This document shows, one piece after another, positions 1 to 63,499 of a DNA stretch of 63,499 nucleotides (positions within the stretch are counted from its first letter, which is position 1; each line of letters begins with the position of its first letter). A program made the translations under genes and the position numbers. This DNA is from Candidatus Aenigmatarchaeota archaeon (GTDB lineage Archaea; Aenigmatarchaeota; Aenigmatarchaeia; CG10238-14; SCSR01). The stretch covers positions 1 to 63,499 of the forward strand of contig JAWCSL010000003.1 of NCBI GenBank assembly GCA_039090665.1, written 5' to 3'. A model generated the notes under the pieces. That model was not told the DNA's origin and searched no databases. It was given only the letters and a program-made list of their open reading frames with translations.

Positions 1-500
1 ACTTTTTTCATAAGCTCAAGCAATTCATCCAAGCCAGCAAACTGACTTTCTTTTGCCATGGTTTCATAAGCAAGCAAAGTTTTTTTAATTCCTCTTTCTC
101 TTGCTTCTTCCAAAATTTCTTTTGTTATCTCAACCATTTTTTCGAAAGCTTCTTCTCTTGGCAAATTCCCGTAGTAAGCAGCATGTACCACAACAGCCTT
201 GGCTTCCATTCTCTCAGCTCTATCCAAAGACTCCAAAATTCTTTTCTTCGAAGCTTCAACAGTTGTTTTATTGTCTGAAAGCAAGTTTATAAAGTAAGGG
301 GCATGAACAGTAAGACTGATTCCAAGCTCTTTAGCAAACTTTCCAACTTCTTCAGCCTTTTTTTGATCAAGATAAACATTTCTCACAAACTCGATTTCCA
401 TTGCATTTAGCCCAAGCTCAAAAACTTTTTTTATTCCACCTTCAGTTGTTCTATCTTCAGCTACAGTTGGAATTCCAGCAGGACCAAGAAAAATTTTCAT
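1..500 (-). CDS. Endonuclease IV / AP-endonuclease-2 TIM-barrel protein (runs off window start)
   Basis: Manual translation from ATG at 500: MKIFLGPAGIP...NAMEIEFVRNV...LTVHAPYFINL...VVVHAAYY...YETMAK, the archaeal EndoIV-like pattern. Not in ORF track. Confidence 0.85.
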   Translation of the reverse strand, partial: MKIFLGPAGIPTVAEDRTTEGGIKKVFELGLNAMEIEFVRNVYLDQKKAEEVGKFAKELGISLTVHAPYFINLLSDNKTTVEASKKRILESLDRAERMEAKAVVVHAAYYGNLPREEAFEKMVEITKEILEEARERGIKKTLLAYETMAKESQFAGLDELLELMKK

Positions 501-533
501 ATTTTAAGATTTATTTCTAAAAAGAAAAATCTT

Positions 534-689
534 TTAGCCCAGAAGCTTAAGTAATAGCTCTAAGGCTATTATGCTTATAACAATCAAAACCACATGTACA
601 GGTTTTATTTTAAACATTTCTTCTTCTTCATGATATCTTAACAAGCCTCCTGTACCCATAGGCATATAAATGCGATCTCGTTTGGCCAT
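534..689 (-). CDS. secG: Preprotein translocase subunit Sec61beta/SecG
   Basis: Manual translation, 51 aa: MAKRDRIYMPMGTGGLLRYHEEEE...IKPVHVVLIVISIIALELLLKLLG; GGLxRY motif plus one C-terminal TM helix. Confidence 0.85.
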   Translation of the reverse strand: MAKRDRIYMPMGTGGLLRYHEEEEMFKIKPVHVVLIVISIIALELLLKLLG

Positions 690-720
690 AATCTATCTTA
701 CTCCTTTTTAAAAATAAAAA

Positions 721-978
721 GGCGTGCTGGTTGTAGCCCGTCTTTTGTTCCAGGGTAGCATTTGTCTAAGCGTCTCAAACTTGCACCTCATAGGGGGCAC
801 CGATCCGTTTCATCTTTGACAACCTCAACTCAATTTCAATCATCGTTATCGAGGTTGCAAAGTGTCGTTTCTGATATCGGTGCTACCTTCTCAGGTAAGC
901 TTACGCTCCCCTCAAAGGTGGACGGAACTTCCTCAGCCTTTCTTTGATGAAAGGCCGAAGCTACCCAACCAGCTCGCC
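721..978 (-). ncRNA. rnpB: RNase P RNA (compact, 258 nt)
   Basis: Minus strand has GAGGAAGUUCCGUCCAC (CR-I), CAGAAAC (CR-II), UGAAACG (CR-III), UGCAAG, GCUUAGACAAAUG (CR-IV), AACAAAAGACGGGCUAC (CR-V); ends pair as P1 (GGCGAGCUGGUUG / CAACCAGCACGCC). Confidence 0.93.
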
Positions 979-1014
979 TAATAATTTCTAGAGAAACAGT
1001 ATTTATAAAACTTT

Positions 1015-1614
1015 CTATTCTTCTTCAAAATCTTCGATTGTATACTTAAAATCTTTGTCAGATTTTATCTCTTCCCTTTTTTTCAAGATTTCCCTAGCAA
1101 GCAACCACAGTAGTGTTGCCAAAGCTTTTTTGCCTTTATTATTTGAAGGAATCACTAAATCAACATTCTTTGTTTCATTAAAGCTATTGCACACAGCTAT
1201 AACAGGAATTCTTGCCTTAACAGCCTCCTCTAAAGCTTGTTTATCTACCATAGGATCAAGAATGAAAACAGCATCCGCTTCTATGTATTTTTCAAAATAA
1301 GGATTTGTTAGAGTTCCTGGTAAGAACCTTCCAACAAAAGCTTTAGCTTTAATTAGTTCAGCAAATTTTTTCACACCTTTTTGTACAGGACTTTTCTTGC
1401 TAGCTACAACTATATTTTTTGATCGTGCCAAAAAACTTGAAGCAATTCTTATTCTTTCATCAATTTTTCTCAAATTCAAAATAGCTAAACCGTCGGGTCT
1501 AATTTTATAGATGAATTCTTTCATGTCTTTTGTTTTTAATTTCATACCCATATGTATGCCAGAAGCCAAATATTTTTCTCTAGGAATTAAAAGTTTTGAA
1601 GGCATTCTAATCAA
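1015..1614 (-). CDS. rps2: 30S ribosomal protein uS2
   Basis: YLASGIHMG, YKIRPDGL, GRFLPGTLTNP, IPVIAVCNS, IPSNNKG motifs. Confidence 0.96.
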   Translation of the reverse strand: MIRMPSKLLIPREKYLASGIHMGMKLKTKDMKEFIYKIRPDGLAILNLRKIDERIRIASSFLARSKNIVVASKKSPVQKGVKKFAELIKAKAFVGRFLPGTLTNPYFEKYIEADAVFILDPMVDKQALEEAVKARIPVIAVCNSFNETKNVDLVIPSNNKGKKALATLLWLLAREILKKREEIKSDKDFKYTIEDFEEE

Positions 1615-2405
1615 CCTATATAAGTTAATTCTTCTTTTTTTCCAGTTTTTTCGGGCGGTGCTAATAGTTGGCCAAGAGTTCTCCTTTGCGCATCTTCTAC
1701 TTTTTTAATCAACTCTTCCATCTCTTTCACCTTTCTTTCGAGTCTAGAAATATCGATTTTCAAATTCAATATTTTTGTCAAAACATTTAAAATAGCTTCT
1801 GCACCTTTTGGGTCAGGGATAATCGGAAATCCTGGTGTTTCACCAAGCAAACAAACTCCTTTTATTCCCCTGAGTTTACCAAGACCTATAAAAAGGCCTG
1901 AAGCTCCTACTATTGTACCTACTTTATTAACCGATTGAAAATCAATCCCATATTTTTCATACTTTTTTATAAGCTCAGGATCATTTACAGCTCCTACAAC
2001 ATTAGGTTTTTCTTTTTCTTCACCTATACTTAAGCCAGCTAGGGCAAAGATTTCTTTAACTCCAAATTTCTGTATGAAATCAAGAATACTTTCTACAATT
2101 TCATAATGTCCTTCTGGATCTATGCTTTGGCTGTCTCCGATTAAAATGATTAAATCTCTCTGATTTTTTTCTTTAGCTTTCCAATAATAGAATTCGTTCT
2201 TCAATACATGTACCGAAGAATTTTCTTGAAGTAAAACAAAAGGCATGAAGTGAGAAGAAAAAAGCTCGGCAAACTTCTTTGCTTTCAGTTCTTCCACCAA
2301 ATAGCCAGCGGCAATTCTACCTACATTTCCAATTCCAGGCAGACCCTCCACAAATACAGGATTTTTCAACTTTGGTTTTTCAAGTTCAATTATTTTTGTT
2401 ACCAT
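1611..2405 (-). CDS. Proteasome assembly chaperone PAC2 family
   Basis: VEGLPGIGNVGRIAA, GTIVGASGL, CLLGET motifs. CAT at 2403-2405 and TCA at 1611-1613 on the + strand show the gene is on the minus strand (ORF track label is wrong). Confidence 0.92.
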   Translation of the reverse strand: MVTKIIELEKPKLKNPVFVEGLPGIGNVGRIAAGYLVEELKAKKFAELFSSHFMPFVLLQENSSVHVLKNEFYYWKAKEKNQRDLIILIGDSQSIDPEGHYEIVESILDFIQKFGVKEIFALAGLSIGEEKEKPNVVGAVNDPELIKKYEKYGIDFQSVNKVGTIVGASGLFIGLGKLRGIKGVCLLGETPGFPIIPDPKGAEAILNVLTKILNLKIDISRLERKVKEMEELIKKVEDAQRRTLGQLLAPPEKTGKKEELTYIG

Positions 2406-2459
2406 AGGCTCACATATAGATTATCTTCTTTGTCTTTTTATATGTTTCTAAATCAAAAT

Positions 2460-2624
2460 TCATACTAAACCTTTTAATTCTTTGATGGCCTTTCTTCTTA
2501 AATCCCCATACTTATCTTGGGGAGAAAATTTTGGTGGATGAGGAGTAACAGTTTCAGCTCCACATTTTGGACAATTTTTCTTAAAAGTATAATTTTTACA
2601 TGAAAGACATTTCCTCATCTTCAT
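2460..2624 (-). CDS. nop10: H/ACA RNP protein Nop10
   Basis: Manual translation: MKMRKCLSCKNYTFKKNCPKCGAETVTPHPPKFSPQDKYGDLRRK; Zn ribbon plus PPKFSPxDKYG. Confidence 0.95.
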   Translation of the reverse strand: MKMRKCLSCKNYTFKKNCPKCGAETVTPHPPKFSPQDKYGDLRRKAIKELKGLV

Positions 2625-2971
2625 ATAATTTATTTTCAAACTCTAAAATGAAAAACATGAATCCACTACTATTGTTTTTGGGCATAATAGATGCTTGTGG
2701 CGCTTTGTTGATTTATTTTGGTCCAAATTTCCCTATAATTGGTGCTTATACAATTTACTTCGCTTATATGCTTTTGGTTAAAGGAATTTTATCGATTTTC
2801 ACAAGTTTCCCAATAGGAATTTTTGATTGGATGGGAATTCTTGATCTTTTGGCAGGTATAGTTTTGGTTTTGATTTCTTTTGGTGTTAATTTTCAAATAT
2901 TTCATCTCTTTGCAATTCTATACATCTTCAAAGCAGTTTATGTTCTCACGAGAACAATTTTCAACTTTTAA
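2600..2971 (+). CDS. Small four-TM membrane protein with internal repeat (probable start ~2648)
   Basis: Hydrophobic; repeated GIIDACGALL / GILDLLAGIV halves. Confidence 0.6.
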   Translation: MKDISSSSYNLFSNSKMKNMNPLLLFLGIIDACGALLIYFGPNFPIIGAYTIYFAYMLLVKGILSIFTSFPIGIFDWMGILDLLAGIVLVLISFGVNFQIFHLFAILYIFKAVYVLTRTIFNF

Positions 2972-3737
2972 GTAGTTTGATTTTTCCTTCACCACCAAAT
3001 TTTTCAATTTGTTGACATACAGCTTCAAGCTCTTTTATTAGCTTCTTTTCTAAAGATTTAGGGTCTTTGCCTTTAATTTCAATTCTATATTTTGGAGCAG
3101 AAATATACTTAACAGTCCCGCCAGTTTTTTCCTTCAAAGAAGAAAGCAGCTCTTTTATCTTTTTTATTCCATCCTTATCAAAAGATTTCAGTTCAATTTC
3201 AGCTTTAATTTCATATTCTTTTTCTTGAATACTTTCTTCCGCTATTTTAGCTATTGCTTCAGCCCATTCTTTGCTAACACCATTTTTAATCAATTCTTCT
3301 TTACTAGTTTTAGCCACTTCAAAGGCTGTGAATAAGTCACCAAATTTTTCTTGTAGTAAAAAACCAACTTCTTCATAAGCTTGATCCAAATTTTTACCGA
3401 GCTCTTTTGCAGCTTGCTCCAAAAGCTTTTCTGCTCTCTGCTCTTTCCTGAAAGCATTCATCTTTTCTTTTTCATCTTTTTCACTTACTCTTTTTAAACT
3501 CAAGTTCACAAAATTTTTCTGATAATCGATCTTGATAACTTTAGCAACATATTGTTTGTTAATTTTTACAAAATCCCGAATGTCATGAACCCACTTACCA
3601 GCGACTTCTGTCACATGAATCATGCCTTCAACTCCAGGATATTCAACAAGCTTACACCAAGCAGCGTAAGGTGTGAGCTTTTCCACAGTTACCAACACAA
3701 GTTCGCTCCATTGTGGCAAACCTTTCTTCCTTACCAT
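2961..3737 (-). CDS. eif2a: Translation initiation factor aIF2 alpha
   Basis: S1 domain (ELVLVTVEK, EGMIHVTEVA, NLSLKRV); C-terminal YISAPKYRI; usual neighbour of nop10-PAC2. Confidence 0.95.
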   Translation of the reverse strand: MVRKKGLPQWSELVLVTVEKLTPYAAWCKLVEYPGVEGMIHVTEVAGKWVHDIRDFVKINKQYVAKVIKIDYQKNFVNLSLKRVSEKDEKEKMNAFRKEQRAEKLLEQAAKELGKNLDQAYEEVGFLLQEKFGDLFTAFEVAKTSKEELIKNGVSKEWAEAIAKIAEESIQEKEYEIKAEIELKSFDKDGIKKIKELLSSLKEKTGGTVKYISAPKYRIEIKGKDPKSLEKKLIKELEAVCQQIEKFGGEGKIKLLKS

Positions 3738-3868
3738 ACTAATACTAAATAAAACAAACTAATTAAAGTTTGTTGTTTAATTAGCCGGATAGTTTATCTC
3801 TATACATTAGGTGTAGAAAGATACCGCCATAACTTTTTCTCTATCAGTCTTTTTTTGTAGTTTTAGAG

Positions 3869-3954
3869 TGCAGGGGGTGGGATTCGAACCCACGTAGGCA
3901 CTAAGCCACGAGGTCCTAAGCCTCGCGCGATTGACCAGACTACGCGACCCCTGC
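3869..3954 (-). tRNA. tRNA-Leu(UAG)
   Basis: Cloverleaf, stem CGAGG/CCTCG, loop CTTAGGA, long variable arm, TTCGAAT T-loop. Confidence 0.95.
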
Positions 3955-4025
3955 AATATTTGAGATAAGTTTTCTAGAAATTAAATCTTTGATGTTTTTT
4001 TATTCTAAAAGCGAAAAGCCTATTT

Positions 4026-5018
4026 ATGAAGAAATTAATCAAAATTCCAAAAGATGCAGAAATTCCCTTGATAGGCTTAGTCCAAATTGGAATAATTGAT
4101 AGGGGCACGAATCTTTTGCAAATAAGACCAACTTCCATTTGCAACTTGAACTGTATTTTCTGCAGTACAGACGCCGGACCATTTTCAAAATATCATGTTT
4201 GCGAATATCTTATTGAAAACCAGTACTTGATAGATTGGTTGAAAGAAGTGATAAAATTTAAAGGAAGAATTCATGCTTTTTTAGATTCTGTTGGCGAAAC
4301 TTTAACACATCCAAAAATTCTTGATTTGATCTCAGAAATTTCTCAGCTCGAAGGAATAGAAACTGTGGCAATAGAAACAAACGGAACTTTGTTAAATGAA
4401 GAAATAGTTAAAGAAATGGAAGAATTGAAATTAGCAAGAATAAATCTTTCTCTTCATGCTTTAGATGAAGAGTTGAATAAAAAACTAGTTGGTTGTAAAG
4501 AATACAACACTGAAAGAATTTTGGAACTAATTAAATTCATTTCTGATAGCAAAATTGATTTAACTTTGACTCCAGTTTGGGTTCCTGGACTGAATGATCA
4601 AGAGATTCCAAAAATTATAGAGTTTGCTAAAAAAACAATTAGGAACAAAAAGTATCCGATATTGGGGATACAAAAGTACGAGAGCCATAAATTTGGAAGA
4701 AAGCCAAAAAATGTGAAACAAATTTCTTGGTTCAACTTTTACAAACAACTTGAAAAATGGGAGAAAGAGTTTGGCGTCAAACTTAAGCTTCAACCATCGG
4801 ATTTTAATATAAAGAAAACTAATTGGCTACCGATTCAATTCAAGGTTGGAGAGAAAGTTTTGGTTGAACTTAAAACTCAAGGCTGGATGGAAAATGAAAT
4901 GATAGGAGTTGCAAAACAAAGAAGTATAACTGTTGTGGATTGTAAAGAAAGTTCAGGTAAGCTTATCAAAGTAAAAATTTTAAGAAATAAAGACAACATC
5001 TACATAGCTAGAAAATGA
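4026..5018 (+). CDS. Radical SAM protein with C-terminal TRAM-like domain
   Basis: CNLNCIFC motif; IDRGTNLLQIRP N-terminus; beta-barrel-like C-terminus. Confidence 0.88.
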   Translation: MKKLIKIPKDAEIPLIGLVQIGIIDRGTNLLQIRPTSICNLNCIFCSTDAGPFSKYHVCEYLIENQYLIDWLKEVIKFKGRIHAFLDSVGETLTHPKILDLISEISQLEGIETVAIETNGTLLNEEIVKEMEELKLARINLSLHALDEELNKKLVGCKEYNTERILELIKFISDSKIDLTLTPVWVPGLNDQEIPKIIEFAKKTIRNKKYPILGIQKYESHKFGRKPKNVKQISWFNFYKQLEKWEKEFGVKLKLQPSDFNIKKTNWLPIQFKVGEKVLVELKTQGWMENEMIGVAKQRSITVVDCKESSGKLIKVKILRNKDNIYIARK

Positions 5019-5638
5019 GAAAGAAAGAACTAGAACTCATTTTAGAAAAACTCAAGCCCTTGGAAAAACCGAAGATAAGTTTAGAACAATATACGATACC
5101 AGCAGATTTGGCAGCAGAAATTTTGAATATTGCTTTTTTGTCGGGTGATATTGAGAATAAAAAGGTTGCTGATTTCGGATGTGGAAGCGGAAGACTTGCA
5201 ATAGGAGCAGCTTTGCTTGGTGCCAAAGAAGTGGTGGGAATAGATATTGATGAAGATGCGGTAAAGCAAGCGAAAGAAAATTTGAGAATCGCTGAAGGAT
5301 TAGTTGGAAGAAAGCTGAAAGTGAAATTCTTCTGTCATGACATAACAAAATGGAGAGGAAAATATGATACCGTGATACAAAACCCACCTTTTGGGATAAA
5401 AGGAATTTACAATGATAGAATATTTCTGGAAAAAGCATTGAATTCTGCTAAAAGAATTTATTCTCTACATAGGAACGGAAGAAAAGAAACACGAAATTTC
5501 ATAATCAAATTTGTTTCTGATAGAGGAGGTAAAATTGAAAATGTAATCAAGTTTAAATTTCTCTTACCCCATCTCTTTAAGTTTCATAGGAAACCAAAGC
5601 TGAGATTTGATATTGATCTTTATATAATAGGTCATTAA
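5015..5638 (+). CDS. METTL5-like N6-adenine RNA methyltransferase
   Basis: LEQYTIP, DFGCGSG, NPPFG motifs. Confidence 0.9.
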   Translation: MRKKELELILEKLKPLEKPKISLEQYTIPADLAAEILNIAFLSGDIENKKVADFGCGSGRLAIGAALLGAKEVVGIDIDEDAVKQAKENLRIAEGLVGRKLKVKFFCHDITKWRGKYDTVIQNPPFGIKGIYNDRIFLEKALNSAKRIYSLHRNGRKETRNFIIKFVSDRGGKIENVIKFKFLLPHLFKFHRKPKLRFDIDLYIIGH

Positions 5639-5813
5639 ATTCTCTATAAATTTTACATCCACCATAAACTCTTAGCCCAAAAAAAATGCGGTGAAGAAGA
5701 TAAGTACATTTTTGGTTACATGTTGTATAGAAATAAGGACAAATACCAAAAATTTTGTTCATTTTTTCCTTTGCCAATTCACACACCTATGGATTTTTTT
5801 GTAGATAAGCTTG

Positions 5814-5888
5814 TGCCCCCACTGGGATTTGAACCCAGGTTTCAAGCCCGAGAAGCTCGTGTCCTTGACCGGGCTAGACGATGGGGGC
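5814..5888 (-). tRNA. tRNA-Glu(CUC)
   Basis: Acceptor GCCCCCA/TGGGGGC, stem CGAGC/GCTTG, loop TTCTCGG. Confidence 0.9.
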
Positions 5889-5947
5889 AATACTTCCTAT
5901 TAAAATTTCTTTTCAAGATTAAAAATTAATGGGTGCCAACTTAAACT

Positions 5948-6211
5948 TCACTCAAGGATTTTGTAAACAGAATCTCCTTCTCTGACTTTATCAATTACTT
6001 TCAAGCCAATTGCATCTCCTGCTTTTGCTTTTGTGATTTTCTTGTGCTCAATTTCCATACTATCAACAGTTTGTTGGAAGTTTGTTACATTACCTTCTAT
6101 TGAAATTTTGTCACCGACTGAAATTTCATCCAACACTTCAACTACAGCAACCCCAATCTTTCCATAGTAATGAGTGATTTTTCCAACCAACTTTTTTTCT
6201 TGATCTGCCAT
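5948..6211 (-). CDS. Small EF-Tu-domain-II-like beta-barrel protein
   Basis: VGKITHYYGKIGVAVV...QTVDSMEIEH...GDAIGLKV...REGDSVY pattern. Confidence 0.75.
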   Translation of the reverse strand: MADQEKKLVGKITHYYGKIGVAVVEVLDEISVGDKISIEGNVTNFQQTVDSMEIEHKKITKAKAGDAIGLKVIDKVREGDSVYKILE

Positions 6212-6247
6212 AATTTTACCTTTAGCTAACTACTATTTAAATCTTTA

Positions 6248-6333
6248 TGGGCCTGGAGGGATTCGAACCCTCAACCCGAGGTTTCTTCAAAAAACCGAAG
6301 CCTCGTCGGATATCCAAGTTTCCACACAGGCCC
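6248..6333 (-). tRNA. tRNA-Arg(UCG) with 12-nt intron at 37/38
   Basis: Stem CGAGG/CCTCG; CT-TCG-G, intron TTTTTTGAAGAA; BHB central helix CTTC/GAAG. Confidence 0.9.
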
Positions 6334-6422
6334 AATTAAATAAATTGCTTTTTTGTTTAAAATAAGACTAAGAAGGGAAAACCAATTTACAAAAAATATA
6401 AAAAAAGAAAAAGAAGAGGGAC

Positions 6423-6506
6423 TCAGAATTCTTCTGACTCCCCTTCTCCTATAAAAAGTTCTTCGTCTTCAAAAGGATCCCACTGGTCTTCGTTTTCTTC
6501 TTCCAT
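6423..6506 (-). CDS. Very acidic 27-aa peptide downstream of ftsZ
   Basis: MEEENEDQWDPFEDEELFIGEGESEEF with a purine-rich GGGGAGGGAG SD-like sequence just upstream. Confidence 0.5.
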   Translation of the reverse strand: MEEENEDQWDPFEDEELFIGEGESEEF

Positions 6507-6616
6507 CTAAGCTCCCTCCCCTACAAACCCATTTCTTCCAAGGTCCAGAGTGTGAAACACGAGGCTATTTGAAAGAAAGAAATTTACCTGAATGAAGTGG
6601 GTTTGCTTCGGTGTGC

Positions 6617-7783
6617 TTACCTTATGATGTCGATGCCCAAAGTTTGACTGATTTCTCTGGTTACAGGTGTCTCATGGCTAACTGGGCCTAGTATATATGG
6701 AGACTTCACTCCTGTAACTATAACTATCACTTGAACTCTTCCTTCAAACTCTGGCAAAATTCTTGCTCCCCAGAAGACTTGTGCTGAAGGATCTAGATAT
6801 TGAGATACAGTTTCGCCAATCAAGTTTACTTCATCTAATCTTAGATCTGGTCCACCTGTTATGTGAACTAGAGCACCTTGAGCTCCTGTGTAGTCTACTT
6901 CTAGTAACGGATTCTCTAAAGCTCTAGTTATAGCATCTCTAGCTCTATCAGAGCTGTTACTTTCTCCTACTCCAATTGCTGCAACTCCCCCACCTGTATG
7001 CATCACAGACTTCACATCCGCATAATCTAGGTTAACGAGCGACGGTAAAGTTATGGTTTCAGTTATTCCCTTGACCATAGAAGCTATAAGCTCATCTGCT
7101 ACTGCAAAAGCTTGCTGAATAGAAAGATTGCCCGCATACTTTAGCAACTTATCATTCTCTATTACTATAACAGTATCACAAACTTGTCTTAGCCTTGCAA
7201 GACCATCTTCAGCTTTAGCAACTCTTGCTCCTTCTAGTTTGAATGGCATGGTTGCAACAGCTATTACTATTGCTCCCATTGATTTTGCTAGCTCACAAAC
7301 AACTGGTATGCTTCCAGTTCCTGTTCCTTTTCCAAGACCTGCTATTGCAAATAGAAGATCAACCCCTTCTATTGCTTCTTTAATTTCATTTCTACTTTCT
7401 TCAGCAGCTTTCCTTCCAACTTCTGGATAACCTCCACAGCCTAGACCTTTGGTCAATTCCTTCCCGATTAATATTTTTTTGTCAGCTTTTGTCACGGCCA
7501 AAGCTTTAGCATCGGTATTTAAAGCTATTGTAGTAGCACCTTCAATTCCCATTTCTGTCAATCTTGTGACTGCATTACATCCTGCACCTCCACATCCGAC
7601 TACAGCAATCTTTGCTTTTCTTACAGAAAAGCCAAACTCTTGTTCAGCAAGTTTGTAATAATCAACATTACTGAAAGTCGCTCCGCTTGTTGGCTCAAGT
7701 CTGAATCTTGTTTCTGGTCTGTCTTCCCTTTGACTGCCAGTCGTTCTTGCTAGTGCACTTTTAATGAGCGAATCCATCGGCAT
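6617..7783 (-). CDS. ftsZ: Cell division protein FtsZ
   Basis: VVGCGGAGCN, ALNTD, GKGTGTG signature variant, NLDYADV T7 loop, C-terminal LGIDII. Confidence 0.96.
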   Translation of the reverse strand: MPMDSLIKSALARTTGSQREDRPETRFRLEPTSGATFSNVDYYKLAEQEFGFSVRKAKIAVVGCGGAGCNAVTRLTEMGIEGATTIALNTDAKALAVTKADKKILIGKELTKGLGCGGYPEVGRKAAEESRNEIKEAIEGVDLLFAIAGLGKGTGTGSIPVVCELAKSMGAIVIAVATMPFKLEGARVAKAEDGLARLRQVCDTVIVIENDKLLKYAGNLSIQQAFAVADELIASMVKGITETITLPSLVNLDYADVKSVMHTGGGVAAIGVGESNSSDRARDAITRALENPLLEVDYTGAQGALVHITGGPDLRLDEVNLIGETVSQYLDPSAQVFWGARILPEFEGRVQVIVIVTGVKSPYILGPVSHETPVTREISQTLGIDIIR

Positions 7784-7899
7784 TTTCCTCCTCCTATATT
7801 CGACAAAATATATTTTGTCTCATCGAAAACCCTTTATTAAGGGTTTTCAATATTCTTCTTTAGAAATAGGTTGTGTATAAATTACACTGCCTAAATCAA

Positions 7900-7932
7900 G
7901 ACCCGAATTCTGGACCCGAACTTAGACCCGAA
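7900..7932. repeat. Three direct GACCCGAA repeats upstream of ftsZ
   Basis: GACCCGAA at 7900, 7913 and 7925 in AT-rich intergenic DNA. Confidence 0.8.
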
Positions 7933-8318
7933 CTAAACAAAATTTTAACAAACTCTGTGTAAATTTTTTATTAAAATTTTATTTAAAAGCATTTTTTATG
8001 TTTAAAATATATGATGAAAATTGTATGATAGTGAATTTAAATCGTGCAAACTATTTTTTTCTTTATATATCTTTTAAATCAACATCAGTTATATCACAAA
8101 AATTTTCTAGTTTCTCTTTTTATTTTTGTCAAATAAATCTTCCAAAGCACAACGTGCAATCAAAAATTTTAAAAAATCATGATTTCTTACACTTGAACCT
8201 AACTTAACAAAAATTTTCCTCAAGTTGAGACAGTCTTAATGGATAACTTCTATACAAAATTTTAATTATTCTTGTGCTGTAATCAATTTCTTTCACAATA
8301 GGAAACAAAAAAATTAAG

Positions 8319-8404
8319 CGCCCTCGGTGGGATTCGAACCCACGACCTACCGGTTAACAGCTTCACCCTATTCGTCGGGTGCTCTACCACTGAGCTACGA
8401 GGGC
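8319..8404 (-). tRNA. tRNA-Asn(GUU) with 14-nt non-canonical intron at 30/31
   Basis: Loop CTGTTAA, G73; removing ACGAATAGGGTGAA (8362-8375) restores a 72-nt cloverleaf; BHB central helix CACC/GGTG with 3-nt bulges. Confidence 0.9.
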
Positions 8405-8416
8405 ATTTTTCAATAA

Positions 8417-9706
8417 TCATGGATAAACCCTATTCACTAATCTTGGAAATGCAGTAGCATCTCTTATGTGTTTGAGTTTACAAACCCACATCACCATTCT
8501 TTCAATTCCTAAACCAAAGCCTGCATGCTGAACAGAACCAAATTTTCTTAAATCCAAATACCATTTGTATGCTGAAGGATCTAGTTTTTCTTCTTCTATT
8601 CTCTTCATCAATTCTTCAAAATTTTCAATTCTTTCTCCAGAACCAATTATCTCACCATAGCCTTCTGGAGCAAGCATATCAACACTTAAAGTCACATTAG
8701 GATTGGAAGGGTCTGGTTTATGATAAAATGCTTTTATTCCTTTTGGAAAGTGTGTGACGAAGAAAGGTTTATCGAACTGTAAAGCTAAGACTCTTTCTTC
8801 ATCTGCTCCAAGATCATCCCCATATTCTATTTTTACTCCCTTCTCTTGTAAGAGCCTTATCGCTTCTTCGTATCTTATCCTTGGAAAAGGGGGTTTCATC
8901 CTCAATAACTCTTCAGGATCTCTTCCCAACTCTCTCAATTCTAAGCTACATTCTTTAGCGACTTTTTGTAAAATGAAACTCACAAGCTCTTCTTCAACTT
9001 TCATTAATTCTTCAATGCCACAAAACGGCATTTCAGCTTCTAAATGCCAGAATTCTGTTAAATGCCTTCTTGTTCTTGATTTTTCAGCTCTAAAAGAAGG
9101 AGCTATTGTATAGCACTTACCAAAACCAAAAATCATAGCTTCCCCGTAAAGTTGCCAAGATTGTGTCAGATAAGCTTTTGAATCAAAATATTTTACTTCA
9201 AACAAAGTTGAGCCACCTTCACAAGCAGTTCCAACTATTATCGGAACTTGAACTTCAAGGAAACCATTATCCTTGAACCATTCTCTAGCCGCTTCCAAGA
9301 TTTTGGCTCTAATTCTGAGGATTCGATTCATTTTTTTGCTTCTGATCCAAAAGTGTCTGTTATCCAAAAGAAATTCGGGACCATGGTATTTTTTTCCAAT
9401 CGGAAAACCTTCCATAGCTTTGCTTAACACATTAACTTTTTTTACTGCGATTTCATACCCATAAGGTGCTCTTTCATCTTTTCTTACTGTACCAAAAATT
9501 TCTACTGCCGACTCTAGGGGAAGTCTTTCTATTTCATCAAAAGTTTTTTCATCAACTTGATCTTTTTTCAAAGTACATTGAATGAAACCTGTACCATCTC
9601 TTATTATCAAGAATAAAATTCCACCTGAGCTACGCTTGTTGTGAAGCCAACCTTTTATTTCAACTTCTCCTTCTTCTTTACCTTCTAATATTTTTGAAAT
9701 TTCCAT
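8417..9706 (-). CDS. asnS: Asparaginyl-tRNA synthetase
   Basis: OB-fold N-terminus (GWLHNKRSSG), YLTQSWQLY, RTRRHLTEFWHLEAE, HAGFGLGIER. Confidence 0.94.
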   Translation of the reverse strand: MEISKILEGKEEGEVEIKGWLHNKRSSGGILFLIIRDGTGFIQCTLKKDQVDEKTFDEIERLPLESAVEIFGTVRKDERAPYGYEIAVKKVNVLSKAMEGFPIGKKYHGPEFLLDNRHFWIRSKKMNRILRIRAKILEAAREWFKDNGFLEVQVPIIVGTACEGGSTLFEVKYFDSKAYLTQSWQLYGEAMIFGFGKCYTIAPSFRAEKSRTRRHLTEFWHLEAEMPFCGIEELMKVEEELVSFILQKVAKECSLELRELGRDPEELLRMKPPFPRIRYEEAIRLLQEKGVKIEYGDDLGADEERVLALQFDKPFFVTHFPKGIKAFYHKPDPSNPNVTLSVDMLAPEGYGEIIGSGERIENFEELMKRIEEEKLDPSAYKWYLDLRKFGSVQHAGFGLGIERMVMWVCKLKHIRDATAFPRLVNRVYP

Positions 9707-9744
9707 ACAATCACCTAATTTTGTTTTTTAAAAAAATAAAATAA

Positions 9745-9818
9745 CTGCGGCGGGGAGATTCGAACTCCCATCATCCGGGTAACAGCCAGATATGCTAGCC
9801 TCTTAGCACCACGCCGCT
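9745..9818 (-). tRNA. Atypical tRNA or tRNA-like element: GUU anticodon, Asp-like body, A1-A72 mismatch
   Basis: AGCGGCG TG GTGC TAAGAGGCTA GCAT A TCTGG CTGTTAC CCGGA TGAT GGGAG TTCGAAT CTCCC CGCCGCA G; all four stems form; C38 and 4-nt variable loop. Confidence 0.8.
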
Positions 9819-9898
9819 GTAGCTTAATCCAGGTAGAGAAGCAATTTTCAAGAATTTTTTTGAATCTAATCGAGGCTAGCCAAATCTCAGGATAAGAA

Positions 9899-9931
9899 TC
9901 AACAACTATTGTTTTGGCAATCGCCCCTCAT
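9899..9931 (-). CDS. Putative leader peptide MRGDCQNNSC
   Basis: ATG at 9931 preceded by GGTGAAGGA (SD-like); tandem AAC AAT codons; TGA at 9899-9901. Confidence 0.4.
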   Translation of the reverse strand: MRGDCQNNSC

Positions 9932-9963
9932 TCCTTCACCTTGATTATTTATTTAATTCACAC

Positions 9964-9971
9964 TATTTAAA
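9964..9971 (-). promoter_or_regulatory. Candidate TATA box (TTTAAATA) with purine-rich BRE-like upstream sequence
   Basis: Minus strand AGGAAAATATTTAAATAG, ~25 nt upstream of the GGTGA SD of the micro-ORF. Confidence 0.5.
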
Positions 9972-10064
9972 TATTTTCCTTAATTGGCTATCAGATCAGA
10001 AAATTCTTTTTATTCAAATGCAGACAAATGGGGTGTGATTCTTGGATTTGTATTTTGATCCAAA

Positions 10065-11060
10065 TCAAGGCGAGGCTATTCCAGGAACTTTCGGAAAAGG
10101 AACAGCTTCCCATATTTTTTCCAACCCACAAATCCATCTTGTTAATCTTTCAACACCAATACCAAAACCAGAAGAAGGTGGTATGCCAATTTTCAGCATG
10201 TTTAAATACCACTTGTATTTTTTTGGATCTTCTCCAGTTTTTTTCATCCTTTCAACAACTTTTTTGTATTCATGCTCCCTCTCACCACCAGAAATAACTT
10301 CACCAAAACCTTCTGGTAAAATCAAGTCAAAATCTCTTAGTTTTTTCGTTTTGGGATCTTCAAGATAATAAAAACCTCTTGCTTTGAGGGGATAATCTGT
10401 TATCCATAAAGGTTCAGAACTCTGAGCAGACAAAGCTTCTTCAGCTTCCCATGGAATTTCTTCTTCATCACCCATTTTGAATCCAAGTTTTCTTACAATT
10501 TCAACTACTTGCTCATGAGTAAGTCTTTTGAAAGGAGTTTTTGGAACTTTTAATTTTCTGCCAAAAATTTCCAATTCTTTGAAACATTTCTTTTTCACAT
10601 CTTTTACCAAATAAACAATCATTTTTTCTGCCAAATGCATGGAATCTTCATAAGTAGCATAAGCCTCTTCTAGGTCAATTTGTCTGAATTCTGCTAAATG
10701 TCTTCCAGTTTTTGCAGATTTTTTTGGTTCAATTCTTATGTTTGGTGAAAGTGAAAAGATTTTATGGACAGAAGAGATTGCCATTTGTTTATACAAAATC
10801 ATGCTGCTCATGAGCTTGAACTTCTGGCCGTAAAAATCTATCGTAACTTGTTTAGCTCCTCTAATTCCAGGATCTGTAGCAGGACCTATTATTGGAGCAA
10901 GAATTTCTATGAAGCCTTGTTTCCTCAAAAATTCTCTTATAGCAGATAAAATTTCGTCTTGAATTTTAAGCATAGCAACCATTTTTGGATGTTTTAAGGC
11001 TATGTGTCTGTATTTGATTGATTGGATTGAGTTCAAGTTGCTAATTTCCATTATTATCAC
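10065..11060 (-). CDS. Archaeal asparagine synthetase A (AsnRS paralogue lacking the anticodon-binding domain)
   Basis: Class IIb catalytic core only; SMILYKQMAI, SPNIRIE, GRHLAEF, GEVISGGEREHEY, GFGIGVERL, PFPKVPG; no OB-fold. Confidence 0.9.
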   Translation of the reverse strand: MIIMEISNLNSIQSIKYRHIALKHPKMVAMLKIQDEILSAIREFLRKQGFIEILAPIIGPATDPGIRGAKQVTIDFYGQKFKLMSSMILYKQMAISSVHKIFSLSPNIRIEPKKSAKTGRHLAEFRQIDLEEAYATYEDSMHLAEKMIVYLVKDVKKKCFKELEIFGRKLKVPKTPFKRLTHEQVVEIVRKLGFKMGDEEEIPWEAEEALSAQSSEPLWITDYPLKARGFYYLEDPKTKKLRDFDLILPEGFGEVISGGEREHEYKKVVERMKKTGEDPKKYKWYLNMLKIGIPPSSGFGIGVERLTRWICGLEKIWEAVPFPKVPGIASP

Positions 11061-11095
11061 TAAAGTTTTTATATGGAAGCTGACAAATTAAATTT

Positions 11096-11374
11096 ATGCA
11101 ACCTAGCTTAAAAAAAGTTAAGGCTTTTATTCTTGCTTCTTTTACTTACACACAAAAAGGTAAGTTTTTGGACCAAAAAGAAATTTTAGCACAAATAGCA
11201 AAATTCCCAGAAGTTGAAGAAGCTCACATCATAAGTGGTAATTGGGATATTTTAATAAAAGTTGCTATGAATAGTGTGGATGACATAGGAAAGTTTGTGG
11301 TTGATAAATTAAGAAAAGTTAAAGGAATAGAGAAAACAATAACTTGCATGGTTTTCCAAACTGCAAAAGAGTAA
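11096..11374 (+). CDS. Stand-alone Lrp/AsnC ligand-binding (RAM) domain
   Basis: PEVEEAHIISGNWDILIKV...VVDKLRKVKGIEKTIT; no N-terminal HTH. Confidence 0.85.
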   Translation: MQPSLKKVKAFILASFTYTQKGKFLDQKEILAQIAKFPEVEEAHIISGNWDILIKVAMNSVDDIGKFVVDKLRKVKGIEKTITCMVFQTAKE

Positions 11375-11380
11375 ATGTTT

Positions 11381-11680
11381 TCAAACCTCTTCCTCTGGAG
11401 CTTCCTCTGGAATTTCCTCTGGAATTTCTGGTGTGGGTATGTGTTTTATTATCACTATATCACCCACAGCTTGAACCATCGGGTAAGGAACTATTACTCC
11501 TTTCTTTCCACCCAAAGCTTTGCCCAAAAAACCTTCTCTTGCAGCTTCTATAAGCAAGCTTCTTATCTTGAATCTTGCTAGGTCAAGCTCAACATCCGAA
11601 ACCTTACCACAGTAAAAACCTTTTGTAGTGAAGACATCTTTGCCAAACAAATCAGCAATGTCTTTAACATTAAGTGGCAT
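11381..11680 (-). CDS. PRC-barrel domain protein (CdpB-like)
   Basis: GKDVFTTKGFYCGKVSDVELD...IVPYPMVQAVGDIVII; acidic PEE-repeat tail. Confidence 0.85.
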   Translation of the reverse strand: MPLNVKDIADLFGKDVFTTKGFYCGKVSDVELDLARFKIRSLLIEAAREGFLGKALGGKKGVIVPYPMVQAVGDIVIIKHIPTPEIPEEIPEEAPEEEV

Positions 11681-11748
11681 TTTTACATCCTCCTAATAAA
11701 TTGTGGGTTTTAATATTAAATAAACTTTTGTGTATAAATTATTTTAGT

Positions 11749-11844
11749 GCCTAGGTGGCCGAATCTGGTTAAGGCGCCAGTCTGCTAAAGTTGTAGAGAG
11801 CTGGTGGTCGTAAGACCGTGTGGGTTCAAATCCCACCCTAGGCG
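11749..11844 (+). tRNA. tRNA-Ser(GCU) with 11-nt intron at 37/38
   Basis: Stem CCAGT/GCTGG; CT-GCT-A, intron AAGTTGTAGAG; BHB helix CTGC/GTAG; long variable arm. Confidence 0.9.
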
Positions 11845-11935
11845 TATTTTTTCTTTGTTTATTGAGAAAGAAATTTCCCCCTTCTTAATCAAATTTTTAA
11901 TTTTCCCCACCCTTAAAACTATTTTAGTGAGTTCA

Positions 11936-12445
11936 ATGAACTATTTGATGATTATCTTCCTTTTCTTTATTTTGTACTTCTGGATAAGGTTGATTTTTGA
12001 CGAGGCAATTTATGTTCCTTTACCAACTTCAACTATAAGAAAAATGCTCAAGCTTGCTAAAGTCAGCAAAAAAGATTTGCTCTATGATTTGGGAGCAGGA
12101 GACGGAAGAGTTGTGATAATAGCTGCGAAAGAATTTGGTTGTAAAGCTGTTGGCATAGAAAGAAGTGCTTTGCTTGCTGCAATTTGCAGGTGGAGAATTA
12201 AAAGAGCAGGCTTGCAAGATAAAATCAAGATCATAGAGAAAAATTACTTTGATGTTAACTTGAGTAAGGCTACAGTGGTAACAGCTTACCTATCAAAAAA
12301 GCAAAATGAAAAGCTTGTGCCAAAGTTGAAGAAAGAATTGAAGAAAGGAACAAGAGTAGTTTCTGCATCTCATATTTTTCCTGGACTGAAAGAAGTGAAA
12401 AGAATAAAAACAGGGCACTTTTATTCTTATTTATACAAGATTTAA
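11936..12445 (+). CDS. Class I SAM methyltransferase with N-terminal TM anchor (FAM173-like)
   Basis: IYVPLP, YDLGAGDGRVV, ATVVTAYL, GTRVVS. Start moved to ATG 11936 because the track start overlaps tRNA-Ser. Confidence 0.82.
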   Translation: MNYLMIIFLFFILYFWIRLIFDEAIYVPLPTSTIRKMLKLAKVSKKDLLYDLGAGDGRVVIIAAKEFGCKAVGIERSALLAAICRWRIKRAGLQDKIKIIEKNYFDVNLSKATVVTAYLSKKQNEKLVPKLKKELKKGTRVVSASHIFPGLKEVKRIKTGHFYSYLYKI

Positions 12446-12479
12446 TTTTTTTATAGAGAGTCAACAATTTTTTATTAAA

Positions 12480-12550
12480 GGGTCCGTAGTCTAACGGTAG
12501 GACGTCACCCTGACACGGTGAAGGAAGGAGTTCGACTCTCCTCGGACCCA
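12480..12550 (+). tRNA. tRNA-Val(GAC)
   Basis: GGGTCCG/CGGACCC, stem TCACC/GGTGA, loop CTGACAC. Confidence 0.94.
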
Positions 12551-12655
12551 CTTACAAAAACAGCAAAGATAAATTTTACGATTTTACAGAAGAATGGTTA
12601 ATTTCTAGAAATTTTTGTTCTATCAGTAACACTCAAAAGGTTATCTATTTTTAAA

Positions 12656-12742
12656 AGCCCCAGGCGGGATTTGCACCCGCGACCTCATGCTTACCACGCT
12701 TGCGCAATTCTTATGCGCTCTAGCTAGCTGAGCTACTGGGGC
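12656..12742 (-). tRNA. tRNA-Thr(GGU) with 13-nt intron at 29/30 and atypical elbow
   Basis: GCCCCAG/CTGGGGC, U73; removing AAGAATTGCGCAA (12700-12712) restores CATGC/GCATG; loop GTGGTAA; T-loop TGCAAAT. Confidence 0.8.
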
Positions 12743-12887
12743 ACGAACATTTTATTTCTTGTACTCAAAAAACACTTGTTTTTTCAATATAAAAAATTTG
12801 GTTTGGCCAATATTTCAAAACCATTAGTCAAAAATATCATTTCAACTGAAGAAAAAAATTTATAAAAAACTTAGTAACCATTTCTTT

Positions 12888-13502
12888 ATGTCAAAAGGAG
12901 TTTTCATAGTTCTTGAAGGCATAGATGGCAGTGGAAAAAGCTCACAATCAAAACTTCTCTTTGATTTCCTCCAGAAAAACAAAATCCCAGCAATTTTAAC
13001 TCATGAACCAACAGATGGTGAGATTGGTTACTTACTTACAAATAAATACCTTAAAGAAGTTGATTTACCTTTGGTTGATGCTTTTCTCTTCGCTGCTGAT
13101 AGGGAAGAACATTTGAAGAAAACTGTTATTCCAGCTTTAGAGCAGGGCAAAATTGTTATTTCAGATCGCTATTATCATTCAACTCTAGCTTACCAACAAG
13201 CCCAAGGTCTCGAGTTAAAATTTCTTCTTGAATTGAACAAAAAGTTCATCAAACCCGATTTAACCATAATAATTGATCTTGAGCCTGAGATTGCTGTTGA
13301 GAGAATAGAAAAAGATAAGAACAGGAAAATGGAAGAGAGGAAGAAATTTGAGAAGGTTGAATTCTTGAAGAAAGTGAGGAAGAATTTTCTTGAGCTGAAA
13401 GAGATCTTGAAAGATGAGAGAATTGTTGTGATAGATGGCAACAAGACGAAAGAAGAGGTTTTTGAAGCTGTGTTGAGTGAGGTCAAAAAGATTTTATTCT
13501 AA
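12888..13502 (+). CDS. tmk: Thymidylate kinase
   Basis: EGIDGSGKSS, THEPT, ISDRYYHSTLAYQ, KPDLTI. Confidence 0.95.
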   Translation: MSKGVFIVLEGIDGSGKSSQSKLLFDFLQKNKIPAILTHEPTDGEIGYLLTNKYLKEVDLPLVDAFLFAADREEHLKKTVIPALEQGKIVISDRYYHSTLAYQQAQGLELKFLLELNKKFIKPDLTIIIDLEPEIAVERIEKDKNRKMEERKKFEKVEFLKKVRKNFLELKEILKDERIVVIDGNKTKEEVFEAVLSEVKKILF

Positions 13503-14757
13503 AATCCAAATTAATTTTATGGTTGACGAGCTTTTTTTGAAAATAGTTCTTTCTCTTGGGATAGGAGCTTTGGTTGGAATAGAAAGGGAGCAAAGAGCAA
13601 AAGGTGAAGTTGCCCAAGGAATAAGAACTTTCATGCTCGCTTCCTTTTTGGGCTTCCTTTCCACACACTTTTCTTTTCTCTTTCAGTCTTTCTTACCTTT
13701 CTACATAGCTTTTTGTACAGCAGGAGTTTTGACAGCTTTGGCTTACTTGAGAAAAACGAGGGAAAAACATGTCGGTCAAACAACCAACTTTGCTTTTTTA
13801 ATCACATTCTTACTAGGAGTTTTGCTCTATTTTGACACTTTTCCATACTACCTTTCAATCTCTCTTGCAATCTTGCTGACTTTCATCCTTGCTTCAAAAG
13901 AGATTCTCCACACTTTTTCAAAACACTTGACTAAAAAAGAAATTTGGAACGCTGTTTTCTTTGCAGTACTTTCTTTTGTGATCTTACCAGTTCTCCCGAA
14001 TCACACTATAGATCCTTTCAATTCAATAAATCCATTCTTGATTTGGTCAAGTGTCGTCATAGTCCTTTCTCTCAGCTTTTTAGCTTACATCTTGATGAAA
14101 ATCTTTGGACCAAAGAAAGGAATAATTCTTTCGGGAATTTTAGGTGGAATTGTCTCTTCAGTTGCAGTAACCATATCAATGGCAAGTGATGCCAAGAAGA
14201 ACAAGAAAATCTTCTATTCTGCAGTTTTTTCAATTGCTCTTGCTTCTTCCACCATGTTCTTGAGGATGTTTTTTGTCTCGATAATCTTTAACTACAGCCT
14301 TGCTTTCCAAATTTTCGCTCCTCTCGCAATGTTAAGTGTCTTAGGATATTTTTTAACACTAGGTTTCTTGGATAAGATCAAGAAAGAGAAACCTAAACTC
14401 ATCTTGAGATCTCCCCTTGATTTAAAGGTTGCTTTGAGATTTGGCATATTTTTCACGATAGCTATGATAGTGATAAACATAGCCAAAAACTATTTCAGCG
14501 AGACTGTTGTTTACCCCATAGCTTTTATCACAGGCTTGGTAGATGTTGATGCAATTGTCATCTCCCTTTCATCTCTTGCTCTAACTTCAATCTCATCAAC
14601 AGTTGCTATAAAAGGAATAATCCTTGCAGCCATTTCAAACACTTTCTCCAAATGGCTTTTGGCTCTATGGCTAGGCAATAGAAAAGTTGCCTTGGATGTT
14701 GGTAAAGTTTTCTCAGTTTTGATTTTAGTGGGAGCAGCAATTCTATTTTTCATTTAA
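13477..14757 (+). CDS. MgtC/SapB + DUF4010-type membrane protein (probable start ~13519)
   Basis: GALVGIERE, GIRTF, GGIVSSVAVT, GLVDVDAI motifs; many TM helices. Confidence 0.85.
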   Translation: MRSKRFYSKIQINFMVDELFLKIVLSLGIGALVGIEREQRAKGEVAQGIRTFMLASFLGFLSTHFSFLFQSFLPFYIAFCTAGVLTALAYLRKTREKHVGQTTNFAFLITFLLGVLLYFDTFPYYLSISLAILLTFILASKEILHTFSKHLTKKEIWNAVFFAVLSFVILPVLPNHTIDPFNSINPFLIWSSVVIVLSLSFLAYILMKIFGPKKGIILSGILGGIVSSVAVTISMASDAKKNKKIFYSAVFSIALASSTMFLRMFFVSIIFNYSLAFQIFAPLAMLSVLGYFLTLGFLDKIKKEKPKLILRSPLDLKVALRFGIFFTIAMIVINIAKNYFSETVVYPIAFITGLVDVDAIVISLSSLALTSISSTVAIKGIILAAISNTFSKWLLALWLGNRKVALDVGKVFSVLILVGAAILFFI

Positions 14758-14770
14758 ACAAATTATTATT

Positions 14771-15514
14771 ATGGAAGAAGAGTTTCCGATTGTCACTGTA
14801 TCCTTATCAATCTTGCTCCTAGCAATTTTCCTCTTCACTTCAAACTTTGGTGAGAAGCTTTTTAATCCACAAGCCGAAAGCCATTTGGAATATTATGAAA
14901 ACTTGCTTGGTTTCATCCCAGCAAGACCGAAAATCTATTCCCTAATAACTTACACACTGATTCATGCCGATCTCTTCCACCTACTTGGTAACTTGATATT
15001 TTTGATAATTGCAGGTCTTGTGCTTGAAAGAAGAATAGGCAAGATTCCCTTCATCTCGATTTACATCTCTTCTGGCTGCATAGCAGCGATATTTGATATC
15101 ATTAATAGGCTCTTCTTGGGGATTTCCATGCATGCTCCTTTCGTCGGAGCTTCTGGTTCAATTTTTGGCCTGATTGCAATAGCAAGCTTAACAAGACCAA
15201 TGGAAAAAATTCCAACATTCTTGGTTTTGCTCTCTTTCTTACCATTATTTCAACTTTTGGTAAGCGAGGTGATGATGATTTTCACAGACCAAGCCTCTCT
15301 GGCCGCTTTGCTCTTTTTCCTTCCTTTTCTTGCTTTTGGTTTCATATTCTTGCCCCGCCACTTGCCCATATTTTTAGCGACGATTTTGTTCATTTTTTCT
15401 TGGATTATTTTTCTGGCATTAAACTTACCGGTTTTGGTTTCCCATCTTGGGCATCTAGGCGGTCTTCTTGGAGGATTTTTTGGCATGCTACTCTTCCCTA
15501 AACAAAAATCTTAG
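14771..15514 (+). CDS. Rhomboid intramembrane serine protease
   Basis: HADLFHLLGN, LERRIG, VGASGSIFG, VSHLGHLGG. Confidence 0.9.
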   Translation: MEEEFPIVTVSLSILLLAIFLFTSNFGEKLFNPQAESHLEYYENLLGFIPARPKIYSLITYTLIHADLFHLLGNLIFLIIAGLVLERRIGKIPFISIYISSGCIAAIFDIINRLFLGISMHAPFVGASGSIFGLIAIASLTRPMEKIPTFLVLLSFLPLFQLLVSEVMMIFTDQASLAALLFFLPFLAFGFIFLPRHLPIFLATILFIFSWIIFLALNLPVLVSHLGHLGGLLGGFFGMLLFPKQKS

Positions 15515-15545
15515 GTTTTTATATTTTGAGAGAGAAATAAAATTT

Positions 15546-15806
15546 ATGATAGCAAGAACAGGGGCAATACTTATTGGAATAATAGTCTTAAGCTTCATAG
15601 CAGCTTTGTTATTGGTGGATTTGACAAGCTCAGGAGGTTTCAAGCAAGGAGAATCTTTGGCAAGCTTTTTCAGTTTTTTGTCAGGAAATCAAGAAAAATC
15701 GGAATGTGATTGTGAGTTCAGTTCTCAACTTCAACAACACATTTGCAATCCTTTTTGTGGTGAGCTTGCTGGTAAAAGTTGTGAGGAAAAGGCAGATTGT
15801 GTTTAG
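15546..15806 (+). CDS. Membrane-anchored small Cys-rich protein
   Basis: N-terminal TM, C-terminal CDC...CNPFC...C...C. Confidence 0.6.
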   Translation: MIARTGAILIGIIVLSFIAALLLVDLTSSGGFKQGESLASFFSFLSGNQEKSECDCEFSSQLQQHICNPFCGELAGKSCEEKADCV

Positions 15807-18604
15807 CTGCTCCAATATTTTCTAGTTCTTACGAATTTTCTCTCTTCTTCCAGGATATCTCTCAAGAAATCATCTTCATCTCTGTGAAATCTCGCAAGAA
15901 TTCTTTTTGCAGTTTCTGGTCCTACACCTCGGGCTGCTAAAGCTATTGCTGCTTTTTTCCCATACACAAGGAAGAGATCTGCAGCTTGTCTTATCCTTTC
16001 GAATTTTCTCTTTTCCCCTTCAGCCAAAGCTCCTCTCAATTTCTTTTTCACAAGTTTTATTGCTTCCATGTTTCTTGGATGAACTACAGCCAAAAGCTTT
16101 GCTTCACACTTCTTACACTTCACTTTATCAGAAATTTCTTTAACTAAGAAGCTTTGCTGCCATTGTCCGCAATTGACGCAAACAAGCTTCACGCTTGTGT
16201 TCAAAAGCCTTTTCTTGAAAAGTTCGAAGATTTCAAGTTCTGGTCTCGGAGGTCCAACAAGCTCCGCAAACTCGTGCCTCAAACCAATTTTTCCAAGAGG
16301 CGAAAGACCAGGTTTAAATACAACATCAATTTCCCTGTTTTGGATCTTCTTCAAAATTTCTGTAGCTTTTTCTATGTCAAGCTTTTCAGTTTCCAACTCT
16401 TTCAAAGTCTCCTTGAAGATTGGTGTACCAATAAAACTTTCAGCGATTTTTCCTAATCTCACTTTGCTGTAGTCAGCATCTTTTGCTATAGCTCCAAACC
16501 TCTTTGCCACATGCACAAACTTCCACTCGAACAAATTGCTCTTGCTTAAGTACATCTCAATGTAAGTCCTCAAATGCTCTGGGTTTGTTTTGAAGAGAAC
16601 TTCTTTCAAAAGCTCTAGAGCTTTAACTTGGAAGTGTAAGATTATTCGGTAAGGATCTGTTCTCAAGCCAACAGAACCAATCCTTGCTGTCAAAAGAGAA
16701 GATAAAAATCTGCCTAGAGTTTCATTCACGAGAGATCCAAAACAAGCATGAATTATCACAGAATTTTCATAATCTTCTATCAATATTGTCTTATCATCTG
16801 GCACTACACCATACTTCTTCTGCTGTTTTATCGTCTTGATCATCTTCTTGGCACAATTTTCGTCTATCGGATAAGCTGACAAGAGCAAGTTAATAATTTC
16901 ACTTTCACTTTTTTCTTCCAAATATTCTGACAAAATTTTTCTCAACTTTCCAACTTCTTGTGCAACTTCAAAAGGAACTGGAATGAGCTCACCTTCCCAT
17001 CCTGGTATGGCAGCCTCTATGTCCTCAACTGGCTCAACAAAAATTTTGTCTTCTTCAACTGAAATTATCTTGTAAGGTTCACCTTTCAAGATGAAAGTTG
17101 TTCCTGGTTCAGCATTTAATACTACAAACTCTTCATCTAACACGCCAACAAAAGAATTGTCTAAGCTGTTGAAAACTTTGAATTGTTTTGTGTCAGGAAT
17201 TGTTGAAAGCTGGGTGAAGTAATATTCAAAACCTCTCCTCTTCTTCTTGATTTCACCGTTCAAGAAAATTAGTCCAAGTTGTTGCAACTGTTTGCAAACT
17301 TCCAAAAATTCGGTGAAGCTTAGATTTTGATAAGGATAAGCTCTTCTCACGAGCTCGTAAGCTTTTTGAAGCTCAACTTTCCAATTGTCGAGAGTCAAGC
17401 CAACGATCTGGTGAGCCAAAACATCTAAAGAATTTTCATGTAGCTTCAAGCTTTCAATTTCTTCCTTCAAAGCTTTTCTTGCTATCAAAGCTGACTCAAA
17501 AACATCATCTTCATCTGTTGCTATTATTATTCCTTTGCTTACTTTTTCAACACCATGTCCACTCCTTCCTATCCTTTGAATTGCTTGCGTTACAGTACGA
17601 GGAGACATGTACTGAAGCACAAGATCAACACTTCCTATATCAATTCCCAATTGAAGCGAGGAAGTTGCTATTATGCTTTTGATTTTTTCCTCCTTGAAAT
17701 CTTTCTCAGCTTTTATTCTAACTTCTTTGCTTAAACTTGAATGATGAACAGCCACAGGAAAATCTTTATCCAAAGCTTTAATTCTTGAAGCCAAAATTTC
17801 TGCAAACTCCCTCGTGTTGGTAAAAGCTAAAACAGAGCGAGATTTTTTTATGAGTTCCATTATTGTTCTAAGTCTTGCTGCAGTTTCTGGTGTGACGAAA
17901 AGCTTTTTAGCTATTTTCATATCTTCAGCTTTAGGTTCAGGGCTTATGACTTTTATCTCCATGGCTTTTGGTTGAATTGCTTTAATTATTTCGATATTTC
18001 CATTTGGACAGAGAAACTTTGCAACTTTTTCTGGTGAGCCAACTGTTGCTGACAAGCCAATGATCTGAAAATCATGGCCAGCAAGTATTTTCAATCTCTC
18101 TAAAGCTAAAGCAAGTTGAGTTCCACGCTTGCTGTCAACGAGCTCATGAATTTCATCAACCACAACATATCTTACACTCTTCAAATGCTCTCTTATTACC
18201 TTTCCCGGTAAAATTGCTTGTAAAGTTTCTGGTGTTGTTATCAAGAGCTGGGGAGGAAATTCTGCTTGTTGTTTTCTTTCATAAGACGAAGTGTCACCAT
18301 GTCTTACAGAAGCTTCTATTCCAATTTCATTACACCACCAAAGCAACCTATCAAGCAAATCTCTATTGAGTGCTCTCAAAGGGGTGATGTAAAGTATTGC
18401 TATGGGCTTTGGTTTTTCTTGCATGAGAAGATGAAAAAGAGGAAGCATGCAACTTTCTGTTTTTCCTAAGCCTGTGGGTGCAATTATCAAAACGTTCTTT
18501 CCTTCTAAAATTGGTTTAAAAGCTAGCTCTTGGACTAAAGTTGGTTTAACAAATCTTTTTTTCACAATTTTTTGAAGTTCTGGGTTCAAAAACTCGAAGA
18601 CCAT
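15803..18604 (-). CDS. lhr: Lhr-family SF2 helicase with C-terminal Zn finger
   Basis: APTGLGKT, DEIHE, SATV, HHSSLS, QRIGRSGH, CVNC..CKKC, ARGVGPETA. Confidence 0.93.
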   Translation of the reverse strand: MVFEFLNPELQKIVKKRFVKPTLVQELAFKPILEGKNVLIIAPTGLGKTESCMLPLFHLLMQEKPKPIAILYITPLRALNRDLLDRLLWWCNEIGIEASVRHGDTSSYERKQQAEFPPQLLITTPETLQAILPGKVIREHLKSVRYVVVDEIHELVDSKRGTQLALALERLKILAGHDFQIIGLSATVGSPEKVAKFLCPNGNIEIIKAIQPKAMEIKVISPEPKAEDMKIAKKLFVTPETAARLRTIMELIKKSRSVLAFTNTREFAEILASRIKALDKDFPVAVHHSSLSKEVRIKAEKDFKEEKIKSIIATSSLQLGIDIGSVDLVLQYMSPRTVTQAIQRIGRSGHGVEKVSKGIIIATDEDDVFESALIARKALKEEIESLKLHENSLDVLAHQIVGLTLDNWKVELQKAYELVRRAYPYQNLSFTEFLEVCKQLQQLGLIFLNGEIKKKRRGFEYYFTQLSTIPDTKQFKVFNSLDNSFVGVLDEEFVVLNAEPGTTFILKGEPYKIISVEEDKIFVEPVEDIEAAIPGWEGELIPVPFEVAQEVGKLRKILSEYLEEKSESEIINLLLSAYPIDENCAKKMIKTIKQQKKYGVVPDDKTILIEDYENSVIIHACFGSLVNETLGRFLSSLLTARIGSVGLRTDPYRIILHFQVKALELLKEVLFKTNPEHLRTYIEMYLSKSNLFEWKFVHVAKRFGAIAKDADYSKVRLGKIAESFIGTPIFKETLKELETEKLDIEKATEILKKIQNREIDVVFKPGLSPLGKIGLRHEFAELVGPPRPELEIFELFKKRLLNTSVKLVCVNCGQWQQSFLVKEISDKVKCKKCEAKLLAVVHPRNMEAIKLVKKKLRGALAEGEKRKFERIRQAADLFLVYGKKAAIALAARGVGPETAKRILARFHRDEDDFLRDILEEERKFVRTRKYWSS

Positions 18605-18652
18605 AACATCACTTATAGCTTACGCTAAGCAGAAGAGGAATATATATTAAAT

Positions 18653-18674
18653 ATTTCACTCTCATAAGTGAAAT
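18653..18674. promoter_or_regulatory. Perfect 8-bp inverted repeat between divergent lhr and nth
   Basis: ATTTCACT-ctcata-AGTGAAAT. Confidence 0.45.
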
Positions 18675-18712
18675 GCTATACTCTATTATTTCTCCTTACT
18701 TAAATATTTTTT

Positions 18713-19417
18713 GTGAATAAGAGAGAAAAAATGCAAATAGTGATGAAATTCTTGAAGAAAAAATATGGGAAAGAAATAAGAAGCTTTCTCAAAACAAAGC
18801 CAGATATTTTCAAGCTTTTGATAACAACAATCCTTTCCCAAAGGACAAGAGATGAGAACACAAGAAAAGCTGCAAAAATTTTGTTTTCTGTAGCTTCAAA
18901 ACCAGAAGAAATTTTGAAACTTTCTGACAAAAAATTACAAAAGCTGATAAAGCCTTCTGGTATGTACAAACAAAAAGCCAAAAACATCAAGAAGCTTTGC
19001 AAGATTTTGGTCGAAGAGTTAAAAGGAAGAATTCCAAGCTCAAGAGAAGAGCTTATGAAGCTTCCAGGAGTAGGAAATAAAACTGCTGACATTGTTTTAT
19101 CTTATGGGTTTGGACTTCCTGTTATCGCTGTTGATATTCATGTGGAAGTTTGCAACAAAAGATTGGGCTTGGTTGATGAAAAAGCTAACTACATGGAAAT
19201 AAGGAAAAGTTTGGAAAAAATCGTACCAGAGAAAGATAGGTATCTTGTCAATTTAGGTTTTGTTAAATTTGGTCAAGAGATTTGTTTGACGAGAAACCCT
19301 AAATGCTACGCTTGCCCTTTCTTCGATTTTTGTCAGTTCAAAAATAAATTCTCTATAAAGGAAAAATATATTAATGAAGTTTCAAGGAATTGGGATAAAG
19401 GAAGCGAAAAAAGATGA
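18713..19417 (+). CDS. nth: Endonuclease III
   Basis: ILSQRTRDE, HhH LPGVGNKTA, AVDIHV, C-x6-C-x2-C-x5-C cluster motif. Confidence 0.94.
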   Translation: MNKREKMQIVMKFLKKKYGKEIRSFLKTKPDIFKLLITTILSQRTRDENTRKAAKILFSVASKPEEILKLSDKKLQKLIKPSGMYKQKAKNIKKLCKILVEELKGRIPSSREELMKLPGVGNKTADIVLSYGFGLPVIAVDIHVEVCNKRLGLVDEKANYMEIRKSLEKIVPEKDRYLVNLGFVKFGQEICLTRNPKCYACPFFDFCQFKNKFSIKEKYINEVSRNWDKGSEKR

Positions 19418-19868
19418 TTTTGAAGCTTTGCTTAAACTTTGGAAAAAAGCAACGGACTATCATCACAAGCTTGACAAAAAAAGATTTTTGTCTGGAGAAG
19501 AAAGGGAAAATTTTTTAAAGAAGAGGTTAAAAGAGTTTTTGGCTAAGAAGAGAAGAAACAGGAAAATTCTCTTAGCTGTCAAGAAAGAAAAACCAATTGG
19601 TCTTTTTATCGCCTCAATTCGTAAATCTCCAAACTATTTGCGTGAGAGAAAAATTGGTGAAATTGAAGTGGCTTTTATTGAAGAAAAGTTCAGGAGGAAA
19701 GGAATAGGGAAAATGTTGTTTGAAGAATTGGTGAAGTGGTTCAAGAAAAGGAAAATAAACCTAATAGAAGTTTTAGTCGATTCAAGAAATGAGATAGGAA
19801 TTTCTGCTTACAAGAAATATGGTTTCAAAGAAGTTGCAAAGAGGATGGCTTTGACTTTATCAGAATAA
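19374..19868 (+). CDS. GNAT acetyltransferase
   Basis: FRRKGIGKML and AYKKYGF motifs. Confidence 0.88.
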   Translation: MKFQGIGIKEAKKDDFEALLKLWKKATDYHHKLDKKRFLSGEERENFLKKRLKEFLAKKRRNRKILLAVKKEKPIGLFIASIRKSPNYLRERKIGEIEVAFIEEKFRRKGIGKMLFEELVKWFKKRKINLIEVLVDSRNEIGISAYKKYGFKEVAKRMALTLSE

Positions 19869-19896
19869 TATTTTAGAAAAAATTCAAATTAATCTT

Positions 19897-22572
19897 ATGA
19901 ACCAAACCAAGTGGCACATCTTTGAAGCTGAAGATGTGATGAAAATCCTTGAAAGTAGCGAAAATGGCTTAAGTGAGCAAGAAGCCAAGCAAAGACTTGA
20001 AAAATTTGGGTTGAATGAGATAAAAGAAAAGAAAAGAATTTCTCCTTTAAAAATTTTCTTGAGGCAGTTCAAAAGCTTTTTGATAGGTATATTGCTTGTT
20101 GCAGCAATCGTTTCTTTCTTTCTAAAAGAATTTCTCGACGCTTCGGCAATTTTTGCAATCTTGATGATGAATGCTTTTCTAGGATTTTACCAAGAGTACA
20201 AAGCAGAAAAAGCGATGGAATCTTTAAAGAAGATGATGGTTCAGAAAGTTAAAGTGATAAGGGAAGGGAAGCAAACAGAAATTTCTTCAAAAGAGCTTGT
20301 TCCTGGCGATATTATAATTCTCGAAGAAGGTGAAGGAATTCCTGCTGATGCTAGGATAATAGAAGCTTTCGGTTTGGCTACAGATGAATCAGCTTTGACT
20401 GGAGAATCAACACCAGTTGAAAAACAAGTCAAGCCAATTCAAGATTTACCAATAGCTGAAAGAAACAACATGGTCTTCATGGGAACTTATGTTGCTAGAG
20501 GAAGAGGTAAGGCTATTGTGGTTGCTACCGGAATGAACACAGAAGTTGGAAAAATAGCGAAAGAGATTGAAGAAGCAGAAGAAGAAACTCCTTTGCAGAA
20601 AAAACTTGACAAGTTTGGAAAATGGTTGGGCTTGCTTGTTCTTGTTGTTTGTTTCTTTGTCTTTGTTTTAGGCTACTTGGAAGATTTGGATATAGTGGAT
20701 GATTTCTTCACAGCAGTGGCTTTAGCTGTTTCAGCAGTTCCAGAAGGCTTGCCTGCTGTTGTTACAGTAGCTTTGGCTTTAGGCGTGAACAAAATGGCAA
20801 AAAGGAATGCTTTGGTTAGAAAGCTTTCGGCAGTTGAAACTTTGGGCTGTACTACAGTGATAGCTGCGGATAAAACTGGAACGATGACTGTGAATGAGAT
20901 GTGTGTGAAGAAGATTTGGTGTTCTGGCAAAATAGTTGAAGTTTCCGGCACAGGTTTCGAGCCAAGAGGAGAATTTTTCTCGGAAGGAATGAGAATTGAG
21001 CCAACAAAAAACAAAGATCTTATGCTTTTGATAAAAGCTGGTTTGCTCTGCAACAATTCAACTTTAGAATTCAAGGAAGGAAAATGGCATGTGGTTGGTG
21101 ACCCAACAGAAGCTGCTCTGCTTGTGTTAGCTTCAAAAGCTGGTCTTGCAAAACAAGAAAAAGCAGAGTTTGAAATTCCATTTTCTTCTGAAAGAAAGCT
21201 CATGACAGTAGTTTACAAACAAGGAAAAGAATTCGTAGCTTTCACAAAAGGTGCTCCTGAAAAAGTTCTTCAGCTCTCTACTTACATCCTAAAGAAAGGT
21301 AAAACAGAAAGGCTGAGCGAAAAAGAGAAAGTAAAGATAAGCTTTGAAATGGAAGAAATGGCAAAGCAAGGTTTTAGAGTTTTGGCTCTAGCTTACAAGC
21401 GAGTGAAAAAAATTGAAGAGAGCAAGCTTGAGAAAGATTTAACTTTCTTGGGATTTGTTGGGATGATTGATCCTCCTAGACCAGAAGTCAAACAAGCAAT
21501 AGAAACTTGCAAGCAGGCTGGCATAAGGGTTGTGATGATAACTGGAGATCACAAGCTCACAGCTTTGGCAGTAGCTAAAGAAATTGGTTTGGTTGAAGGC
21601 GAGGAAGAAGTTTTAACTGGTGAAGAGCTGGAAAAAATGAGTGAAGAAGAGCTGGAAGAAAAAGTGGAGAAAGTTGCAATCTATGCAAGAGTTTCACCTC
21701 AGCACAAGTCAAGGATAGTTAAAGCTTTGAAGAAAAAAGGCCACATAGTTGCTGTCACTGGAGATGGAATAAATGATGCTCCTGCTTTGAAAAAGTCTGA
21801 CATCGGAGTTGCAATGGGAATTAAAGGAACTGATGTTGCTAAAGAAGCAAGTGATATGGTTCTGCTGGATGACAATTTTGCAACAATAGTTAATGCTGTG
21901 GAAGAGGGAAGGGGAATTTACGACAACATAAGAAAGTTCGTGAGATTTTTGCTCTGCTTGAATTTCGATGAGATAGCTTTGATAACAACTGCAATTATTT
22001 TATCAACTATGTTACCAAATTTACCTTTGCCTTTGTTACCTTTACAAATTCTTTGGCTAAATTTGCTTACAGATGGTCTTCCGGCTTTGGCTATAACCGC
22101 AGATCCGTACGAAGAAGATTTGATGAAAAAGAAGCCAAGAAATCCAAAGCATGGAATCTTGCATGGTATGCTTCCTTTCATACTCATGGCAACTTTAGTC
22201 AATTTCATCTCCACATTCACTATCTTCATCTGGAGCTTTAACTCTGGTTATAGCCCAGAAAAAATTAGAACGATGGTGTTCACTACAGCAGTTTTCTTTG
22301 AGTTGTTCTTTGTTTTCAATTGTCGCTCAGAGAACAAATCGGTTTTCAAGAAAGGTTTTTTAGACAACAAAAAACTTTTGGTTGCTGTTTTAATTTCTTT
22401 CTTGCTTCAGCTTCTTGCAGTTTATCATCCTTTCTTCCAGCAAATCTTCAAAACGGTTGCACTTGGACCAAAAGAATTTTTTGTCATTTTGGCAATGAGT
22501 TCTTTGGGCTTGTTGGTCTTGCCAGAAATTTTCATGAATCGCGATTTAAAATTCAGAAGAATTGAAAGTTAA
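19897..22572 (+). CDS. P-type (P2A-like) cation ATPase, probably Ca2+
   Basis: TGES, VPEGLP, DKTGT, KGAPE, TGDGINDAP, NLLTDG. Confidence 0.95.
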   Translation: MNQTKWHIFEAEDVMKILESSENGLSEQEAKQRLEKFGLNEIKEKKRISPLKIFLRQFKSFLIGILLVAAIVSFFLKEFLDASAIFAILMMNAFLGFYQEYKAEKAMESLKKMMVQKVKVIREGKQTEISSKELVPGDIIILEEGEGIPADARIIEAFGLATDESALTGESTPVEKQVKPIQDLPIAERNNMVFMGTYVARGRGKAIVVATGMNTEVGKIAKEIEEAEEETPLQKKLDKFGKWLGLLVLVVCFFVFVLGYLEDLDIVDDFFTAVALAVSAVPEGLPAVVTVALALGVNKMAKRNALVRKLSAVETLGCTTVIAADKTGTMTVNEMCVKKIWCSGKIVEVSGTGFEPRGEFFSEGMRIEPTKNKDLMLLIKAGLLCNNSTLEFKEGKWHVVGDPTEAALLVLASKAGLAKQEKAEFEIPFSSERKLMTVVYKQGKEFVAFTKGAPEKVLQLSTYILKKGKTERLSEKEKVKISFEMEEMAKQGFRVLALAYKRVKKIEESKLEKDLTFLGFVGMIDPPRPEVKQAIETCKQAGIRVVMITGDHKLTALAVAKEIGLVEGEEEVLTGEELEKMSEEELEEKVEKVAIYARVSPQHKSRIVKALKKKGHIVAVTGDGINDAPALKKSDIGVAMGIKGTDVAKEASDMVLLDDNFATIVNAVEEGRGIYDNIRKFVRFLLCLNFDEIALITTAIILSTMLPNLPLPLLPLQILWLNLLTDGLPALAITADPYEEDLMKKKPRNPKHGILHGMLPFILMATLVNFISTFTIFIWSFNSGYSPEKIRTMVFTTAVFFELFFVFNCRSENKSVFKKGFLDNKKLLVAVLISFLLQLLAVYHPFFQQIFKTVALGPKEFFVILAMSSLGLLVLPEIFMNRDLKFRRIES

Positions 22573-22625
22573 CCTACTTCAGGAGTTACAAATCTTTATA
22601 ATGAGCTTTTTCTCAAAAGCTTCTC

Positions 22626-23036
22626 ATGAAGCTGAAGAAAATTTTAATTGGAACAATAGCAATAGTTTTGCTAGTTTCTTCGGTTCAAGCTTTGAGCGTA
22701 AATATAACAGAAGGTATGATATCAAGCCTTGAGCCAAAAGAGTTTCTCGTGAACTTTGGAATGTTGACAGGAGCTATAACTTTTAGGCTTGGTAATTACA
22801 CTTGGCCTGCTAACGAAGTTTGGCTCGTGCCTGTTGGGACCAATCCAAACCAATTCAAGTCAAATAACACTTACCTTGAAATTCCAGAAAACATAACTTA
22901 CACAACCTGCAAGACAAGTGTTTACTTTAATTCAACCTACGGTTTTGCTTTCAAATCTTTAGCAAAAATTTTACCAGATGGAACTTTTTGCATCTTAGCT
23001 TACAATGGAACTTATGATGTTGTTGCAAAATACTAG
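22626..23036 (+). CDS. Secreted hypothetical protein
   Basis: Signal peptide ending VQA; several N-x-S/T sequons. Confidence 0.7.
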   Translation: MKLKKILIGTIAIVLLVSSVQALSVNITEGMISSLEPKEFLVNFGMLTGAITFRLGNYTWPANEVWLVPVGTNPNQFKSNNTYLEIPENITYTTCKTSVYFNSTYGFAFKSLAKILPDGTFCILAYNGTYDVVAKY

Positions 23037-23257
23037 TGAGCAATATGCGGGCATTGTGTTTAGCTTTAATCCTTTTCCTTCTTCTCTTGATTTTTCTTTT
23101 TGCAAGAAACTTGGAAATTTCTAAAACAGGGAAGTTCTTTGAATCAGTTAAACCTAGTAATGGAGAATGGAAAGTTGTGACAAGAGTTGAAATTCTGAAC
23201 GGGAAGATAGTCAATGTGTCAAAAAATTTGATTGAAATAGAACGAGTTTTTATTTAA
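23036..23257 (+). CDS. Small membrane-anchored hypothetical protein
   Basis: N-terminal hydrophobic helix; packed between neighbours. Confidence 0.55.
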   Translation: MSNMRALCLALILFLLLLIFLFARNLEISKTGKFFESVKPSNGEWKVVTRVEILNGKIVNVSKNLIEIERVFI

Positions 23258-23287
23258 ATTTCGGAAAACAAAATATAAAAAGAGAAG

Positions 23288-23914
23288 ATGAAATTCAAGT
23301 TTTTAGACTGGATTTACAGGATTTTTGGACTGAGAAGAAACATTAAGATAGGAATTTATGGTGAGACAGGAGTAGGGAAAACAACTTTAGCGAATAGAAT
23401 CTCTCTTGATTGGACTGGCGAAGAGATTGGTAAAGTTACGGGAATACCTCATGAAACTAGAGCAGTTCAAAAAAAGGAAAAAATTGAGATAAAGGTTAAT
23501 AAGAAGAAGATCTTGCTAAGCATCTTGGACATGCCTGGCTTGTCCACAAAAGTTGATTATAGAAGTTTCTTGAAGTATGGTCTTTCAAAAAAAGAAGCAA
23601 GGGAAAGGGCAAGGGAAGCAACTGAAGGGGTAATAGAAGCAATTAAATGGTTAAGTAATGTGGATGCTGTTTTGGCAGTTATGGATGCGACTCGTGACCC
23701 GTTGACTCAAGTCAATATTACATTGCTTGGAAACCTTGAAGCCAGAAAAATTCCTGTGATAATAGTGGCAAACAAGATTGATAAGAAAGGAGCCAAACCT
23801 CACTTGATAAAGGAGGCTTTTCCAACTTATCCTGTTGTTGAAATCTCAGCCTTAAAAGGAAAGAACATGGATTCCCTTTACGAAGCTATAGCAAAATATG
23901 CAAGGGGAGGATGA
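23288..23914 (+). CDS. oapA: Small Era-like GTPase (OapA-like)
   Basis: GETGVGKT, GIPHETR, DMPG, NKID, SALKG; followed by DUF2073-like and Zn-ribbon genes. Confidence 0.85.
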   Translation: MKFKFLDWIYRIFGLRRNIKIGIYGETGVGKTTLANRISLDWTGEEIGKVTGIPHETRAVQKKEKIEIKVNKKKILLSILDMPGLSTKVDYRSFLKYGLSKKEARERAREATEGVIEAIKWLSNVDAVLAVMDATRDPLTQVNITLLGNLEARKIPVIIVANKIDKKGAKPHLIKEAFPTYPVVEISALKGKNMDSLYEAIAKYARGG

Positions 23915-24327
23915 TGAAGTTAAAATTCGATTTTGTTTCTTCAGCTGTCTTGGAATCTAAGCCAAGAGATAAAAGAATAAACTTCATCTTGAACAAGGTC
24001 AAAGATGGAACAATTTTGGTTACAGATGGGGTTATGAGTCCAGAAGAAGAAATGGAGCTTATAAAAGAGACGATGAGAAGAGTTGATGAGGGCTTTCCAG
24101 GAATTGAAGTTGCTAGTTTGAAAAAACCTGTGAGTGGAATAGCAAAGTGGATTGAAAAATTTTCGGAACAAAAAGATAAGGTAAAAATTTTCTTTGCGAG
24201 CTTGACTGGAGAGAAAAAAGTTTCCAAAAGTTGGAAAACTGGCTTAACTTTAATAGGGCCTGCTAAATACATCAAACAAGTGAAGAAAAACCCCAATTCT
24301 TTTTCAATTTTAACAGAGGTTAAATGA
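23911..24327 (+). CDS. oapB: DUF2073-type protein (OapB-like)
   Basis: ILVTDGVMSPEEEMELIKETM...FPGIEV...GLTLIGPA. Confidence 0.82.
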   Translation: MMKLKFDFVSSAVLESKPRDKRINFILNKVKDGTILVTDGVMSPEEEMELIKETMRRVDEGFPGIEVASLKKPVSGIAKWIEKFSEQKDKVKIFFASLTGEKKVSKSWKTGLTLIGPAKYIKQVKKNPNSFSILTEVK

Positions 24328-24743
24328 TGCATAAGTGTGTGAGATGTGGAACAATTTATCAGGATGAGGATTCTTCAATATTGAGAGGATGCACAAGTTG
24401 TGGATCAATTTTTTTCCTTTATTTAAAAGATCAACAAGATTTAGCTCAAGTAAAAGAGATAGAGAAAGAGCTTGAAGCTAGAGACACAACACTTGAAAAA
24501 GAAATAGTCAAAAAGATTGAAGAAAAAAAGGAAGAGCAGAGATTTGTTGTTGAAAAAGACAAGAAAAAAGCTAAGAAGGAAAGAAAGATTAAGTTTGGAA
24601 TTGAGACTGTGAGGATACCAAGAGAAGGAGTTTATGAAATAAATCTTGACGCTTTGATGCAGAAGAAACCTTTGATAATTTTGGAAAAGGGGAAAGTTTA
24701 CTTCATTCACTTACCTTCTGTTTTTGAAAGCAAGAAAGAATAA
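24324..24743 (+). CDS. oapC: Zn-ribbon protein (OapC-like)
   Basis: MHKCVRCG...GCTSCGSIFF...ETVRIPREGVYEINL. Confidence 0.85.
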   Translation: MMHKCVRCGTIYQDEDSSILRGCTSCGSIFFLYLKDQQDLAQVKEIEKELEARDTTLEKEIVKKIEEKKEEQRFVVEKDKKKAKKERKIKFGIETVRIPREGVYEINLDALMQKKPLIILEKGKVYFIHLPSVFESKKE

Positions 24744-25376
24744 TTAGCAAACTAATAATTATGTTCAAGATATTGCTTTGGAGTGTAGCTAGTGTAACAT
24801 TTTTTTGGTTTGATATATTATGGTGCACATAGGGAAGATTCACATGAATCCCATGTTTCCTCATTTCAAACTTCTTGATAAACACGCACAACCTCTTCAC
24901 AATCTCTTAAAATGCTAGGATCAATAAAATCTTGATATGCTTTTGGCTTCAAAATGTTGAATTTTATCATCCATGTTCCTTGCTCAATAGGGCACTTCAC
25001 TTTAAACGGTTCAGAAGATGAAAATTGTTTTTAATCTTTTATTTTTCCAAAAAACTGTAAAAGAATTACTTGTTCATACTTTAAAAAGACGGGAAAATAT
25101 CGACGAAATATTAGCTTGAGCTACAATTTTGATCACATAAATTATTCTTTTTGTACCTTGTGGTTCTTCAAACAATCTAAAAAAGTAGAAGAGAAAAAGA
25201 TTTAAGCAAGTAATACCAATAAAAATATAGAAGAAGAATGCAGTCCCTACCTTTGTGGTTGCACAGAATGCTTGTAGCAAGGCTTTTTATTAGTTGCTAC
25301 ACCACAAAGGGTCAATTTGGGATGATTCCTTCTTTTTGATTCCAAAGGATGACCAGAAAATTAATTTCATGTTCTT

Positions 25377-25555
25377 GAATTGGCATGGGTCAATGAGAAA
25401 GGGCGAGACTAACCCCTAAGAGGTATTCTGATAGATCGACACCGGTTTAAGGTCTCCGTCCCCTCAACATTGAGAATGAACTGGAGAATTGAAAAATCGA
25501 CACCGGTATGTAAATCTAATTCTTCCGTTCCTCGAATTTCTCATTGACTCAATTC
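25377..25555 (+). ncRNA. Candidate structured RNA upstream of lysW with twin AUCG-ACAC-CGGU hairpins
   Basis: 14-bp closing stem 25387-25400/25537-25550; ATCGACACCGGT at 25435 and 25496; G-U pairs favour the + strand. Confidence 0.6.
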
Positions 25556-25588
25556 GTGGTAAAATTTAAATAGGGGAGGTTGAGAGAA

Positions 25589-25783
25589 ATGAAAAGCAAT
25601 TATGTTGGAAAATGTGAAGAATGTCTAGCAACAGTAGAATATATGGAAGGGGATCCAATTGTTGGTGAAGTAATAACATGCCCGGAGTGTGGAAGTGATC
25701 TGGAAATTATAACTATAGAGAGAAGCTCTTATACTCTTAACTTTAGAAAAGTCAAGCTGCAGGGAGAAGATTGGGGTGAATAG
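25589..25783 (+). CDS. lysW: LysW-type amino-group carrier protein
   Basis: CEEC...VGEVITCPECGSDLEI...C-terminal EDWGE; GGAGGT SD. Confidence 0.9.
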   Translation: MKSNYVGKCEECLATVEYMEGDPIVGEVITCPECGSDLEIITIERSSYTLNFRKVKLQGEDWGE

Positions 25784-26143
25784 TTAAATCAATCCCCTTG
25801 CTTTATCTTCCCTTGCTTGTTTTTCAAGTTCAGGCTTAATTTTTATTAGTCCTTCAAAAAGTTTTTCATAATATTCTTCAGAAATTAGTCTATCATCTTT
25901 CAATTGTTTGAGGAGAATAAAAGCATCTAGGTTTACTTCGTCCCTTTTTTTCATTTCCTCAGGTTTGCAATTTTCTTTTTTCATTTCTTCTTTTCTACAA
26001 GCTTCGCACAAAACTCTGGCAACAACATTGTAAATTTCAGCAACAACAATTTGTTCAGGATATGGAATTTGCTGGGTTCTTGCTATTTCTTCTTTCATCT
26101 TTTCAATTGTTTCTTTTACGGCTTTAAGAGCACAATCCTCCAT
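25784..26143 (-). CDS. Hypothetical helical protein
   Basis: 119-aa ORF with native-looking composition; no motif recognised. Confidence 0.55.
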   Translation of the reverse strand: MEDCALKAVKETIEKMKEEIARTQQIPYPEQIVVAEIYNVVARVLCEACRKEEMKKENCKPEEMKKRDEVNLDAFILLKQLKDDRLISEEYYEKLFEGLIKIKPELEKQAREDKARGLI

Positions 26144-26182
26144 ATAATCATCTTTTTAAAATTTTTCTTCTTAATTTTATTT

Positions 26183-26620
26183 ATGGAAGAGTCTCAATTC
26201 CAAAATTTTCCTAACCCTCAAATACTCGCTGCTGCTTTAGTAGCTAAGGCTCGAGGTAAACTTAATTTAACTACTTTACAAAAATTACTCTGGGAAGGCT
26301 TTAATTTGAATGATGAAGAATATGAAAAAATAAAACAACTTGAAGGAATTAAAACTTCAGAGCTCTCATCAGAACTAAAAAAACTAGGAGTTGACCATAT
26401 TCCTATAGAGGAAATTGAAAGTTTTCTTAATTTCTATTTCAAACCAGATCTTCCAACACAAAGAGTTTTGAAAATAATTTTTTCTATCCCCCAAGGCATT
26501 TTTTTGTCATATCTTGAAAGGCAAATTGAATTGAATAAAATTGAACTAAAGTTCCCCATACTTGATTACTTGGAAGCGTTAAAGTTAGGTTATAAAAAAG
26601 AAAATATATTTATACCTTAA
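26183..26620 (+). CDS. Hypothetical protein
   Basis: ORF from ATG 26183 (MEESQFQNF); the track's N-terminal extension overlaps the neighbouring gene. Confidence 0.55.
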   Translation: MEESQFQNFPNPQILAAALVAKARGKLNLTTLQKLLWEGFNLNDEEYEKIKQLEGIKTSELSSELKKLGVDHIPIEEIESFLNFYFKPDLPTQRVLKIIFSIPQGIFLSYLERQIELNKIELKFPILDYLEALKLGYKKENIFIP

Positions 26621-26870
26621 TAAGAAAAAAATGCAAAAGGTTTGGAGTTTTCTTAGTGACGAAAACTATAAAGTTACATTTTCTCCAGAGTTTATCTCAA
26701 ACTACTGAAATCCATTTTTCCCTTAAATTTATCCAAATTACTGTCTGAGAAAGAGTTAAAAGTTTTTATAAGTTTTAGTGAAGAGAAAAAAAATCAAGCA
26801 AAAAATGTAACACTAAGCAATTCAGAGTAAATAATTTATACCATCTTTTTCAAATTCTGATAAAGAGAAA

Positions 26871-27107
26871 ATGTTAAAAGAAGAAAACAAAGTGGTTAAA
26901 GATATAATAACTGGCAATGCTGTTCCAAAGAGCATAAGCTTGATTGAACTTGAAAAGAATTATGCCTTACTTGCTGAGATGTTTGCTCGATTGTTAGATA
27001 GAATTAAAACAATAGAAGACGAATTAGATAAGTTGGAAGAAAAAGTTGCGCTACTTCTTATGGAAAAAGAAGAAAATAAAAGAAAGAAAAACAATAGAGA
27101 AGTTTAA
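26871..27107 (+). CDS. Small coiled-coil protein
   Basis: Heptad-like LLDRIKTIEDELDKLEEKV. Confidence 0.6.
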   Translation: MLKEENKVVKDIITGNAVPKSISLIELEKNYALLAEMFARLLDRIKTIEDELDKLEEKVALLLMEKEENKRKKNNREV

Positions 27108-27163
27108 GTCTTGTTTTCTTAATCGAAAAGCTTAAATCTTTTAATTACTTTTAAGTAATCACC

Positions 27164-27469
27164 ATGAACAACTTAAAAATCTTCGAAATAAGTGAAGTGT
27201 TAGCTTCGGCAAAGAGAACTTTGTTACTTTTTTTGCTTAACAACCAACCGATGAGCTACACTCAGATAGAAAAAGGGTTTAGAAAGAATGAAGTGAAAAT
27301 AGGTAGTAGTGAGATTTACAAGCATCTGGATGTTTTGCTTAAATATCGCTACATAGCAAAACGTGGCAAAATGTACATGGTAACACTTAAAGGAAAAAAA
27401 CTGGTAGAAAGCTTGAGTTCTATTGAAAATGTACCACCAACTATTCCAAAGATTGAAATGGTTTTCTAG
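27164..27469 (+). CDS. Winged-helix (ArsR-like) DNA-binding protein
   Basis: SSEIYKHLDVLLKYRYIAK...YMVTLKGKKL pattern. Confidence 0.75.
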   Translation: MNNLKIFEISEVLASAKRTLLLFLLNNQPMSYTQIEKGFRKNEVKIGSSEIYKHLDVLLKYRYIAKRGKMYMVTLKGKKLVESLSSIENVPPTIPKIEMVF

Positions 27470-27664
27470 AGAATTTTTACTTAATTCTCTTCTCCCTATT
27501 ATTTGATGTTGGTTGCTAAGGGTTGATGATTTTAAAATTTCTCCTTTTCGGATAACTATTTAAATCTTTTCCCAATTTTTTCTATTAGATAGATAAAAAG
27601 CTACTATAGCTTATCCATATACTCTTAAATCTTTTAACTGTTTATTAGTTAATAGGTAGGAAGA

Positions 27665-28642
27665 ATGAAGAAAAAATTGTTGTTGCTAGTAATTTTGGTT
27701 GCAGGAATAATAGTTTTGACAAATTTTGTTCAATTCGTTCAAGCTCCGAGACCATTAAGAGGTTTTGTAATAGATTTACCGTCTACGGTTGACGCTTCTC
27801 CTGGAGAAACTATAACTATAAATGGAACAATTTTGAACATTGGTTATTATTGGCTTCGCAATTTTAACATTTCAGTCTCAGGCTTGCCAGAAGATTTTAA
27901 GGTTAAAGTTATTCCTGAAAAATTTGATGCTGTTAGGATTTTAAGGGAATGGAATCCTGAGCAAGGAGTTTATCGAGTTCCTGAGAAATTCTGGATTGAA
28001 ATAAAAATACCTGAAGGTAAAGTCGGGGCTTTTCTTGTTGAAGTTAAAGGGAAAGAATGGTGGAGTTTTAAGAAAGTGGAAAACTCAACTAAATTTGTTT
28101 TAAGAGTTTCTGCACAACCAAAGCTTTCTATTTCTGATATAGAAGTTCCTGAAAAAGTAGTCGAGTTTAAACCTTTTAACATAAGTTTTGAAGTCAAGAA
28201 CGAGGGAGCTGGTAATTGGCCAGTTTCTTTAAGAGTGATTGCTCCGGAAGACTGGAAAGTTGAACCTGAAGTTCAGAATTTCACGATAAATGCAAGTTCA
28301 TCTGAAAAAGTTGTTTTCACTTTAACACCAACAAACACAAGCGGAAACATTTCAATTTTCATGGAATATCCTTACAAATCAGAAATTTTGAATTTAACCA
28401 AGATTGGGCCAATGATAGTTCCAACTAAGGAAGAAGTTGTTGAAGGAATAAAAATACCAACTGCTTTAGCAGCTTTGACAGAATTTGTTAAAGCAAATCC
28501 AGTTGTTACATTGATTGCAATCATTCTTTTGGCTATAATCTTCTGGAATGTTTGGCAAATAGTGAAGCAGATCAAGTTCAAAAAAGTGAGGAAGAAGCCT
28601 GAAGAGATTGTTGAGACGAACGCAAAAGTAAAACCGGTTTAA
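27665..28642 (+). CDS. Membrane-anchored surface protein with Ig/CARDB-like domains
   Basis: Signal peptide; two beta-rich repeats (PGETITINGTILN; FNISFEVKNEG...PEDWKV); C-terminal TM with basic tail. Confidence 0.75.
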   Translation: MKKKLLLLVILVAGIIVLTNFVQFVQAPRPLRGFVIDLPSTVDASPGETITINGTILNIGYYWLRNFNISVSGLPEDFKVKVIPEKFDAVRILREWNPEQGVYRVPEKFWIEIKIPEGKVGAFLVEVKGKEWWSFKKVENSTKFVLRVSAQPKLSISDIEVPEKVVEFKPFNISFEVKNEGAGNWPVSLRVIAPEDWKVEPEVQNFTINASSSEKVVFTLTPTNTSGNISIFMEYPYKSEILNLTKIGPMIVPTKEEVVEGIKIPTALAALTEFVKANPVVTLIAIILLAIIFWNVWQIVKQIKFKKVRKKPEEIVETNAKVKPV

Positions 28643-28934
28643 ATTAGTTTGAATAAAAAACAAAAATCTTTTACAATCTCTTTTCTGCTTCTCTTGCTTC
28701 AAAGCCAATCTTAAAGTTATCAGCAATTTAATAATCTCAAATAAAGAGTGTGGAATCCAGCCTGTGGAATATTCTTTCTATGAATCTTACACAACAAACA
28801 ATTCATTTTTCAGCAACTTCTTGAATAATTCAAAAAATGTTTGTTTTTGCGATTGGAATTGCTACTGCTTCGCATACTTTTCAAGAAAAGTTCTCCTTTA
28901 ATCTTTTTATATTTTCAAAAAGCAAAATAAAATC

Positions 28935-30137
28935 ATGAAAAAGCTTTTAGCTTTGCTGCTTCTAGCTTTGCTTTTGCCTTTGCTTGCTACAGCTCAATCT
29001 CCAAGATCAAGATTCATAGCCAGGACAAACTTAAGATTCATTCCAGTTTTGCACGGCTGCAAAATTTTGCATGAATTGAATGATGCCACAGCAGTAGAGT
29101 GCTCAGAAGCTGCAGTGGAATTAATGAAAAAATTTGTTTCAGTTGAGGAAGATCAAATTTATTACATCATGGATCTTCAAGCTGATGTGCAAATAGGAGC
29201 AGATAAAGTTTGGGCTCAAGGCTACACAGGCTCAGGAATTGTGATAGCAATTTTGGACACAGGAGTTGATTTGAATCATCCGGAGCTTGTTGATAGCATA
29301 GCAGGAGGCAAAAGCTTTGTTTCTTACACTGAAAGCTTTCAAGATGATAATGGTCATGGGACTCATGTTGCCGGAATAATAACTGCTAATGGTTTAAATG
29401 AGCAAGCAAAGGGTGTTGCACCAGATGCTTTAATTTGGGCAGCAAAAGTTTGTGATTCTTCCGGCTCTTGCTACAGCAGCGACATTGCTGCTGCGATAGA
29501 ATATGTGGTTAACAATAGAATAGCTAAAATCATCAGCATAAGCTTAGGTGGAGGTGGCACCACAAAAGCAAATTGTGATTCTGACTATTTAGCTCAAAAA
29601 GTGAATTGGGCTGTTAGCAATGGTGTGACAGTTGTGGCTGCTGCCGGCAACACTGGTGGTAAAGTTGCTTCACCTGCATGTGCTTCCAAAGCCATAGCAG
29701 TAGGGGCAGTTGACAAGAGCGATAAAAGACCGAGCTGGTCAGGCTCAGGCTCAGCTTTAGACATAGTTGCTCCTGGAGTCAGCATTTATTCTACTATTCC
29801 AGGTGGCTATGCTTCTTGGTCTGGGACAAGCATGGCAACTCCTCATGTTTCAGCTGTTGTTGCTCTGCTTTTACAAGCAAATTCTGCTTTAACTGACAGC
29901 CAAATAAAAGATGCTTTGTACAAAACTGCAAAAGATTTAGGCTCAGCAGGTTGGGACAAATATTATGGTTACGGAAGGGTTGACGCTCATGCTGCCTTGA
30001 ATTATGTTTTGGCACCACCAACCACAACCACCACAACTTTACCATGCTTACCAAGGCTTAGCTCTTGCACTTCAAATGAGCAGTGTTGCTCAGGCTATTG
30101 CAGAAGAATAAGCTCTAACAGAAGCATTTGTTGGTGA
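28935..30137 (+). CDS. Secreted subtilisin-like S8 protease with Thr linker and Cys-knot-like tail
   Basis: ILDTG, GHGTHVAG, AAAGN, GTSMATPHV; PPTTTTTTLPC then C-x6-C-x5-CC-x3-C-x8-C. Confidence 0.93.
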   Translation: MKKLLALLLLALLLPLLATAQSPRSRFIARTNLRFIPVLHGCKILHELNDATAVECSEAAVELMKKFVSVEEDQIYYIMDLQADVQIGADKVWAQGYTGSGIVIAILDTGVDLNHPELVDSIAGGKSFVSYTESFQDDNGHGTHVAGIITANGLNEQAKGVAPDALIWAAKVCDSSGSCYSSDIAAAIEYVVNNRIAKIISISLGGGGTTKANCDSDYLAQKVNWAVSNGVTVVAAAGNTGGKVASPACASKAIAVGAVDKSDKRPSWSGSGSALDIVAPGVSIYSTIPGGYASWSGTSMATPHVSAVVALLLQANSALTDSQIKDALYKTAKDLGSAGWDKYYGYGRVDAHAALNYVLAPPTTTTTTLPCLPRLSSCTSNEQCCSGYCRRISSNRSICW

Positions 30138-30215
30138 AGATGAAAAAGCTTTGTTGTTTTGATTTTCAGAGGAATTCTAGAGAATTTACTTGCTGACAAG
30201 GAAAAAATTTTTTAT

Positions 30216-30650
30216 TTAAATTTCATCAGTTAAATAACCTTCTTTTTTGCTTGGGTTTACAAATAAAGATAATTTTGTTTCTGCAAGAAAATCCAATCCC
30301 AAAATAGATATGCTGGAATATATCATGCCTGCTCTTTTCCAAGCCGTTTCAGCAACTTTTAGATTACTAAAATCTATTGATGCCAAATTACCATTAATAT
30401 CTTTGAAGTTAATTTTAACTTTACCTAACTTGAATAGAGCAATTTTTGTTCCACCCATTATCATATAATGATCCAATTGTAAATTTTTTGTCAAAATTCT
30501 GAATTTTGAGGTTGTGAATTCATCAACAAATGTTTCTGGACTACCAGTGTCAACTATAAAAACAACTGGTATACAACGACCAGAAAAATTCACAGTTGCA
30601 ATTACAGATAATCTATTTCCTTCTTTGTTGAAATCTAGCGGTATCTTCAA
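30216..30650 (-). CDS. Single-domain retropepsin-like aspartic protease
   Basis: FIVDTGSPETFV and ILGLDFL. Confidence 0.8.
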   Translation of the reverse strand: MKIPLDFNKEGNRLSVIATVNFSGRCIPVVFIVDTGSPETFVDEFTTSKFRILTKNLQLDHYMIMGGTKIALFKLGKVKINFKDINGNLASIDFSNLKVAETAWKRAGMIYSSISILGLDFLAETKLSLFVNPSKKEGYLTDEI

Positions 30651-30663
30651 TAAAACCCCGGAT

Positions 30664-30909
30664 TTAATACAAAATTACTGTATTTTTTTCTGGTATAAAA
30701 TACACAAGAATTGTAGTCAAATCTTTTTCTTTTGTTTTGAGTCTATCTCTAAGTTTTTCTATTTCAGTATCATGATCGATAACTTTCCCGTTTTTTATGG
30801 CAATAAATTCATTTTTATATTTCTTTTGTAGTTCTTCATAGTTTTTTCTCACAAGTTCGTCGTTCTTGTCCATTTTTTCTATGAGTTGTAATTGTTTTTG
30901 ACATTCCAC
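30664..30909 (-). CDS. DUF5678-like small protein
   Basis: NYEELQKKYKNEFIAIKNGKVIDHD pattern; directly upstream of the retropepsin. Confidence 0.7.
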   Translation of the reverse strand: MECQKQLQLIEKMDKNDELVRKNYEELQKKYKNEFIAIKNGKVIDHDTEIEKLRDRLKTKEKDLTTILVYFIPEKNTVILY

Positions 30910-31043
30910 AATTTAAATATAAAGGGAGTAATGATTTAAACTTTTTGAATGATTTAATTGAAGTTAGTTCAAATAAAATATTTTGTAACTCCAAGAGTGT
31001 TAAGCTCACAAGAATTAAATTTCCCTAGTCTTTAATTCAACCT

Positions 31044-31871
31044 TCAGCTATATATTTCTCTTGCATTTCTTATAATCAGTTTCAATTTCTTCTTAGAAAT
31101 TCCAGTCTTTCTTTGCAGCTCATCAACATCTTCCTCCAAGAGTTGCTTTATAGTAACAATTCCGGCATCACCAAGCTTTTGCTCTGTCTTAAAATCAAGA
31201 TTTTTCAGTAAGGTTATTGGGTAAAGCTTTTTCTCTTCTATCATGTCTTCAAGACCAGCATCTGCAGGTGCTTTCCACCCAATGTAATCTATTCCCTTGC
31301 ACTCAGCATAAATCAAAGCATGGTCAGAAAATTTCGTGTTGCAGATTACCAAAGCTTTTGAAAAATTGTAGCCATGTCTTCCAAGCTTGAAACCCTCCTT
31401 CAAATCTTCCAGCCTTGCTTGTGTTTCAAGCATGACATCAACTCCAGTGTAAGTGTGAGGTTGAAAGTGGTGCTTGACTTCGACAAAAAAAGTTTCAGTA
31501 CCACGAATTGCAATAGCATCCACTTCATGTGTTATACACTTTCCAGGAACAAGCAAATTCGTTTGTACAGAATAACCATACTCTTTCAAAAGCAAAGCGA
31601 CAAAAATCTCAAAATCTGGTTTTGGTCTTAACCTGCTTATAGCTTCTCTCAAATCTATTCTGTGCTTGAGTTCAGGCTTGAAATCTTTTAGGTAAGTGAA
31701 GATCATCTTCAAGATTTTTTTGGTCGGTATTCCATCGTAAACCTCTTTTTCAATTTTGTTGGCAACAGCTTGGGCTTGCTCCAAGCTAGCATGAAGCCTT
31801 AAACAAGTGTTTATGATTTTGCTCTTGTCGAAAGGCTGTCTTCTTCCGTCAAACTTTGTAACAAAAACCAT
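31044..31871 (-). CDS. ATP-cone + Mrr-like restriction-endonuclease fold + HhH protein
   Basis: VTKFDGRRQPFDKSKI (ATP cone); FEIFVALLL...EVDAIA...VEVKH (PD-D/ExK); C-terminal AGIVTIKQLL. Confidence 0.82.
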   Translation of the reverse strand: MVFVTKFDGRRQPFDKSKIINTCLRLHASLEQAQAVANKIEKEVYDGIPTKKILKMIFTYLKDFKPELKHRIDLREAISRLRPKPDFEIFVALLLKEYGYSVQTNLLVPGKCITHEVDAIAIRGTETFFVEVKHHFQPHTYTGVDVMLETQARLEDLKEGFKLGRHGYNFSKALVICNTKFSDHALIYAECKGIDYIGWKAPADAGLEDMIEEKKLYPITLLKNLDFKTEQKLGDAGIVTIKQLLEEDVDELQRKTGISKKKLKLIIRNAREIYS

Positions 31872-31943
31872 TTCAATTCTTTTTAAAATTTTGGATTTTG
31901 TGTAAAAAATATTTAAGTTATTTTAGCCAACAAAATAACAAAT

Positions 31944-32390
31944 ATGGCCAAATTTTCACAAGAAGCCCTAAAACTAATTTTGCGGTATGGTATGGGATGC
32001 ATTCCTGAAGAAAAAAGGGAGAAAGCAAAAGAGGCTATCTTTGAAAACTGTACAGAAGAACTTGTGAAGGAATTGCTGCCAGAAGCATGCCAAAATTTGG
32101 AAGCTCTTGTGCCAAATGAAATAAAAGAAAATCATGTGAGAAAATATTTTTTAGATCTACACACAAAAATAGCAAGTATAACTGAGAAGATGAATTGCAC
32201 AGCTTTCAAAGCTAAAATCATCAAGTCTTACGGCGATGAGTGTGTAGTAGTTTACAACAACAGAACAGAAAAAGTTAAGTGTTTAGAAAAATTTGATGTT
32301 GGCGATGTGGTTATAGTGCATCGTAGCTATGTGGTTGAAAAATATGATGAAAATCTACACGCTTGGCAATCCTTTGTTGAAAAAAGATAG
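31944..32390 (+). CDS. Hydrogenase-locus protein with HypC-like C-terminal OB segment
   Basis: DVGDVVIVHRSYVVEK resembles HypC VGDYVLVH; adjacent to hydrogenase genes. Confidence 0.6.
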   Translation: MAKFSQEALKLILRYGMGCIPEEKREKAKEAIFENCTEELVKELLPEACQNLEALVPNEIKENHVRKYFLDLHTKIASITEKMNCTAFKAKIIKSYGDECVVVYNNRTEKVKCLEKFDVGDVVIVHRSYVVEKYDENLHAWQSFVEKR

Positions 32391-32712
32391 GTTGGCTCTT
32401 GAAGTAGCAGAAGAGCTTAAAAACAAACTGGAAGTCGAGTTTGTGGAATTCGATCCAATAGAAACAATTGAAGGTGATGTTTGGTTAATGGATGTGGTCA
32501 AAGGAGTAAAAGATGTGGAATTGATAACTGAAGACCATTTTGAGAAAAACAAAGTTTATTCAATGCACGATTTAGACTTATCACACATGCTTGCTCTTTT
32601 GAAAAAGACAGGAAAAATAAAAAGCTTTAAACTGATAGCAATTCCTTTTGGAATGAAGAAAAAAGAAGCAGCAAAGAAAGTGGAGAGATTGCTCAAATCT
32701 TTATCCATTTAA
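32344..32712 (+). CDS. Divergent hydrogenase maturation protease-like protein
   Basis: LGNPLLKKD, LMDVV, SMHDL motifs align with HycI/HyaD-type motifs. Confidence 0.7.
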   Translation: MMKIYTLGNPLLKKDRLALEVAEELKNKLEVEFVEFDPIETIEGDVWLMDVVKGVKDVELITEDHFEKNKVYSMHDLDLSHMLALLKKTGKIKSFKLIAIPFGMKKKEAAKKVERLLKSLSI

Positions 32713-33982
32713 TCTTAAGGAAGTGACTTGCACAGCTGAAGCAAGGATCATAAGCCCTTATCAACCTTTCAATAGCATGCTGCATTTCATGTTTGTCTTT
32801 TCCTTCATCCAGAAGCTTTTGAACCAAATCTTTTATATCTTTTTCCATCTGTATCTGGTTTTGGGCAGTCGGTATTATGAAATTCGCATACTTGACTTTA
32901 CCTTCTTCATTCAAATAGACCATGTGATACAATGTGCCGCGCGGTGCTTCAACCACACCTATCCCTTCAGTTGCTTTAACTGAAATTTTTGGCAAATCTT
33001 CTTGCTTGAAACTAAAGTTTTCGAATATTGATATACAAGAATCTATCGAGTGCAATATTTCTATCGCTTGAGCAAGATTGTTGTCGTAAATGTTGTGAGA
33101 AGGAAACCTTTCCAAGATATTTCCAACACTTTTTATTGTTTTCGGATGTAAAGCTACTTTGTTGAGATTCAGTCTAGCCAAGGCACCAACCATGTATTCT
33201 TTACCTTCAAACTGAAAGCTTGTTGCTTGTGAATAAGGTATGACAACACGGTCAACAAAATCAGCAAAATTTTCTTCAGGGATTACAGTCCCTTCAAAAG
33301 TTCTTATTTCGCCTTCTATGAAGTTGAAGCTTGGGCTACAGAGTGCCACATAATTTCTTTCTTTTTCAAAACTCAATTTACATTTAGCCAATATATCTAT
33401 TAGCTCTAGAGCTTTTTTCCTCACATTTTTCAATTTGCTTACGGCTTCTTCTATTTCTTCTTCAGATGGAACTCTTGAAAAACCACCAATTCTCACTTCA
33501 GTTGGATGCACAGCCCTGCCGCCTATAATTTTGCACACAAAGTTTCCAGCATCTTTGACATCAAAAGCATCTTTTATCAAGTTTGGTTGCTCGTCTGAAA
33601 GCTCAAGCAAAGAATCTTTTTCAAAGATATCTGGAAGAGTGAAAAAATAAAGATGCATGGCATGGTCTCTTATCATTAAGCCAAACGCTAAAAGCTTCTT
33701 CATCACCATCGCTTGTTCACTAACTCTCACCCTCAAGCCTTTCTCTAAAGCTTCTGTTGATGCAAGAACATGTGCTATACTACATGTTCCACAAATTCTA
33801 GAAACGAATTGAGGCACAGCCAAATATTCTTTCTTTCTAGTTGCTTGTGTGAAAAATCTCTTGTTTTCTGCAACTTTCAGTTTAACATCTTTAACTTTTC
33901 CTCCAGAAACTTCTACTTCTAACTTAGCATGTCCTTCTGTCTTGCTTATCTTCTCTATTCCTATTTGGAAATCAGTGTGCAT
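32693..33982 (-). CDS. NiFe hydrogenase large subunit (group 3b-like alpha)
   Basis: KTEGH, SRICGTCSIAH, GGRAVHP, EAPRGTLYH, RAYDPCFSCASH plus a 9-aa extension. Confidence 0.93.
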   Translation of the reverse strand: MHTDFQIGIEKISKTEGHAKLEVEVSGGKVKDVKLKVAENKRFFTQATRKKEYLAVPQFVSRICGTCSIAHVLASTEALEKGLRVRVSEQAMVMKKLLAFGLMIRDHAMHLYFFTLPDIFEKDSLLELSDEQPNLIKDAFDVKDAGNFVCKIIGGRAVHPTEVRIGGFSRVPSEEEIEEAVSKLKNVRKKALELIDILAKCKLSFEKERNYVALCSPSFNFIEGEIRTFEGTVIPEENFADFVDRVVIPYSQATSFQFEGKEYMVGALARLNLNKVALHPKTIKSVGNILERFPSHNIYDNNLAQAIEILHSIDSCISIFENFSFKQEDLPKISVKATEGIGVVEAPRGTLYHMVYLNEEGKVKYANFIIPTAQNQIQMEKDIKDLVQKLLDEGKDKHEMQHAIERLIRAYDPCFSCASHFLKIKWIKI

Positions 33983-34457
33983 TCAAAACACCAAACTCTT
34001 TCAGATATTTTTCAATCACAGCTATCATTTTATCTTCCAGCATAGGGCATCCAGGTACTTCTTCATCTATTTTTACTAAATTTTTTGGAGCAATCGCTTT
34101 TTCCATATGTCCAAATTTCTTCATGATAGGTTTTATCTCTTCCATTTCTTCCTTATCCAAGAAATTCCTTGCATTTGAAGGCGAGCCAGTGATAGCACAA
34201 CTACCAACTGCCACAACCTTCTTGCTCACTTTCCTTATCTTTTCAAGTAACTTTTTTTCTTTTTCAGTAGAGATAACACCTTCTACAAAAGCTACATCTA
34301 TTTCAGAAAGTTCTTCTCTTGTTTGGATTAAACGAAAAGCTTTGAAATCTATCAAATCTTTCCATTCCCTATATTTTTTGTTCAATAGTTCCAAGAAGCT
34401 TATGCTACAGCCTTCATCACATGTGAAAGAAATGAATGCAATTTCTAACCTTTTCAT
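33972..34457 (-). CDS. NiFe hydrogenase small (delta) subunit, proximal-cluster domain only
   Basis: FTCDEGC, VEGVI, AVGSCA, VPGCP; ends 23 aa after GCP. Confidence 0.88.
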   Translation of the reverse strand: MKRLEIAFISFTCDEGCSISFLELLNKKYREWKDLIDFKAFRLIQTREELSEIDVAFVEGVISTEKEKKLLEKIRKVSKKVVAVGSCAITGSPSNARNFLDKEEMEEIKPIMKKFGHMEKAIAPKNLVKIDEEVPGCPMLEDKMIAVIEKYLKEFGVLNAH

Positions 34458-34529
34458 ATTTAATTTTTTACTTCTCTATTTTATTTCTTTTGAGTCAATC
34501 TTATCAATTTTTAAAGCTAAATTTATTCT

Positions 34530-35024
34530 ATGAATCCGAAAGCCTTACTTGAGGCTGCCCTTTTTGTTTCTGATAAGCCTTTAAGCGTAGAAAAGCTTTC
34601 GAAAATTCTGAACATAAGTTCTGAAGAAGTGAAAAAGTTTCTGCTTAAGATTCAAACTGAGCTTCAGCAAGAAGACCATGGTATAGAGCTTGTGGAAACT
34701 CCAGAAGGTTTTGAGCTAAGGGTGAAACAAGAATATAGAGAAAAAGTTGCTAAACTTGCTCCTTTTGCTGATTTGAGCGATGGTATGATGAGGACTTTAG
34801 CGATAGTTGCTGCCAAGCAGCCTATAAAGCAATCTATAATTGTGAAAATTCAAGGAAACAAAGCTTACGGTTACATTGCTAGCTTGGAAGAAAAAGGTTT
34901 GATAAAGAGTGAAAAATTTGGAAGGACAAAGCTTCTCTCAACTACTTCAGACTTTGAAAAATATTTCGGCAAGAGCAGCGAGGAGATAAAGAGGATTTTG
35001 AGCGAAGCTGAGAAGAAAGCTTAA
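34530..35024 (+). CDS. scpB: SMC-Scp complex subunit ScpB
   Basis: LEAALFVS, METLA-like MRTLAIVA..QPI, GRTKLLSTT..FEKYFG. Confidence 0.92.
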   Translation: MNPKALLEAALFVSDKPLSVEKLSKILNISSEEVKKFLLKIQTELQQEDHGIELVETPEGFELRVKQEYREKVAKLAPFADLSDGMMRTLAIVAAKQPIKQSIIVKIQGNKAYGYIASLEEKGLIKSEKFGRTKLLSTTSDFEKYFGKSSEEIKRILSEAEKKA

Positions 35025-35048
35025 ATCTTTTCTTTTTAAGTAAAAATC

Positions 35049-35314
35049 ATGTTAGAAGAGTTAAGAAAGGGTTTTTTTTGATATTGATATATCCTTTACC
35101 AACTTTGTTTTTGCTAGTTTATGCTGGAAAAGAAAAAGCGATAAATATTTTGAAAGAGCATTCAGACACATACTATCAATTTTATAGGAGCAACAGACTG
35201 AGAGGATATGGGATAAAAACTTCTGTAGAAAGATCGATAGCTGGTTATGGTTGCTTCAAAGGCTTTAGAGCTAAACAAATAGATAAGGTTGGGATTCTTC
35301 ACCACTTGATTTAA
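35049..35314 (+). pseudogene. Small ORF interrupted by a frameshift at G-GGT-TTT-TTT-TGA
   Basis: ATG 35049 hits TGA at 35079; the -1 frame continues to 35314. Confidence 0.35.
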
Positions 35315-35346
35315 GAAATTAATTTTGCTTAAGCCAACTTATTATC

Positions 35347-35982
35347 ATGAGCAAAAAATGGTACGAGCGCTATCATTGGTTTTTCTCGAGCAACAACATT
35401 TTGGTTATCCTTGGCAAAAATTCAAGAAATGATGAAACCATTCTCAAAAGATATACAAGACCACAAGACTTGGTTTTACATTCAGATTTGAAATCAAATT
35501 TCGCTGTGATAAGAAATGATTCTGCTCAAGTTTTACCAGCAGAAACAATTTATGAAGCTGCTGTTTTTCTTGCTTGTTACTCAGAAGCTTGGGATAAAAA
35601 GCTGGAGAAAGAGCAAGTTAGTGTTTTTTATGTCAAGCCTGAGCAAGTTAAGAAGCAAGAAGGAACAAAAGGGGTTTTTGAAATTATTGGAGAAAAGAAA
35701 TATCTGGAAAAAATTGAACCAAGGCTTTCTATTGGAATAAAACAAGAAGAAGTTTTTAACGCCAAGCTAATTTATGGTCCACCCACAGCAGTTAAAGCTC
35801 ACACTCCTTATTTAGTAACTCTTGTTCCAGGCGATACTCAAGCTAAAGCTTTGGCTGAAGAAATAAAGAGAGAATTGTTGCTAAAAGTTTGTCCTGAAAT
35901 TTCAAAAGCTACTGAAGAAATAGAACTGAAAGAAATAGAGAAGATAATTCCTTTCAAGAAAGGCGAGCTTGTTAAGCTTTAA
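35347..35982 (+). CDS. Stand-alone NFACT-R (Rqc2/NEMF C-terminal) domain protein
   Basis: KWYERYHWFFSS...LGKNSRNDE...LHSDL...EAAVFLACYSEAW...YVKPEQV. Confidence 0.82.
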   Translation: MSKKWYERYHWFFSSNNILVILGKNSRNDETILKRYTRPQDLVLHSDLKSNFAVIRNDSAQVLPAETIYEAAVFLACYSEAWDKKLEKEQVSVFYVKPEQVKKQEGTKGVFEIIGEKKYLEKIEPRLSIGIKQEEVFNAKLIYGPPTAVKAHTPYLVTLVPGDTQAKALAEEIKRELLLKVCPEISKATEEIELKEIEKIIPFKKGELVKL

Positions 35983-36013
35983 ATTTTTATTTTGATAACA
36001 CCAAAAGAATTTA

Positions 36014-36423
36014 ATGCAGTTCATCTTTAGTGAGCTGATAGAAAGGTTTCACGAGCTTTTAGGAACGCCTAAAGATCTTATTTTGGAAACATTCAAAGGC
36101 CTGATGCTACAGATTTTGTTTTGAATAAATGCATCTCGATAAAAAACTTCGGCAATTTTTATCTCTTAATAATATTTGAGATGGATGACCAGCTTGTGAG
36201 ATTTTCAAATGCTTACAGAATCTATCCACAGCTTTTGAATGGCTTTGATATAAGCAAGATGAAGCCTGTTGAAATTCTGGAAGAATTCATGAAAAAGTTT
36301 GGTATTCTTAAGCTGATACCAGCTTATGGCGAATGCAAATTCCTAATAGACAAAAAGAATAAGATTTTCTTTCCAGGAATTTTAGACATAGAGAAATATT
36401 TACAAGCACTTAAAAACTTGTAA
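36014..36423 (+). pseudogene. Probable frameshifted gene
   Basis: ATG 36014 frame stops at 36122-36124; the -1 frame is open from 36073 to 36423. Confidence 0.45.
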
Positions 36424-36446
36424 ATAGTTGGCAACAATAGATAATT

Positions 36447-37199
36447 ATGGTTAATTTGTTGCAAGCTTTGATTTTAGCAATAATCCAAGGCTTGACAGAA
36501 TGGCTTCCAATCTCAAGCTCTGGCCATTTGGTCATAGCCCAGCAGCTTTTTGGAATTAAAGCTTCTGTTTCTTTTAATGTCATACTCCACTTTGGTACTT
36601 TGCTTGCTGTAATTTATTTTTTGAGAAGAGATTTGCTTAAGCTCTTGAAATTTGATAGAGAAAGCAGGCAACTACTTGCCCATATTATAATAGGGAGTTT
36701 GCCTCTCGCCTTTTTTGGCCTTCTTCTCAAAAGCTTCTTCGAATCTCTCTTCTCAAGCTTACTTGCTGTTGGCTTAGCATTGCTTGCAAACGGAACAATT
36801 CTTTACTCAACAAAATTCTTCAGGCCAAAAAGAAAGCTCAATTTGCTTGATTCTTTTGCAATAGGTTTGGCTCAAATTTTCTCTCTAGCTCCAGGAATTT
36901 CAAGAAGTGGGATAACAATTTCTACTGCTTTGATGAGAAAGCTGGAGAAAAAAGAAGCTTACAAATTTTCCTTCTTGCTTTCCATAATTGCAATTCTTGG
37001 AGCAAGCTTGCTTAAGTTTGGCAAAATTGATTTTTCTCAAGAGCCGATCGAAATTGTTTTGGCAGGAATTTTGACTTCTGCTATTTTTGGCTACATTGCT
37101 CTAAAAACCATAGCCAAAACTGTTTTGGAAGGAAACTTTTACAAGTTTGCTTACTATTGTTGGATTGTTGGGGCAATAATTCTTTTGTTAAGCTTATAA
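36447..37199 (+). CDS. uppP: Undecaprenyl-diphosphate phosphatase (BacA/UppP)
   Basis: QGLTEWLPISSSGHL, LHFGT, PGISRSG. Confidence 0.92.
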   Translation: MVNLLQALILAIIQGLTEWLPISSSGHLVIAQQLFGIKASVSFNVILHFGTLLAVIYFLRRDLLKLLKFDRESRQLLAHIIIGSLPLAFFGLLLKSFFESLFSSLLAVGLALLANGTILYSTKFFRPKRKLNLLDSFAIGLAQIFSLAPGISRSGITISTALMRKLEKKEAYKFSFLLSIIAILGASLLKFGKIDFSQEPIEIVLAGILTSAIFGYIALKTIAKTVLEGNFYKFAYYCWIVGAIILLLSL

Positions 37200-37221
37200 T
37201 TTTTTATTTTCTCAATAAAAT

Positions 37222-37935
37222 TTAAGTTTCATAAAGTTTTTTCTCCAACCCTTTTTTAATGAATTCAATTTCCTCTTTTGTTGGGTCATATCTCAAGAAA
37301 GGATCTTTAATACCTTGTTCGTATGGATTGTCCTCGCCTCCTGCTATGTGATATAATTCATGTAGAACTTGCCTTTTAATTCTTACATCTCTAGGAATTT
37401 TTGAGTAAACTGCATCAAGACTTTTTATAGATATTACAATATTATTGCCAGAAAAAATTCCGTGTGGGTCATAAGTGTCGGAAGCCATTCTTCTTAATTT
37501 TTCATCTATATCTTTTCCAGTGAAACGAATTACAATCATATTTTTACCATAAGGCATTTCCTTAAGATCGTCAAGAGAAAAATTTTCTCCGCTTTCCTTA
37601 ACAATTTTTTTATAAACCGCTCTAGGAAAATAACTTTTAAGAAGCTTGTATACCTCTTCTATATCTTCCATATAAGACATACTTTCTGGAATCTCTATCT
37701 GAATTGTAGAAGGTATCTCTCCCTTACTCCACTCTTTCACTTCCTTTACTTTTGGCCCCCTGGCAAATAGCGTAATTGAAACTAAAGAAATTAAGATAAA
37801 TGAAAAGACTAAAGTGAAATTTTTTGGTGATGGAATAAGCATAAAACTTCCTGTAGTCGAATCAAATATTAAAATTAAGGCAAGAATCAGCATTAAAATC
37901 AAAACAAAGATTTGGAGCTTTTTCATTTTTATCAA
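37222..37935 (-). CDS. Membrane-anchored protein with zincin-like HExxH motif
   Basis: Two N-terminal hydrophobic helices; VLHELYHIAG near the C-terminus. Confidence 0.65.
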   Translation of the reverse strand: MIKMKKLQIFVLILMLILALILIFDSTTGSFMLIPSPKNFTLVFSFILISLVSITLFARGPKVKEVKEWSKGEIPSTIQIEIPESMSYMEDIEEVYKLLKSYFPRAVYKKIVKESGENFSLDDLKEMPYGKNMIVIRFTGKDIDEKLRRMASDTYDPHGIFSGNNIVISIKSLDAVYSKIPRDVRIKRQVLHELYHIAGGEDNPYEQGIKDPFLRYDPTKEEIEFIKKGLEKKLYET

Positions 37936-37999
37936 TAATACTTTTGTTTAATAAACTAAATAATCTTACTTGAATTAAATTCACAAGAAAAAAAGAAAG

Positions 38000-38303
38000 C
38001 TAAACTTTTTCCACTTTCTCTTTTTTCAGCGCAAACTTTGCTATCAAGAAGACAACAAAAGCTATTATCACAAGTTTATCACTGCTGACAAGAAAGACCC
38101 TAACTTTAAGACCACTGGTCCTTGGCGAAAGTTGCGGTTTTCCAATCTTCTCCTGGCAGTACTGGCGTGAGAATTGGCATTATTATGTCATTCACTAGAG
38201 ACTGAATCAAAGCAGTTATGGCAACACCCATGAGGAATGCTATCGCTAGTGGCAAAACCTTGTATTCCTTCAAGAAATCCAAAAATTCTTTCAACAAACC
38301 CAT
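38000..38303 (-). pseudogene. mscL: Large-conductance mechanosensitive channel with two single-base frameshifts
   Basis: EFLDFLKEYKVLPLAIAF...SLVNDIIMP in frame 1; GPVVLKLGSFLSAVIN in frame 2; VIIAFVVFLIAK...KEKVEKV in frame 3. Confidence 0.85.
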
Positions 38304-38383
38304 TTTCTCACTAATTATTATATTTGGTTAATAAATAAAAATTAACTGTAATGAAAATAGAACATAACCGTTTTTTGAATAAA

Positions 38384-39079
38384 TCATGACTTGTTTTCTT
38401 CAATTTTTCTGATCCAAATTTCTTTGAAGTAGTCTTCTTGCTCAGTTTCTATTTTTTTGTCATTCTCCAAATGTAACAGAGGAACAAATTTTTCTACAAT
38501 TCTCTTTCTCTCCCACTTCTTCACTATCTGGCTAAACCCAACTTTTTCACTCTTCATCTTCTTCATCAGCTCATCTATTTCTCTCATCATCTCTTCTATT
38601 CTCTTTGTGATGTCTTCTTCTGTTATTTGCAATTCAATCCTTTCTCTCCACCTTCTGCTTCTTTCAATCCTCCTTTCTCTCACAGCCATGGCTTTCCTTA
38701 AAGCCAAAATTAGCTCGTCTAGTGTTATTTGCCTTTTTGGTATTCTTCTTATAGGAATACCAAGCTGAACTAGGTTGGGATCTATACCTAAATCAACAGG
38801 TTGTTGTTGAGCAATTTGTTCTATTGTTTCTTCTTCTTCAAAAATTGAAAGATAATCTGCTTTTAATCTTAATAGAACAGCAGCAACAAACACAACACGG
38901 GCAGGAATTCTGAAATCTAACTCTTCTATTTTTTTCAAATAATTCAGGAAGCTGTCAGTTAGTTTGATCAAATCAATATTCCAAGGATCAAGCTTTTCTA
39001 TACTGACTATGTGGTAAATTATTTCTTCCCAATTTTCCTTTTCAAGAACAAGTTGGAGAATGTTTTCTTCTTCCGTCAT
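38384..39079 (-). CDS. scpA: Kleisin ScpA
   Basis: LDPWNIDLIKL, AAVLLRLK, ITLDELI, FVPLLHL...EQEDYF. Confidence 0.9.
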   Translation of the reverse strand: MTEEENILQLVLEKENWEEIIYHIVSIEKLDPWNIDLIKLTDSFLNYLKKIEELDFRIPARVVFVAAVLLRLKADYLSIFEEEETIEQIAQQQPVDLGIDPNLVQLGIPIRRIPKRQITLDELILALRKAMAVRERRIERSRRWRERIELQITEEDITKRIEEMMREIDELMKKMKSEKVGFSQIVKKWERKRIVEKFVPLLHLENDKKIETEQEDYFKEIWIRKIEENKS

Positions 39080-39149
39080 AATAATAATTTGGTTTTTTGT
39101 CTGAATAAAGCTTGAAAAGATTTAAATCTTTTTTAAATAAAGTTAATTT

Positions 39150-39819
39150 GTGAATTTAAAAAATTTAATAAAAAAATTTAAGAATTTTGAAAAAGCGATT
39201 TATGACCTTGATTTAAAAGAAAAAATAAAATCCTTACCTTATCCATCCGCTGTCGCTACTCCAATTGCAAATATTGTTGTTACTTATTTGGGATTGAAAC
39301 TTCCTACAAAAATAATAAGAATAAAAGAAGCATATATTCCTGCTCAAAGATTCATAGATATATATGGTTTAGAAAGAGGACTTTTGCTAACTTATATATA
39401 CAATCTCCCCAACTTAGTATTTTCTACTTACTGCCAATTCCATCTATGGTTATTGAAAATTTAATTTCTCGAGAGTTCAAAAAGATATAACTGGCACAAT
39501 TTCTGCTCTACCTTTAAATTCTTTGACACTTTTGGGAAGCTACATCATAGCTAAAGATGTTTACAACATTACTCGTGTACTTTTATATGAAAGCTGCGGT
39601 CTTTTGCCTCCATTTCGTGAAATTGTTGGAGCCATTTCGTCTACAGCAATGGTTTTTCCATTTTTCTATACATTTTTCAAAAGAAATTTTTCGAAGGATA
39701 TGAGAGAAAAATATAAAAATCTTTACAATTTTTTCGTGGACATAAAAAAAAGACATAGAAGAAGAGATTTATGGTATGCGTACGGTAGGGAAGAAAAAGA
39801 AATAACTCTCCTAATTTAA
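39150..39819 (+). pseudogene. Opposite-strand insert between smc and scpA: two ORFs, possibly one broken gene
   Basis: ORFs 39150-39464 and 39457-39819 overlap in different frames, with a third short open frame bridging them. Confidence 0.4.
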
Positions 39820-39823
39820 GAAG

Positions 39824-42313
39824 TTAAGTTTCTTTAGGCAACTCAATTCCCAAAATTTTCGTTTCTCCCCTATCCATAGTACAACCATAAACCCTGTCAC
39901 CATAAGTTATTGTTGTATCATTGTGTGTGATCACAATGAACTGAGCTTCTTTCGAGAGCATTTTCAACAATTCGGCAACCTTCTTGCTATTCTCTTTATC
40001 CAAAGCAGCATCCACTTCATCCAAGATGTAAAAAGGAGCTGGTTTGTATTCTTGAACAGCAAACAAGAATGCTAAGGCAGTCAAGCTCTTCTCCCCACCA
40101 GACATAGCATCTATGTTCAAAAGCATCTTGCCCCCAGGATTTGCTTGAATTAACAACCCACTTTCTAAATTGTTTGGATCCTCAAGTTCCAAACTTGCAT
40201 TACCACCAGTCATCTTGTTGAACATTTCATTGAACTTCTTGCTGACATCTTGCAAAGTCTTAAAGAAAACTTCTCTTCTCTTTTGCTCTATTTGTTCAAT
40301 CATCTCAAGTACAGCTTTTTTTTCTGCCAATATCTTTTCATACTTTTGTTTGTATTCATCAAATTCCGTCTTAAACTTCTCGTATTGCTCTATTGCTTTA
40401 AAATTCACAGCTCCTAAGCTTAAAAGCTCATTTTGGGCTTGTCTTATTGCTATTTCCAAACTTCTCACACTTTTTTCAATAGGCTTAATTTCACCATATT
40501 GCTGAGCTTCCACTTTTAATGTCTCAAGTTCGGCTTCTATTCTTGCTTTTTGAATGGAAAGTTTATTGAGTTCTGTCTGAACCGCAAGTCTTTGTTCATA
40601 TGCAATTTTTCTCTTTTGTCTTAAGGAATCAAGCTCTTGTTCAGTATCAATTTTTATTTTTTCCAAATCAACCAGTTCTTTTGTTTCTTCAGATTTTGAA
40701 AGTTCTTTTAATCTTGCTTCACATTCTTGAATTTCTTTTTCGAAAGTTTGAATTTCTTCCTTTAATTTTTCCCTCAGTTTGAGATATTCTTCTATTTCAG
40801 CTTCGGTTGGTACAACTTTTGTAGCTCTTAAATAATAGCCTCCTATCATTGCTCCGCTTTTTTCAGCTAAATCTCCATCTAGGCTGACCATTCTAACTTT
40901 TCCTATGCCAATTTTTCTCATTGTTTCTAAATCTTCAACCACAAGTGTATTACCAAAAACAAACTCAATGGCAGGAGAAAACTTTTTATCAAACTCTATG
41001 AGTTTGCTTGCAACACCAATAACACCTTCCTCTTTGAGCAGATCTTTTTCTTCAAGTTCAACTGGTTTTATTTTGTTTAAGGGCAAGAAAGTAGCCCTTC
41101 CTATTCTTTCTTTCTTCAAAAATTCTATGCAGTTTTTAGCAGTTTCATCAGAATCAACAACTAAATCGTTTAAGTGAGGTCCGGCAGCAACTTCTATTGC
41201 TGTTTGATATTTTTCCGGAACTCTTATTAGGCTAGATATGACACCAAAAACACCTTTTATTTTTTGGTCTAAAATAGCTTTCACAGCTCTTGGTAATCCC
41301 AATTCACTTCTGGCTTCAATTTCCCTTAGCTTTTGAATCAAAGAATCTATTCTTTCAATTTCTTTTTTGTTTGAGTCAATTTTATCTTTATTAATCATTA
41401 TTTTAGTTCTCAGGTAAGAAATTTCTCTTTCAACTTCAACCTTCTTTGATAATGTTACAAGTTTGGCAGCAATCTCTCTTATTCCTTTTTCTCTTCTTTC
41501 AAGCTCAGCCTCTAAGGCTTCGATTTCTTTCTGTAGCAATTCATTTTCTTTTTCTTTCTTTTCAATTTCTTTGTTTAAATCTTCTATGGCTTTGTTGAAC
41601 TCTTGAATTTTTCTATGAACTAAGGAAGCTTTTAATAATTGCAATTGGGCTTGAAGTTCTTGGTATCTCAAAGCAGCATTTCTCTCTTCTTCTAACCTCT
41701 TAAAAATTTCATATCTTTCTGTAATCACTATTTCAGCTTCTTTTAACTTTGCATCCACTTCGGCCAAATCTTTCATCGCTTTTTCTTTCTTTTCATTGTA
41801 TTCAGCTATTCCTGAAATCTCATCTATTATAGCTCTTCTTTCTATAGGATTCATCTCTATCACATTGGTGACATCTCCTTGCAACACAATGTTATGACCA
41901 TCAGGGTAAATTCTAGCCGTGGCCAAAACTTCTAATATTTTTTCTCTTGTTGTAGTTTTTCCATTTAGCTTGTAAACAGAAACTCCTTTTCTGTTTATTT
42001 TTCTTGTTATAGAAATTTCAGGCTCTTCAAAAGGAAAGACCTTTTCACTATTGTCAAAATAAATGGTAACCGAAGCTATTTCAGCTGGAGGTTTTCCATT
42101 TCCCCCATGGAAAATTAGCTCGTGGAGCCTTCCCGCTCTGAGAGATTTAACAGAAGTGCTTCCTAAAGCAAAAGCTATTGCGTCAAGTAGATTTGATTTT
42201 CCACTTCCATTCGGTCCACATATTATTATTAATCCAGGTGAAAGGGGAACTGCAATTTTTTTATTAAAACTTTTGAATCCTTGTAACACAATTTTTTTAA
42301 TGTAAGTTTTCAT
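39824..42313 (-). CDS. smc: SMC protein (short, 829 aa)
   Basis: GPNGSGKSN, LQGDV Q-loop, hinge GVFGVISSLI...GRATFLPL...LDGD...GAMIGG, MSGGEKS, ILDEVDAALD, ITHN. Confidence 0.95.
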   Translation of the reverse strand: MKTYIKKIVLQGFKSFNKKIAVPLSPGLIIICGPNGSGKSNLLDAIAFALGSTSVKSLRAGRLHELIFHGGNGKPPAEIASVTIYFDNSEKVFPFEEPEISITRKINRKGVSVYKLNGKTTTREKILEVLATARIYPDGHNIVLQGDVTNVIEMNPIERRAIIDEISGIAEYNEKKEKAMKDLAEVDAKLKEAEIVITERYEIFKRLEEERNAALRYQELQAQLQLLKASLVHRKIQEFNKAIEDLNKEIEKKEKENELLQKEIEALEAELERREKGIREIAAKLVTLSKKVEVEREISYLRTKIMINKDKIDSNKKEIERIDSLIQKLREIEARSELGLPRAVKAILDQKIKGVFGVISSLIRVPEKYQTAIEVAAGPHLNDLVVDSDETAKNCIEFLKKERIGRATFLPLNKIKPVELEEKDLLKEEGVIGVASKLIEFDKKFSPAIEFVFGNTLVVEDLETMRKIGIGKVRMVSLDGDLAEKSGAMIGGYYLRATKVVPTEAEIEEYLKLREKLKEEIQTFEKEIQECEARLKELSKSEETKELVDLEKIKIDTEQELDSLRQKRKIAYEQRLAVQTELNKLSIQKARIEAELETLKVEAQQYGEIKPIEKSVRSLEIAIRQAQNELLSLGAVNFKAIEQYEKFKTEFDEYKQKYEKILAEKKAVLEMIEQIEQKRREVFFKTLQDVSKKFNEMFNKMTGGNASLELEDPNNLESGLLIQANPGGKMLLNIDAMSGGEKSLTALAFLFAVQEYKPAPFYILDEVDAALDKENSKKVAELLKMLSKEAQFIVITHNDTTITYGDRVYGCTMDRGETKILGIELPKET

Positions 42314-42483
42314 TTTTTCTTCACCTCGATTTCATGTTTTTCCATCAACAGTCTTAACCCAGCTCTTATCGCTTCAGCTTTTGTAGCGTAAAGTCCGCTT
42401 TCGACAAGAGTATCGAGAAGCTCTAGCAAGGCGCCATCAAACTTTATCGGAATTATTTTGGTTTTGTTTTTCAAGTTTTTCAT
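42310..42483 (-). CDS. Ribbon-helix-helix protein (CdrS/CopG-like) overlapping the smc start
   Basis: Manual translation, 57 aa: MKNLKNKTKIIPIKFDGALLELLDTLVESGLYATKAEAIRAGLRLLMEKH; ATGA overlap with smc. Not in ORF track. Confidence 0.8.
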   Translation of the reverse strand: MKNLKNKTKIIPIKFDGALLELLDTLVESGLYATKAEAIRAGLRLLMEKHEIEVKKK

Positions 42484-42519
42484 ATATAAATATTATATCT
42501 TTTTTATATATAGCCTAAA

Positions 42520-43743
42520 CTACACATCAAAATACTTTTCAATTTCCCAGTCCGTGATTTTTTTCCTGTTGTATTCTTCTACTTCTGCTTTCTTTAATTC
42601 AATGAATTTTTCAAAAGATGGTCCTAACAAGTTTTTCATCAGCCCATCTTTTTCTAATTCTTTTAAAGCCTCTTCAAGAGTCGACGGCAAGCTTTCTAGA
42701 GTTTTGTACTTCCCATTTTCATAAATATCTTCTTCTATAGCTTTTTCTAGTTGAAGTTTGTCTTTTATTCCTTCAAGCCCAGCTTCAATAAGAGCAGCAA
42801 GAGCTAGATATGGGTTTGCACTCGCATCCGAAGCCCTAAACTCTATCCTTGCAGAAGCTTGGCTAAGAATTTCAGGAATCCTTACTAGAGCATCCCTGTT
42901 CTTACTTCCCCAGTAAATATACTTTGGAGCTTCAAATTCACCTAATCTCTTGTAGGAATTTATTGTTGGATTTGTTATTGCAGCTATTGCTTTAACATGT
43001 TTGAAGATACCTGCAATAAAAAATTTTGCTGTTTGTGAGAGCTTATGCTCATCATTTTCATCGTAAAACAAATTTCTTTCTTTACTCCAAAGGCTTATGT
43101 GTAAGTGCATACCATTTCCAGGTAATCCAAAGAAAGGTTTTGGCATGAAAGTAGCTCTAAGACCAGAAGATTCTGCCACCAGCTTTATAACATTTTTAGC
43201 AAACAAAATTTTGTCTGCTGTGGAGACAGGATTATCATACTTTATGTCAATTTCATTCTGTCCAGGACCTACTTCATGATGTCCTGTATCCCATTCTATC
43301 CCAGCTTTTGTTAGAGTTTCGATTATTTTTATTTTGATTTCGTGTGCTTTATCTTTAGGTGAGACATCAAAATAACTTCCTTTGTCAATTTTTTCTCCAT
43401 TTTTCAAAAGATAAAACTCAAGCTCACCAGCGGCAAAAGTTCTAAATCCTAAAGATTCAACCTCCTTTAAAACTTTTTTTAAGATGACTCTTGGATCACC
43501 TTCATAGGGTTTGTCCCCTGAATAAATATCACAAAAATATACTTCTGAATCATTTAATTTGAATCTTGAATTTTCATCTGGCTTGAGTCTCATGTCGCTT
43601 TCAAACCTTCTTGCTAAGCCAAGAATAGAAGAACCATCAAACCATATCCCCTTTTCTTTAGATTCTCTAAATTTTCTTTCAGAAACAAGAACTTCTTTTA
43701 AAGTTCCATTCATGTCAGAAAATCTTAGGCTGACGAAATCCAT
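42520..43743 (-). CDS. glnA: Glutamine synthetase type I
   Basis: FDGSSI, GELEFY, HHEVGPGQNEI, TFMPKP, GNGMHLH, NSYKRL, NRDALVRIP, RIEFR. Confidence 0.94.
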   Translation of the reverse strand: MDFVSLRFSDMNGTLKEVLVSERKFRESKEKGIWFDGSSILGLARRFESDMRLKPDENSRFKLNDSEVYFCDIYSGDKPYEGDPRVILKKVLKEVESLGFRTFAAGELEFYLLKNGEKIDKGSYFDVSPKDKAHEIKIKIIETLTKAGIEWDTGHHEVGPGQNEIDIKYDNPVSTADKILFAKNVIKLVAESSGLRATFMPKPFFGLPGNGMHLHISLWSKERNLFYDENDEHKLSQTAKFFIAGIFKHVKAIAAITNPTINSYKRLGEFEAPKYIYWGSKNRDALVRIPEILSQASARIEFRASDASANPYLALAALIEAGLEGIKDKLQLEKAIEEDIYENGKYKTLESLPSTLEEALKELEKDGLMKNLLGPSFEKFIELKKAEVEEYNRKKITDWEIEKYFDV

Positions 43744-43776
43744 ATTTTTTCTTTGAATTTAATCTTTAAAAACTTT

Positions 43777-44085
43777 TCAAGAGGTCTTAAATTTTGACAA
43801 GATGTATGTGAGGAAAACTGTAATAAAACTTATCGCTAAAGCAACATAAAACTTATAGTAAACTTCACTTTGTGAGGGCAAAAAAGTTGTTATTGCACTT
43901 CTTATAGCTTCATTCCAACTTAAGGCTGCAACAAGAGTGAAGGAAGAGATTAGTAGTGTGATTAAATTTTCCTTGAAAACTTTCCTGAATTTTCTCAGTT
44001 CATTTTTTATAGCAATTCCTCTACTTTGGAGCTTCCACTTGTTGTTGTTTTTGAACCTTTTGATAAGATAGACAAGAGGACTCAT
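43777..44085 (-). CDS. DUF5654-type small membrane protein
   Basis: LISSFTLVAALSWNEAI motif. Confidence 0.7.
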   Translation of the reverse strand: MSPLVYLIKRFKNNNKWKLQSRGIAIKNELRKFRKVFKENLITLLISSFTLVAALSWNEAIRSAITTFLPSQSEVYYKFYVALAISFITVFLTYILSKFKTS

Positions 44086-44234
44086 AGAGAAATAGTTTTG
44101 TTTTCTCTATTTTTAAAATTTTATCTTTTTTAGAAAAATACAAAAAATTCATTAATGGATTTCTCCAAATCTTCAATTTTTTAATTTTTCCCATTCACAT
44201 AAAGAATTAGTTTTATAAAAAAATTTGAGCTTTA

Positions 44235-44308
44235 TGGGCCCGGAGGGATTTGAACCCTCGACCAACTGGTTAAGAGCCAGCTGCTCTACCATGCTGAGCT
44301 ACGGGCCC
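44235..44308 (-). tRNA. tRNA-Lys(CUU)
   Basis: GGGCCCG/CGGGCCC, stem GCTGG/CCAGT, loop CTCTTAA. Confidence 0.95.
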
Positions 44309-44383
44309 GATAAAAGATATCTCTGTTTTCACAAATTAATTTGTTTAAACTTTTATTATAAAACAACAAAAAGTTTTTCTGAT

Positions 44384-45364
44384 ATGGAAAAGCTTACAAT
44401 AGATCAAATTACAAGAAAGAAATTGAGGAATGCCAAGTACGGAGTTTTCGGACACTCCACAGTTCATATTTGTAACTGGACAAAGAGAGCTTTACGCAAT
44501 CAAGGCACATGCTACAAAAACAAGTTTTATGGTATAGAGACACATAGATGCATGGAATTCTCTCCAGCTGGAATGTTTTGTCAGAATCGTTGCATTTATT
44601 GCTGGCGCCCCACAGAATTTTACAAGCTTTTGGAGATGAAAGTTGAGCAGGTTGATGAGCCGGAGCAAATAATCCAAGCTTTGATTAAAGAAAGAAAAAA
44701 GCTCTTGACAGGTTTCGGAAGCAATAAAAAAGTGAAAAGAGAGAAGCTGAAAGAAGCTTATGATCCAACGCATTTTGCAATTTCTCTTAGCGGGGAGCCG
44801 ACTATATATCCCAAGCTTCCAGAAATGATAAAGTATTTAAAAACCTTACCTCAAACAAAATCAATTTTTTTGGTGACAAACGGTCAAGAGCCAAAAATGC
44901 TTGAAAGACTGGAGAGAGAAAGCGCTTTACCTACTCAAATTTACTTGAGTATGAATGCTGGCACAAAAGGAACTTTTTTTAAAGTGAATTGTCCTTTGCT
45001 AAAAGATGCTTGGAAAAGGTTCGACAAGAGCTTGAAATTTTTAAGCAAGACAAAAACAAGGACTGTTATAAGGATAACTTTAATCAAAGGTTTTAATGAT
45101 TCTGAAGAAGAGATTCCAGAATTTGCAAAACTGGTGAAAAAAGCAAATCCAAATTTTGTTGAAGTAAAATCTTACATGCACGTTGGTAGCTCTATAACAA
45201 GACTTTCGGCTCAACACATGCTTGAACAAAATGAAGTAAAAAATTGGGCCGAAAAATTGCGTAATTTCTTACCAAATTTTGAATATATGGATGAGCAAGA
45301 AGAATCAAGAATTGTGGTTATGCAGAACAAAGAAAGATTTGTGGATAGATGGATAATCAAATAA
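44384..45364 (+). CDS. taw1: 4-demethylwyosine synthase (Tyw1/Taw1)
   Basis: HSTVHICNW, YGIETHRC, CQNRCIYCWRP, AISLSGEPT, VTNG, EVKSY. Start moved past the tRNA. Confidence 0.93.
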   Translation: MEKLTIDQITRKKLRNAKYGVFGHSTVHICNWTKRALRNQGTCYKNKFYGIETHRCMEFSPAGMFCQNRCIYCWRPTEFYKLLEMKVEQVDEPEQIIQALIKERKKLLTGFGSNKKVKREKLKEAYDPTHFAISLSGEPTIYPKLPEMIKYLKTLPQTKSIFLVTNGQEPKMLERLERESALPTQIYLSMNAGTKGTFFKVNCPLLKDAWKRFDKSLKFLSKTKTRTVIRITLIKGFNDSEEEIPEFAKLVKKANPNFVEVKSYMHVGSSITRLSAQHMLEQNEVKNWAEKLRNFLPNFEYMDEQEESRIVVMQNKERFVDRWIIK

Positions 45365-45386
45365 AATCTAGAATAAAATTTTATTT

Positions 45387-45731
45387 ATGAAGATTGATTC
45401 AACAGACTTCGGGTATATTATAGTGGAAGGCAAAAAATATGAGCATGATGTTCTGGTAAGCTATAGAGGAAAAGTGTCGAAAGTTCAACTACAAACAAGA
45501 CATTTAATTTCAAAGAAAGAATTTTCGGATTTTCTGAAGGAAGCTCCAGAAATTATCGTCATAGGAAATGGACAATACGGTGCTTGTGAAGTTTCTGAAG
45601 AGTTTTTAAATTTAGCAAAAGAGAAAGGGATAGAAGTTATAATTAAAGAGACACCAGAAGCAATTAGCTATTTTAATGAGTTTTTAAAAGCGGGCAAGAA
45701 AGTGGTTGCTTATATGCATGTAACTTGCTGA
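45387..45731 (+). CDS. Mth938/DUF498-like protein
   Basis: FGYIIVEGKKYEHDV, IVIGNGQYG, TPEAI, HVTC terminus. Confidence 0.88.
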   Translation: MKIDSTDFGYIIVEGKKYEHDVLVSYRGKVSKVQLQTRHLISKKEFSDFLKEAPEIIVIGNGQYGACEVSEEFLNLAKEKGIEVIIKETPEAISYFNEFLKAGKKVVAYMHVTC

Positions 45732-45745
45732 CTCTTATTTTTGAA

Positions 45746-45857
45746 TGGGCCTACCGGGATTTGAACCCGGGACCAACGGGTTTCTTTCATCTTTTTAATC
45801 AAAGCTTTTAGCTTTAAGCTAAAAGCCCGCTGCTCTACCATGCTGAGCTATAGGCCC
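45746..45857 (-). tRNA. tRNA-Lys(UUU) with 38-nt intron at 37/38
   Basis: Stem GCGGG/CCCGT; intron 45782-45819; BHB helix CTTT/AAAG. Confidence 0.9.
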
Positions 45858-45923
45858 TTTTTTATTTATATTCAATTTTTAGTTTTTTTAAATTAAAATT
45901 CATGAGATGAGGTTTAAAACAGT

Positions 45924-46112
45924 CTAAACCACTCTTTTCTTTCTTGTCACATTATGGGTTTTCCAAGAATATGCTTTTATTTTACTACTCCTTCCATAGC
46001 CACAAGCAGCACAAACTTTTGTCTTAAGATTGTAAGATGTTCTTCCGCAGCGTCTACATCTTATGTGTGTAATCTTATGTTTTTTGCCCATCGATGGTGT
46101 TCCTTTTGTCAT
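45924..46112 (-). CDS. rpl37e: 50S ribosomal protein eL37
   Basis: [20 protein letters not shown]...CAACGYG. Confidence 0.96.
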
Positions 46113-46153
46113 GATACCACTAAAAGAATTTGTAGGCTAAGATTTAAATTTGT

Positions 46154-46723
46154 TCAAAACTTGATTTCAACATCTTTCCTTTCTTCTTCTGTTGCTTTGA
46201 AAAGTTCTATTGGTTTATAGCCTAATAAGCTGGCTATGAATTTATCTGGTATTGATTGAATTCTTATGTTGTAGTTATTAACACTATCATTATAAAATTC
46301 TCTTCTGTCAGCGAGCTCATTTTCTAATCCAGTTATTCTCGATTGTAACTGCAAGAAATTCTCGTTTGCCTTTAGTTGAGGATAATTTTCAGCCACAGCA
46401 AACAAAGTCTTCAAAGTGCTGGAAATAGCATCAGATATTTTTGCTTTTTCTGTTATGGTTGTAGCGGAAGCCCATCTCGTCCTAAGTTCTGTAATTTTTT
46501 CCAAAACTTCTCTTTCATACTTCATATATCCTTTACAAGCTTCCACAAGCTTTGGGATTTCATCATGCCTTTGTTTCAATATAACATCTATATTAGACCA
46601 AGCTTTATTAATGTTGTTCCTTAACCTTACTAGGCTATTGTATACTATAACAAAATAAGCGACTAGTGCAACAATAATCAAAGCCAAAGCAGTGCCAATT
46701 ATCATCCAAATCATTTTTATCAA
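46154..46723 (-). CDS. lemA: LemA family protein
   Basis: YNSLVRL...QRHDEIPKLV...AENYPQLKAN...RREFYND. Confidence 0.94.
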   Translation of the reverse strand: MIKMIWMIIGTALALIIVALVAYFVIVYNSLVRLRNNINKAWSNIDVILKQRHDEIPKLVEACKGYMKYEREVLEKITELRTRWASATTITEKAKISDAISSTLKTLFAVAENYPQLKANENFLQLQSRITGLENELADRREFYNDSVNNYNIRIQSIPDKFIASLLGYKPIELFKATEEERKDVEIKF

Positions 46724-46764
46724 AAAATTTTTTATTCATTTTAGAATATAAAGCTTTTAAAGCT

Positions 46765-47502
46765 TTATAGTATAATAAAACTGGCTACAGCAACAATTAT
46801 AAGTAACCCACCAATAAACATAATACCAAGTGATTTCCACATTAACTTCTTAACAACTTCCTTTTCACTTCTATTTGAAATGTAGTAAATGTTTTCACCT
46901 TTTTGGATCATCACATCTTCCACCCCACTTTGTGCCCACCCTTCCTTTACGAAAGGATTATCACCAGCAGTTCCTATTATATATAGCTTGTCTCCTGGCC
47001 TAATACAAAATTCTCTAAATCTCATGGTTTTATTCATTCCAAAAAAATCTTTAGACCTTATGTTGTTTGCTTCGAGGAAACTTTTTACCGATTCGGGCGG
47101 GTCCTTACCGGGCCCGGACTCAAAAGTAAAGGTTGCAACCAAATCTATTTCAGCCCATTTTGGATCTACCAAAACACTTCCGGTCTCATCTTGAAGATAA
47201 AAGTAAGTTCCATTCTCCCCAACTTTTATTATCACCCATTTTGAACTTTCTTCAGATTTTTTCAATTCTTCAATCAGATATTTATAATACACACACTCCG
47301 TTTGTGTAAGAGGACTTTTCAATATTCTATCTTTTATCGGTACCACTTTACCATAAATTTCAACAAGACCCATTGCTATGGATCGAATTTTAGATGTTGG
47401 TATATCTTCTATCAGTCTTTTCTTCTTGAAGTAATGTATTCCTAAACAGAAAATGAAAATACCAAAGAGGAGAGTTAAGATAGAATATTCTAAGCTCATC
47501 AA
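46765..47502 (-). CDS. GIDE-domain-like membrane protein
   Basis: IEDIPTSKIRSIAMGLVEI, FYLQDETGSVLVDP, GDKLYIIG; terminal TMs; next to lemA. Confidence 0.75.
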   Translation of the reverse strand: MMSLEYSILTLLFGIFIFCLGIHYFKKKRLIEDIPTSKIRSIAMGLVEIYGKVVPIKDRILKSPLTQTECVYYKYLIEELKKSEESSKWVIIKVGENGTYFYLQDETGSVLVDPKWAEIDLVATFTFESGPGKDPPESVKSFLEANNIRSKDFFGMNKTMRFREFCIRPGDKLYIIGTAGDNPFVKEGWAQSGVEDVMIQKGENIYYISNRSEKEVVKKLMWKSLGIMFIGGLLIIVAVASFIIL

Positions 47503-47551
47503 CTGAATTTTTGTTTTATAAACAAAAATTTTTTGATTTTTAGTTTTGATC

Positions 47552-47776
47552 TCAAACAGTCACTGGAGAAGCGTAAACTATTGTATCTCCTCTTACTAAT
47601 ACAGTCCCAAGTCTTATTTTTGTTTCATTTTTTGAAACTTCCGCTTCATCTAACCAAAGGTTCAGGTGTAGATCTAAAGCTCTGAGCACACCACTTATTT
47701 CTTCCCCATTTTTAAGTTTGACTATGATTTTCTTCCCTTTTGCTTTATCCAAAGCATCTATCGGTCTTTCTGTCAT
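47552..47776 (-). CDS. Sm-like archaeal protein (SmAP1)
   Basis: RPIDAL...VKLKNG...GVLRALDLHLNL...LVRGDTIVY. Confidence 0.93.
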   Translation of the reverse strand: MTERPIDALDKAKGKKIIVKLKNGEEISGVLRALDLHLNLWLDEAEVSKNETKIRLGTVLVRGDTIVYASPVTV

Positions 47777-47853
47777 TTTGTTCCCTTTTTTAATTGACTT
47801 TAAATTAATATAAACCTTTAACTTTTTAAGCTTATTTTACCAAAATTTATTGA

Positions 47854-48303
47854 ATGGAATATTTAGGCTACCTTTCAGCCTTTGTTGGTAATATGTTAGC
47901 TTCTTCTACACTACTCTTCCCTGTACCTTTCTTTGCAGTTTATGCTTATTTAGCTACTTTCCTCAATCCTCTATTGTTGGCACCGATTTCAGCTTTAGGC
48001 TCGTCCCTGGGAGAGTTAATTACTTATACTATAGGATATGCTAGTGGCGATTTGTTAAAGAAGAATAAATATTTCAAATTCGCAAAAAAATGGTTCAAGA
48101 GGAATGGTGCTTTCACTATTTTTCTCTTTGCAGCTACTCCACTACCTGATGATGTAGTAGGCTTAATAGCAGGTGCTACTGACTACAATCGATCCAAATT
48201 CTTTTTAGCTTGTCTAGCAGGAAAACTCTTGTTATTCTTACTAATAGCTTTTGCGGTTCGCTATTCCTATACAAATTTGCCTACTTTTTTCCACTGGATG
48301 TAA
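47854..48303 (+). CDS. VTT/DedA-family membrane protein
   Basis: ALGSSLGELITYTIG, ATPLPDDVVG, GKLL. Confidence 0.85.
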   Translation: MEYLGYLSAFVGNMLASSTLLFPVPFFAVYAYLATFLNPLLLAPISALGSSLGELITYTIGYASGDLLKKNKYFKFAKKWFKRNGAFTIFLFAATPLPDDVVGLIAGATDYNRSKFFLACLAGKLLLFLLIAFAVRYSYTNLPTFFHWM

Positions 48304-48342
48304 GTTTTAAATTTTTTCTAAGAGAATAATTAAAGTGATTTC

Positions 48343-48741
48343 ATGTCAGTTTGGCATGGTGAAAAAGGGAGAAAAAAGACCGGTGGAAAAATAATTTTGG
48401 CCAGAAAAAAGAAGAAAAGGGAGCTAGGGAACTTACCCGTTTACACAAAAATAGGAAAAGAGAAAAGAGAAAAAGTAAGAACTAAAGGAGGGGGAGAAAA
48501 AATAAAAGCTTATCGAGTAGAATTTGCAAATGTTATTGATCCCAAGACCAATCTCACCAAAAAAGTAAAAATTTTAGATGTGGTAGAACATCCTGATAAC
48601 CCACACTTCACACGTAGAGGCATAATCACAAAAGGATGTACAATAAAAACAGAGCTAGGTCTTGCAAAAGTTACAAGCCGCCCTTCCCAACATGGTGTAG
48701 TTAATGCTATTTTACTTGAAACTAAAGAAGGTTCAAGCTAA
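48343..48741 (+). CDS. rps8e: 30S ribosomal protein eS8
   Basis: RKKTGG, RTKGG, NPHFTRRGIITKG, VTSRPSQHGVVNA. Confidence 0.96.
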   Translation: MSVWHGEKGRKKTGGKIILARKKKKRELGNLPVYTKIGKEKREKVRTKGGGEKIKAYRVEFANVIDPKTNLTKKVKILDVVEHPDNPHFTRRGIITKGCTIKTELGLAKVTSRPSQHGVVNAILLETKEGSS

Positions 48742-48763
48742 AACTTTTTAAAATCAAGAAAAA

Positions 48764-50101
48764 ATGTTTTCTTTTACTATGAATGAAAGAAGTTTTTACA
48801 TTTCCCAATTTTTCCGTTCTTTGGCAGAAGCCATGATTTCACCATTTCTTTCTGTTTACTTCCTATTCTTAGGAGCAACAAAATTTTTAATTGGTTTGGC
48901 TTCAACTCTCCCAAACCTAGCCCACTTATTCTTCCAACTTTTCTGGAGCAGTTTCAGCGAAACCACTTACAAGAAAAAATTTTTCATAATTTTTGGTGGT
49001 ATTGCCTGGGGTTTGATGTGGATACCTATAGCTTTAGTCAAAGACCCTTTCTTGCTGATAATTTTGCTTGTGATCCAATCTGCAATTTCGGCAGCTTCCA
49101 CTCCTGCTTGGACTACACTTTTGATTCGCATAACTTCGGGTTACAAAATAGCTTATGTTCAGGGTAACTTAAATGTCATAGGAAAGTTTGCCTCTTTGAT
49201 AGGAAATTTGATAGCAGGTTTAATTTTGAACACGTTTGGCTTTATTCCTTTCATTTTTTACATAATAGCTTTTTTCGGCTTGATGAGTAGAATTCCATTT
49301 TTCCCCATGAGAGAACCATTAATGCCTTGCAGTGACAGAAGCTTGAAAAGTATTCTCAAAAGAACTCTTGAGTTGTCAAACATAAAAAAAGAGAAGAATT
49401 TGGTTAAGATAATAATTGCAATAACTTTTTTGAACTTTTCAGTTTCTCTTTCTTCCCCATTCCTTTCAGTTTATGTTATAACAAACTTGGGTGGAAATCT
49501 CATAAACATTACTATGCTTTCAATAATCGAAGCTATAATCATGATAATCTTTTCTAGGCCTTGGGGCAGTGTGATTAACAAAATAGGTAAAAAATTCGTG
49601 ATGCTTGCCTGTATTTTACCTATCTCTTTCATTCCTTCCGTGTACGCTTTGGCACCAAGTATTGAATGGATTTACCTATATCAAATCCTTGGTGTGATGT
49701 CTTGGACAGGATTTAACCTTGCTGTTTTCACTTATCTTGCAAGTATTTTACCAAAAGATAAAACAGATTCTTCCATAGCTTTCTACAATCTCTTTGTAGG
49801 TTTGGGTTCGGCCATTGGTCCAGTTATAGGGGGAATTTTCTCAGAATTCATCGGTTTCAGAAGCTTATTTTTCCTTTCAACTATCCTAAGGTTTTTATCA
49901 ATTTTTTTGATAGAAAGGCTAGAAGAAAAGGAAGAACAAAAACCAAAACTTGTGGGTTTTCCTTTTGAATTATTCGATTTGAGCTATAGGATAGAGAATT
50001 TTGTGAACACATATTCTCTTGTAATGATTGAAACTTTGAGACAGAGCACAAGTTTGTTCAAAAAACCTAAGTTTTCTTTGCATAAAGCTTCCAAGCTTTG
50101 A
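48764..50101 (+). CDS. MFS transporter
   Basis: About 12 TM helices; WGSVINKIGKK motif-A-like loop. Confidence 0.85.
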   Translation: MFSFTMNERSFYISQFFRSLAEAMISPFLSVYFLFLGATKFLIGLASTLPNLAHLFFQLFWSSFSETTYKKKFFIIFGGIAWGLMWIPIALVKDPFLLIILLVIQSAISAASTPAWTTLLIRITSGYKIAYVQGNLNVIGKFASLIGNLIAGLILNTFGFIPFIFYIIAFFGLMSRIPFFPMREPLMPCSDRSLKSILKRTLELSNIKKEKNLVKIIIAITFLNFSVSLSSPFLSVYVITNLGGNLINITMLSIIEAIIMIIFSRPWGSVINKIGKKFVMLACILPISFIPSVYALAPSIEWIYLYQILGVMSWTGFNLAVFTYLASILPKDKTDSSIAFYNLFVGLGSAIGPVIGGIFSEFIGFRSLFFLSTILRFLSIFLIERLEEKEEQKPKLVGFPFELFDLSYRIENFVNTYSLVMIETLRQSTSLFKKPKFSLHKASKL

Positions 50102-50255
50102 GTTCTAAAGTTCCTGTTTCTAGAAATAAGTTGAAAAAATGTTTATGCCAATCAAAAATTGTCCAGTAACTATCAGCGCAAGTAATAAAATACTTAATGT
50201 ATTTCAGCACCATAAAACTAAATTTAATTTAGAATTTAGAAATAAAATTATCTTT

Positions 50256-50549
50256 ATGGATATGAGAAAAATTTTGTTTTTCATAGGTTTGATGTTTTCT
50301 AATCCGATAATTCCGGATTACGGTTTACAATTTCTTGTTTCTTTGGGAATAGGACTTTTGCTACCAGATTTCATAATCAATCCCATAGACAAGCTCGTAA
50401 GGAAAATTCCTGGTGTGGAAAAATTCGTGAAATTGTTAGGAAAGAACAAGAGAATAAAGACGATAATCCCAAGGATTCTTGCAGGCTATTTCTTCACTTA
50501 CTTAATTGGCTGGACTTTTTTGTTAATCAGCTGGCTTTCCTGGTTTTAA
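50256..50549 (+). CDS. Small membrane protein
   Basis: Hydrophobic ORF from ATG 50256. Confidence 0.55.
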   Translation: MDMRKILFFIGLMFSNPIIPDYGLQFLVSLGIGLLLPDFIINPIDKLVRKIPGVEKFVKLLGKNKRIKTIIPRILAGYFFTYLIGWTFLLISWLSWF

Positions 50550-50588
50550 GCTCCATAAAGGTTTTATTTTAAGTTTTATCAATTAATT

Positions 50589-51347
50589 TTGATGATTGAT
50601 GTTCATTGTCATCTAGAGCAATCCGATTATAATTCAGACAGAGAAGAAGTTATAGAAAAGTGTAAAAAAGAGCTAAAAGCAGTTATCACTTCTTGTGCTC
50701 ATCCAAAAGATTTTGAATTAACTATGAAGCTAGTTGAGCAACATAAAGGCTTTGTTTTTGCCACTGTTGGAATTCATCCAGAGTACATAAAAGAAGTAGG
50801 CAAAGAAGAGAAAGAAGAATTTTTTGAGCTTGTTAGGAAAAATAAGGAGAAAATAGTTGGTATAGGCGAAGTTGGTCTAGATTTTTTGATAGAAGAACAG
50901 GAATGGAGGGAAAAACAGAAAGAGTTGTTCTTAGAATTTATCTCTTTGGCAAAAAAGCTAAACAAGCCTCTTGTGATTCATGCTAGAAAAGCTTTTGGAG
51001 AAGCTATTGAAATTTTGGAAAATCAAAATGCAAAAAATGTTTTGATGCATTTCTTTTCTGCTAAAGAACTTTTGGAGAGAGTGAAAGAAAATGGTTGGTA
51101 CATTTCTGTTAATACCACGCTACTTACAAGTAAGAAGATAAAGAAAATAGTTAGGGATATGCCTTTGGAAAGAATTCTCACAGAAACAGACTCACCTTGG
51201 TTGGGATTAGAACATAAAAGAAATGATCCTCTATCTGTAAAGATTGTTATTCAAAGAATTGCTGAAATAAAGAAAATTGACGAGAGAAGAGTTGACGAAG
51301 TAACTACAGAAAATGCTTATAAACTCTTTAGTCTAAAGGTTGAATAA
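50589..51347 (+). CDS. tatD: TatD-family nuclease
   Basis: IDVHCHL, GIHP, GEVGLD, VIHAR, HFF, TETDSPW. Confidence 0.94.
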   Translation: MMIDVHCHLEQSDYNSDREEVIEKCKKELKAVITSCAHPKDFELTMKLVEQHKGFVFATVGIHPEYIKEVGKEEKEEFFELVRKNKEKIVGIGEVGLDFLIEEQEWREKQKELFLEFISLAKKLNKPLVIHARKAFGEAIEILENQNAKNVLMHFFSAKELLERVKENGWYISVNTTLLTSKKIKKIVRDMPLERILTETDSPWLGLEHKRNDPLSVKIVIQRIAEIKKIDERRVDEVTTENAYKLFSLKVE

Positions 51348-51372
51348 AAAAAGAAGGAAAAATTGACAAAGT

Positions 51373-51702
51373 TTATTTCTTCTTAGCAAGGTCGAATATC
51401 GTTTTTAAAGCAACTACTACAACAGCCGGTGCGACAAACGCTTGTATGTTGGCAATTATTGGTTCAAGATAAACTCCAAATATAGGAATTTTTTCTAGAC
51501 CCGCAGAACCAACGATCAGTAAAGCTACTGCAGCCAGTAAGAAAGATATAGTTTCTTTAGAGGTTATGTTCATTAGTCCAACCACTAACCCCAAAAGTAC
51601 GAGGAGTACTGAAATCCAACCTCCTGTTTGCATCAGCAAGCCGGCTACTACTGCTAATCCTATGCCTAGAAGGAAGGCATATTCTCCAACATTTCTTTTC
51701 AT
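51373..51702 (-). CDS. Small multi-TM membrane protein
   Basis: 109-aa hydrophobic ORF (GLVVGLMNI, FVAPA). Confidence 0.7.
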   Translation of the reverse strand: MKRNVGEYAFLLGIGLAVVAGLLMQTGGWISVLLVLLGLVVGLMNITSKETISFLLAAVALLIVGSAGLEKIPIFGVYLEPIIANIQAFVAPAVVVVALKTIFDLAKKK

Positions 51703-51771
51703 TTGGTCACCCTTAAGAAAAAGTTATAAGTTTAAATTAATATATCTTTAGCTTGAATTCGTATAAGAAGA

Positions 51772-52701
51772 TTGGAAGTGGTGGAGTTGGATAGCCGAAG
51801 TGAAGTGTTCAAGATGAAAATAAATGAAGCTTGGGAAGCCTCTAGAGAATTAATTGAAAAAGGAAAAGAAAATAAACTTTCTCAAAAAGAAGTAGCAAAA
51901 GTTTTAGCTCGAACACTTTTTCTAACTAAGCTTGGACAAATAAGAGATTATGAACAAATTGCAAAAGAAGGACCTTTCAAATATGAGGGCAATTTAGAAA
52001 GAATGAGGAATGAAAAATTAATTCCTGAAGATGTTTATGAAATACTCAAAAATAGAATAAAAAAAGACCCTAGAATGGTAGGTCCTCTAGACTTGAAGAT
52101 CGAAAATCTTCTTACATTTTTGCATGTAAAAAATTTTTATGCCAAACAATTATGTTTTCATATTCTCGATTATCTTAACATTTCTTATGATGAGAAATGT
52201 CTAATTTTACGAATAGCTCCTGGTGGTATGGATTTAGGTGGCGAAATTCTTGAACAACTCAAAAACACAAGCAATAAATACAATTTTTGGTCATTCTCCC
52301 CCTACATCAGAAATACAAGAAAACCAGTTGGTTCATCTTCTTTTGAAGATTCAAGCGAATATGTAGGTCCTCCTTTGCCCCCATCCAATAAAGTTTTTTT
52401 AATAGATGATGTGATTAATTATGCAGAAAATATCTTCGATTCTATAAAAATTCTTAGAAATTTCGGATATGATGATGTAGAAATAATCCCGACTTGCATA
52501 TTAGATTATGAAAATCCGATAGGTAAAAAAAGACTTGAAAAATTGGGCATAGTTAATACTTTGTATCTCTCAACAGCAAAGGATTTAATAGAAGCGGCAA
52601 ATGATCTTTGGCTTATTACTGAATCTCAATATAAAACAGCAAAATCTTTTTTAGAAGATCCTTTTGAATTTTGCCTAGAAATAGCACCATATATAAAGTA
52701 G
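51772..52701 (+). CDS. Divergent type I phosphoribosyltransferase-like protein (PyrE-like)
   Basis: VFLIDDVI motif and PyrE-like C-terminus (ILDYENPIGKKRLEKLGI...LSTAKDLI). Confidence 0.55.
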   Translation: MEVVELDSRSEVFKMKINEAWEASRELIEKGKENKLSQKEVAKVLARTLFLTKLGQIRDYEQIAKEGPFKYEGNLERMRNEKLIPEDVYEILKNRIKKDPRMVGPLDLKIENLLTFLHVKNFYAKQLCFHILDYLNISYDEKCLILRIAPGGMDLGGEILEQLKNTSNKYNFWSFSPYIRNTRKPVGSSSFEDSSEYVGPPLPPSNKVFLIDDVINYAENIFDSIKILRNFGYDDVEIIPTCILDYENPIGKKRLEKLGIVNTLYLSTAKDLIEAANDLWLITESQYKTAKSFLEDPFEFCLEIAPYIK

Positions 52702-52712
52702 AGTTAAATAAT

Positions 52713-53939
52713 TCAATCAATCTTATATCTTAAGAAAGCCCCAATTCCGCCAAGCTCCTTGAACTGAATTCCTTCGCTTGTTTCTGTAGAAATGTATTCA
52801 ACTCTTGTTCCCAAACAAGAAGCTTTTTCCACAAGCTCGTCCAAAAGTTCATAGCTCTCTTCTTCAATCAATCTTTGTCCACAATTTGGGCACTTCTGTT
52901 TTTCTACCAAGAACCTTGGTAAATCTTTTTCTTCAGAAAAACCACAAACACATTTGAACTTAACATGAAGCCAATTGAATTCTTCTGAAATAAGCAACAA
53001 ATCAACAGCTCCAGCTTCCAAAGCTTTTTTTGTTTCTTCAAGTCCATAAACCACATTACCATTGTTTTTGAGTTCAGTGAAAAATTTTTGCATGATTTCT
53101 CTCTCTTTTGAGATGGTTGCCTCTTTCAACAAGTCTTGAGATTTGAAAACAAGCTCTTCCAAACCATACTCATCAGTTGAACCTATATCCTTAACACCCA
53201 AAACTTTCTTTTGAAGCTGGTAATGTAAATAATTTTTGTCATAAAAAGTTTCTTTTACCGGACCAGGACCACCTATAAGCACTCCTTTCAAATTTTCTTG
53301 TTTGAGCAGAAGATTTGAAGCTTCTTCTCCAACTTTTACCAAAAATTCATTTAAGGCGTCATCCCTAAGTCTATCATACCTTTTTTGCGACATCCCGCCT
53401 TTTACGGTCTTGCTCGGTACGGTTGACTCAAAACTTTTCAATTTTTCAACTTTCTTTCCTTTCAACAAGCCTATTGTAGCTTCTTTTGCATCCAAAACTA
53501 TCAACCCATAAACTTCTTTTTCAGAAATCAAATCTTTCAAAGGATCGAGCACAAAAGTTTGGTCGCACCAATAAATTTTTTGAGAAATTGGAATTGGAGG
53601 CTCATAGCTCCAAAGCCTTATATCTTCCTTTCCCTCAACTTCAGAAACATTACCACAAAATATTACCAAACCATTATCAGGAGTTTTCCTGAAAAGCTTC
53701 AAGTGTTGCAAGATTTTTTCTAAAGCTGCTAATACATTTTTTCGTGTGGTCTTGCTTTTTATGTTGTTTGCAGTACCCTTTTCTTGAAAAATCTGGTTTA
53801 CAGCTTCGGCTAAATTGTAGCCAGCAGGAATATAAACACTAACCAATTCTGTATGTCTTCCTTTAATTTTTTCAAGTTCTTTTATCAGTTTTTTCAGTTT
53901 CAGCTTTTCTTCCTCTTTTATTTCATTCATTAAAACCAC
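52713..53939 (-). CDS. prf1: Peptide chain release factor aRF1
   Basis: GRHTELVSVYIP, TANNIKS, YWCDQTF, C-terminal LGGIGAFLRY; GGM at the GGQ position. Confidence 0.95.
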   Translation of the reverse strand: MVLMNEIKEEEKLKLKKLIKELEKIKGRHTELVSVYIPAGYNLAEAVNQIFQEKGTANNIKSKTTRKNVLAALEKILQHLKLFRKTPDNGLVIFCGNVSEVEGKEDIRLWSYEPPIPISQKIYWCDQTFVLDPLKDLISEKEVYGLIVLDAKEATIGLLKGKKVEKLKSFESTVPSKTVKGGMSQKRYDRLRDDALNEFLVKVGEEASNLLLKQENLKGVLIGGPGPVKETFYDKNYLHYQLQKKVLGVKDIGSTDEYGLEELVFKSQDLLKEATISKEREIMQKFFTELKNNGNVVYGLEETKKALEAGAVDLLLISEEFNWLHVKFKCVCGFSEEKDLPRFLVEKQKCPNCGQRLIEEESYELLDELVEKASCLGTRVEYISTETSEGIQFKELGGIGAFLRYKID

Positions 53940-53996
53940 CTTATTTCAATAAAAATTCTGGAGTAATATTTAAAAACCTATGTAAAAAGGATATGA

Positions 53997-56327
53997 TTAG
54001 TGGATTATATTGTGCATTGCTTTCAAATCTTTTTCAAAAACTTTGAGTTCTTCAGGAATTTCAACTTCAATATTATCTTTGAGAGAAAGTCCTTTTTCTT
54101 TCTTTAAATTCCAAACTTTAGAATTAAACTCAACAATCTTTTCAGTAAGCTTTTCTAGTTCACTTTTCCACTCAGGTTTTGGAAAGTTTTGCAAGTGAAT
54201 CGATTCTTTGTTGTAAAGTTCTAACCATATCTTTTCTGTTATGAAAGGAGTTATGGGGGCAAGCAGAAGCAAAATGTTCTTAAGACAAGTATGTAAAGTG
54301 AACCAAGCAGCCTCTTGCTCTTCTTTTGTAAAACCTTGACCATAAGCTCTTGGTTTAACCATTTCTAGATAGTGGGAAGCAAACAAATTCCAAGCAAATT
54401 CTCTTATTTTTGTGGCAGGAATAAAGAAGTTGAAATCTTCGTATCCTTTCAGACATTCTTCTATCAATTTGCTGAGTTCAGCCAAAATCCATTTATCAGT
54501 TTCGGTAAGATTTGCTTTTTGTGGTTGTGGGAAGGAAGAAATAAACCTTGCTATGTTCCAGAGCTTGGTCAAAAACTTTGAAGCAGAAGCGATTCTTTCT
54601 TCCGAACATCTGAAATCATATCCTAGGCTAACTTCAGAAGCACTCCAAAATCTGAAGTTGTCCGCACCATATTTCTCCAAAATAGGCAAAGGATCTATAA
54701 CATTGCCTTTACTTTTACTCATCCTTTCTCCTTTTTCATCAACACCATATCCCATTATCCAGGCATGTTGCCAAGCCTCTATTCCTGTGAGTTGGTAGCA
54801 TCTTAGCAAAGTATAATATAGCCAAGTCCTTACTATATCTTTTGCTTGTGGTCTTAAACTATTTGGGAAAGTTTTCTTAAAGAATTCCTCATCTCTTAAA
54901 AATTTTGAAATGAACAAGGGTGTGATGCTTGAGTCAAACCAAGTATCAAAAGTTCTGGTTTCACCTTCAAATTCTTTCCCATCACAATATTTACACTTCT
55001 CGAAAGGAGGTTTTTCTTTCCAAGGTTGGTAATATTTTCCAGGTTTTGGTAGGTTCGGCTTACCACATTTCTTGCAATACCATACAGGAACTTCTGTTCC
55101 ATAGTATCTTCTCCTAGAAATTGGCCAGTCTATGGTAACAGAATTAATCCAGTTATAAAGGATTTGTCTATGTTGCTCAGGATGAAATATAATCCTTTCA
55201 GCTATTTTTTTCACATCTTCCAAAAAAGGTAATTGTTTGAGATAAAATTCATCTAAAGATATAATTTCTATTGGTGTTTTGCTTCTTTCACAAACTGGCG
55301 TGCGGTGGAGTATATTTTCTTTCTTTTCAATTAGTCCTTCAGCTTCTAAATCTTCGATGATCTTCTTTCTTGCTTCTTTGACCTCAAGTCCAGCATACTT
55401 TCCAGCATTTTCATTCATCTTTCCCTCCAGGTTTATAGCTATTATCTCTTTCAAACCAAGCTCTCTAAATAGTCTCACGTCTGTGGTATCACCATAACTA
55501 CAGATCATCACAATTCCAGAGCCAAACTCAGGATTCGCTGCCGGATTTGCGAGAATAGGAACCTCTCTATTATATATAGGTAATACAGCCCTTTTTCCAA
55601 CTAAATGTTTATATCTCCCATCTTCAGGATGGACTAGAATCGCTTGACAAGAACAAATGAGTTCTGGTCTTGTTGTCGCTATTGTTATATACCCCTCTTC
55701 ACCAGCAAGCTTGAACTTAACATAAACAAGTTGTGTTGGCAATTCTTCATAAACAATATCGGCATCTGCTATTGTTGTTCTACAATCCGGACAATAATTG
55801 TTGGGTCTTGTTGCTTGGTATATCAAGCCCTTTTCCCAAAGAATTAAGAAAGTTTCTTGTGTTAGCTTTCTATATTCTTCTGAATCTGTTCTGTAGTAAT
55901 TTTCAAAATCTCCACTCAACCCCATTCTTTTCATTATTTGTATTAGCTCAGCTTCTAAATCATCCAAAGCTGTTTTTGCTAAAGCAATGAATTTTTCTCT
56001 TGGGGTTTCGTGCATTTTTATGTTGAATTTTTTCTCTGTGTATCTTTCGACTGGTACACCATTCCTATCAATCCCAATTGGGAAGAAAACTTCAAATCCA
56101 AACATTCGAGCGGTTCTTGCTATCATGTCTATTTGGGAGTAGTGGGCTGCAGCTCCAATATGCCATGGTCGGCCTGAAGGATAGGGTGGTGGAGTATCTA
56201 TGGAAAAAATCTTTTTGTTAGTTTTGAGGTTGAAAGAGAAAATCTTTTCCTTTTCCCACTTCTTAAATATCTCTTTTTCAATTTCAACATTCCATCTATT
56301 TTCCTTTATTTTTGGTTCAAATGACAT
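53997..56327 (-). CDS. valS: Valyl-tRNA synthetase
   Basis: SIDTPPPYPSG..HIGA, ATTRPE, DWPISRRRYYG, DTWFDSS, RMSKSKGN. Confidence 0.94.
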   Translation of the reverse strand: MSFEPKIKENRWNVEIEKEIFKKWEKEKIFSFNLKTNKKIFSIDTPPPYPSGRPWHIGAAAHYSQIDMIARTARMFGFEVFFPIGIDRNGVPVERYTEKKFNIKMHETPREKFIALAKTALDDLEAELIQIMKRMGLSGDFENYYRTDSEEYRKLTQETFLILWEKGLIYQATRPNNYCPDCRTTIADADIVYEELPTQLVYVKFKLAGEEGYITIATTRPELICSCQAILVHPEDGRYKHLVGKRAVLPIYNREVPILANPAANPEFGSGIVMICSYGDTTDVRLFRELGLKEIIAINLEGKMNENAGKYAGLEVKEARKKIIEDLEAEGLIEKKENILHRTPVCERSKTPIEIISLDEFYLKQLPFLEDVKKIAERIIFHPEQHRQILYNWINSVTIDWPISRRRYYGTEVPVWYCKKCGKPNLPKPGKYYQPWKEKPPFEKCKYCDGKEFEGETRTFDTWFDSSITPLFISKFLRDEEFFKKTFPNSLRPQAKDIVRTWLYYTLLRCYQLTGIEAWQHAWIMGYGVDEKGERMSKSKGNVIDPLPILEKYGADNFRFWSASEVSLGYDFRCSEERIASASKFLTKLWNIARFISSFPQPQKANLTETDKWILAELSKLIEECLKGYEDFNFFIPATKIREFAWNLFASHYLEMVKPRAYGQGFTKEEQEAAWFTLHTCLKNILLLLAPITPFITEKIWLELYNKESIHLQNFPKPEWKSELEKLTEKIVEFNSKVWNLKKEKGLSLKDNIEVEIPEELKVFEKDLKAMHNIIH

Positions 56328-56659
56328 TTCCTCTACCTCTCAATTAGAATTAATTTTATAAATAGAAGTAGATAAAAGTCAAAGCTGTACCCGACGATCG
56401 CCCTTCATTTGCCTCAAAATAGTTTTAGTGTTTTAGAAAATTTAAATCTTTTAGTTTTTTTAAGAGATGCAAAAAGAAATTGTCTTTATTCAAAGCTTCT
56501 TAGCGCTTTCAATCTCTTTCTTAACATTCCTATTAAGTTGAATGTGCTTCAAAAATATCTCTTTAGCTCTTGAGCCATTCATCATGTTTGAGCCAAATTT
56601 TCTCAGAAATTTATCATTTCTTTCTCAACTATTTTAATTTGAAAATCAAAATTAAAATT

Positions 56660-57136
56660 GTGAAACATCCATTCAAAATAGGCTTCAGCTTTGGTTTGAC
56701 TTCAGGAATAATCACAACTCTGGGCTTAATAGTTGGTCTTCACTCAGGAACTCATTCTACTCTAGCAATAATTGGAGGGATTCTTACAATAGCAATAGCT
56801 GACGCCTTTTCAGATGCTTTAGGAATTCACATTTCAGAAGAATCTGAGAACAAGCATAGTGAAAAAGAGATATGGCAGTCAACTGCTTCAACTTTTCTTT
56901 CCAAGTTTGTTTTTGCTTCAACTTTCATCGTACCAGTACTTCTCTTTGAGCTCACGACTGCAATTCTTGTTAGTGTGGCTTGGGGATTGTCTTTGTTAAG
57001 TTTGCTTAGTTATCATATGGCAAAGAAACAGAAGAAGAAAGCCTGGAAAGTTATAGCAGAGCATTTAATCATTGCTTTTGTTGTCATTATGGCAACACAT
57101 TTAATCGGTGATTGGGTTAGCTTAACTTTTGGTTAA
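56660..57136 (+). CDS. VIT1/CCC1-like membrane protein
   Basis: FGLTSGIITTLGL, IADAFSDALGIHISEES; GTG start at 56660 inferred. Confidence 0.75.
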   Translation: MKHPFKIGFSFGLTSGIITTLGLIVGLHSGTHSTLAIIGGILTIAIADAFSDALGIHISEESENKHSEKEIWQSTASTFLSKFVFASTFIVPVLLFELTTAILVSVAWGLSLLSLLSYHMAKKQKKKAWKVIAEHLIIAFVVIMATHLIGDWVSLTFG

Positions 57137-57792
57137 GTTTGTTCCAGATTAAAAATAGCAACTTTGCCATACATATTGTCATAAACAGTTAAAGATGAGG
57201 GCTTTTCTCCGATATTTTTTAGTTCTTCAATATCAACAATTTTTGGAGAAGAATAAATGGAAACACTATAACTCCTATTATTTTTTATCGGAGTTTCTTT
57301 CAATTCAGTTAATTTATAGCCCATTTCTTCTAGCTTTTTGATAGTTTTCTCGAACTCTCGATTTTTTGGCACAAAAGTCTGAGAAGGTTGTGTAAAAAGA
57401 GTAGTAGTGTCCATTAAAATATCTTCTAAAGTGCCCAATGTCGTGGGAAAGACAAACCCAGAGCTTCTCATTCTTTTGGAAAAAAGGGTTTCAAATCCCT
57501 CCCACAAAGCTAGACTTAAGAGAGTCAGCATCTTTGGAGAATATCTATGAAAATTGCTAGGATAAGTAAGGAAAAGTTTGTTGAATATTGAAGAATTAGA
57601 AAAAAGGCTATTCCCAAAAGAAGTATCTTTGAGTTTAATTGCAATTTCGTCAATTTTATATACAATTCTCTCTACAGCTCTATAAAGAAGAGAAGCAAGC
57701 ATCGGTCTAAATATTTCATCGATTTGTGGGGTAAACACTTTTAGAGAGCTGATCGTTCTCAAAATAATGATTAATAATTCTCCTAAACCCAA
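57133..57792 (-). CDS. Hypothetical protein
   Basis: 219-aa ORF; no motif recognised. Confidence 0.55.
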   Translation of the reverse strand: MGLGELLIIILRTISSLKVFTPQIDEIFRPMLASLLYRAVERIVYKIDEIAIKLKDTSFGNSLFSNSSIFNKLFLTYPSNFHRYSPKMLTLLSLALWEGFETLFSKRMRSSGFVFPTTLGTLEDILMDTTTLFTQPSQTFVPKNREFEKTIKKLEEMGYKLTELKETPIKNNRSYSVSIYSSPKIVDIEELKNIGEKPSSLTVYDNMYGKVAIFNLEQT

Positions 57793-57926
57793 ATCCCGAG
57801 ATAGAGCCAGCTACAGGTGATATAAGATTGCTTAAGTGTTTCAATTTCTCTAACATTTTCACCAACAGGCTAAAAGAAATAATTGGAGTAAAACTTTTTA
57901 TTTCTTTTCAACTTTAAAATATAATT

Positions 57927-57995
57927 GCCTTGCTCTTAACGCCTCTGTCAAGCGATGAGTCGAGCAAGCAAGGAAACAGATGCACGAGGCAAGGC
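57927..57995 (-). other. GC-rich extended hairpin 5 nt after the stop codon of the large surface-protein gene
   Basis: GCCTTGC/GCAAGGC, GTGC/GCGT and TCTGTT/GACAGA helices on the minus strand. Confidence 0.5.
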
Positions 57996-58000
57996 CACAC

Positions 58001-60262
58001 TCAACAATCTCTTCCAAACCATTCAGGTTTTCTTCTATTTCTCCTGAATTTCATTAAGTCTAGAAGCCAAAGAATCAGTAAAGCTAGCAAGAAGACTATC
58101 AAAATTATTAAGACAACCCAGGCAACATCTGATAAAACAAAGCGGCCAGTTGGTGCTACTTCTTTTTTCTCAACCTCCGCTTCAACACAAGGTAAAGTTG
58201 TTGTAGTTGTGGTAGGTTTAGGCAAACAATTCCCACTTAAACAACCATAGCCACAATATTCCACATAAACCCAACCAGTGGAGCAGTCTGAATATCTATA
58301 AAGCTGGAGCTTCCAATTGCCTGAGCACTTGAACTCTTCCAAGAATTTAGCAACACATTTAGCTTCTTTTTCTCTTACTGAAAAAACTCCTGAATAAGCT
58401 ACACCACTTTTATCACAACCAGTATAAGAAACTTTAACTTCATAGTTGCCAGCTTCATAAACTCTGGCACTACATGTAAAACTTCTACTGCTTTGGCCAG
58501 GAACATAAACCGTTGGGTCGATAGAACCATCACAACTCATAGGTATGCAGTAAGGATCAGATTTGCAAACATAAGCATCAAAGCTCACATAACCACCAGC
58601 ATCACCTGAATTGCTTATTTTTACTGTAGCACTCACTGTCTCACCAACTTTAACATTAGCAGGTGTTGTAACGCTTATGCTTATCTTACAAGGCTCTTCC
58701 GGCTTAGGTAAGCAACTTCCATCTGAGCAGCCATAGGCACAGTATTCCCAATTCACCCAGCTTGTTGAACAATCTGAATACTGGTATTTTCTTTGGACCC
58801 AACTTCCTGAGCATCTGTACTCATTCAAATATCTAGGCTCACACTCGATTGTTTTCACACAGTATCCTGCTTGACATGTGTAGCCTGAAGCACAACCTTG
58901 GTAGCAAGTGCCTATAACAACCCATCTCCTTTCTCTAACAACATAAGTGCAAGTTACTCCAATGCAAGTGTAATCCCTATATTCTTGCTCTTTTTCTTTT
59001 GTCCCTACTCCACATTCTAAGCCGTAAAGATTACATCTCTCCCTACCAGTATCATACCATCCATCTTTCTCTAAAACACAATAACCATTTTCACAAACAT
59101 AGCCTGAAGGACAGTTTTCAACAACAGTGTACCAACCTGAGCCATCTTCTTTACACTTTTCATAGGCGACTTGTGTTGAAGAAACACAATATCTATTCCT
59201 AATTTCTCCTGGAATACAGACTTGAATTGAGCTCAAGACTAAATCAACCCTTCTAGTTTCACCACAAGAACAACTCACGATCTTACTATCAGAGTTGTAT
59301 CCAGGTTTACTCCCACTAACAGTATGAGTGCCAACAACAACTTGTTGTGTTGTGTGGGAAGTGTAGGCTATGTAGTTTCCATCAACATAGACATTAGCAC
59401 TCAAAGGATTTCCATATTCATCTTTGACATAAATATCAAGGTAGCAATACTGAATTGTTGTTGGTTGATAAACTAAAAAACTTGCTATAGAAGAACCTTC
59501 TGTACAACCGTCTATCTTTGAAACAGCTTTTACAGTATGTGAGCCAGGAGAAATTGAATAAGGAGTTTTGTAAGAGTATGAATAATAACCGTAAGAGTCT
59601 GTGTAAGTTGAGCCTATGTAATTACCATCAAGGTAAAGGTAAACTGTTGGGTCAATTTGGAAAGTAGAAACTGTAACTCTTCCAGAAATTTGTATGTAGT
59701 CTCCTTGATAAATTGTGGTTGGATTTACTGCAACTGTAACAACAGTGTTACAAGGTTGTTGATAAGATTCGACAACCTCAACTTTAGCAGTCCAACAAAA
59801 ACAAGGATCTACTTGAGCAACTTCATAGCAATCGCTGCTTACTCTCACTTCAACTATCCCAGTATAAGGAGAATATTCTCCCAAATCGTATTCAGCATAA
59901 CCAAAATCACTTGCAACTCTATAGCCAGAAGAATAGCAGCTTGGAGCTGTGGAAGCCCATGCTTGCTGCCAGTTTTCTGGTGAATAAGGAAGACCGTCCA
60001 AATTCACATACTTTCCATTGACTTTTATCCACGCAGTGAAACATCTCGGATATCTATCACCCATTGAATTGTATACTGTAACACCAATTCTTCTAGCATT
60101 GTTAACATAAAACACAGCAGACTTACTTCTATAAGTTTCATGACTCGCATCACAAACAGCTCTTCCTACCTCTGGTAAAATCAAGAGGATAACTAAAGCT
60201 AAAATCAAAGCTTTAATTTTCATGATTATGGTATGGAAAGAAAACTTTAAATCCTTTACCAC
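58001..60262 (-). CDS. Large Cys-rich membrane-anchored surface protein (probable start 60223)
   Basis: Signal peptide, Ig/PEGA/CARDB-like segments, repeated CSG.W..Q.Y.YSDCS..WV..EYC.YGC modules, Thr linker, C-terminal TM. Confidence 0.85.
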   Translation of the reverse strand: MVKDLKFSFHTIIMKIKALILALVILLILPEVGRAVCDASHETYRSKSAVFYVNNARRIGVTVYNSMGDRYPRCFTAWIKVNGKYVNLDGLPYSPENWQQAWASTAPSCYSSGYRVASDFGYAEYDLGEYSPYTGIVEVRVSSDCYEVAQVDPCFCWTAKVEVVESYQQPCNTVVTVAVNPTTIYQGDYIQISGRVTVSTFQIDPTVYLYLDGNYIGSTYTDSYGYYSYSYKTPYSISPGSHTVKAVSKIDGCTEGSSIASFLVYQPTTIQYCYLDIYVKDEYGNPLSANVYVDGNYIAYTSHTTQQVVVGTHTVSGSKPGYNSDSKIVSCSCGETRRVDLVLSSIQVCIPGEIRNRYCVSSTQVAYEKCKEDGSGWYTVVENCPSGYVCENGYCVLEKDGWYDTGRERCNLYGLECGVGTKEKEQEYRDYTCIGVTCTYVVRERRWVVIGTCYQGCASGYTCQAGYCVKTIECEPRYLNEYRCSGSWVQRKYQYSDCSTSWVNWEYCAYGCSDGSCLPKPEEPCKISISVTTPANVKVGETVSATVKISNSGDAGGYVSFDAYVCKSDPYCIPMSCDGSIDPTVYVPGQSSRSFTCSARVYEAGNYEVKVSYTGCDKSGVAYSGVFSVREKEAKCVAKFLEEFKCSGNWKLQLYRYSDCSTGWVYVEYCGYGCLSGNCLPKPTTTTTTLPCVEAEVEKKEVAPTGRFVLSDVAWVVLIILIVFLLALLILWLLDLMKFRRNRRKPEWFGRDC

Positions 60263-60316
60263 CAGAAGTTAATAAAACTTTTTTTGATGGAAAAAACCAA
60301 TTAATCAATAGAGAAA

Positions 60317-61027
60317 ATGATAATAGCTGCAACTAGCGATGTTCATTCACCACGCTACTTTGAAGATTTTGTTAAAGCTGTTGATAATCTTCAAGCTAAA
60401 CCACAGCTCATGTTTTTGCTAGGTGATATGATAGACAGAGGTCAAGTAGAAGAATATGAAAGAATTCTCAACGCTTTTTTCGGAAAAATCACTTGTCCCA
60501 TAATAGCTTGTTTTGGAAACAATGAATATGGGGAACTAAGAGAGCAGCTAAAACAAAAGTATAGAGAAGTGAAATTCTTGGATGATGAAGCTACTATGGT
60601 TCAGGTCGGTTCTCTTACCGTGGGAATAGTAGGAACAACAGGAAGCTTAGATGAGCCAACAAGATGGCAAAAAGCGAATATTCCAAACATAGAGAATATT
60701 TACCGTTCAAGAGTTGCCTTGGTTGATAACTTACTTCAGAGGATGAAGACGAACATCTCAATTCTACTAACTCACTATGCACCAACTTACAAGATTTTAG
60801 AAGGAGAAAATCCAAATTTCTACAAAAACATGGGCTCAGTAGCTTATGAGCAAGTTTTGATAAAAAGGAAGCCAACCTTAGTTTTAACAGGCCATTCTCA
60901 CAAGGGTTTAAAGAGCACTTGGGTAGATACAGTGCCAATATTCAATGTAGCTTTGCCCTTGAACAAACAGATAGTAGTTATAGACACTGAGAAAGATTTG
61001 AAACCAGGGATAGCAAAGTTCATTTAG
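60317..61027 (+). CDS. Calcineurin-like metallophosphoesterase
   Basis: SDVH, GDMID, GNNE, THYAP, GHSH. Confidence 0.9.
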   Translation: MIIAATSDVHSPRYFEDFVKAVDNLQAKPQLMFLLGDMIDRGQVEEYERILNAFFGKITCPIIACFGNNEYGELREQLKQKYREVKFLDDEATMVQVGSLTVGIVGTTGSLDEPTRWQKANIPNIENIYRSRVALVDNLLQRMKTNISILLTHYAPTYKILEGENPNFYKNMGSVAYEQVLIKRKPTLVLTGHSHKGLKSTWVDTVPIFNVALPLNKQIVVIDTEKDLKPGIAKFI

Positions 61028-61304
61028 ATTTCTTCAAAAATTTAGAAATTTTGTCTTTCAAGTGGCAAAATAAATCATTAGCTATAGTACCGAGGCTTAT
61101 GTTCAATAATGCAACTTGACCTGTTAAACTGGCAAAAAAAGCACCTACTGCTCCAATATAAGCATGATGGATCTTAATCTTTTTCTTACCGTTTGCTATG
61201 AATAACCTAAGCTTGGGAAAATTTCTTGTCACAATTTCTGTTATTATAAAGCCTAGGCTGAAGATGAGAAAATCAAACTGAAAGCTTTCAGCTAAGCTTA
61301 TCAT
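61020..61304 (-). CDS. Small membrane protein
   Basis: Hydrophobic; IHHAYIG motif. Confidence 0.6.
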   Translation of the reverse strand: MISLAESFQFDFLIFSLGFIITEIVTRNFPKLRLFIANGKKKIKIHHAYIGAVGAFFASLTGQVALLNISLGTIANDLFCHLKDKISKFLKKSK

Positions 61305-61409
61305 TTAAAATGGAATTTAGTTTTTGAGAATATAAAATTTAAACTTTACTTTTCTTCTATAACTCGACAGTAGTAAAGGATTTAAAGTTAAGTGTATATT
61401 GAAATATGT

Positions 61410-61748
61410 ATGGCAGAAGAAAGAGACTGGAAAGATTGCTTGAATGAAGCTGATAGAGAAATCTTAGCTCAGCTCATAGATTCCACTAAAAAACACAAGT
61501 GTGCTTTCATGCAAGCTGAAGACGTGAAGGTGGCTCAGCTCTGGTGTGCCCTAGTTGAGATGAGAAAGCAAATGATAGAGCTTGAGCAGCTTGTTGGAAA
61601 AGTTGCTGAGCCTTTCAGGGCAATAGTGGAGATGGGCGAAATAGAGAAGAGGAAGACAATAGACAGGATGGTAAGAGAGATTTTGAGACCAGAGCCTGAT
61701 CACGAAGAGGCTACCAAAAAGCTAGTAGACAGCTTGATGAAATTCTAA
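61410..61748 (+). CDS. Hypothetical helical protein
   Basis: DWKDCL...AEDVKVAQLWCAL; native composition. Confidence 0.7.
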   Translation: MAEERDWKDCLNEADREILAQLIDSTKKHKCAFMQAEDVKVAQLWCALVEMRKQMIELEQLVGKVAEPFRAIVEMGEIEKRKTIDRMVREILRPEPDHEEATKKLVDSLMKF

Positions 61749-61796
61749 GCTTTAAAGCTGGGCAAAAATTGAGATTTTGCTAGCTCTTTTTGTTTT

Positions 61797-61958
61797 TTAG
61801 CTTTTAACTCTAAAGCAAGCAGGCAAAGGCCATTGCTTGCTCTTCAAATGATACCTTATGCAAAGGCAACAGATACCATGTCTTTCACAGCTTGTTTCTT
61901 CACAAGGGCAATCTTTTTCATTGATTTCCTTGTTTGGACAAGCTTTCCTCTCAGCCAT
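61797..61958 (-). CDS. Small Cys-rich metal-binding protein (DUF6485-like)
   Basis: Manual translation, 53 aa: MAERKACPNKEINEKDCPCEETSCERHGICCLCIRYHLKSKQWPLPACFRVKS. Not in ORF track. Confidence 0.75.
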   Translation of the reverse strand: MAERKACPNKEINEKDCPCEETSCERHGICCLCIRYHLKSKQWPLPACFRVKS

Positions 61959-61982
61959 AAAATTAATTTTGAAACTTTTAGT

Positions 61983-62318
61983 TTAAAAACACCATTGGGG
62001 ATTTTCTTTTATGACCAAATTTCTTCCTAAGGCTGAAGCAAAATCTTTAAGGATTTCTTCTGCTTCTTCCTTTTCATACCAATAAACTGCAAGCCCGTTT
62101 TTACCATAGAGCAAAGAAAGCAAGCCCGGCTTTACTTTATGTTTAAATTTCCTTTCTACAGTTTTTCTTTCATCATCATATTCTTCTTTCAACTCTACTG
62201 CTTCCTCAAACCCATACCTTTTCAAAATTTCTACTAAAAGTTCAACTTTCTCTTCTATTTTCTCCTCTTCTATTTCAAAACTAGAGTGTGAAATATGGTA
62301 AATAACTTTGAGACTCAT
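61983..62318 (-). CDS. Hypothetical acidic protein
   Basis: 111-aa ORF; no motif recognised. Confidence 0.55.
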   Translation of the reverse strand: MSLKVIYHISHSSFEIEEEKIEEKVELLVEILKRYGFEEAVELKEEYDDERKTVERKFKHKVKPGLLSLLYGKNGLAVYWYEKEEAEEILKDFASALGRNLVIKENPQWCF

Positions 62319-62348
62319 TTTTAATTTTTTGTTAAAAAACTTTAAATT

Positions 62349-63011
62349 ATGAAGTGGGACAAAAGAGCTTGGGATAAAATCTTCAAGAAAGAGGGAAAAC
62401 CGTATAAGAAGATCCTCAAGGATATGAGGAAAATTGTGAAATTTTTCAAGAAAAGAAATGTAAAAAGAATTCTTGATCTAGGCTGTGGCACAGGAAGGCA
62501 TTTAGTTTACTTGGCAAAGCAAGGTTTTGAAGTTTATGGCCTTGATATTTCTGAGCAGGGAATAAAAATAGCTAGGAAATATCTTAAAAAAGAAAAAGTT
62601 GAAGGAAAGCTTAAGGTTGGTGACATTTACAAGAAGCTACCTTATGAAGATGATTTTTTCGATGCCATAGTTAGCACTAAAGTCATACACCACGCTGACA
62701 TAGAGAACATAAGGAAATTGATAAGAGAAATGGAGAGAATTCTCAAGCCAAGTGGCTTAATTTTCATAACCGTTGATAAAAAAAAGCCAAAAAAAGAAAT
62801 ACCAAAAGAAAAGCTTTGGAAAATAAAATTCATAGCACCGAGAACTTTCATGCCATTAACAGGTCCAGAGAAAGGAATGATTCACTTTTGGTTCAACAAG
62901 AAACTTTTGAGAAAAGAGTTCAAGAATTTCAAGATTTACGATATTTGGATTGATTCAGAAGACCATTATGCTTTATTAGGAGAGCTAAAAGATGGACCGG
63001 CCGGGATTTGA
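62349..63011 (+). CDS. Class I SAM methyltransferase
   Basis: ILDLGCGTGRH, LPYEDDFFDAIV, ILKPSG. Confidence 0.9.
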   Translation: MKWDKRAWDKIFKKEGKPYKKILKDMRKIVKFFKKRNVKRILDLGCGTGRHLVYLAKQGFEVYGLDISEQGIKIARKYLKKEKVEGKLKVGDIYKKLPYEDDFFDAIVSTKVIHHADIENIRKLIREMERILKPSGLIFITVDKKKPKKEIPKEKLWKIKFIAPRTFMPLTGPEKGMIHFWFNKKLLRKEFKNFKIYDIWIDSEDHYALLGELKDGPAGI

Positions 63012-63064
63012 ACCCGGAGCCCTCTCCTTGCGAAGGAGACGATCTACCATTGATCTACCGGCCC
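62993..63064 (-). tRNA. tRNA-Ala(CGC)
   Basis: G3-U70, stem TCTCC/GGAGA, loop TTCGCAA. Confidence 0.95.
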
Positions 63065-63128
63065 CTCAATAAAACATAAGTAAAAATAAGATAATATAAG
63101 ATAATATTAAAATCTATCTATGGAAAAA

Positions 63129-63203
63129 GGGCTCGTAGCTTAGCCTGGTTGGAGCGTTCGCCTGATAAGCGAAAGGTCGGGAGTTCAAATCTCCCCGAGC
63201 CCA
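63129..63203 (+). tRNA. tRNA-Ile(GAU)
   Basis: GGGCTCG/CGAGCCC, stem TTCGC/GCGAA, loop CTGATAA. Confidence 0.95.
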
Positions 63204-63381
63204 CTTGAGCTTAAATTCTTTTCTAAAGTATCTTAAATTATGAAGCTGAGATATTGCTCGCGTTTAGAAAAAAAAAGGCCAGAAGGCAAAGATATAGAGA
63301 AAGAAGTAAATATAGAAAGCTGGAAGAGAAAATAATGGAAAGGTTAAGAAAAGAGATTGAAGAAAAATATGGGGTGAAGCT

Positions 63382-63499
63382 GTGAATTTAAGAATAAACG
63401 GCGAAAGAATTTTTTTGAAAATTCCTGAGATGAAAGATGCGAAAGCAATTTGCAAGTACGCAAACGATAAAGCAATAGCAAGATATACCACAATTCCTC
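63382..63499 (+). CDS. RimJ/RimL-type GNAT, N-terminal part (runs off window end)
   Basis: GTG after GGGGTGA SD: VNLRINGERIFLKIPEMKDAKAICKYANDKAIARYTTIP. Confidence 0.65.
   Translation, partial: MNLRINGERIFLKIPEMKDAKAICKYANDKAIARYTTIP

Follow-up and report, generated by a model that had tools for sequence, protein, structure and literature searches.

Genes and tRNAs of the asparagine locus

The window, by which we mean the whole 63.5-kb stretch of DNA that was analysed, comes from a Candidatus Aenigmatarchaeota archaeon, a hot-spring DPANN. It contains an asparagine synthetase gene, a RAM-only gene, asnS and two tRNAs with a GUU anticodon; four of these five elements are on the minus strand, and the RAM-only gene is divergent from the synthetase gene. 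A preliminary description of this DNA had listed five asparagine-related elements within 3 kb, and profile and Rfam matches confirm that all five are real, at the positions it gave and with the identities it assigned (NF003037 and NF005052 for the two enzymes, PF01037 for the RAM protein, Rfam for the tRNAs). The glnA gene, which it also placed in the window, is found at 42520–43743 (minus strand), with a TIGR00653 score of 439 bits against a cut-off of 429.

The asnS gene (8417–9706, minus strand) encodes an asparagine–tRNA ligase (AsnRS) of 429 aa, which scores 514 bits with NF003037 (cut-off 414) and also passes TIGR00457 (453 bits, cut-off 343). The protein has an N-terminal OB anticodon-binding domain (PF01336) and a class II core (PF00152), and its gene evolves with a dN/dS of 0.03–0.05. 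A Shine-Dalgarno sequence can be read at 9711–9716 (minus strand).

The canonical tRNA-Asn(GUU), hereafter t1, carries G73 (8319–8404, minus strand, Rfam 56.5 bits) and begins 12 nt past the asnS stop codon. As in the window, a tRNA-Asn lies 1–47 nt downstream of asnS in 12 of 15 distinct relatives, and there is none in the downstream sequence examined of the related loci L090, L093 and L095. The t1 gene is interrupted between tRNA positions 30 and 31 by a non-canonical intron of 14 nt, ACGAAUAGGGUGAA (8362–8375, minus strand), with a bulge-helix-bulge made of a 4-bp helix (CACC/GGUG) and two 3-nt bulges, divided as CG/A and AA/G. The spliced product is a canonical 72-nt tRNA, which is identical to the intron-less L001 gene except for one base of the T-loop. 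Introns ending in GGUGA(A/G) are found at the same site in L003, L094 and L096; the tRNA-Asn genes of L001, L089 and L092 have none.

Comparison of related loci shows that synteny is conserved and yet modular. The order synthetase–asnS–tRNA-Asn is specific to Aenigmatarchaeota, and the complete five-element arrangement is retained in the three nearest genomes. In most loci the synthetase and its divergent sensor gene form a pair that is found without asnS, while in L089, L090 and L092–L096 asnS has neither synthetase nor sensor gene beside it; L091, a close sister lineage, has lost the sensor gene. Chance clustering is evidently excluded, because the same adjacencies recur across independent genomes.

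The synthetase and its divergent RAM-domain gene

The synthetase gene (10065–11051, minus strand) encodes an asparagine synthetase A of the archaeal type, a paralogue of AsnRS (NF005052, 438 bits, cut-off 368). The protein has 328 aa if counted from the conserved ATG at 11051, which is the start used by homologues; the longest open reading frame begins with a GTG at 11060. The gap of 35 bp previously given between this gene and the RAM gene is right for the GTG, and amounts to 44 bp from the ATG. The only domain detected is PF00152 (residues 14–325 of 331), with no OB/anticodon-binding domain. Many of the 1394 homologues bear the name asparagine synthetase A, and dN/dS is 0.05–0.07.

The enzyme resembles the Pyrococcus abyssi asparagine synthetase A (3P8T) and the P. 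furiosus protein 1NNH in having the class II core without an anticodon-binding domain, and the background given earlier on these AsnRS paralogues, and on RAM proteins that lack an HTH domain, is sound (PDB entry names; PMC2995911). Unlike the Pyrococcus synthetase, which has 294 aa, the window enzyme (about 328 aa) falls in another NCBIfam subfamily, NF005052. Its nearest solved relative according to phmmer is an AsnRS core and not the characterised Pyrococcus enzyme (200 bits for 1x54, the AsnRS of P. horikoshii, 170 for 1nnh and 161 for 3p8t). The NF005052 synthetases thus appear to form a subfamily separate from the Pyrococcus enzyme, and the window protein is predicted to be an ammonia-dependent synthetase of the AsnRS-paralogue type.

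The divergent gene (11096–11374, plus strand) codes for a stand-alone RAM-domain protein of 92 aa (PF01037, 58 bits). Its frame is open from 11084 only, and therefore an HTH domain cannot be encoded. The protein is 65% identical to residues 65–153 of the 159-aa regulator of L004. A divergent gene of the Lrp/AsnC family adjoins the synthetase in 82 of 88 related loci (74 complete genes and 8 truncated by the end of a contig); the regulator is full-length wherever it is complete (n = 74), and the RAM-only form is found solely in the window's clade. By homology and synteny, the RAM-only protein is the HTH-less orthologue of the AsnC-type regulator that is paired divergently with the synthetase elsewhere in archaea; the ancestral and widespread state is a full-length HTH+RAM regulator, whose HTH domain was deleted in the window's clade.

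The truncated protein is under strong purifying selection, with a dN/dS of about 0.06 (0.055–0.076 at a dS of 0.6–1.5), similar to that of the neighbouring enzymes. It keeps 39 of the 49 most conserved columns of the RAM domain, and its AF2 model has the beta-alpha-beta-beta-alpha-beta fold (pLDDT 79.5), with target-normalised Foldseek TM-scores of 0.86 to DM1 (2e1a) and 0.80 to STS042. In fold, size and lack of an HTH domain it is like the stand-alone RAM proteins DM1 (2E1A, Pyrococcus), STS042 (2ZBC, Sulfolobus) and TTHA0845 (2DJW, Thermus), a group whose members bind amino acids; DM1 and the full-length regulator FL11 assemble into hetero-octamers (PMC2995911). Unlike these proteins, that of the window has an origin which can be traced to a specific synthetase-linked regulator, from the identity with its RAM half, and it has kept its divergent position beside the former target gene.

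The preliminary description took the RAM protein for a stand-alone sensor, which has to be amended: it is a derived, truncated form of an AsnC-type regulator and, lacking an HTH domain, can on its own neither bind DNA nor control transcription directly. Neither a full-length Lrp partner nor any other Lrp/AsnC gene is present within the 63.5-kb window. The RAM protein may still bind an amino acid and act via protein–protein contacts, in which case its partner would be either an Lrp-family protein encoded elsewhere in the genome or the synthetase itself. It must also be dispensable in some backgrounds, since the sensor, in some cases together with the synthetase, has been lost from sister lineages.

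The arrangement recalls asnC-asnA of E. coli, where a gene of the AsnC family is also divergent from that of an aaRS-like, ammonia-dependent asparagine synthetase. It differs from it in that the synthetase is here of the archaeal AsnRS-paralogue type and not a bacterial AsnA, and in that the regulator of the window has lost its HTH domain.

The leader of asnS and its counterpart upstream of valS

An open reading frame of 10 codons, overlooked in the preliminary description, lies in the leader of asnS (9899–9931, minus strand). It reads ATG AGG GGC GAT TGC CAA AAC AAT AGT TGT TGA and codes for MRGDCQNNSC, with Asn at codons 7 and 8. All 15 distinct asnS leaders examined from Aenigmatarchaeota contain this ORF, even where the AsnRS proteins are only 65% identical, and in 14 of them codon 7 is an Asn codon; in the remaining one, the shorter ORF of L095, Asn is at codons 6–7. 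The start position is ATG, GTG or TTG (A, G or T, never C), each ORF ends at an in-frame stop within 8–14 codons, and the leaders differ by synonymous changes (GGC/GGT, TGC/TGT, AAC/AAT, TTG/CTG). Most have a GGTG 5–7 nt upstream of the start; three have only a weaker purine-rich match and L095 has none. The latter looks leaderless, its TATA box being about 20 nt from the ATG. On the other hand, residue 5 of the peptide varies (C, R, Y or L) and one strain has Asp at residue 2, so the conservation of the amino acids is loose, and the conservation of the leader could partly reflect a constraint at the nucleotide level.

A putative promoter and ribosome-binding region for this ORF can be read from the sequence at 9936–9971 (minus strand), with a TATA box, TTTAAATA (9964–9971, minus strand), 32 nt upstream of the leader ATG and a Shine-Dalgarno sequence, GGTGA, at 9936–9940 (minus strand). 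The assignment is consistent with the TTTAAA-type boxes seen 30–33 nt before the leader start in all five cases counted by hand (asnS and valS of the window, L004, L091 and L097). Three metatranscriptomes from the same study give essentially no coverage.

Between the leader ORF and asnS lies the atypical tRNA(GUU), hereafter t2, with G73 (9745–9818, minus strand; Rfam 39 bits, gathering score 29). It is found within the asnS leader in seven genomes, in which 93% of the cells are paired and five base pairs have changed on both sides. In all seven, A1·A72 is unpaired, base −1 pairs with G73 and position 14 is U or C instead of A14; position 37 is A in six and U in L094. This element thus has the covarying cloverleaf and an Rfam score above the gathering score, as a canonical elongator tRNA would, but not its paired 1–72, its A14 or, in L094, its purine at 37. 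No consistent promoter of its own is seen. The preliminary description counted t2 among the parts of one asparagine module, but in its distribution t2 follows the asnS leader and not the synthetase, being present in L092–L094, where no synthetase adjoins, and absent from L004, L007 and L079, where one does.

Immediately 3′ of t2, and separated by about 14 nt from the Shine-Dalgarno sequence of asnS, is a T-rich tract, UUAUUUUAUUUUUUU (9730–9744, minus strand), which is a candidate terminator or attenuator of the archaeal kind. A run of 5–7 T follows t2 in all seven genomes that have this element. The locus does not conform to classical bacterial attenuation: duplex energies reveal no mutually exclusive terminator and antiterminator hairpins that overlap the leader ORF. 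No conserved alternative RNA structure was found that links the ORF with the downstream sequence, the z-scores of such duplexes being mostly within noise and, in most leaders, no better than those of shuffled sequence. An Rfam scan of 8250–10100 at E ≤ 1 gave no T-box match.

The asnS leader is not alone. The valS gene (53997–56327, minus strand) is preceded by a homologous ORF (56379–56408, minus strand), which reads ATG AAG GGC GAT CGT CGG GTA CAG CTT TGA and codes for MKGDRRVQL, with Val at codon 7. A relative has MKGECRVVDF and a strain variant MDGDLRVQL, the latter with three synonymous changes, so that codon 7 is Val in all three variants. The motif matches the 63.5-kb window exactly twice, each time upstream of an aaRS gene, when 0.215 matches are expected from simulated sequence; asnS and valS are the only aaRS genes found in the window. 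These ORFs likely define a family of leader peptides for aaRS genes, M-[KRH]-G-[DEG]-x-x-X7, whose residue X7 matches the amino acid charged by the synthetase encoded downstream (Asn for asnS, Val for valS), a rule that is drawn from these two types of aaRS.

Two probable transcription units and a proposed sensing of charged tRNA

We think it fairly probable that this is a genuine asparagine-supply locus composed of two transcription units, in which asnS would be controlled by a ribosome that senses Asn-tRNA. Homology and synteny establish one unit, the asparagine synthetase with the divergent gene for its amino-acid sensor of the Lrp/AsnC family; the other runs from the TATA box and the Shine-Dalgarno sequence through the leader ORF, t2 and the T-tract to asnS and the canonical tRNA-Asn. 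The leader ORF is the best candidate for the sensing step of the charging unit. A shortage of the cognate aminoacyl-tRNA would make the ribosome pause at codon 7 of the leader. Stalled about 30 nt into the transcript, the ribosome would alter the fate of the RNA, either by changing read-through of the T-tract downstream or by shielding the 5′ end from decay. In both cases, the output of AsnRS and tRNA-Asn would track the supply of Asn-tRNA.

The leader is comparable to those of bacterial pheM-pheST, trpL and hisL, which also have a tiny 5′ ORF with codons for the amino acid that is handled downstream. It is unlike them in being archaeal, in having one sensor codon fixed at position 7 after a semi-conserved N-terminus that is common to asnS and valS, and in that the downstream signal is a T-tract, no conserved terminator or antiterminator hairpins having been found. 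In that the cognate synthetase gene has a tRNA-shaped RNA in its 5′ leader, the locus is reminiscent of the thrS operator of E. coli and of T-box leaders, where RNA is shaped like a tRNA or reads one, but t2 is a complete 74-nt cloverleaf, in contrast with the anticodon-arm mimic of thrS or the tRNA-binding riboswitch of the T-box, a family that has no match here.

The preliminary description favoured a single coordinated module that makes, senses and charges asparagine, with the RAM-only protein sensing Asn on behalf of the entire island and the two tRNAs serving the synthetase and AsnRS. The packing of the five elements in 3 kb and the preservation of the full arrangement in the three nearest genomes speak for it. 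The neighbourhood is indeed conserved, but in modules and not as a whole island: the synthetase/sensor pair and the asnS/tRNA unit seem to have a promoter each and differ in their phylogenetic distribution, each being found without the other (the asnS unit, with its leader, in L089, L090 and L092–L096). In addition, asnS has a TATA box and a leader ORF of its own, t2 occurs where no synthetase adjoins and is missing where one does, and the RAM-only protein has no DNA-binding domain, all of which makes a single module improbable. We give still far less credit to the idea of a locus in decay within a reduced genome, with the RAM-only gene a dying fragment and t2 a tRNA pseudogene. The sensor or the synthetase has been lost in sister lineages, the Rfam score of t2 is low and ARAGORN missed it in L092; however, the RAM gene has the same low dN/dS as the neighbouring enzymes, at a dS of up to 1.5, and t2 has kept its pairing, with its five doubly compensated pairs, in seven genomes.

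The two other alternatives concern the leader itself. It is doubtful, though less so than any of the other alternatives, that t2 acts in cis as a tRNA mimic within the asnS mRNA, where it would not decode but would be bound by AsnRS through GUU and G73, so that the enzyme autoregulates its own synthesis or processing. This idea would account for the position of t2 between the leader ORF and asnS without a promoter of its own, for features that are odd in an elongator tRNA (the A1·A72 mismatch, the pyrimidine at 14, U37 in L094), and for the conserved pairing of base −1 with G73, for which no selection is expected if the leader is merely cut off; moreover, the same genomes already have a canonical tRNA-Asn. 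Yet the cloverleaf with its T-loop, G18–G19 and compensatory changes would suit a real tRNA just as well, CCA is even encoded after G73 in L001 and L002, and many lineages keep the leader ORF without t2, which they have lost or never gained; t2 is therefore not needed for the function of the leader. It seems unlikely to us that the leader ORF is untranslated and acts as an RNA or DNA motif, for example as a T-box-like specifier that pairs with an anticodon, or as a site to which a regulator or the synthetase itself binds. The cognate triplet could double as a specifier, chemically unlike residues (C, R, Y, L) are tolerated at peptide positions 2, 5 and 6 through single-nucleotide differences, and no description of leader-peptide control in archaea was found in the literature searched. 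Against this stand the correctly spaced GGTG-type Shine-Dalgarno sequence of most leaders, the exclusion of C from the start position, the in-frame stop within 8–14 codons in every leader, the synonymous changes (TTG/CTG, and CAG to CAA and CTT to CTC after codon 7), the apparently leaderless ORF of L095 and the lack of a match to the T-box or any other Rfam family in the region.

With its Asn at codon 7, the asnS leader is apparently an undescribed archaeal means of sensing charged tRNA. We propose, more tentatively and at somewhat less than even confidence, that Aenigmatarchaeota use leader peptides of 8–13 codons, about 10 nt from the 5′ end of aaRS transcripts and with a cognate codon 7, and that the GUU tRNA-like element of some asnS leaders may bind AsnRS. 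If this is true, Archaea would have their first described leader peptide that senses tRNA charging, and one that operates without alternative hairpins of the bacterial kind.

The asparagine locus and the Lrp/AsnC-family gene divergent from its synthetase

The preliminary description read positions 8319–11374 as one module in which asparagine is made, sensed and charged onto tRNA. Profile and Rfam matches recover all five elements that it listed, and each gene, taken singly, is an unremarkable member of a known family. The minus strand carries the gene of an asparagine synthetase A (10065–11051; NF005052 equivalog, 438 bits for a cut-off of 368), a spacer of 245 nt, a low-scoring tRNA with a GUU anticodon, hereafter t2 (9745–9818; Rfam, 39 bits vs 29), asnS (8417–9706; NF003037, 514 bits vs 414) and, 12 nt past asnS, an 86-nt tRNA gene, hereafter t1 (8319–8404; Rfam, 56.5 bits). 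An ORF of 92 residues that consists of a RAM domain only (11096–11374; PF01037, 58 bits) is on the plus strand. The synthetase (328 residues) has the class II aaRS core without the anticodon-binding domain. Genomes that encode AsnA use AsnRS rather than GatCAB (PMC2330236). The window, whose source habitat is hot springs, also contains glnA (42520–43743), the archaeal RNase P RNA (722–977, minus strand; Rfam RF00373, 133 bits) and an ORF of the [NiFe]-hydrogenase large subunit family (32693–33982, minus strand; PF00374, 104 bits), a match that is unexpected for a small DPANN-type genome. The RNase P RNA and the best protein hits assign the window to Candidatus Aenigmatarchaeota (DPANN). The synteny of the locus, which had been proposed as a check, is conserved, and it is that of two units with separate histories instead of one module.

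We gathered 88 loci with relatives of the synthetase, from genomes (3), an exact-protein look-up (5) and metagenomes (80). In 74 of them, a complete gene of the Lrp/AsnC family (158–175 residues, HTH and RAM domains) lies immediately upstream of the synthetase gene and divergent from it, and 8 more have this gene truncated by the end of their contig; it is missing in 2 loci, and 1 is uninformative. The divergent pairing of regulator and synthetase genes is therefore widespread in archaea, and its layout is identical to that of asnC–asnA in E. coli. The 92-residue RAM-only form of the window recurs, among the 88 loci, only in the three relatives closest to it (L001–L003).

This RAM protein is a truncated form of the regulator: it is 65% identical to residues 65–153 of the 159-residue regulator of a related locus (L004), it retains 39 of the 49 RAM columns that are most conserved, and its predicted fold, beta-alpha-beta-beta-alpha-beta, matches that of DM1, a stand-alone RAM protein (target-normalised TM-score, 0.86). 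Across four genomes, its gene has a dN/dS of 0.055–0.076 (with dS up to 0.6–1.5), a regime like that of the two adjoining enzymes and not that of a decaying fragment; the RAM protein is therefore maintained. The stand-alone sensor of the preliminary description is thus a real and selectively kept gene, in the form of a shortened regulator. Since it has no HTH, the RAM protein cannot bind DNA alone, and there is no further Lrp/AsnC gene in the 63.5-kb window. Stand-alone RAM proteins bind amino acids and form mixed octamers with full-length relatives, their physiological role being unclear (PMC2995911). The most economical reading is that the RAM protein has retained amino-acid sensing and signals by protein contacts: it would still sense the amino acid of its ancestor and relay the signal in this manner. 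In the clade of the window, several lineages are losing genes of the synthetase/sensor part of the locus: L091 has the synthetase and has lost the sensor, and asnS has neither of them beside it in L089, L090 and L092–L096.

The RAM ORF is 35 bp away from the GTG (11060) that opens the longest ORF of the synthetase, and 44 bp away from its conserved ATG (gap 11052–11095). The sequence TTTTTATAT (11066–11074), 21 nt before the RAM ATG, suggests that the RAM transcript is leaderless; the likely TATA box of the synthetase gene overlaps the RAM start, so that the two promoters appear to interlock. A gene encoding a 99-residue PRC-barrel protein (11381–11680, minus strand) flanks the locus; such a gene is found at most about 3 kb upstream of asnS or of the synthetase gene in all but L095 of the eleven relatives that we checked in the window clade, with other genes in between in L092 and L093. 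L002 differs from the other close relatives by an extra ORF (7166–7420), encoding an 84-residue Cys-rich protein, that separates the synthetase gene from the asnS leader.

Leader ORFs upstream of asnS and valS

Upstream of asnS, the spacer that follows the synthetase gene contains a TATA box, TTTAAATA (9964–9971), 32 nt ahead of the ATG (9931) of a 10-codon ORF (9899–9931, minus strand), in which GGTGA is followed by ATG AGG GGC GAT TGC CAA AAC AAT AGT TGT TGA (MRGDCQNNSC). A leader ORF precedes asnS in every Aenigmatarchaeota locus that we examined (15 distinct leaders, with an AsnRS identity down to 65%). The peptides of the relatives are MRGGCQNNSC, MKGDCQNDI, MRGGRQNNS, MKGGCQNRNYFTS, MKGGCFNSA, MKGGRFNSA, MKGGRQNNRSSF, MKGGRQNNATLF, MKGDCQNNGRLA, MHGECFNLD, MHGECKNLA, MHGEYKNLA and MHGEYKNLV; the shortest, MVGRQNN, has one codon less. 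Several features fit translation of this ORF better than a nucleotide motif alone. The 15 leaders start with ATG, GTG or TTG and never with CTG, GGTG is present 5–7 nt upstream of the start in most of them, all 14 full-length leaders have Gly3 and Asn7, and the differences include the synonymous pairs GGC/GGT, TGC/TGT, AAC/AAT, AGG/AGA and TTG/CTG.

A regular expression derived from the asnS leaders, run on both strands of the window, has exactly 2 matches, vs 0.215 expected from a first-order Markov simulation. The second match is 52 nt upstream of valS (53997–56327, minus strand; NF009687, 940 bits), the one aaRS gene besides asnS that was found in the window. This ORF (56379–56408, minus strand), ATG AAG GGC GAT CGT CGG GTA CAG CTT TGA (MKGDRRVQL), has the same N-terminus as the asnS leaders and Val at codon 7, with a TATA box, TTTAAATT, 30 nt upstream. 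A relative of the ValRS (76% identity) is preceded by the leader MKGECRVVDF, which has its own TATA box and Shine-Dalgarno sequence, and the contig of a divergent strain, from a hot-spring metagenome, encodes MDGDLRVQL with three synonymous changes (GGC>GGT, CAG>CAA and CTT>CTC). Among the small ORFs in the intergenic regions of the whole window, a relaxed scan returned no further MxGD-type leader; the synthetase gene and glnA have none ahead of them. The comparison of the asnS and valS leaders therefore gives a simple rule: codon 7 encodes the amino acid of the downstream synthetase, in 14/14 full-length asnS leaders and in 3/3 valS leaders. We found no description of archaeal aaRS leader peptides or uORFs in the full-text literature.

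The two tRNAs that flank asnS

ARAGORN in bacterial mode mis-typed t1, and its output was replaced by Rfam matches and manual reading. Removing a 14-nt intron (8362–8375, at 30/31) from t1 gives a canonical tRNA-Asn(GUU); the flanks of the intron form a bulge-helix-bulge motif (helix CACC/GGUG, bulges CG|A and AA|G), and the spliced form differs by one T-loop base from the intron-less gene of L001. A tRNA-Asn is directly 3' of asnS in 12 of the 15 distinct relatives. Its introns vary among close strains: the window has the single one at 30/31, L001 (8653–8724) has none, L003 (about 8590–8700) has two, after position 9 and at 30/31, and L002 (8981–9620) has a D-loop insertion of about 560 nt with an ORF of 164 residues (9036–9530). 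In L089, a gene of the tyrosine-recombinase (phage integrase) family (5432–6200) adjoins the downstream end of the post-asnS tRNA-Asn (5301–5374), which suggests that a mobile element integrates at this tRNA. Three more tRNAs of the window contain introns (45746–45857, which is 112 nt long, 12656–12742 and 6248–6333, all on the minus strand; Rfam, 44–62 bits), and ARAGORN missed or mis-typed them.

Seven genomes (the window, L001–L003 and L092–L094) carry the other tRNA, t2, in the interval from the leader ORF to asnS; ARAGORN missed the L092 copy even with the intron option, and Rfam and manual reading were used. Over these genomes, pairing holds in 93% of the cells of the cloverleaf, and both bases have changed at five pairs (acceptor pair 6-67, which is C-G, U-A or A-U, three pairs of the anticodon stem and one of the T-stem), with a covariation score that is reached by 0 of 500 shuffles. 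Yet t2 breaks the rules of tRNA, and does so consistently: A1·A72 is a mismatch in 7/7, base -1 (C or U) always pairs with G73, and position 14 is a pyrimidine; the L094 copy carries U37. A run of T5–T7 always follows t2, at most about 20 nt before the Shine-Dalgarno sequence of asnS. No consistent promoter of its own was seen for t2 across the 7 genomes.

The leader ORF is kept and t2 is absent in L089–L091, L095 and L096, and in the L004, L007, L016, L079 group. A putative empty site reads CTACAGCA(C)TTTTAT in L079 and L089, the window having CTAC[AGCGG...CCGCAG]TTATTTTAT. The distribution of t2 tracks asnS and differs from that of the synthetase, so a link to the latter was rejected: the atypical tRNA that had been assigned to an asparagine island is present and has a conserved fold, but it belongs to the asnS leader. 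Two origins were also discarded, a viral or mobile one, because the pattern of T-arm and acceptor is unmatched in 2.9 million viral contigs, and a recent copy of t1, because the two sequences are unrelated outside the anticodon loop. As for its function, t2 may be a second decoding tRNA-Asn; a mimic that is read by AsnRS is the other candidate.

A possible mechanism and what it means

We propose that the leader ORF is probably translated, and that the ribosome would wait at codon 7 when Asn-tRNA is scarce. Since the predicted start of transcription is about 10 nt ahead of the ORF, the paused ribosome may alter the fate of the transcript, either by read-through of the T-tract ahead of asnS (9730–9744) or by protection of the 5' end. 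A coupling element between the leader ORF and the downstream sequence was not found in MFE folds or duplex energies. In the MFE folds, GAGGGGC..GCCAAA pairs with UUUGGCUAGCCUC in the window clade, and GUGAAAGGC pairs with GCCUUCAC in L091 and L096; the leader-downstream duplex energies, compared with shuffled sequences, reach about z=-2 at best in the window clade and are noise elsewhere. A helix between the leader ORF and the downstream sequence was rejected as a general feature, since beyond the window clade such helices do not outperform shuffled controls, and classical bacterial attenuation therefore does not fit. Three hot-spring metatranscriptomes of the study that holds this genome have 0, 0 and 5 reads over 8200–11700.

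To our knowledge, how archaea match aaRS levels to amino-acid supply is largely unknown, and we know of no T-box element or leader-peptide attenuator described for archaea. Comparative evidence supports two features that appear to be new: a family of leader peptides, ahead of two archaeal synthetase genes, in which the cognate codon has a fixed place, and a rule-breaking tRNA inside one of these leaders. A fixed cognate codon in the conserved leader ORF of two synthetase genes makes a concrete and testable mechanism, and the codon-7 pattern can be searched for in every archaeal genome. This tRNA(GUU), with its conserved structure and its place in the leader of the gene for its own synthetase, makes a candidate tRNA mimic. 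Last, the locus shows clearly how a full-length Lrp/AsnC regulator evolved into a RAM protein that stands alone, is under selection and has stayed at the old target gene, which bears on the role of HTH-less proteins.

Follow-up and report, generated by a model that had tools for sequence, protein, structure and literature searches.

A conserved upstream reading frame with a cognate codon before archaeal asnS, and a sister copy before valS, as a probable amino-acid sensor resembling bacterial attenuator leaders

Ribosome-mediated transcription attenuators of bacteria are exemplified by the leaders of trp, his and leu and, among aminoacyl-tRNA synthetase (aaRS) genes, by pheM, the leader of Escherichia coli pheST; the classical ones use runs of cognate codons. 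T-box riboswitches of Gram-positive bacteria are structured, untranslated RNAs of ~200 nt that bind uncharged tRNA, and at the thrS operator of E. coli ThrRS binds a tRNA mimic overlapping the ribosome-binding site and thereby regulates its own gene. To our knowledge, gene regulation after initiation is almost unknown in archaea, and we are aware of no described mechanism that matches archaeal synthetase levels to tRNA charging. A paper published in 2021 states that attenuation or antitermination is not known in archaea (PMC8448881), and our literature search returned nothing relevant on leader-peptide attenuation, or on a leader of asnS, in archaea. A preprint on mycobacteria describes leaderless short open reading frames (ORFs) with Cys codons as Cys-responsive attenuators of the downstream operon genes (bioRxiv 10.1101/834739).

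The window, i.e., the whole 63,499-nt stretch of DNA analyzed here, carries on its minus strand, in 5' to 3' order, a short upstream ORF (uORF), a tRNA-Asn-like gene (hereafter tRNA*), asnS and a canonical tRNA-Asn (Table 1). When the minus strand was re-read, all the sequence features listed in the initial annotation were found, including a leader with TATA box, Shine-Dalgarno (SD) sequence and short ORF at 9971-9899, the SD sequence in front of the asnS ATG at 9706 and the U7 tract behind the atypical tRNA, which is accompanied by a T4 tract. By spacing only, transcription of the asnS leader is predicted to start near 9942, ~23 nt downstream of the TATA box. Homologues of the asnS product are annotated in the sources as asparagine--tRNA ligase. 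The neighboring paralogue of the asparaginyl-tRNA synthetase (AsnRS) core matches AsnRS 1x54 (4.6e-58) as well as 1nnh and 3p8t (archaeal asparagine synthetase A) in the PDB, and is probably an archaeal AsnA-type asparagine synthetase.

Table 1. Features of the asnS and valS loci in the window (positions are those of the window)
Feature	Position	Strand	Remarks
AsnRS-core paralogue without anticodon-binding domain	11060-10065	-	Pfam tRNA-synt_2 only
TATA box TTTAAATA	9971-9964	-	archaeal TATA of asnS leader
uORF SD GGTGAAGG	9940-9933	-	core GGTGA 9940-9936; 4-nt spacer, then ATG
Leader uORF MRGDCQNNSC*, 10 codons	9931-9899	-	stop included; ATG 9931-9929
P1 5' strand, inside uORF	9927-9913	-	GGGGC 9927-9923, GCCAAA 9918-9913; RNAalifold
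Internal SD-like GGCGA (codons 3-4)	9925-9921	-	4 nt before codon 6, 7 nt before Asn codon
Invariant sensor codon AAC (Asn, codon 7)	9913-9911	-	46-leader comparison
Neighboring AAT	9910-9908	-	unconserved
Second in-frame stop TGA	9889-9887	-	2 nt ahead of UUUGG
Region 2 = P1 3' strand	9884-9872	-	TTTGGC 9884-9879, GCCTC 9876-9872; contains the 9-mer
9-mer GCTAGCCTC	9880-9872	-	exact reverse complement of GAGGCTAGC, 9802-9794, tRNA* D-arm
A7 tract	9861-9855	-	alignments of AT-rich leaders
CCTGGAT	9833-9827	-	read in sequence
tRNA*, tRNA-Asn(GUU)-like	9818-9745	-	ARAGORN 9819-9744; Rfam tRNA 39 bits
U tracts T4 and T7	9741-9738 and 9736-9730	-	3' of tRNA*; archaeal terminator-type signal
asnS SD AGGTGA	9716-9711	-	read in sequence
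asnS, asparaginyl-tRNA synthetase, 429 aa	9706-8417	-	Pfam tRNA-synt_2 + OB anticodon-binding domain
Canonical tRNA-Asn(GUU)	8404-8318	-	Rfam 56.5 bits; begins 13 nt past asnS
valS leader TATA TTTAAATT	56446-56439	-	
valS leader SD GAGG	56415-56412	-	
valS leader uORF MKGDRRVQL*	56408-56379	-	51 nt ahead of valS
valS leader internal GGCGA	56402-56398	-	
valS leader Val codon GTA	56390-56388	-	position equivalent to Asn codon of asnS leader
valS	56327-53997	-	NCBIfam NF009687, 940 bits

The uORF reads ATG AGG GGC GAT TGC CAA AAC AAT AGT TGT TGA (stop codon at 9901-9899), and its nucleotide motif in the family is GGY-GRN-YGY-(CAA/TTT)-AAY. This motif is found 85-220 nt 5' of asnS in all 48 loci whose AsnRS is at least 61% identical and whose upstream DNA is sufficient, as well as in all ten additional relatives with an AsnRS of 69-85% identity, and it was not found within 450 nt 5' of asnS in ~50 loci with sufficient upstream DNA and an AsnRS of 57% identity or less. 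Likewise, uORFs with Asn codons were sought within 260 nt of distant asnS genes (40-57% identity) and none was found; at L033 (L numbers denote loci of the comparison), a distant Aenigmatarchaeote with an AsnRS of 47% identity, two Q-N uORFs lie farther upstream, ahead of the pair of AsnRS-core paralogue and asnS. All organisms that bear these leaders are uncultured.

For comparison, 46 distinct leaders from Aenigmatarchaeota and Bathyarchaeia were used, including 21 AT-rich and 25 Bathyarchaeal ones. As in an attenuator, a short ORF with a ribosome-binding site and a start codon is found, behind a TATA box, in the 5' leader in 46/46 cases, the start being an in-frame ATG, GTG or TTG behind the SD sequence, and an in-frame stop follows 3-21 nt past the Asn codon, also in 46/46. 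Read in either of the remaining frames, the leaders reach a stop only after a median of 17-145 nt, the value of 17 nt coming from a single frame of the AT-rich set. Between start codon and motif the leaders differ in length by whole codons only. Most AT-rich leaders keep an in-frame stop just ahead of GAT TTG, even where an earlier stop is present, and the back-up stop region of the Bathyarchaeal leaders reads UAG-UUC-UAG or CAG-UUC-UAG. Further upstream, TTTAAAT is invariant, and its distance to the uORF SD is constant among the asnS leaders of both clades and a leader of valS described below. The GGTG of the uORF SD is invariant in one leader alignment, a minimum of the predicted anti-SD pairing energy falls on the uORF SD across the 46 leaders, and the spacing of this SD to the ATG equals that of the asnS SD (AGGTGA-TTGT-ATG). 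Only the uORF of L119 is possibly leaderless, those of the other relatives being SD-led. The short ORF that the initial annotation had placed ahead of asnS is thus a conserved one, kept in two phyla, and the comparison argues that it is very probably translated.

Within this frame, codon 7 is AAC in 26 and AAT in 20 of the 46 leaders, with no other codon at this position. The residue that follows this first Asn varies (N, D, F, S, L, R and others), and the codons past it vary without constraint. The tandem Asn-Asn of the initial annotation occurs in 12 of the 21 leaders that are AT-rich, whereas no Bathyarchaeal leader has it. Of the proposed sensing of Asn codons before asnS, the conserved ORF with a cognate Asn codon therefore stood, but the tandem did not, and with one invariant cognate codon the leader uORF is the kind of element that could report the charging of tRNA-Asn. 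Ahead of this codon lies, at fixed spacing, an internal SD-like motif of the family-wide form GGYGR, for which a pairing energy between -6.4 and -8.4 kcal/mol, 12-14 nt ahead of the sensor codon, is predicted with an assumed consensus anti-SD sequence that may differ from that of the host's own 16S rRNA. With the same assumed consensus, the asnS leaders of both clades and the valS leader are predicted to pair at the internal motif at least as strongly as at the true SD; in most of the AT-rich leaders, however, the motif has GGC instead of GGU, which is a mismatch to the anti-SD. Ribosome pausing at internal SD-like motifs is disputed in bacteria, and we know of no test of it in archaea.

The valS leader of the same window shares the module of the asnS leader, including ATGAAGGGCGATCGT..., with GTA (Val) in the place of the Asn codon. 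The arrangement of TATA box, SD, short ORF with the motif and long ORF occurs twice in the 63.5-kb window, both times before an aaRS gene; the exact-motif module was found nowhere else in the window, a relaxed scan of it added one weak match at 25393 (+) with no long ORF close by, and no aaRS gene beyond asnS and valS was found among the window's larger ORFs. As in attenuators, the codon at the sensor position specifies the amino acid of the downstream gene (Asn for asnS, Val for valS). Runs of such codons are not the rule, the asnS leader of the window having two (AAC AAT) and the valS leader a single Val. Because the valS sister leader carries a Val codon, the amino-acid-sensing reading of the asnS uORF is strengthened. 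The leaders of eight contigs with enough upstream sequence were identical, as were their ValRS sequences; contigs encoding identical proteins stem from GCA_044343605.1 and from samples such as JGI 3300022544, hot springs being the source. A scan for class I synthetase motifs at the loci of the comparison returned bacterial LeuRS only. The valS leader has neither a tRNA nor a clear counterpart of helix P1 of the asnS leader, which is described below.

The conservation could also belong to an element that senses no amino acid, such as an operator for a DNA- or RNA-binding regulator or a constitutive ORF for ribosome loading or 5' stabilization, in which the Asn and Val codons are coincidental. 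Consistent with this, the block is conserved at the nucleotide level, GGTGAGCGCTTTAAY being almost invariant in Bathyarchaeia with third codon positions included, codon 5 is TGY in some leaders and CGY in others, a Cys/Arg exchange that would be unexpected under a peptide constraint, and no structural switch was found by folding. However, an operator needs neither an in-frame start behind an SD nor length shifts by whole codons and back-up stops, as found in 46/46 leaders; AAC and AAT alternate freely, the codons after the sensor are unconstrained, and a cognate codon occupies the fixed position in each asnS leader as well as in the two synthetase leaders of the window. We therefore consider such an element improbable.

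The best reading of these features, to which we assign a probability of about 0.55, is that of a cognate-codon, ribosome-sensed leader for synthetase genes. The aligned sequences display the uORF, the invariant cognate codon, the SD-like motif at fixed spacing and the placement of the stops; what we infer from them is that the ribosome stalls and, with still less certainty, which step (termination, processing or translation) delivers the output. The functional core would be a short translated uORF with its own SD and start codon, followed by the internal SD-like GGYGR at codons 3-4, two spacer codons and one cognate codon, Asn for asnS and Val for valS. The first ribosome behind RNA polymerase would be held by pairing of its anti-SD with the internal motif, so that codon 6 would occupy the P site and the cognate codon the A site. 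Were charged tRNA-Asn scarce, the ribosome would wait at the cognate codon, keep the 5' strand of helix P1 inside itself and stay close behind the polymerase during synthesis of the pyrimidine/U-rich stretch and region 2, which may favor continued transcription or use of the downstream message and thus yield more AsnRS, tRNA* and tRNA-Asn. If charged tRNA-Asn were plentiful, the ribosome would reach the stop codon or its back-up and depart, P1 would close and more transcripts would end or stay silent.

Helix P1 was chosen by RNAalifold in the sets of 8 and of 15 leaders. Its halves are paired in 96 and 94% of the cells and show one compensatory pair each (G:C to A:U), and its consensus energy of -3.6 kcal/mol is that of a short, weak helix; comparison supports it modestly. 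Duplexes predicted by RNAduplex between uORF and downstream leader were weakly better than shuffles (mean z -0.74; 7/36 at p <= 0.05) and consistent in register, the single sequences being non-significant. Almost no consensus structure emerged from 24 Bathyarchaeal leaders (RNAalifold; a weak 5' hairpin, -5.2 kcal/mol). In terms of the 1:2, 2:3 and 3:4 pairings of an attenuator, the 1:2 pairing (P1) is modest and 2:3 is plausible in the window only; no conserved terminator/antiterminator pair was found in the leaders, and a scan for bacterial-type promoters and terminators returned no terminator hairpin. Nor did folding respond to a stalled ribosome: with the ribosome footprint blocked in 36 leaders, the predicted accessibility of the asnS SD stayed unchanged (0.39 free, 0.41 with the ribosome at the Asn codon and 0.41 at the stop), and a translational switch of this form was rejected. 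Also rejected were a kink-turn at the base of P1, the geometry of which is unfit by eye, and a C/D box sRNA, for which a good C box (GTGATGA) exists in L001 alone, CUGA is lost in L001 and L003, and the boxes, which are not conserved, do not face each other across P1 by eye.

The switch originally proposed is more specific. A ribosome stalled at the tandem Asn codons would free GCUAGCCUC (9880-9872) to pair with the D-arm of tRNA* (9802-9794), the tRNA would misfold, its acceptor stem and the U tract would cease to stop transcription and read-through into asnS would rise. The 9-nt complementarity is perfect in the window, a match of at least 9 nt arises in 1.4% of the trials in which the leader is shuffled (P ~0.014), and the minimum free energy fold of 9945-9700 uses this pairing. 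The 9-mer belongs to the 3' strand of P1 too and could alternate between uORF and tRNA, which is the topology that an attenuator needs, and the asnS SD lies so near to tRNA* that there is presumably no room for an intervening promoter and the SD-bearing mRNA would come from upstream. By itself, however, the 9-nt complement is weak evidence of a signal beyond chance, the window containing 102 nine-mer inverted seeds at most 150 nt apart, and leader-versus-tRNA energies from RNAduplex were no better than shuffles, long partners giving unrealistic duplexes. In the relatives, 5-8 of the 9 pairs are kept and one pair has changed on both sides (C:G to U:A), but 6 of 11 copies have lost the central pair and 3 the first pair, and the longest uninterrupted runs in L117 and L120 are 4 and 3 pairs. 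The 9-mer region also pairs with the uORF at least as well as with the D-arm, and region 2 is kept even where no tRNA lies upstream, as in L012 and L114-L116 (L004 retains the UUUGGC part alone). The perfect complementarity is thus peculiar to the window. Given also that Asn-Asn is unconserved, that the valS leader has no tRNA and that termination in archaea occurs at U tracts with aCPSF1/FttA and requires no hairpin (PMC8716108), this particular switch is unlikely in our judgment.

By score and covariation, tRNA* is a tRNA gene (RF00005). Its Rfam score is 39 bits in the window (gathering score 29) and 40-54 bits in seven related copies, with the copy of L120 below the gathering score; canonical intron-less tRNA-Asn genes of the relatives score 72-76 bits, i.e., 18-37 bits higher. 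It occurs at twelve loci as 11 distinct sequences, and the cloverleaf covaries, with compensatory changes in the acceptor, anticodon and T stems. It is marked by an A1/A72 mismatch, G73 and U or C at position 14, so that the paired 1:72 and A14 of elongator tRNAs are missing, positions 1 and 72 being unpaired in 11/11 copies. The canonical tRNA-Asn after asnS has G1:C72 and A14 and its anticodon stem is interrupted, at a non-canonical site, by an intron of 14 nt, as called by comparison with the intron-less post-asnS copies of L001, L012, L036, L038, L113, L117 and L121. The uORF, together with the 9-mer region, is also present without an upstream tRNA, namely at L012, L113-L116, L119, L121, L004/L005 and L103 and in all Bathyarchaeia, which speaks against the originally proposed switch. 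If the leader ORFs are modular, the mismatched tRNA-Asn-like gene of the Aenigmatarchaeota branch would have been built into the leader, where it would either belong to the switch or be one of the products under its control.

Autoregulation through this tRNA would make tRNA* a decoy bound by AsnRS, whereby excess enzyme lowers its own synthesis and the uORF is separate or accessory. In keeping with such a decoy, tRNA* carries the cognate anticodon GUU and G73, which we take to be the identity set of AsnRS, departs from other tRNAs at universally conserved places, scores well under the canonical copies, lacks by eye a consistent promoter of its own and ends 28 nt before the asnS SD. It does not, however, overlap the ribosome-binding site, it is present in part of the leader-bearing clade only, and a terminator-type U tract follows it as for an ordinary tRNA gene. 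The covariation of its stems is equally compatible with a functional tRNA and with a decoy, and the valS and Bathyarchaeal leaders would be left unexplained, all of which makes autoregulation of this kind very unlikely.

A further arrangement would divide the locus into separate units, with a small RNA and the tRNA-like gene transcribed from the upstream promoter and ended at the U tract, asnS transcribed from its own promoter at 9744-9724, and the neighborhood reflecting gene clustering rather than control. The U4 and U7 tracts directly after tRNA* fit it, as transcripts with two U4 tracts bound aCPSF1 best and were terminated most efficiently in Methanococcus maripaludis (PMC8716108). In the window, A/T-rich boxes lie between tRNA* and asnS, with TATA-like A/T runs 17-38 nt before the asnS ATG, and in front of valS a TTTATAAA box is situated 29-36 nt from the ATG. 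Wherever relatives bear tRNA*, a T tract comes after it. Nevertheless, the leader stays with asnS where the tRNA is absent, and a TATA box centered at 9733 would place the transcription start at about the ATG and thus omit the asnS SD, which is kept in all relatives (in every AT-rich one as GGTGA or GTGA, 4-6 nt from the asnS start codon). Moreover, 20 of the 25 GC-rich Bathyarchaeal leaders have no A/T-rich 8-mer between uORF and asnS, which argues that, at least in one clade, uORF and asnS share an mRNA. Separate units are therefore quite doubtful, although in the window, with its strong U4 and U7 tracts, asnS may have a promoter of its own. U tracts are confined to the AT-rich leaders, which also keep the A7 tract 10-20 nt after region 2, and 18 of the 25 Bathyarchaeal leaders have no T run of at least 4; with no tRNA in the Bathyarchaeal leaders, tRNA plus U tract, as the initial annotation had it, is not a switch common to these leaders.

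A fixed codon that matches the downstream synthetase would offer a concrete, testable answer to how synthetase levels are matched to charging. The pattern covers two amino acids in one genome and, for asnS, two phyla. More tentatively, and with odds that we place a little short of even, at least two archaeal phyla may control aaRS genes by a modular leader ORF whose sensor is retargeted by a one-codon swap. Archaea would then have their first case of attenuation or antitermination mediated by the ribosome, and the leader would be a functional counterpart of the bacterial T-boxes. The module of ~45 nt can be moved into reporters, in which its specificity should switch upon such a swap, and the leader is a natural test of archaeal ribosome positioning by internal SD-like sequences. 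The finding also draws attention to tRNA* as an unusual, conserved tRNA-Asn-like molecule with an A1/A72 mismatch.

Among the described systems, the thrS operator is similar in that the asnS 5' region contains tRNA* with a cognate anticodon. It differs in that tRNA* is a complete, tRNA-size cloverleaf without overlap with the SD, is followed by a U tract and is found in part of the family only. With T-boxes the asnS leader would share the logic by which a synthetase gene responds to the charging of its cognate tRNA through a leader codon, but it carries a predicted translated uORF, whereas the T-box RNA is untranslated. An Rfam scan of 8200-12700 (E <= 1) for the T-box (RF00230) or another family returned tRNA and chance-level matches only, and T-box-like pairing of UGGC with the 3' end of tRNA was rejected, UGGC being present by eye in only about half of the leaders. 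The mycobacterial Cys ORFs are similar in having amino-acid codons in a short uORF and in not requiring a classical hairpin switch; they are bacterial and leaderless with several Cys codons, whereas the archaeal uORF is SD-led, has a single sensor codon and precedes synthetase genes. Unlike the bacterial attenuators, the asnS leader has one invariant cognate codon in place of a run, which an internal SD-like motif precedes at a constant distance, has no conserved pair of hairpin-plus-U terminator and antiterminator among the archaeal leaders analyzed, and belongs to archaeal hosts, in which U tracts and aCPSF1/FttA terminate transcription without a required hairpin (PMC8716108). Like them, it contains a small ORF that has a ribosome-binding site of its own, carries codons for the amino acid of the downstream gene and stops just before an RNA segment that is able to pair with the leader ORF region.

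All sequence features listed in the initial annotation are present in the asnS leader (table), and the short leader ORF (uORF, MRGDCQNNSC) proposed there proved to be conserved. The asnS loci compared came from species-representative genomes and metagenomes, with ten more added by protein search or contig look-up. The motif GGY-GRN-YGY-(CAA or TTT)-AAY was found 85-220 nt 5' of asnS in 48/48 loci that have enough upstream DNA and an AsnRS at least 61% identical to that of the window, and was not found within 450 nt upstream in about 50 loci with enough upstream DNA and an AsnRS at most 57% identical. By record titles, the motif-positive loci belong to Aenigmatarchaeota from hot springs and sediments and to many GC-rich Bathyarchaeia. 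The encoded peptides include, besides that of the window, MKGGCQNNSN, VKGDCQNDI, LRGGRQNNS, LGDRQNFRA, MKGECFNFL, MKGGRFNSA, MGVWQNF and MVGRQNN, and in Bathyarchaeia MIGERFNSD, MTGERFNLG and MGERFNPC.

Features of the asnS and valS leaders and their surroundings
Feature	Positions	Strand	Remarks
Lrp/AsnC ligand-binding domain protein	11096-11374	plus	92 aa, this domain only
AsnRS-core paralogue	11060-10065	minus	no anticodon-binding domain; Pfam tRNA-synt_2 only
TATA box	9971-9964	minus	TTTAAATA
SD of uORF	9940-9936	minus	GGTGA
uORF	9931-9899	minus	ATG AGG GGC GAT TGC CAA AAC AAT AGT TGT TGA
Predicted P1 pairs	9927-9923 with 9876-9872	minus	RNAalifold
Predicted P1 pairs	9918-9913 with 9884-9879	minus	RNAalifold
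First in-frame stop	9901-9899	minus
Second in-frame stop	9889-9887	minus	TGA
Region 2	9884-9872	minus	TTTGGC-TA-GCCTC
A7 tract	9861-9855	minus
tRNA*	9818-9745	minus	tRNA-Asn(GUU)-like gene
T4 and T7 tracts	9741-9730	minus
SD of asnS	9716-9711	minus	AGGTGA
asnS	9706-8417	minus
Canonical tRNA-Asn(GUU)	8404-8318	minus	starts 13 nt 3' of asnS
TATA of valS leader	56446-56439	minus	TTTAAATT
SD of valS leader	56415-56412	minus	GAGG
valS uORF	56408-56379	minus	ATG AAG GGC GAT CGT CGG GTA CAG CTT TGA (MKGDRRVQL)
Val codon of valS uORF	56390-56388	minus	GTA
valS	56327-53997	minus	NCBIfam NF009687
aRF1 gene	53939-52713	minus	directly after valS

In each of the 46 distinct leaders, which are not 46 independent events as many Bathyarchaeial ones come from close relatives, an in-frame ATG, GTG or TTG follows an SD and the first in-frame stop falls 3-21 nt 3' of the Asn codon. 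The length from start to motif varies by whole codons only, and in the other two frames a stop is reached after a median of 17-145 nt (17 nt in a single frame of the AT-rich group). The Asn codon (the sensor codon; AAC in 26 leaders, AAT in 20) always follows TTT or CAA, while the residue after it is unconstrained (N, S, L, F, R, P, D, V, T or A). Because that residue varies, the tandem Asn-Asn pair stressed in the initial annotation is not the conserved feature; what holds is one Asn codon at a fixed place (46/46). Back-up in-frame stops are retained, as stop-GAT-TTG in AT-rich leaders and as UAG-UUC-UAG or CAG-UUC-UAG in Bathyarchaeial ones. UUC (or UCC/UUU) followed by a stop occurs in the uORF frame of both clades, in many cases downstream of another stop as in the window, and its retention suggests that ribosomes must not enter region 2. 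Judged from these comparisons, the arrangement is far from chance, and the leaders share a conserved, SD-led uORF with one invariant cognate codon and constrained stop placement.

Several loci vary on this theme. The uORF MVGRQNN of one related locus (L119:2420-2500) lacks an SD and starts about 21 nt 3' of a TATA-like box, and its translation may start on a leaderless transcript. Two Q-N uORFs lie in tandem in L033, a distant Aenigmatarchaeote whose AsnRS is 47% identical: MGGRQNLGQKI (1830-1865) and MKGEGQN (2010-2033), the latter stopping right after its Asn codon; both precede an AsnRS-core paralogue/asnS pair. The leader-bearing asnS clade (61-66% identity) comprises Bathyarchaeia (L006-L011 and others) and only some Aenigmatarchaeota, the AsnRS of others (L015, L033) being 47-52% identical. 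Archaeal-type AsnRS of 49-64% identity also occurs in records labelled Gemmatimonadota, Thermodesulfobacteriota, Planctomycetales and [Eubacterium] cellulosolvens, which could reflect transfer or mis-binning.

A sister leader stands before valS (940 bits against a cut-off of 738), whose ATG lies 51 nt 3' of the valS uORF. In their first five codons the two uORFs have 13/16 nucleotides in common (ATGARGGGCGATYGYC), and a Val codon occupies the place of the invariant Asn. Scanned on both strands, the window contains the module at these two places only, and a relaxed scan added one weak match at 25393 (plus) with no long ORF nearby; the larger ORFs of the window include no full synthetase gene besides asnS and valS. 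Eight contigs with identical ValRS have identical leaders, and the valS leader represents a single species. The comparison links the leader module to synthetase genes for two amino acids.

The block GGYGR of the uORF, which forms a Gly codon and part of an Asp, Glu or Gly codon, resembles the SD of these organisms, and the asnS start site (AGGTGA-TTGT-ATG) and the uORF block (GGCGA-TTGC-CAA-AAC) are alike. Along the leaders, the predicted energy of pairing with an assumed archaeal anti-SD (GAUCACCUCCU), which may differ from this organism's own 16S end, dips twice. It reaches -5.5 to -6.4 kcal/mol at the true SD, and 12-14 nt ahead of the sensor codon it is -6.6 kcal/mol for AT-rich leaders, -8.2 for Bathyarchaeial ones and -8.4 for the valS leader. 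The C of GGC is a mismatch to the anti-SD. The leaders share an SD-like motif at fixed spacing before the sensor codon. The start codons of asnS and its uORF lie 4 nt after GGTGA, and on geometric grounds this spacing would place codon 6 in the P site and the sensor codon in the A site.

For the window's clade, RNAalifold pairs uORF codons 2-3 and 5-6 with a segment 3' of the uORF, giving the predicted helix P1. Across 15 leaders the 5-bp part is kept (73/75 cells paired; AU in 11 and GC in 4 at one pair) at an energy of only -3.6 kcal/mol, and in alignment A2 the two halves have 96% and 94% of cells paired. The 9-mer that the initial annotation matched to the D-arm of the tRNA-Asn-like gene within the leader (tRNA*) is the 3' strand of P1. 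It was proposed that region 2, once freed, pairs with this D-arm in the window and weakens termination at the T tracts. The complement is indeed exact, yet 9/9 pairing occurs in the window only; ten relatives have 5-8/9, the central pair is broken in 6/11, and the one compensatory pair covaries with uORF codon 2 too. Moreover, region 2 is kept in four loci without an upstream tRNA (L012 and L114-L116), while L004 retains only its UUUGGC part, and we consider the D-arm switch unlikely. A perfect leader/D-arm complement of at least 9 nt arises in 1.4% of leader shuffles, and the window holds 102 nine-mer inverted seeds at most 150 nt apart; the 9-nt complement alone is weak evidence. In most Bathyarchaeial leaders GGUGAGCGCUUUAA can be paired with a segment 19-26 nt 3' of the Asn codon, comparable to P1, a pairing that was not significant against shuffles and was not recovered by RNAalifold. 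The valS leader has no clear P1.

tRNA* was seen at 12 loci (11 distinct sequences), the least similar AsnRS among them being 69% identical. Copies were noted in the window and in L001-L003, L035-L038, L073, L117, L118, L120 and L122. Every copy has an unpairable A1 and A72, a U or C at position 14, and G73 as discriminator. Its acceptor, anticodon and T stems nevertheless carry compensatory changes. The Rfam tRNA model gives the window copy 39 bits and seven related copies 40-54, that of L120 not being listed above the gathering score; canonical intron-less tRNA-Asn scores 72-76 bits. L012 seems, by eye, to retain a decayed remnant. Since tRNA* is confined to one branch and its stems covary, the alignments indicate a selected, structured molecule lodged in the leader of that branch, not one that accompanies the uORF everywhere. 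Its possible roles are those of an isoacceptor, of a decoy for AsnRS or of a substrate for some other enzyme. Canonical tRNA-Asn (GCCCUCG..., G1:C72) lies 3' of asnS in the Aenigmatarchaeota loci where the region is readable. The gene in the window is interrupted in its anticodon stem, at a non-canonical site, by a 14-nt intron; at this site L114, L116, L120 and L035 carry introns of different sequence, the intron of L115 follows the anticodon, and L001, L012, L036, L038, L113, L117 and L121 have none.

The window, from a DPANN host, is AT-rich (G+C about 35%). The nearest AsnRS genes are in hot-spring Candidatus Aenigmatarchaeota MAGs, and a 93,865-bp contig of GCA_044343605.1 encodes ValRS and AsnRS identical to those of the window. 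Immediately upstream of the leader, tRNA*, asnS and tRNA-Asn lies an 'asparagine island' (10065-11374) of the AsnRS-core paralogue and the adjoining, divergent Lrp/AsnC-domain gene. The paralogue matches AsnRS 1x54 (4.6e-58) and archaeal asparagine synthetase A 3p8t in the PDB and is probably an AsnA-type asparagine synthetase. Introns or odd ARAGORN anticodon calls mark several of the window's tRNA genes, 6247-6334 and 11748-11845 among them; the latter, a tRNA-Ser, overlaps the start of a mechanically listed DOT1-like methyltransferase ORF (11804-12445).

No A/T-rich 8-mer lies between uORF and asnS in 20/25 Bathyarchaeial leaders, so the uORF there has to be part of the asnS mRNA. The U4+U7 tract 3' of tRNA* in the window is of the kind with the most efficient termination in Methanococcus maripaludis (PMC8716108), and both asnS and valS have A/T-rich boxes in front of them. 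From a box centred near 9733, transcription would begin at about the asnS ATG and the transcript would lack the SD that all relatives conserve; this suggests that SD-bearing asnS mRNA originates upstream.

From this comparison of sequences from uncultured organisms, we propose that a ribosome pauses with the cognate codon in its A site, and would do so for longer when the charged cognate tRNA is scarce. The waiting ribosome would occupy the 5' strand of P1 and stay near the polymerase while the pyrimidine/U-rich stretch 3' of the uORF is synthesized, so that more polymerases might go on, or more message be used. Folding with the ribosome footprint blocked left the predicted accessibility of the asnS SD unchanged, and a terminator scan found no hairpin terminator.

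A full-text literature search retrieved no description of a leader before an archaeal asnS, and PMC8448881 states that archaea have no known attenuation or antitermination. Bacterial leader-peptide attenuators, pheST in particular, and mycobacterial Cys-codon short ORFs (10.1101/834739) are the nearest known systems. T-boxes, none of which was detected in an Rfam scan of the asnS region, have the logic in common but a different mechanism, and the thrS operator is the nearest analogue of tRNA*. The principle of a cognate-codon leader ORF is familiar; the module of a single codon with an SD-like tether, the archaeal domain and the embedded mismatched tRNA are new.

Follow-up and report, generated by a model that had tools for sequence, protein, structure and literature searches.

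Why would a tiny hot-spring archaeon keep, directly in front of its asparaginyl-tRNA synthetase (AsnRS) gene, a second tRNA in which the asparagine anticodon sits on what appears to be a body of the aspartate class, when a canonical tRNA-Asn lies directly behind the same gene? As a rule, archaea have a minimal and canonical set of tRNAs, and small genomes such as those of the DPANN archaea are expected to shed redundant genes. The host is a Candidatus Aenigmatarchaeota archaeon; the Aenigmatarchaeota are DPANN archaea of hot springs, and DPANN genomes measure 0.6 to 0.9 Mb (PMC8407114). We analyzed positions 1 to 63,499 of contig JAWCSL010000003.1 (assembly GCA_039090665.1), and this whole stretch of 63,499 nt is referred to here as the window.

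The odd tRNA occupies positions 9745 to 9818 on the minus strand, with A1 at 9818, the anticodon GUU at 9785 to 9783, A72 at 9746, and G73 at 9745, and was defined by ARAGORN, Rfam, folding, covariation, and a family model. In the first-pass annotation, a complete cloverleaf had been placed on the strand of asnS and 38 nt upstream of it; both the position and the gap were confirmed: a 38-nt spacer (9707 to 9744, minus strand; UUAUUUUAUUUUUUUAAAAAACAAAAUUAGGUGAUUGU) separates the tRNA from the asnS start codon. The asnS gene (8417 to 9706, minus strand; ATG at 9706, stop codon at 8417 to 8419) encodes an AsnRS of 429 amino acids that combines an anticodon-binding OB fold with a class II core (Pfam PF01336 and PF00152) and scored 514 bits with NCBIfam NF003037 and 453 bits with TIGR00457, both above the cut-offs. 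The tRNA-Asn(GUU) previously reported as normal is indeed present downstream (8319 to 8404, minus strand; Rfam, 56.5 bits), its start at 8404 leaving a gap of 12 nt after the asnS stop codon, but it carries an intron of 14 to 15 nt at a noncanonical site after position 30 (about 8361 to 8375; i(30,15) in ARAGORN). This canonical tRNA-Asn has G1-C72, the variable loop AGGUC, and G73; its orthologues lie downstream of asnS in loci L001, L012, L004, L005, and L051, and loci L037 to L044 show none. On the other side of the odd tRNA, upstream, on the same strand, and 246 nt away, lies an asparagine synthetase A-like gene (asnA-like; 10065 to 11060, minus strand; NCBIfam NF005052, 438 bits versus a cut-off of 368) whose product of 331 amino acids consists of the AsnRS catalytic core without the anticodon-binding domain. 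Divergent from it, a stand-alone AsnC/Lrp ligand-binding (RAM) domain protein of 92 amino acids is encoded at 11096 to 11374 on the plus strand (Pfam PF01037, 8e-16), and a full-length Lrp/AsnC is found at the equivalent position in L039, L051, L053, and L059 to L061. No tRNA-Asp, aspS, gatCAB, or Thg1-like gene was found in the window open reading frames (ORFs) scanned and about 10 kb past each end.

ARAGORN called a tRNA-Asn(gtt) at 9744 to 9819. With the Rfam tRNA model (RF00005; gathering score, 29) the odd tRNA reached 39.0 bits, less than any other of the 12 tRNAs of the window; the local alignment spanned model positions 3 to 68, leaving out pairs 1:72 and 2:71. Related sequences, presented below, scored 33.9 to 54.4 bits with the same model. 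In the minimum free energy structure (-30.5 kcal/mol, z = -2.17) the sequence adopted the cloverleaf and A1 was left unpaired; 7 of 200 shuffled sequences folded as well as the native one. It is the comparative data and not the single fold that set the odd tRNA apart from chance. The acceptor stem consists of six pairs beneath an A1•A72 mismatch and falls short of the seven pairs of a tRNA. The D arm reads U8 G9, G10•U25, U11-A24, G12-C23, and C13-G22, with an extra pyrimidine before A14; the anticodon loop is CUGUUAC with C38, the variable loop has four nucleotides (UGAU), and the discriminator is G73. The peculiarities listed in the first-pass annotation, namely, the A1-A72 mismatch with its six-pair stem, C38, G10•U25/U11-A24, the 4-nt variable loop, and the extra D-loop base, were thus all recovered. 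All the nucleotides engaged in tertiary contacts (U8, G18 G19, U33, U54 U55 C56, A58, and G53-C61) are present and invariant in the family alignments, the additional pyrimidine ahead of A14 being the only departure from the conserved set.

Searches of GTDB genomes and JGI metagenomes yielded a family of 13 copies at 12 loci whose AsnRSs are 60 to 93% identical; within the collections searched, the family is restricted to one Aenigmatarchaeota clade, and no member was found in IMG/VR, for which reason a viral or mobile origin was set aside. In an alignment of the 12 distinct sequences, 95.5% of the cells were paired and 12 pairs had changed on both sides in a compensatory manner. The covariation score was 0.506, compared to 0.172 for shuffles (none of 500 reached 0.506) and to only 0.06 to 0.11 in slid registers. 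Apart from 1:72, all 20 stem pairs were 100% paired in the 12 sequences. A1•A72 itself was present in all 12, across AsnRS divergence down to 60% identity; the D-stem was likewise invariant, and GUU and G73 were found in 13 of 13 copies. Other positions were more variable. The C38 noted in the window is not universal (9 of 12 sequences), since three lineages have A38; the extra D-loop base, a U in the window as had been noted, is C or U across the family; and the variable loop has 4 nt in 11 of 12 sequences and 5 nt only in the second copy of L041. The family model (R1) gave the odd tRNA 98.6 bits.

Taken at face value, the lowest Rfam score in the window, the mismatch that caps the acceptor stem, and a redundancy with the canonical tRNA-Asn could be those of a decaying pseudogene, an integration scar, or an assembly error. 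The comparative data already refute such an origin, whose probability we regard as negligible: three independent assemblies (JGI 3300022544, GCA_039091825.1, and GCA_044343605.1) have exactly this sequence, the pairing is maintained by compensatory change, the mismatch does not vary, and no copy was found in IMG/VR. The assembly error that had been envisaged was accordingly discarded, and the proposed look at relatives revealed conservation upstream of asnS, with covariation. "Malformed," the earlier description, is the wrong word for a tRNA whose mismatch is invariant in its family; judged from the alignment, A1•A72 is a selected trait and the odd tRNA is a genuine, selectively maintained tRNA gene. 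A true relic, still recognizable in L012, looks quite different and gives a picture of what relaxed selection does to this gene. Besides L012, the odd tRNA is gone from L004/L005 and L051/L053, a distribution pointing to a gene that was ancestral in one AsnRS clade and was lost at least three times.

Wherever it is retained, the odd tRNA lies directly 5' of a gene for a protein of the AsnRS fold, asnS in 11 loci and asnA-like in one (L039), and in 12 of 12 loci it is on the same strand and 13 to 62 nt before the ORF. Its other neighbor varies and may be asnA-like, FtsZ, or Lrp. A strict coupling to the asnA-like gene was considered and rejected: the four closest loci have this gene, 6 of the 12 family loci have none nearby, and L051 and L053 have asnA-like and asnS yet no odd tRNA.

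The class of the body was assessed against the tRNA-Asp(GUC) found at L039 (28 to 137) and the archaeal tRNA-Asp reference L036. The odd tRNA has in common with both G10•U25, U11-A24, C32/C38, the 4-nt variable loop, and G73. The resident tRNA-Asn, in contrast, has G10-C25, C11-G24, A38, and a 5-nt loop, agrees only in C32 and G73, and is 52% identical to the family consensus. Archaeal tRNA-Asp and tRNA-Gln have conserved 4-nt variable loops, whereas tRNA-Asn has loops of 5 nt (PMC2330236). The best match of the family model outside the family was the L039 tRNA-Asp with 49.0 bits, a narrow margin over tRNA-Thr (47.9 bits); the canonical tRNA-Asn, with 39.0 bits, ranked below tRNA-Asp, tRNA-Thr, three tRNA-Arg, tRNA-Val, and others. 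As an asparagine isoacceptor, the odd tRNA has GUU and G73 but neither the five-nucleotide loop nor relatedness to the resident tRNA-Asn. As a tRNA-Asp, it has G73, G10•U25, and the 4-nt loop in 11 to 12 of 12 sequences but not the anticodon GUC, U36 being present in 13 of 13 copies. By these features the body is of the Asp class and not of the Asn class, in agreement with the initial description of an Asp-like body carrying a GUU anticodon, and the odd tRNA, with this wrong-class body and an unpaired first pair, has been kept over AsnRS divergence down to 60% identity.

Several simple origins and uses were examined and set aside. The L039 tRNA-Asp shares the class features of the odd tRNA but is not close to it in sequence, and an origin of the odd tRNA by recent duplication of the resident tRNA-Asp was rejected on this ground. 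As the normal tRNA-Asp(GUC) is also on L039, the odd tRNA is not the cell's tRNA-Asp in that genome, and the canonical gene likewise precludes its being the only tRNA-Asn in the window clade. Gene dosage for an asparagine-rich proteome was rejected, since asparagine makes up just 3.56% of codons. Isotype BLAST against annotated phage tRNAs was uninformative, with nothing beyond short matches to Gly, Lys, and Arg tRNAs of the bacterial type.

The reading that we tentatively favor, giving it somewhat less than an even chance, is that of an anticodon-shifted, Asp-type accessory tRNA that is charged by AsnRS and has a specialized acceptor end. Because the body is of the aspartate class and the anticodon is that of asparagine, the gene would have arisen by an old shift from GUC to GUU in a tRNA-Asp-type gene other than the resident one. 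The two anticodons are one base apart (C36 to U36), and since the anticodon is a major identity element for both enzymes, one substitution can convert one identity into the other. The identity set of AsnRS has been, in every system studied, the GUU anticodon plus G73 (PMC9976931 and PMC13433404); the odd tRNA has both, and the neighboring AsnRS is thus predicted to charge it with asparagine. The base to which three lineages have moved, A38, is the Asn-type base, in line with such charging. The odd tRNA is unlikely to be the main decoder, since a canonical tRNA-Asn is present, asparagine is rare, and several losses of the gene have occurred. Alloacceptor anticodon shifts, also known as tRNA remolding or recruitment (PMC3923123 and PMC4783518), similarly join a body of one class to the anticodon of another, but the described cases are mostly from mitochondria and eukaryotic multigene families, where the shifted gene has usually taken the place of a lost one or was copied recently. 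The odd tRNA differs in that it is old, stands alongside a canonical tRNA-Asn, did not arise as a copy of the resident tRNA-Asp, and combines the invariant A1•A72 with an encoded CCA and a fixed place before asnS. If AsnRS does charge it, it would represent a clean natural Asp-to-Asn identity switch in archaea and show which compensations such a switch needs.

Archaeal aspartyl-tRNA synthetases (AspRSs) are often nondiscriminating, and such an enzyme could charge the odd tRNA with aspartate. A relaxed AspRS doing so would turn the odd tRNA into a dual-identity tRNA for programmed Asn-to-Asp mistranslation, as tRNAProX does with proline, a reading that we consider quite improbable. The Asp-type body (G10•U25, C38, G73, G34, and U35) would make it a substrate of such an enzyme; four of the five conserved Asp determinants are retained (PMC9976931), and G10•U25 is invariant even though a change of U25 to C would be structurally neutral; moreover, yeast tRNA-Asn lacking t6A37 is aspartylated (PMC9976931). 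The one determinant replaced, however, is C36, which is among the strong ones, and the open 1:72 position should disfavor both elongation factor 1A (EF1A) and AspRS, the acceptor end being positioned in Escherichia coli AspRS with the help of G1-C72 (PMC9976931). The drift from C38 to A38 in three lineages argues against selection for AspRS recognition, and the window contains no aspS. Precedent for a hybrid-identity tRNA beside a synthetase gene comes from bacterial tRNAProX and its neighbor ProRSx (PMC10404621), which resemble the present case in the hybrid of body and anticodon, the synthetase neighbor, the patchy distribution, and the accessory nature. There, however, the synthetase matches the body and mistranslation has been shown, whereas the odd tRNA is archaeal, has a 1:72 mismatch, and lies beside a synthetase that NCBIfam equivalog models identify as AsnRS, not AspRS, and that matches its anticodon, for which reason no mistranslation is predicted if AsnRS charges it.

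The first-pass annotation had also raised a tRNA-linked route to asparagine. In this scheme the odd tRNA would be a scaffold on which a nondiscriminating AspRS makes Asp-tRNA(GUU) for amidation by GatCAB or the asnA-like enzyme, and the scheme fits with the presence of an asparagine synthetase paralogue built on the AsnRS core near the odd tRNA in the window clade and in L039. The Pyrococcus enzyme of the asnA-like type, however, acts on free aspartate, and the asnA-like product here lacks an anticodon-binding domain. Some organisms with an AsnRS depend on transamidation as their sole route to asparagine, but AsnA-containing genomes are reported to rely on AsnRS instead of GatCAB (PMC2330236), and archaeal GatCAB rejects tRNAs with 4-nt variable loops (PMC2330236 and PMC2811023). 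Together with the six family loci without an asnA-like gene nearby and with L051 and L053, where asnA-like and asnS occur without the odd tRNA, this makes the route highly improbable.

Whether the odd tRNA is part of the asnS leader, as had been proposed, depends on the spacer. In the window it holds a T4+T7 tract, which can be read as an archaeal type of terminator and/or as a TATA-like element centered some 25 nt ahead of the ATG. It also contains, at -11 to -6, an SD-like GGUGAU, separated from G73 by 27 nt. Across the family the odd tRNA usually lies 31 to 41 nt ahead of the ATG with a T-tract in between; a T-rich terminator-type tract (T4 to T7) follows it in 10 of the 11 asnS-linked loci, and the T/A-rich TATA-like element about 25 nt before the ATG is also found in relatives without the odd tRNA (L012, L004, and L051), which suggests that asnS has a promoter of its own. 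With these signals in between, the odd tRNA is no more than a candidate leader element. Since an oligo-T tract comes after it, the odd tRNA is probably released as its own small RNA, which would fold into a complete L-shaped tRNA. L039 is organized differently: only 13 to 16 nt, including an SD-like GUGAU, separate G73 from the asnA-like ATG, and because there is neither a T-tract nor room for a promoter, the odd tRNA is likely cotranscribed there with the asnA-like gene, under the divergent Lrp/AsnC regulator. Judging by these signals, L039 is the only locus with good evidence for cotranscription, and it is a single case, as relatives of its asnA-like gene lack the odd tRNA.

The strict place 5' of an AsnRS-fold ORF, L039 included, fits a role in cis equally well as, or better than, an accessory tRNA. 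A regulatory tRNA, acting in cis or in trans, would be kept from elongation by A1•A72 and would serve as a binding target for AsnRS. By the logic of E. coli thrS, free AsnRS that occupies the tRNA as part of the asnS or asnA-like transcript would impede processing or the start of translation, and uncharged tRNA-Asn would compete the enzyme away. We judge this unlikely, although it accounts for much: the position is fixed in 12 of 12 loci even though the other neighbor changes, the SD-like GGUGAU conserved ahead of asnS implies a transcribed leader, the tRNA has an unvarying mismatch and an encoded CC(A), several lineages dispense with it, as is often the case for regulators, and L039 offers the spacing, SD-like motif, and probable cotranscription under Lrp/AsnC that such control would need. 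Against it stand the termination signal in 10 of 11 asnS-linked loci, the TATA-like element of the relatives without the tRNA, the isolation of the L039 case, the lack of a conserved pairing between the tRNA region and the SD-like motif, and the conservation of every tertiary-interaction nucleotide of a working tRNA, since the known synthetase operators, to our knowledge, mimic only part of a tRNA. In E. coli, the thrS operator imitates the anticodon arm only, and it overlaps the ribosome-binding site; T-boxes are tRNA-binding elements rather than tRNAs. What the odd tRNA has in common with such leaders is a tRNA-like shape, the cognate anticodon, and a place upstream of the matching synthetase gene on the same strand. 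Unlike the thrS operator, however, the odd tRNA is a complete tRNA with CCA and is usually followed by a T-tract before the ATG; it does not abut or overlap the ribosome-binding site in the window and is adjacent to it only in L039. No Rfam T-box or other cis-regulatory match was obtained in 8250 to 10070 at E ≤ 1. We know of no tRNA-mimic regulation of aminoacyl-tRNA synthetases in archaea, and if the regulatory reading were true, it would be the first tRNA-based control of such a gene, or of an amino acid biosynthesis gene, described in archaea. Three further candidates were rejected: a pairing between leader and SD in the 161-nt fold, which is missing in L001 to L003 and was treated as chance; a transcription start exactly at A1, of the leaderless type, since the upstream A/T-rich motif lies at a variable distance (about -26 to -55); and a C/D-box sRNA for the conserved element between asnA-like and the odd tRNA, whose box spacing is too short and which has no Rfam match.

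We then considered the acceptor end. Mismatches at 1:72 are unusual in elongator tRNAs, are a hallmark of bacterial initiator tRNA (C1xA72), and weaken EF-Tu binding; the invariance of A1•A72 is therefore left unexplained by a pure decoding role. For the favored accessory tRNA, A1•A72 would insulate the Asp-type body from AspRS and lower the affinity for EF1A, and the physiological role would probably be tied to the asnS and asnA-like genes that always lie 3' of it. EF-Tu is known to discriminate by the tRNA body (PMC1904265). A step further would be a dedicated non-decoding tRNA, held away from EF1A, that reports asparagine charging or free AsnRS to the genes 3' of it, in cis and possibly in trans, which we regard as doubtful. 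Should the odd tRNA have no part in decoding, archaea would have in it a novel type of tRNA for regulation or another special purpose. Accessory tRNAs excluded from elongation are known, as illustrated by the nonproteinogenic tRNA-Gly of staphylococci, and tRNAs of this kind likewise combine an unpaired 1:72 with an otherwise normal structure, as accessory copies sharing a canonical anticodon. Unlike initiator tRNA, however, the odd tRNA has no initiator features (it has U11-A24 and lacks three consecutive G-C pairs in its anticodon stem), and neither a formylase nor a Fem-type transferase, as would match initiator tRNA or tRNA-Gly, is evident nearby.

Alternatively, the mismatch may be one that is encoded and then repaired. 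In mitochondria, 5' tRNA editing by Thg1-like proteins repairs acceptor-stem mismatches (PMC4284800), and the odd tRNA has the same kind of genomic mismatch at position 1. Archaea encode Thg1-like 3'-5' polymerases of unknown natural substrate, and repair by such an enzyme would make the odd tRNA the first; unlike in the mitochondrial case, no Thg1-like gene was found among the window ORFs scanned. The statement in the same review that annotated archaeal tRNAs encode no 5' mismatches (PMC4284800) needs correcting either way, and the odd tRNA is a concrete candidate substrate for testing the Thg1-like enzymes of archaea, the choice of site by RNase P, and discrimination by EF1A.

The two flanks of the acceptor end are distinctive as well. 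CCA acts as an antideterminant for RNase Z in some systems. An encoded CC(A) is found in 9 of 12 copies of the odd tRNA versus none of about 32 other tRNAs in the family loci; unlike most of its relatives, which have CCA or CC, the window copy does not encode CCA after G73. On the 5' side (9819 to 9820, minus strand), the alignment of the 12 family sequences showed a pyrimidine at position -1 (C in the window) and A at position -2 in all 12, while positions -3 to -5 vary. Together, A1•A72, the conserved -2/-1 flank, and the encoded CCA appear to mark a specialized accessory tRNA-Asn. The -1 pyrimidine could pair with G73, as U•G in eight sequences and as C-G in four.

The extra tRNA gene in front of asnS reads 5' to 3' from 9818 to 9745 on the minus strand (AGCGGCG UG GUGC UAAGAGGCUA GCAU A UCUGG CUGUUAC CCGGA UGAU GGGAG UUCGAAU CUCCC CGCCGCA G) and is called tRNA-Asn(gtt) by ARAGORN. 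Its score against the Rfam tRNA model, 39.0 bits for a gathering score of 29, was the lowest among the 12 tRNAs of the window, and the match is only local, omitting the two outermost acceptor pairs. The minimum-energy fold is a cloverleaf with A1 unpaired (z = -2.17). Each structural detail listed by the first-pass annotation is present. One JGI metagenome contig and two NCBI MAGs of different samples contain exactly the same 74 nt with the same flanks, which excludes an assembly or consensus error. The window also encodes an archaeal RNase P RNA (722-977, minus strand; Rfam, 133 bits), so that tRNA 5' leaders are presumably processed normally in this organism.

The first-pass annotation had suggested looking upstream of asnS in related genomes, and the tRNA was found there at the same site, with covariation. 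Three GTDB genomes with AsnRSs 86-93% identical harbor the same tRNA in the same location; the AsnRS relatives of the window come from hot-spring MAGs of Candidatus Aenigmatarchaeota (DPANN), whose genomes measure 0.6-0.9 Mb (PMC8407114). Scanning JGI metagenomes for an Asp-type D-arm, GUU, a 4-nt variable loop and the T-loop, with the acceptor stem unconstrained, returned eight contigs, all eight encoding an AsnRS with 60-77% identity to that of the window. A search of IMG/VR returned no copy. In every one of the 12 distinct sequences, the 20 stem pairs outside 1:72 are all formed, and in 12 of these pairs both partners have changed. Covariation scored 0.506, compared to 0.172 for shuffled alignments (0/500 as high) and 0.06-0.11 for slid registers. 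Against these fully paired stems, position 1:72 is A•A in 12/12. GUU, G73 and the full D-stem (G10•U25, U11-A24, G12-C23, C13-G22) are invariant, as are an A at -2 and a pyrimidine at -1, the latter being able to pair with G73 (U•G in eight sequences, C-G in four). Six of the distinct sequences encode CCA behind the tRNA and another three CC; it has been lost from the window copy and from that of its close relative L003. None of the roughly 32 other tRNAs encoded at the Aenigmatarchaeota loci examined is followed by CC or CCA. A covariance model of the family gave its members 71-99 bits and no other sequence more than 49 bits. The extra gene is a real, folded and selected tRNA that combines an Asp-class body with an Asn anticodon.

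The canonical tRNA-Asn of these genomes has G1-C72, G10-C25, C11-G24, A38 and, as variable loop, the 5-nt AGGUC. A resident tRNA-Asp(GUC) was found at L039:28-137, on the same contig as a family member. It carries two introns, one of about 20 nt in the D-loop and one of 15 nt separating positions 29 and 30; unspliced, it was missed by ARAGORN and reached 27.3 bits in Rfam, under the gathering score, while the spliced sequence is a perfect cloverleaf that ARAGORN calls tRNA-Asp. It shares with the extra tRNA the class features G10•U25, U11-A24, C32/C38, a 4-nt variable loop (here AGAC) and G73. It differs in sequence (C9, D-stem GUCU/GGAU, G1-C72), which rules out a recent copy of the resident gene, and, as a separate tRNA-Asp(GUC), it rules out for L039 that the extra tRNA is the cell's own tRNA-Asp. 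As a reference panel we used the 22 archaeal-type tRNA genes at L036:935-5793, on a 134-kb contig classed as viral (IMGVR_UViG_3300021446_000176). The tRNA-Asp of this island, a typical archaeal one, matches the D-arm and variable loop of the extra tRNA nearly base for base (UGGUGU...UCAUA and UGAC) and was the top non-member of the family model, with 49.0 bits and thus a narrow margin over tRNA-Thr (47.9 bits), canonical tRNA-Asn scoring 39.0 bits. In archaea, 4-nt variable loops are conserved in tRNA-Asp and tRNA-Gln and 5-nt loops in tRNA-Asn (PMC2330236), and C38 and G73 are among the Asp determinants (PMC9976931). The shared class features, the model scores and this literature together assign the body to the Asp class, bearing out the Asp-like body noted on first reading. 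The most economical origin would be a C36-to-U anticodon shift that took place long ago in a gene of tRNA-Asp type, which may have been foreign.

How would such a tRNA be used? In the systems studied, AsnRS identity is set by GUU and G73 (PMC9976931, PMC13433404). Since both are invariant in the family, and since C38 has changed to the Asn-type A38 in three lineages, the neighboring AsnRS may well charge the extra tRNA with Asn. A tRNA with GUU on a body of Asp type would be at risk of capture by AspRS. An open 1:72 pair is unfavorable for elongation-factor binding in known systems. In E. coli AspRS, the G1-C72 pair helps to place the acceptor end (PMC9976931), and effects of the tRNA body have been demonstrated in the discrimination of Asp and Asn tRNAs by EF-Tu (PMC1904265). 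For these reasons, the invariant A•A mismatch may insulate the tRNA against AspRS and also tune, or lower, its participation in elongation. We tentatively place this combination, charging by AsnRS with a mismatch that insulates and tunes, just short of an even bet. A precedent for charging with Asp, and hence Asn-to-Asp mistranslation, exists in tRNAProX (PMC10404621); here, however, the neighboring enzyme fits the anticodon and not the body, and we regard this outcome as improbable. The first-pass annotation had also considered a tRNA-linked route to Asn. A role as transamidation scaffold is very improbable, given that archaeal GatCAB does not accept tRNAs with a 4-nt variable loop and that genomes with AsnA use AsnRS (PMC2330236, PMC2811023).

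Among published concepts, alloacceptor anticodon shift, also called remolding, comes closest (PMC3923123, PMC4783518), and among systems the dual-identity tRNAProX family encoded beside ProRSx (PMC10404621). What sets the present family apart is that it is archaeal, that it has coexisted with a canonical isoacceptor over a long evolutionary time, that it combines the invariant 1:72 A•A with an encoded CCA and a conserved -2/-1 flank, and that it precedes a synthetase fitting its own anticodon. Archaeal tRNA genes have been reviewed as not encoding 5' mismatches (PMC4284800), and our literature search found no description of the family. There is a real chance that it represents something more unusual than either.

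In a simple neighbor-joining tree of AsnRS, all loci with the extra tRNA fall into a single clade whose sister group is the Bathyarchaeia enzymes. The tRNA occurs in most sub-branches and is absent from the comparison loci L004/L005, L051/L053 and L012, the last being sister to L003. L012 retains, at about 3925-3970, a decayed relic of about 40 nt with recognizable ends and conserved flanks; this locus also lacks the RAM and asnA-like genes. The simplest history would be that the clade ancestor had the tRNA and that it was lost at least three times, and repeated loss indicates a gene that is useful but not essential. Nor is it needed for supply, since only 3.56% of the codons in the window ORFs specify Asn. 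The extra tRNA is accessory to the canonical tRNA-Asn and linked to AsnRS-fold genes. Outside their own clade, the closest relatives of both asnS and the asnA-like gene are Bathyarchaeia (62-68% identity; L006-L011, P0008-P0120), above other Aenigmatarchaeota such as L033 and L015 (47-52%), which suggests that both were acquired by horizontal transfer; transfer from TACK archaea to Aenigmatarchaeota is documented (PMC8407114).

The asnS ORF of 429 aa (8417-9706, minus strand; NCBIfam asparagine--tRNA ligase, 514 bits) starts with an ATG 38 nt past the end of the tRNA. Upstream of the tRNA, on the same strand, lies the asnA-like gene (10065-11060), of the archaeal asparagine synthetase A-like type, an AsnRS core without anticodon-binding domain, and divergent from it a stand-alone AsnC/Lrp ligand-binding (RAM-domain-only) protein (11096-11374, plus strand), a pair resembling E. 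coli asnC-asnA. At the position of the RAM protein, L039, L051, L053 and L059-L061 have a full-length HTH + RAM regulator. In 11 of 12 loci the tRNA precedes the asnS start codon by 31-41 nt on the same strand, while the gene on its other flank varies (asnA-like, FtsZ and others). In L041, a tandem pair (1445-1517 and 1563-1661) precedes asnS; the second copy, between the first and asnS, has U37 in place of A37, a variable loop of 5 nt and a D-loop intron of about 24 nt. In L039, the tRNA precedes the asnA-like gene and not asnS, with only 13-16 nt, including GUGAU and no T-tract, between G73 and the start codon, and a full-length Lrp/AsnC gene divergent upstream; co-transcription with the asnA-like gene is very likely there. 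Three relatives of this asnA-like gene (64-75% identical) show the same Lrp-asnA order without the tRNA, so this arrangement is a single event.

The fixed position, the dispensability, the 1:72 mismatch and the L039 arrangement would all suit a tRNA that AsnRS binds as a target, coupling asnS or asnA-like expression to charging. We nevertheless consider this rather unlikely, since the tertiary core is fully canonical and the tRNA is followed by a T-tract and asnS preceded by a promoter-like element, both assigned by eye. The spacer reads (CCA)UUUAUUUUU and then an A-rich stretch, and its T-tract is of the usual archaeal terminator type, found also behind other tRNAs here. This same T/A-rich element, centered about 24-27 nt before the asnS ATG, is present also in L012, L004 and L051, which lack the tRNA, so that it might just as well represent the TATA box of an asnS mRNA with a short leader or none. 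A Shine-Dalgarno-like GGUGAU at -11 to -6 is conserved too and would instead call for a longer leader. Between the asnA-like stop and the tRNA lies a further conserved element (about 9830-9950, minus strand; AAGGUGAAGGAAUGAGGGGCGAUUGCCAAAACAAUAG...CUGAGAUUUGGCUAGCC), found also in L012 and partly in L004; it had no match in Rfam, and its C/D-box-like motifs are wrongly spaced for a C/D-box RNA.

The canonical tRNA-Asn(GUU) (8319-8404, minus strand; Rfam, 56.5 bits) lies 12 nt past the asnS stop and has a canonical body, as first described; it is, however, interrupted by a previously unnoted intron of 14-15 nt (about 8361-8375) at a non-canonical site after position 30. Introns are also present in four more window tRNAs, Arg(UCG) (6248-6333, minus), Ser(GCU) (11749-11844, plus), Thr(GGU) (12656-12742, minus) and Lys(UUU) (45746-45857, minus; 39-nt intron), several of which ARAGORN mislabels or misses when run without intron handling. 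Among orthologues of the canonical tRNA-Asn, those of L001 and L012 have no intron, those of L004 and L005 have D-loop introns and that of L003 apparently several. In L002, another close relative of the window, the gene (5289-5917) is split in the D-arm by about 540 nt containing a 164-aa ORF (5345-5839); this ORF had no significant match in Pfam and shows a PD-(D/E)xK-like motif by eye, so it could be an endonuclease carried by the intron or else an inserted element.
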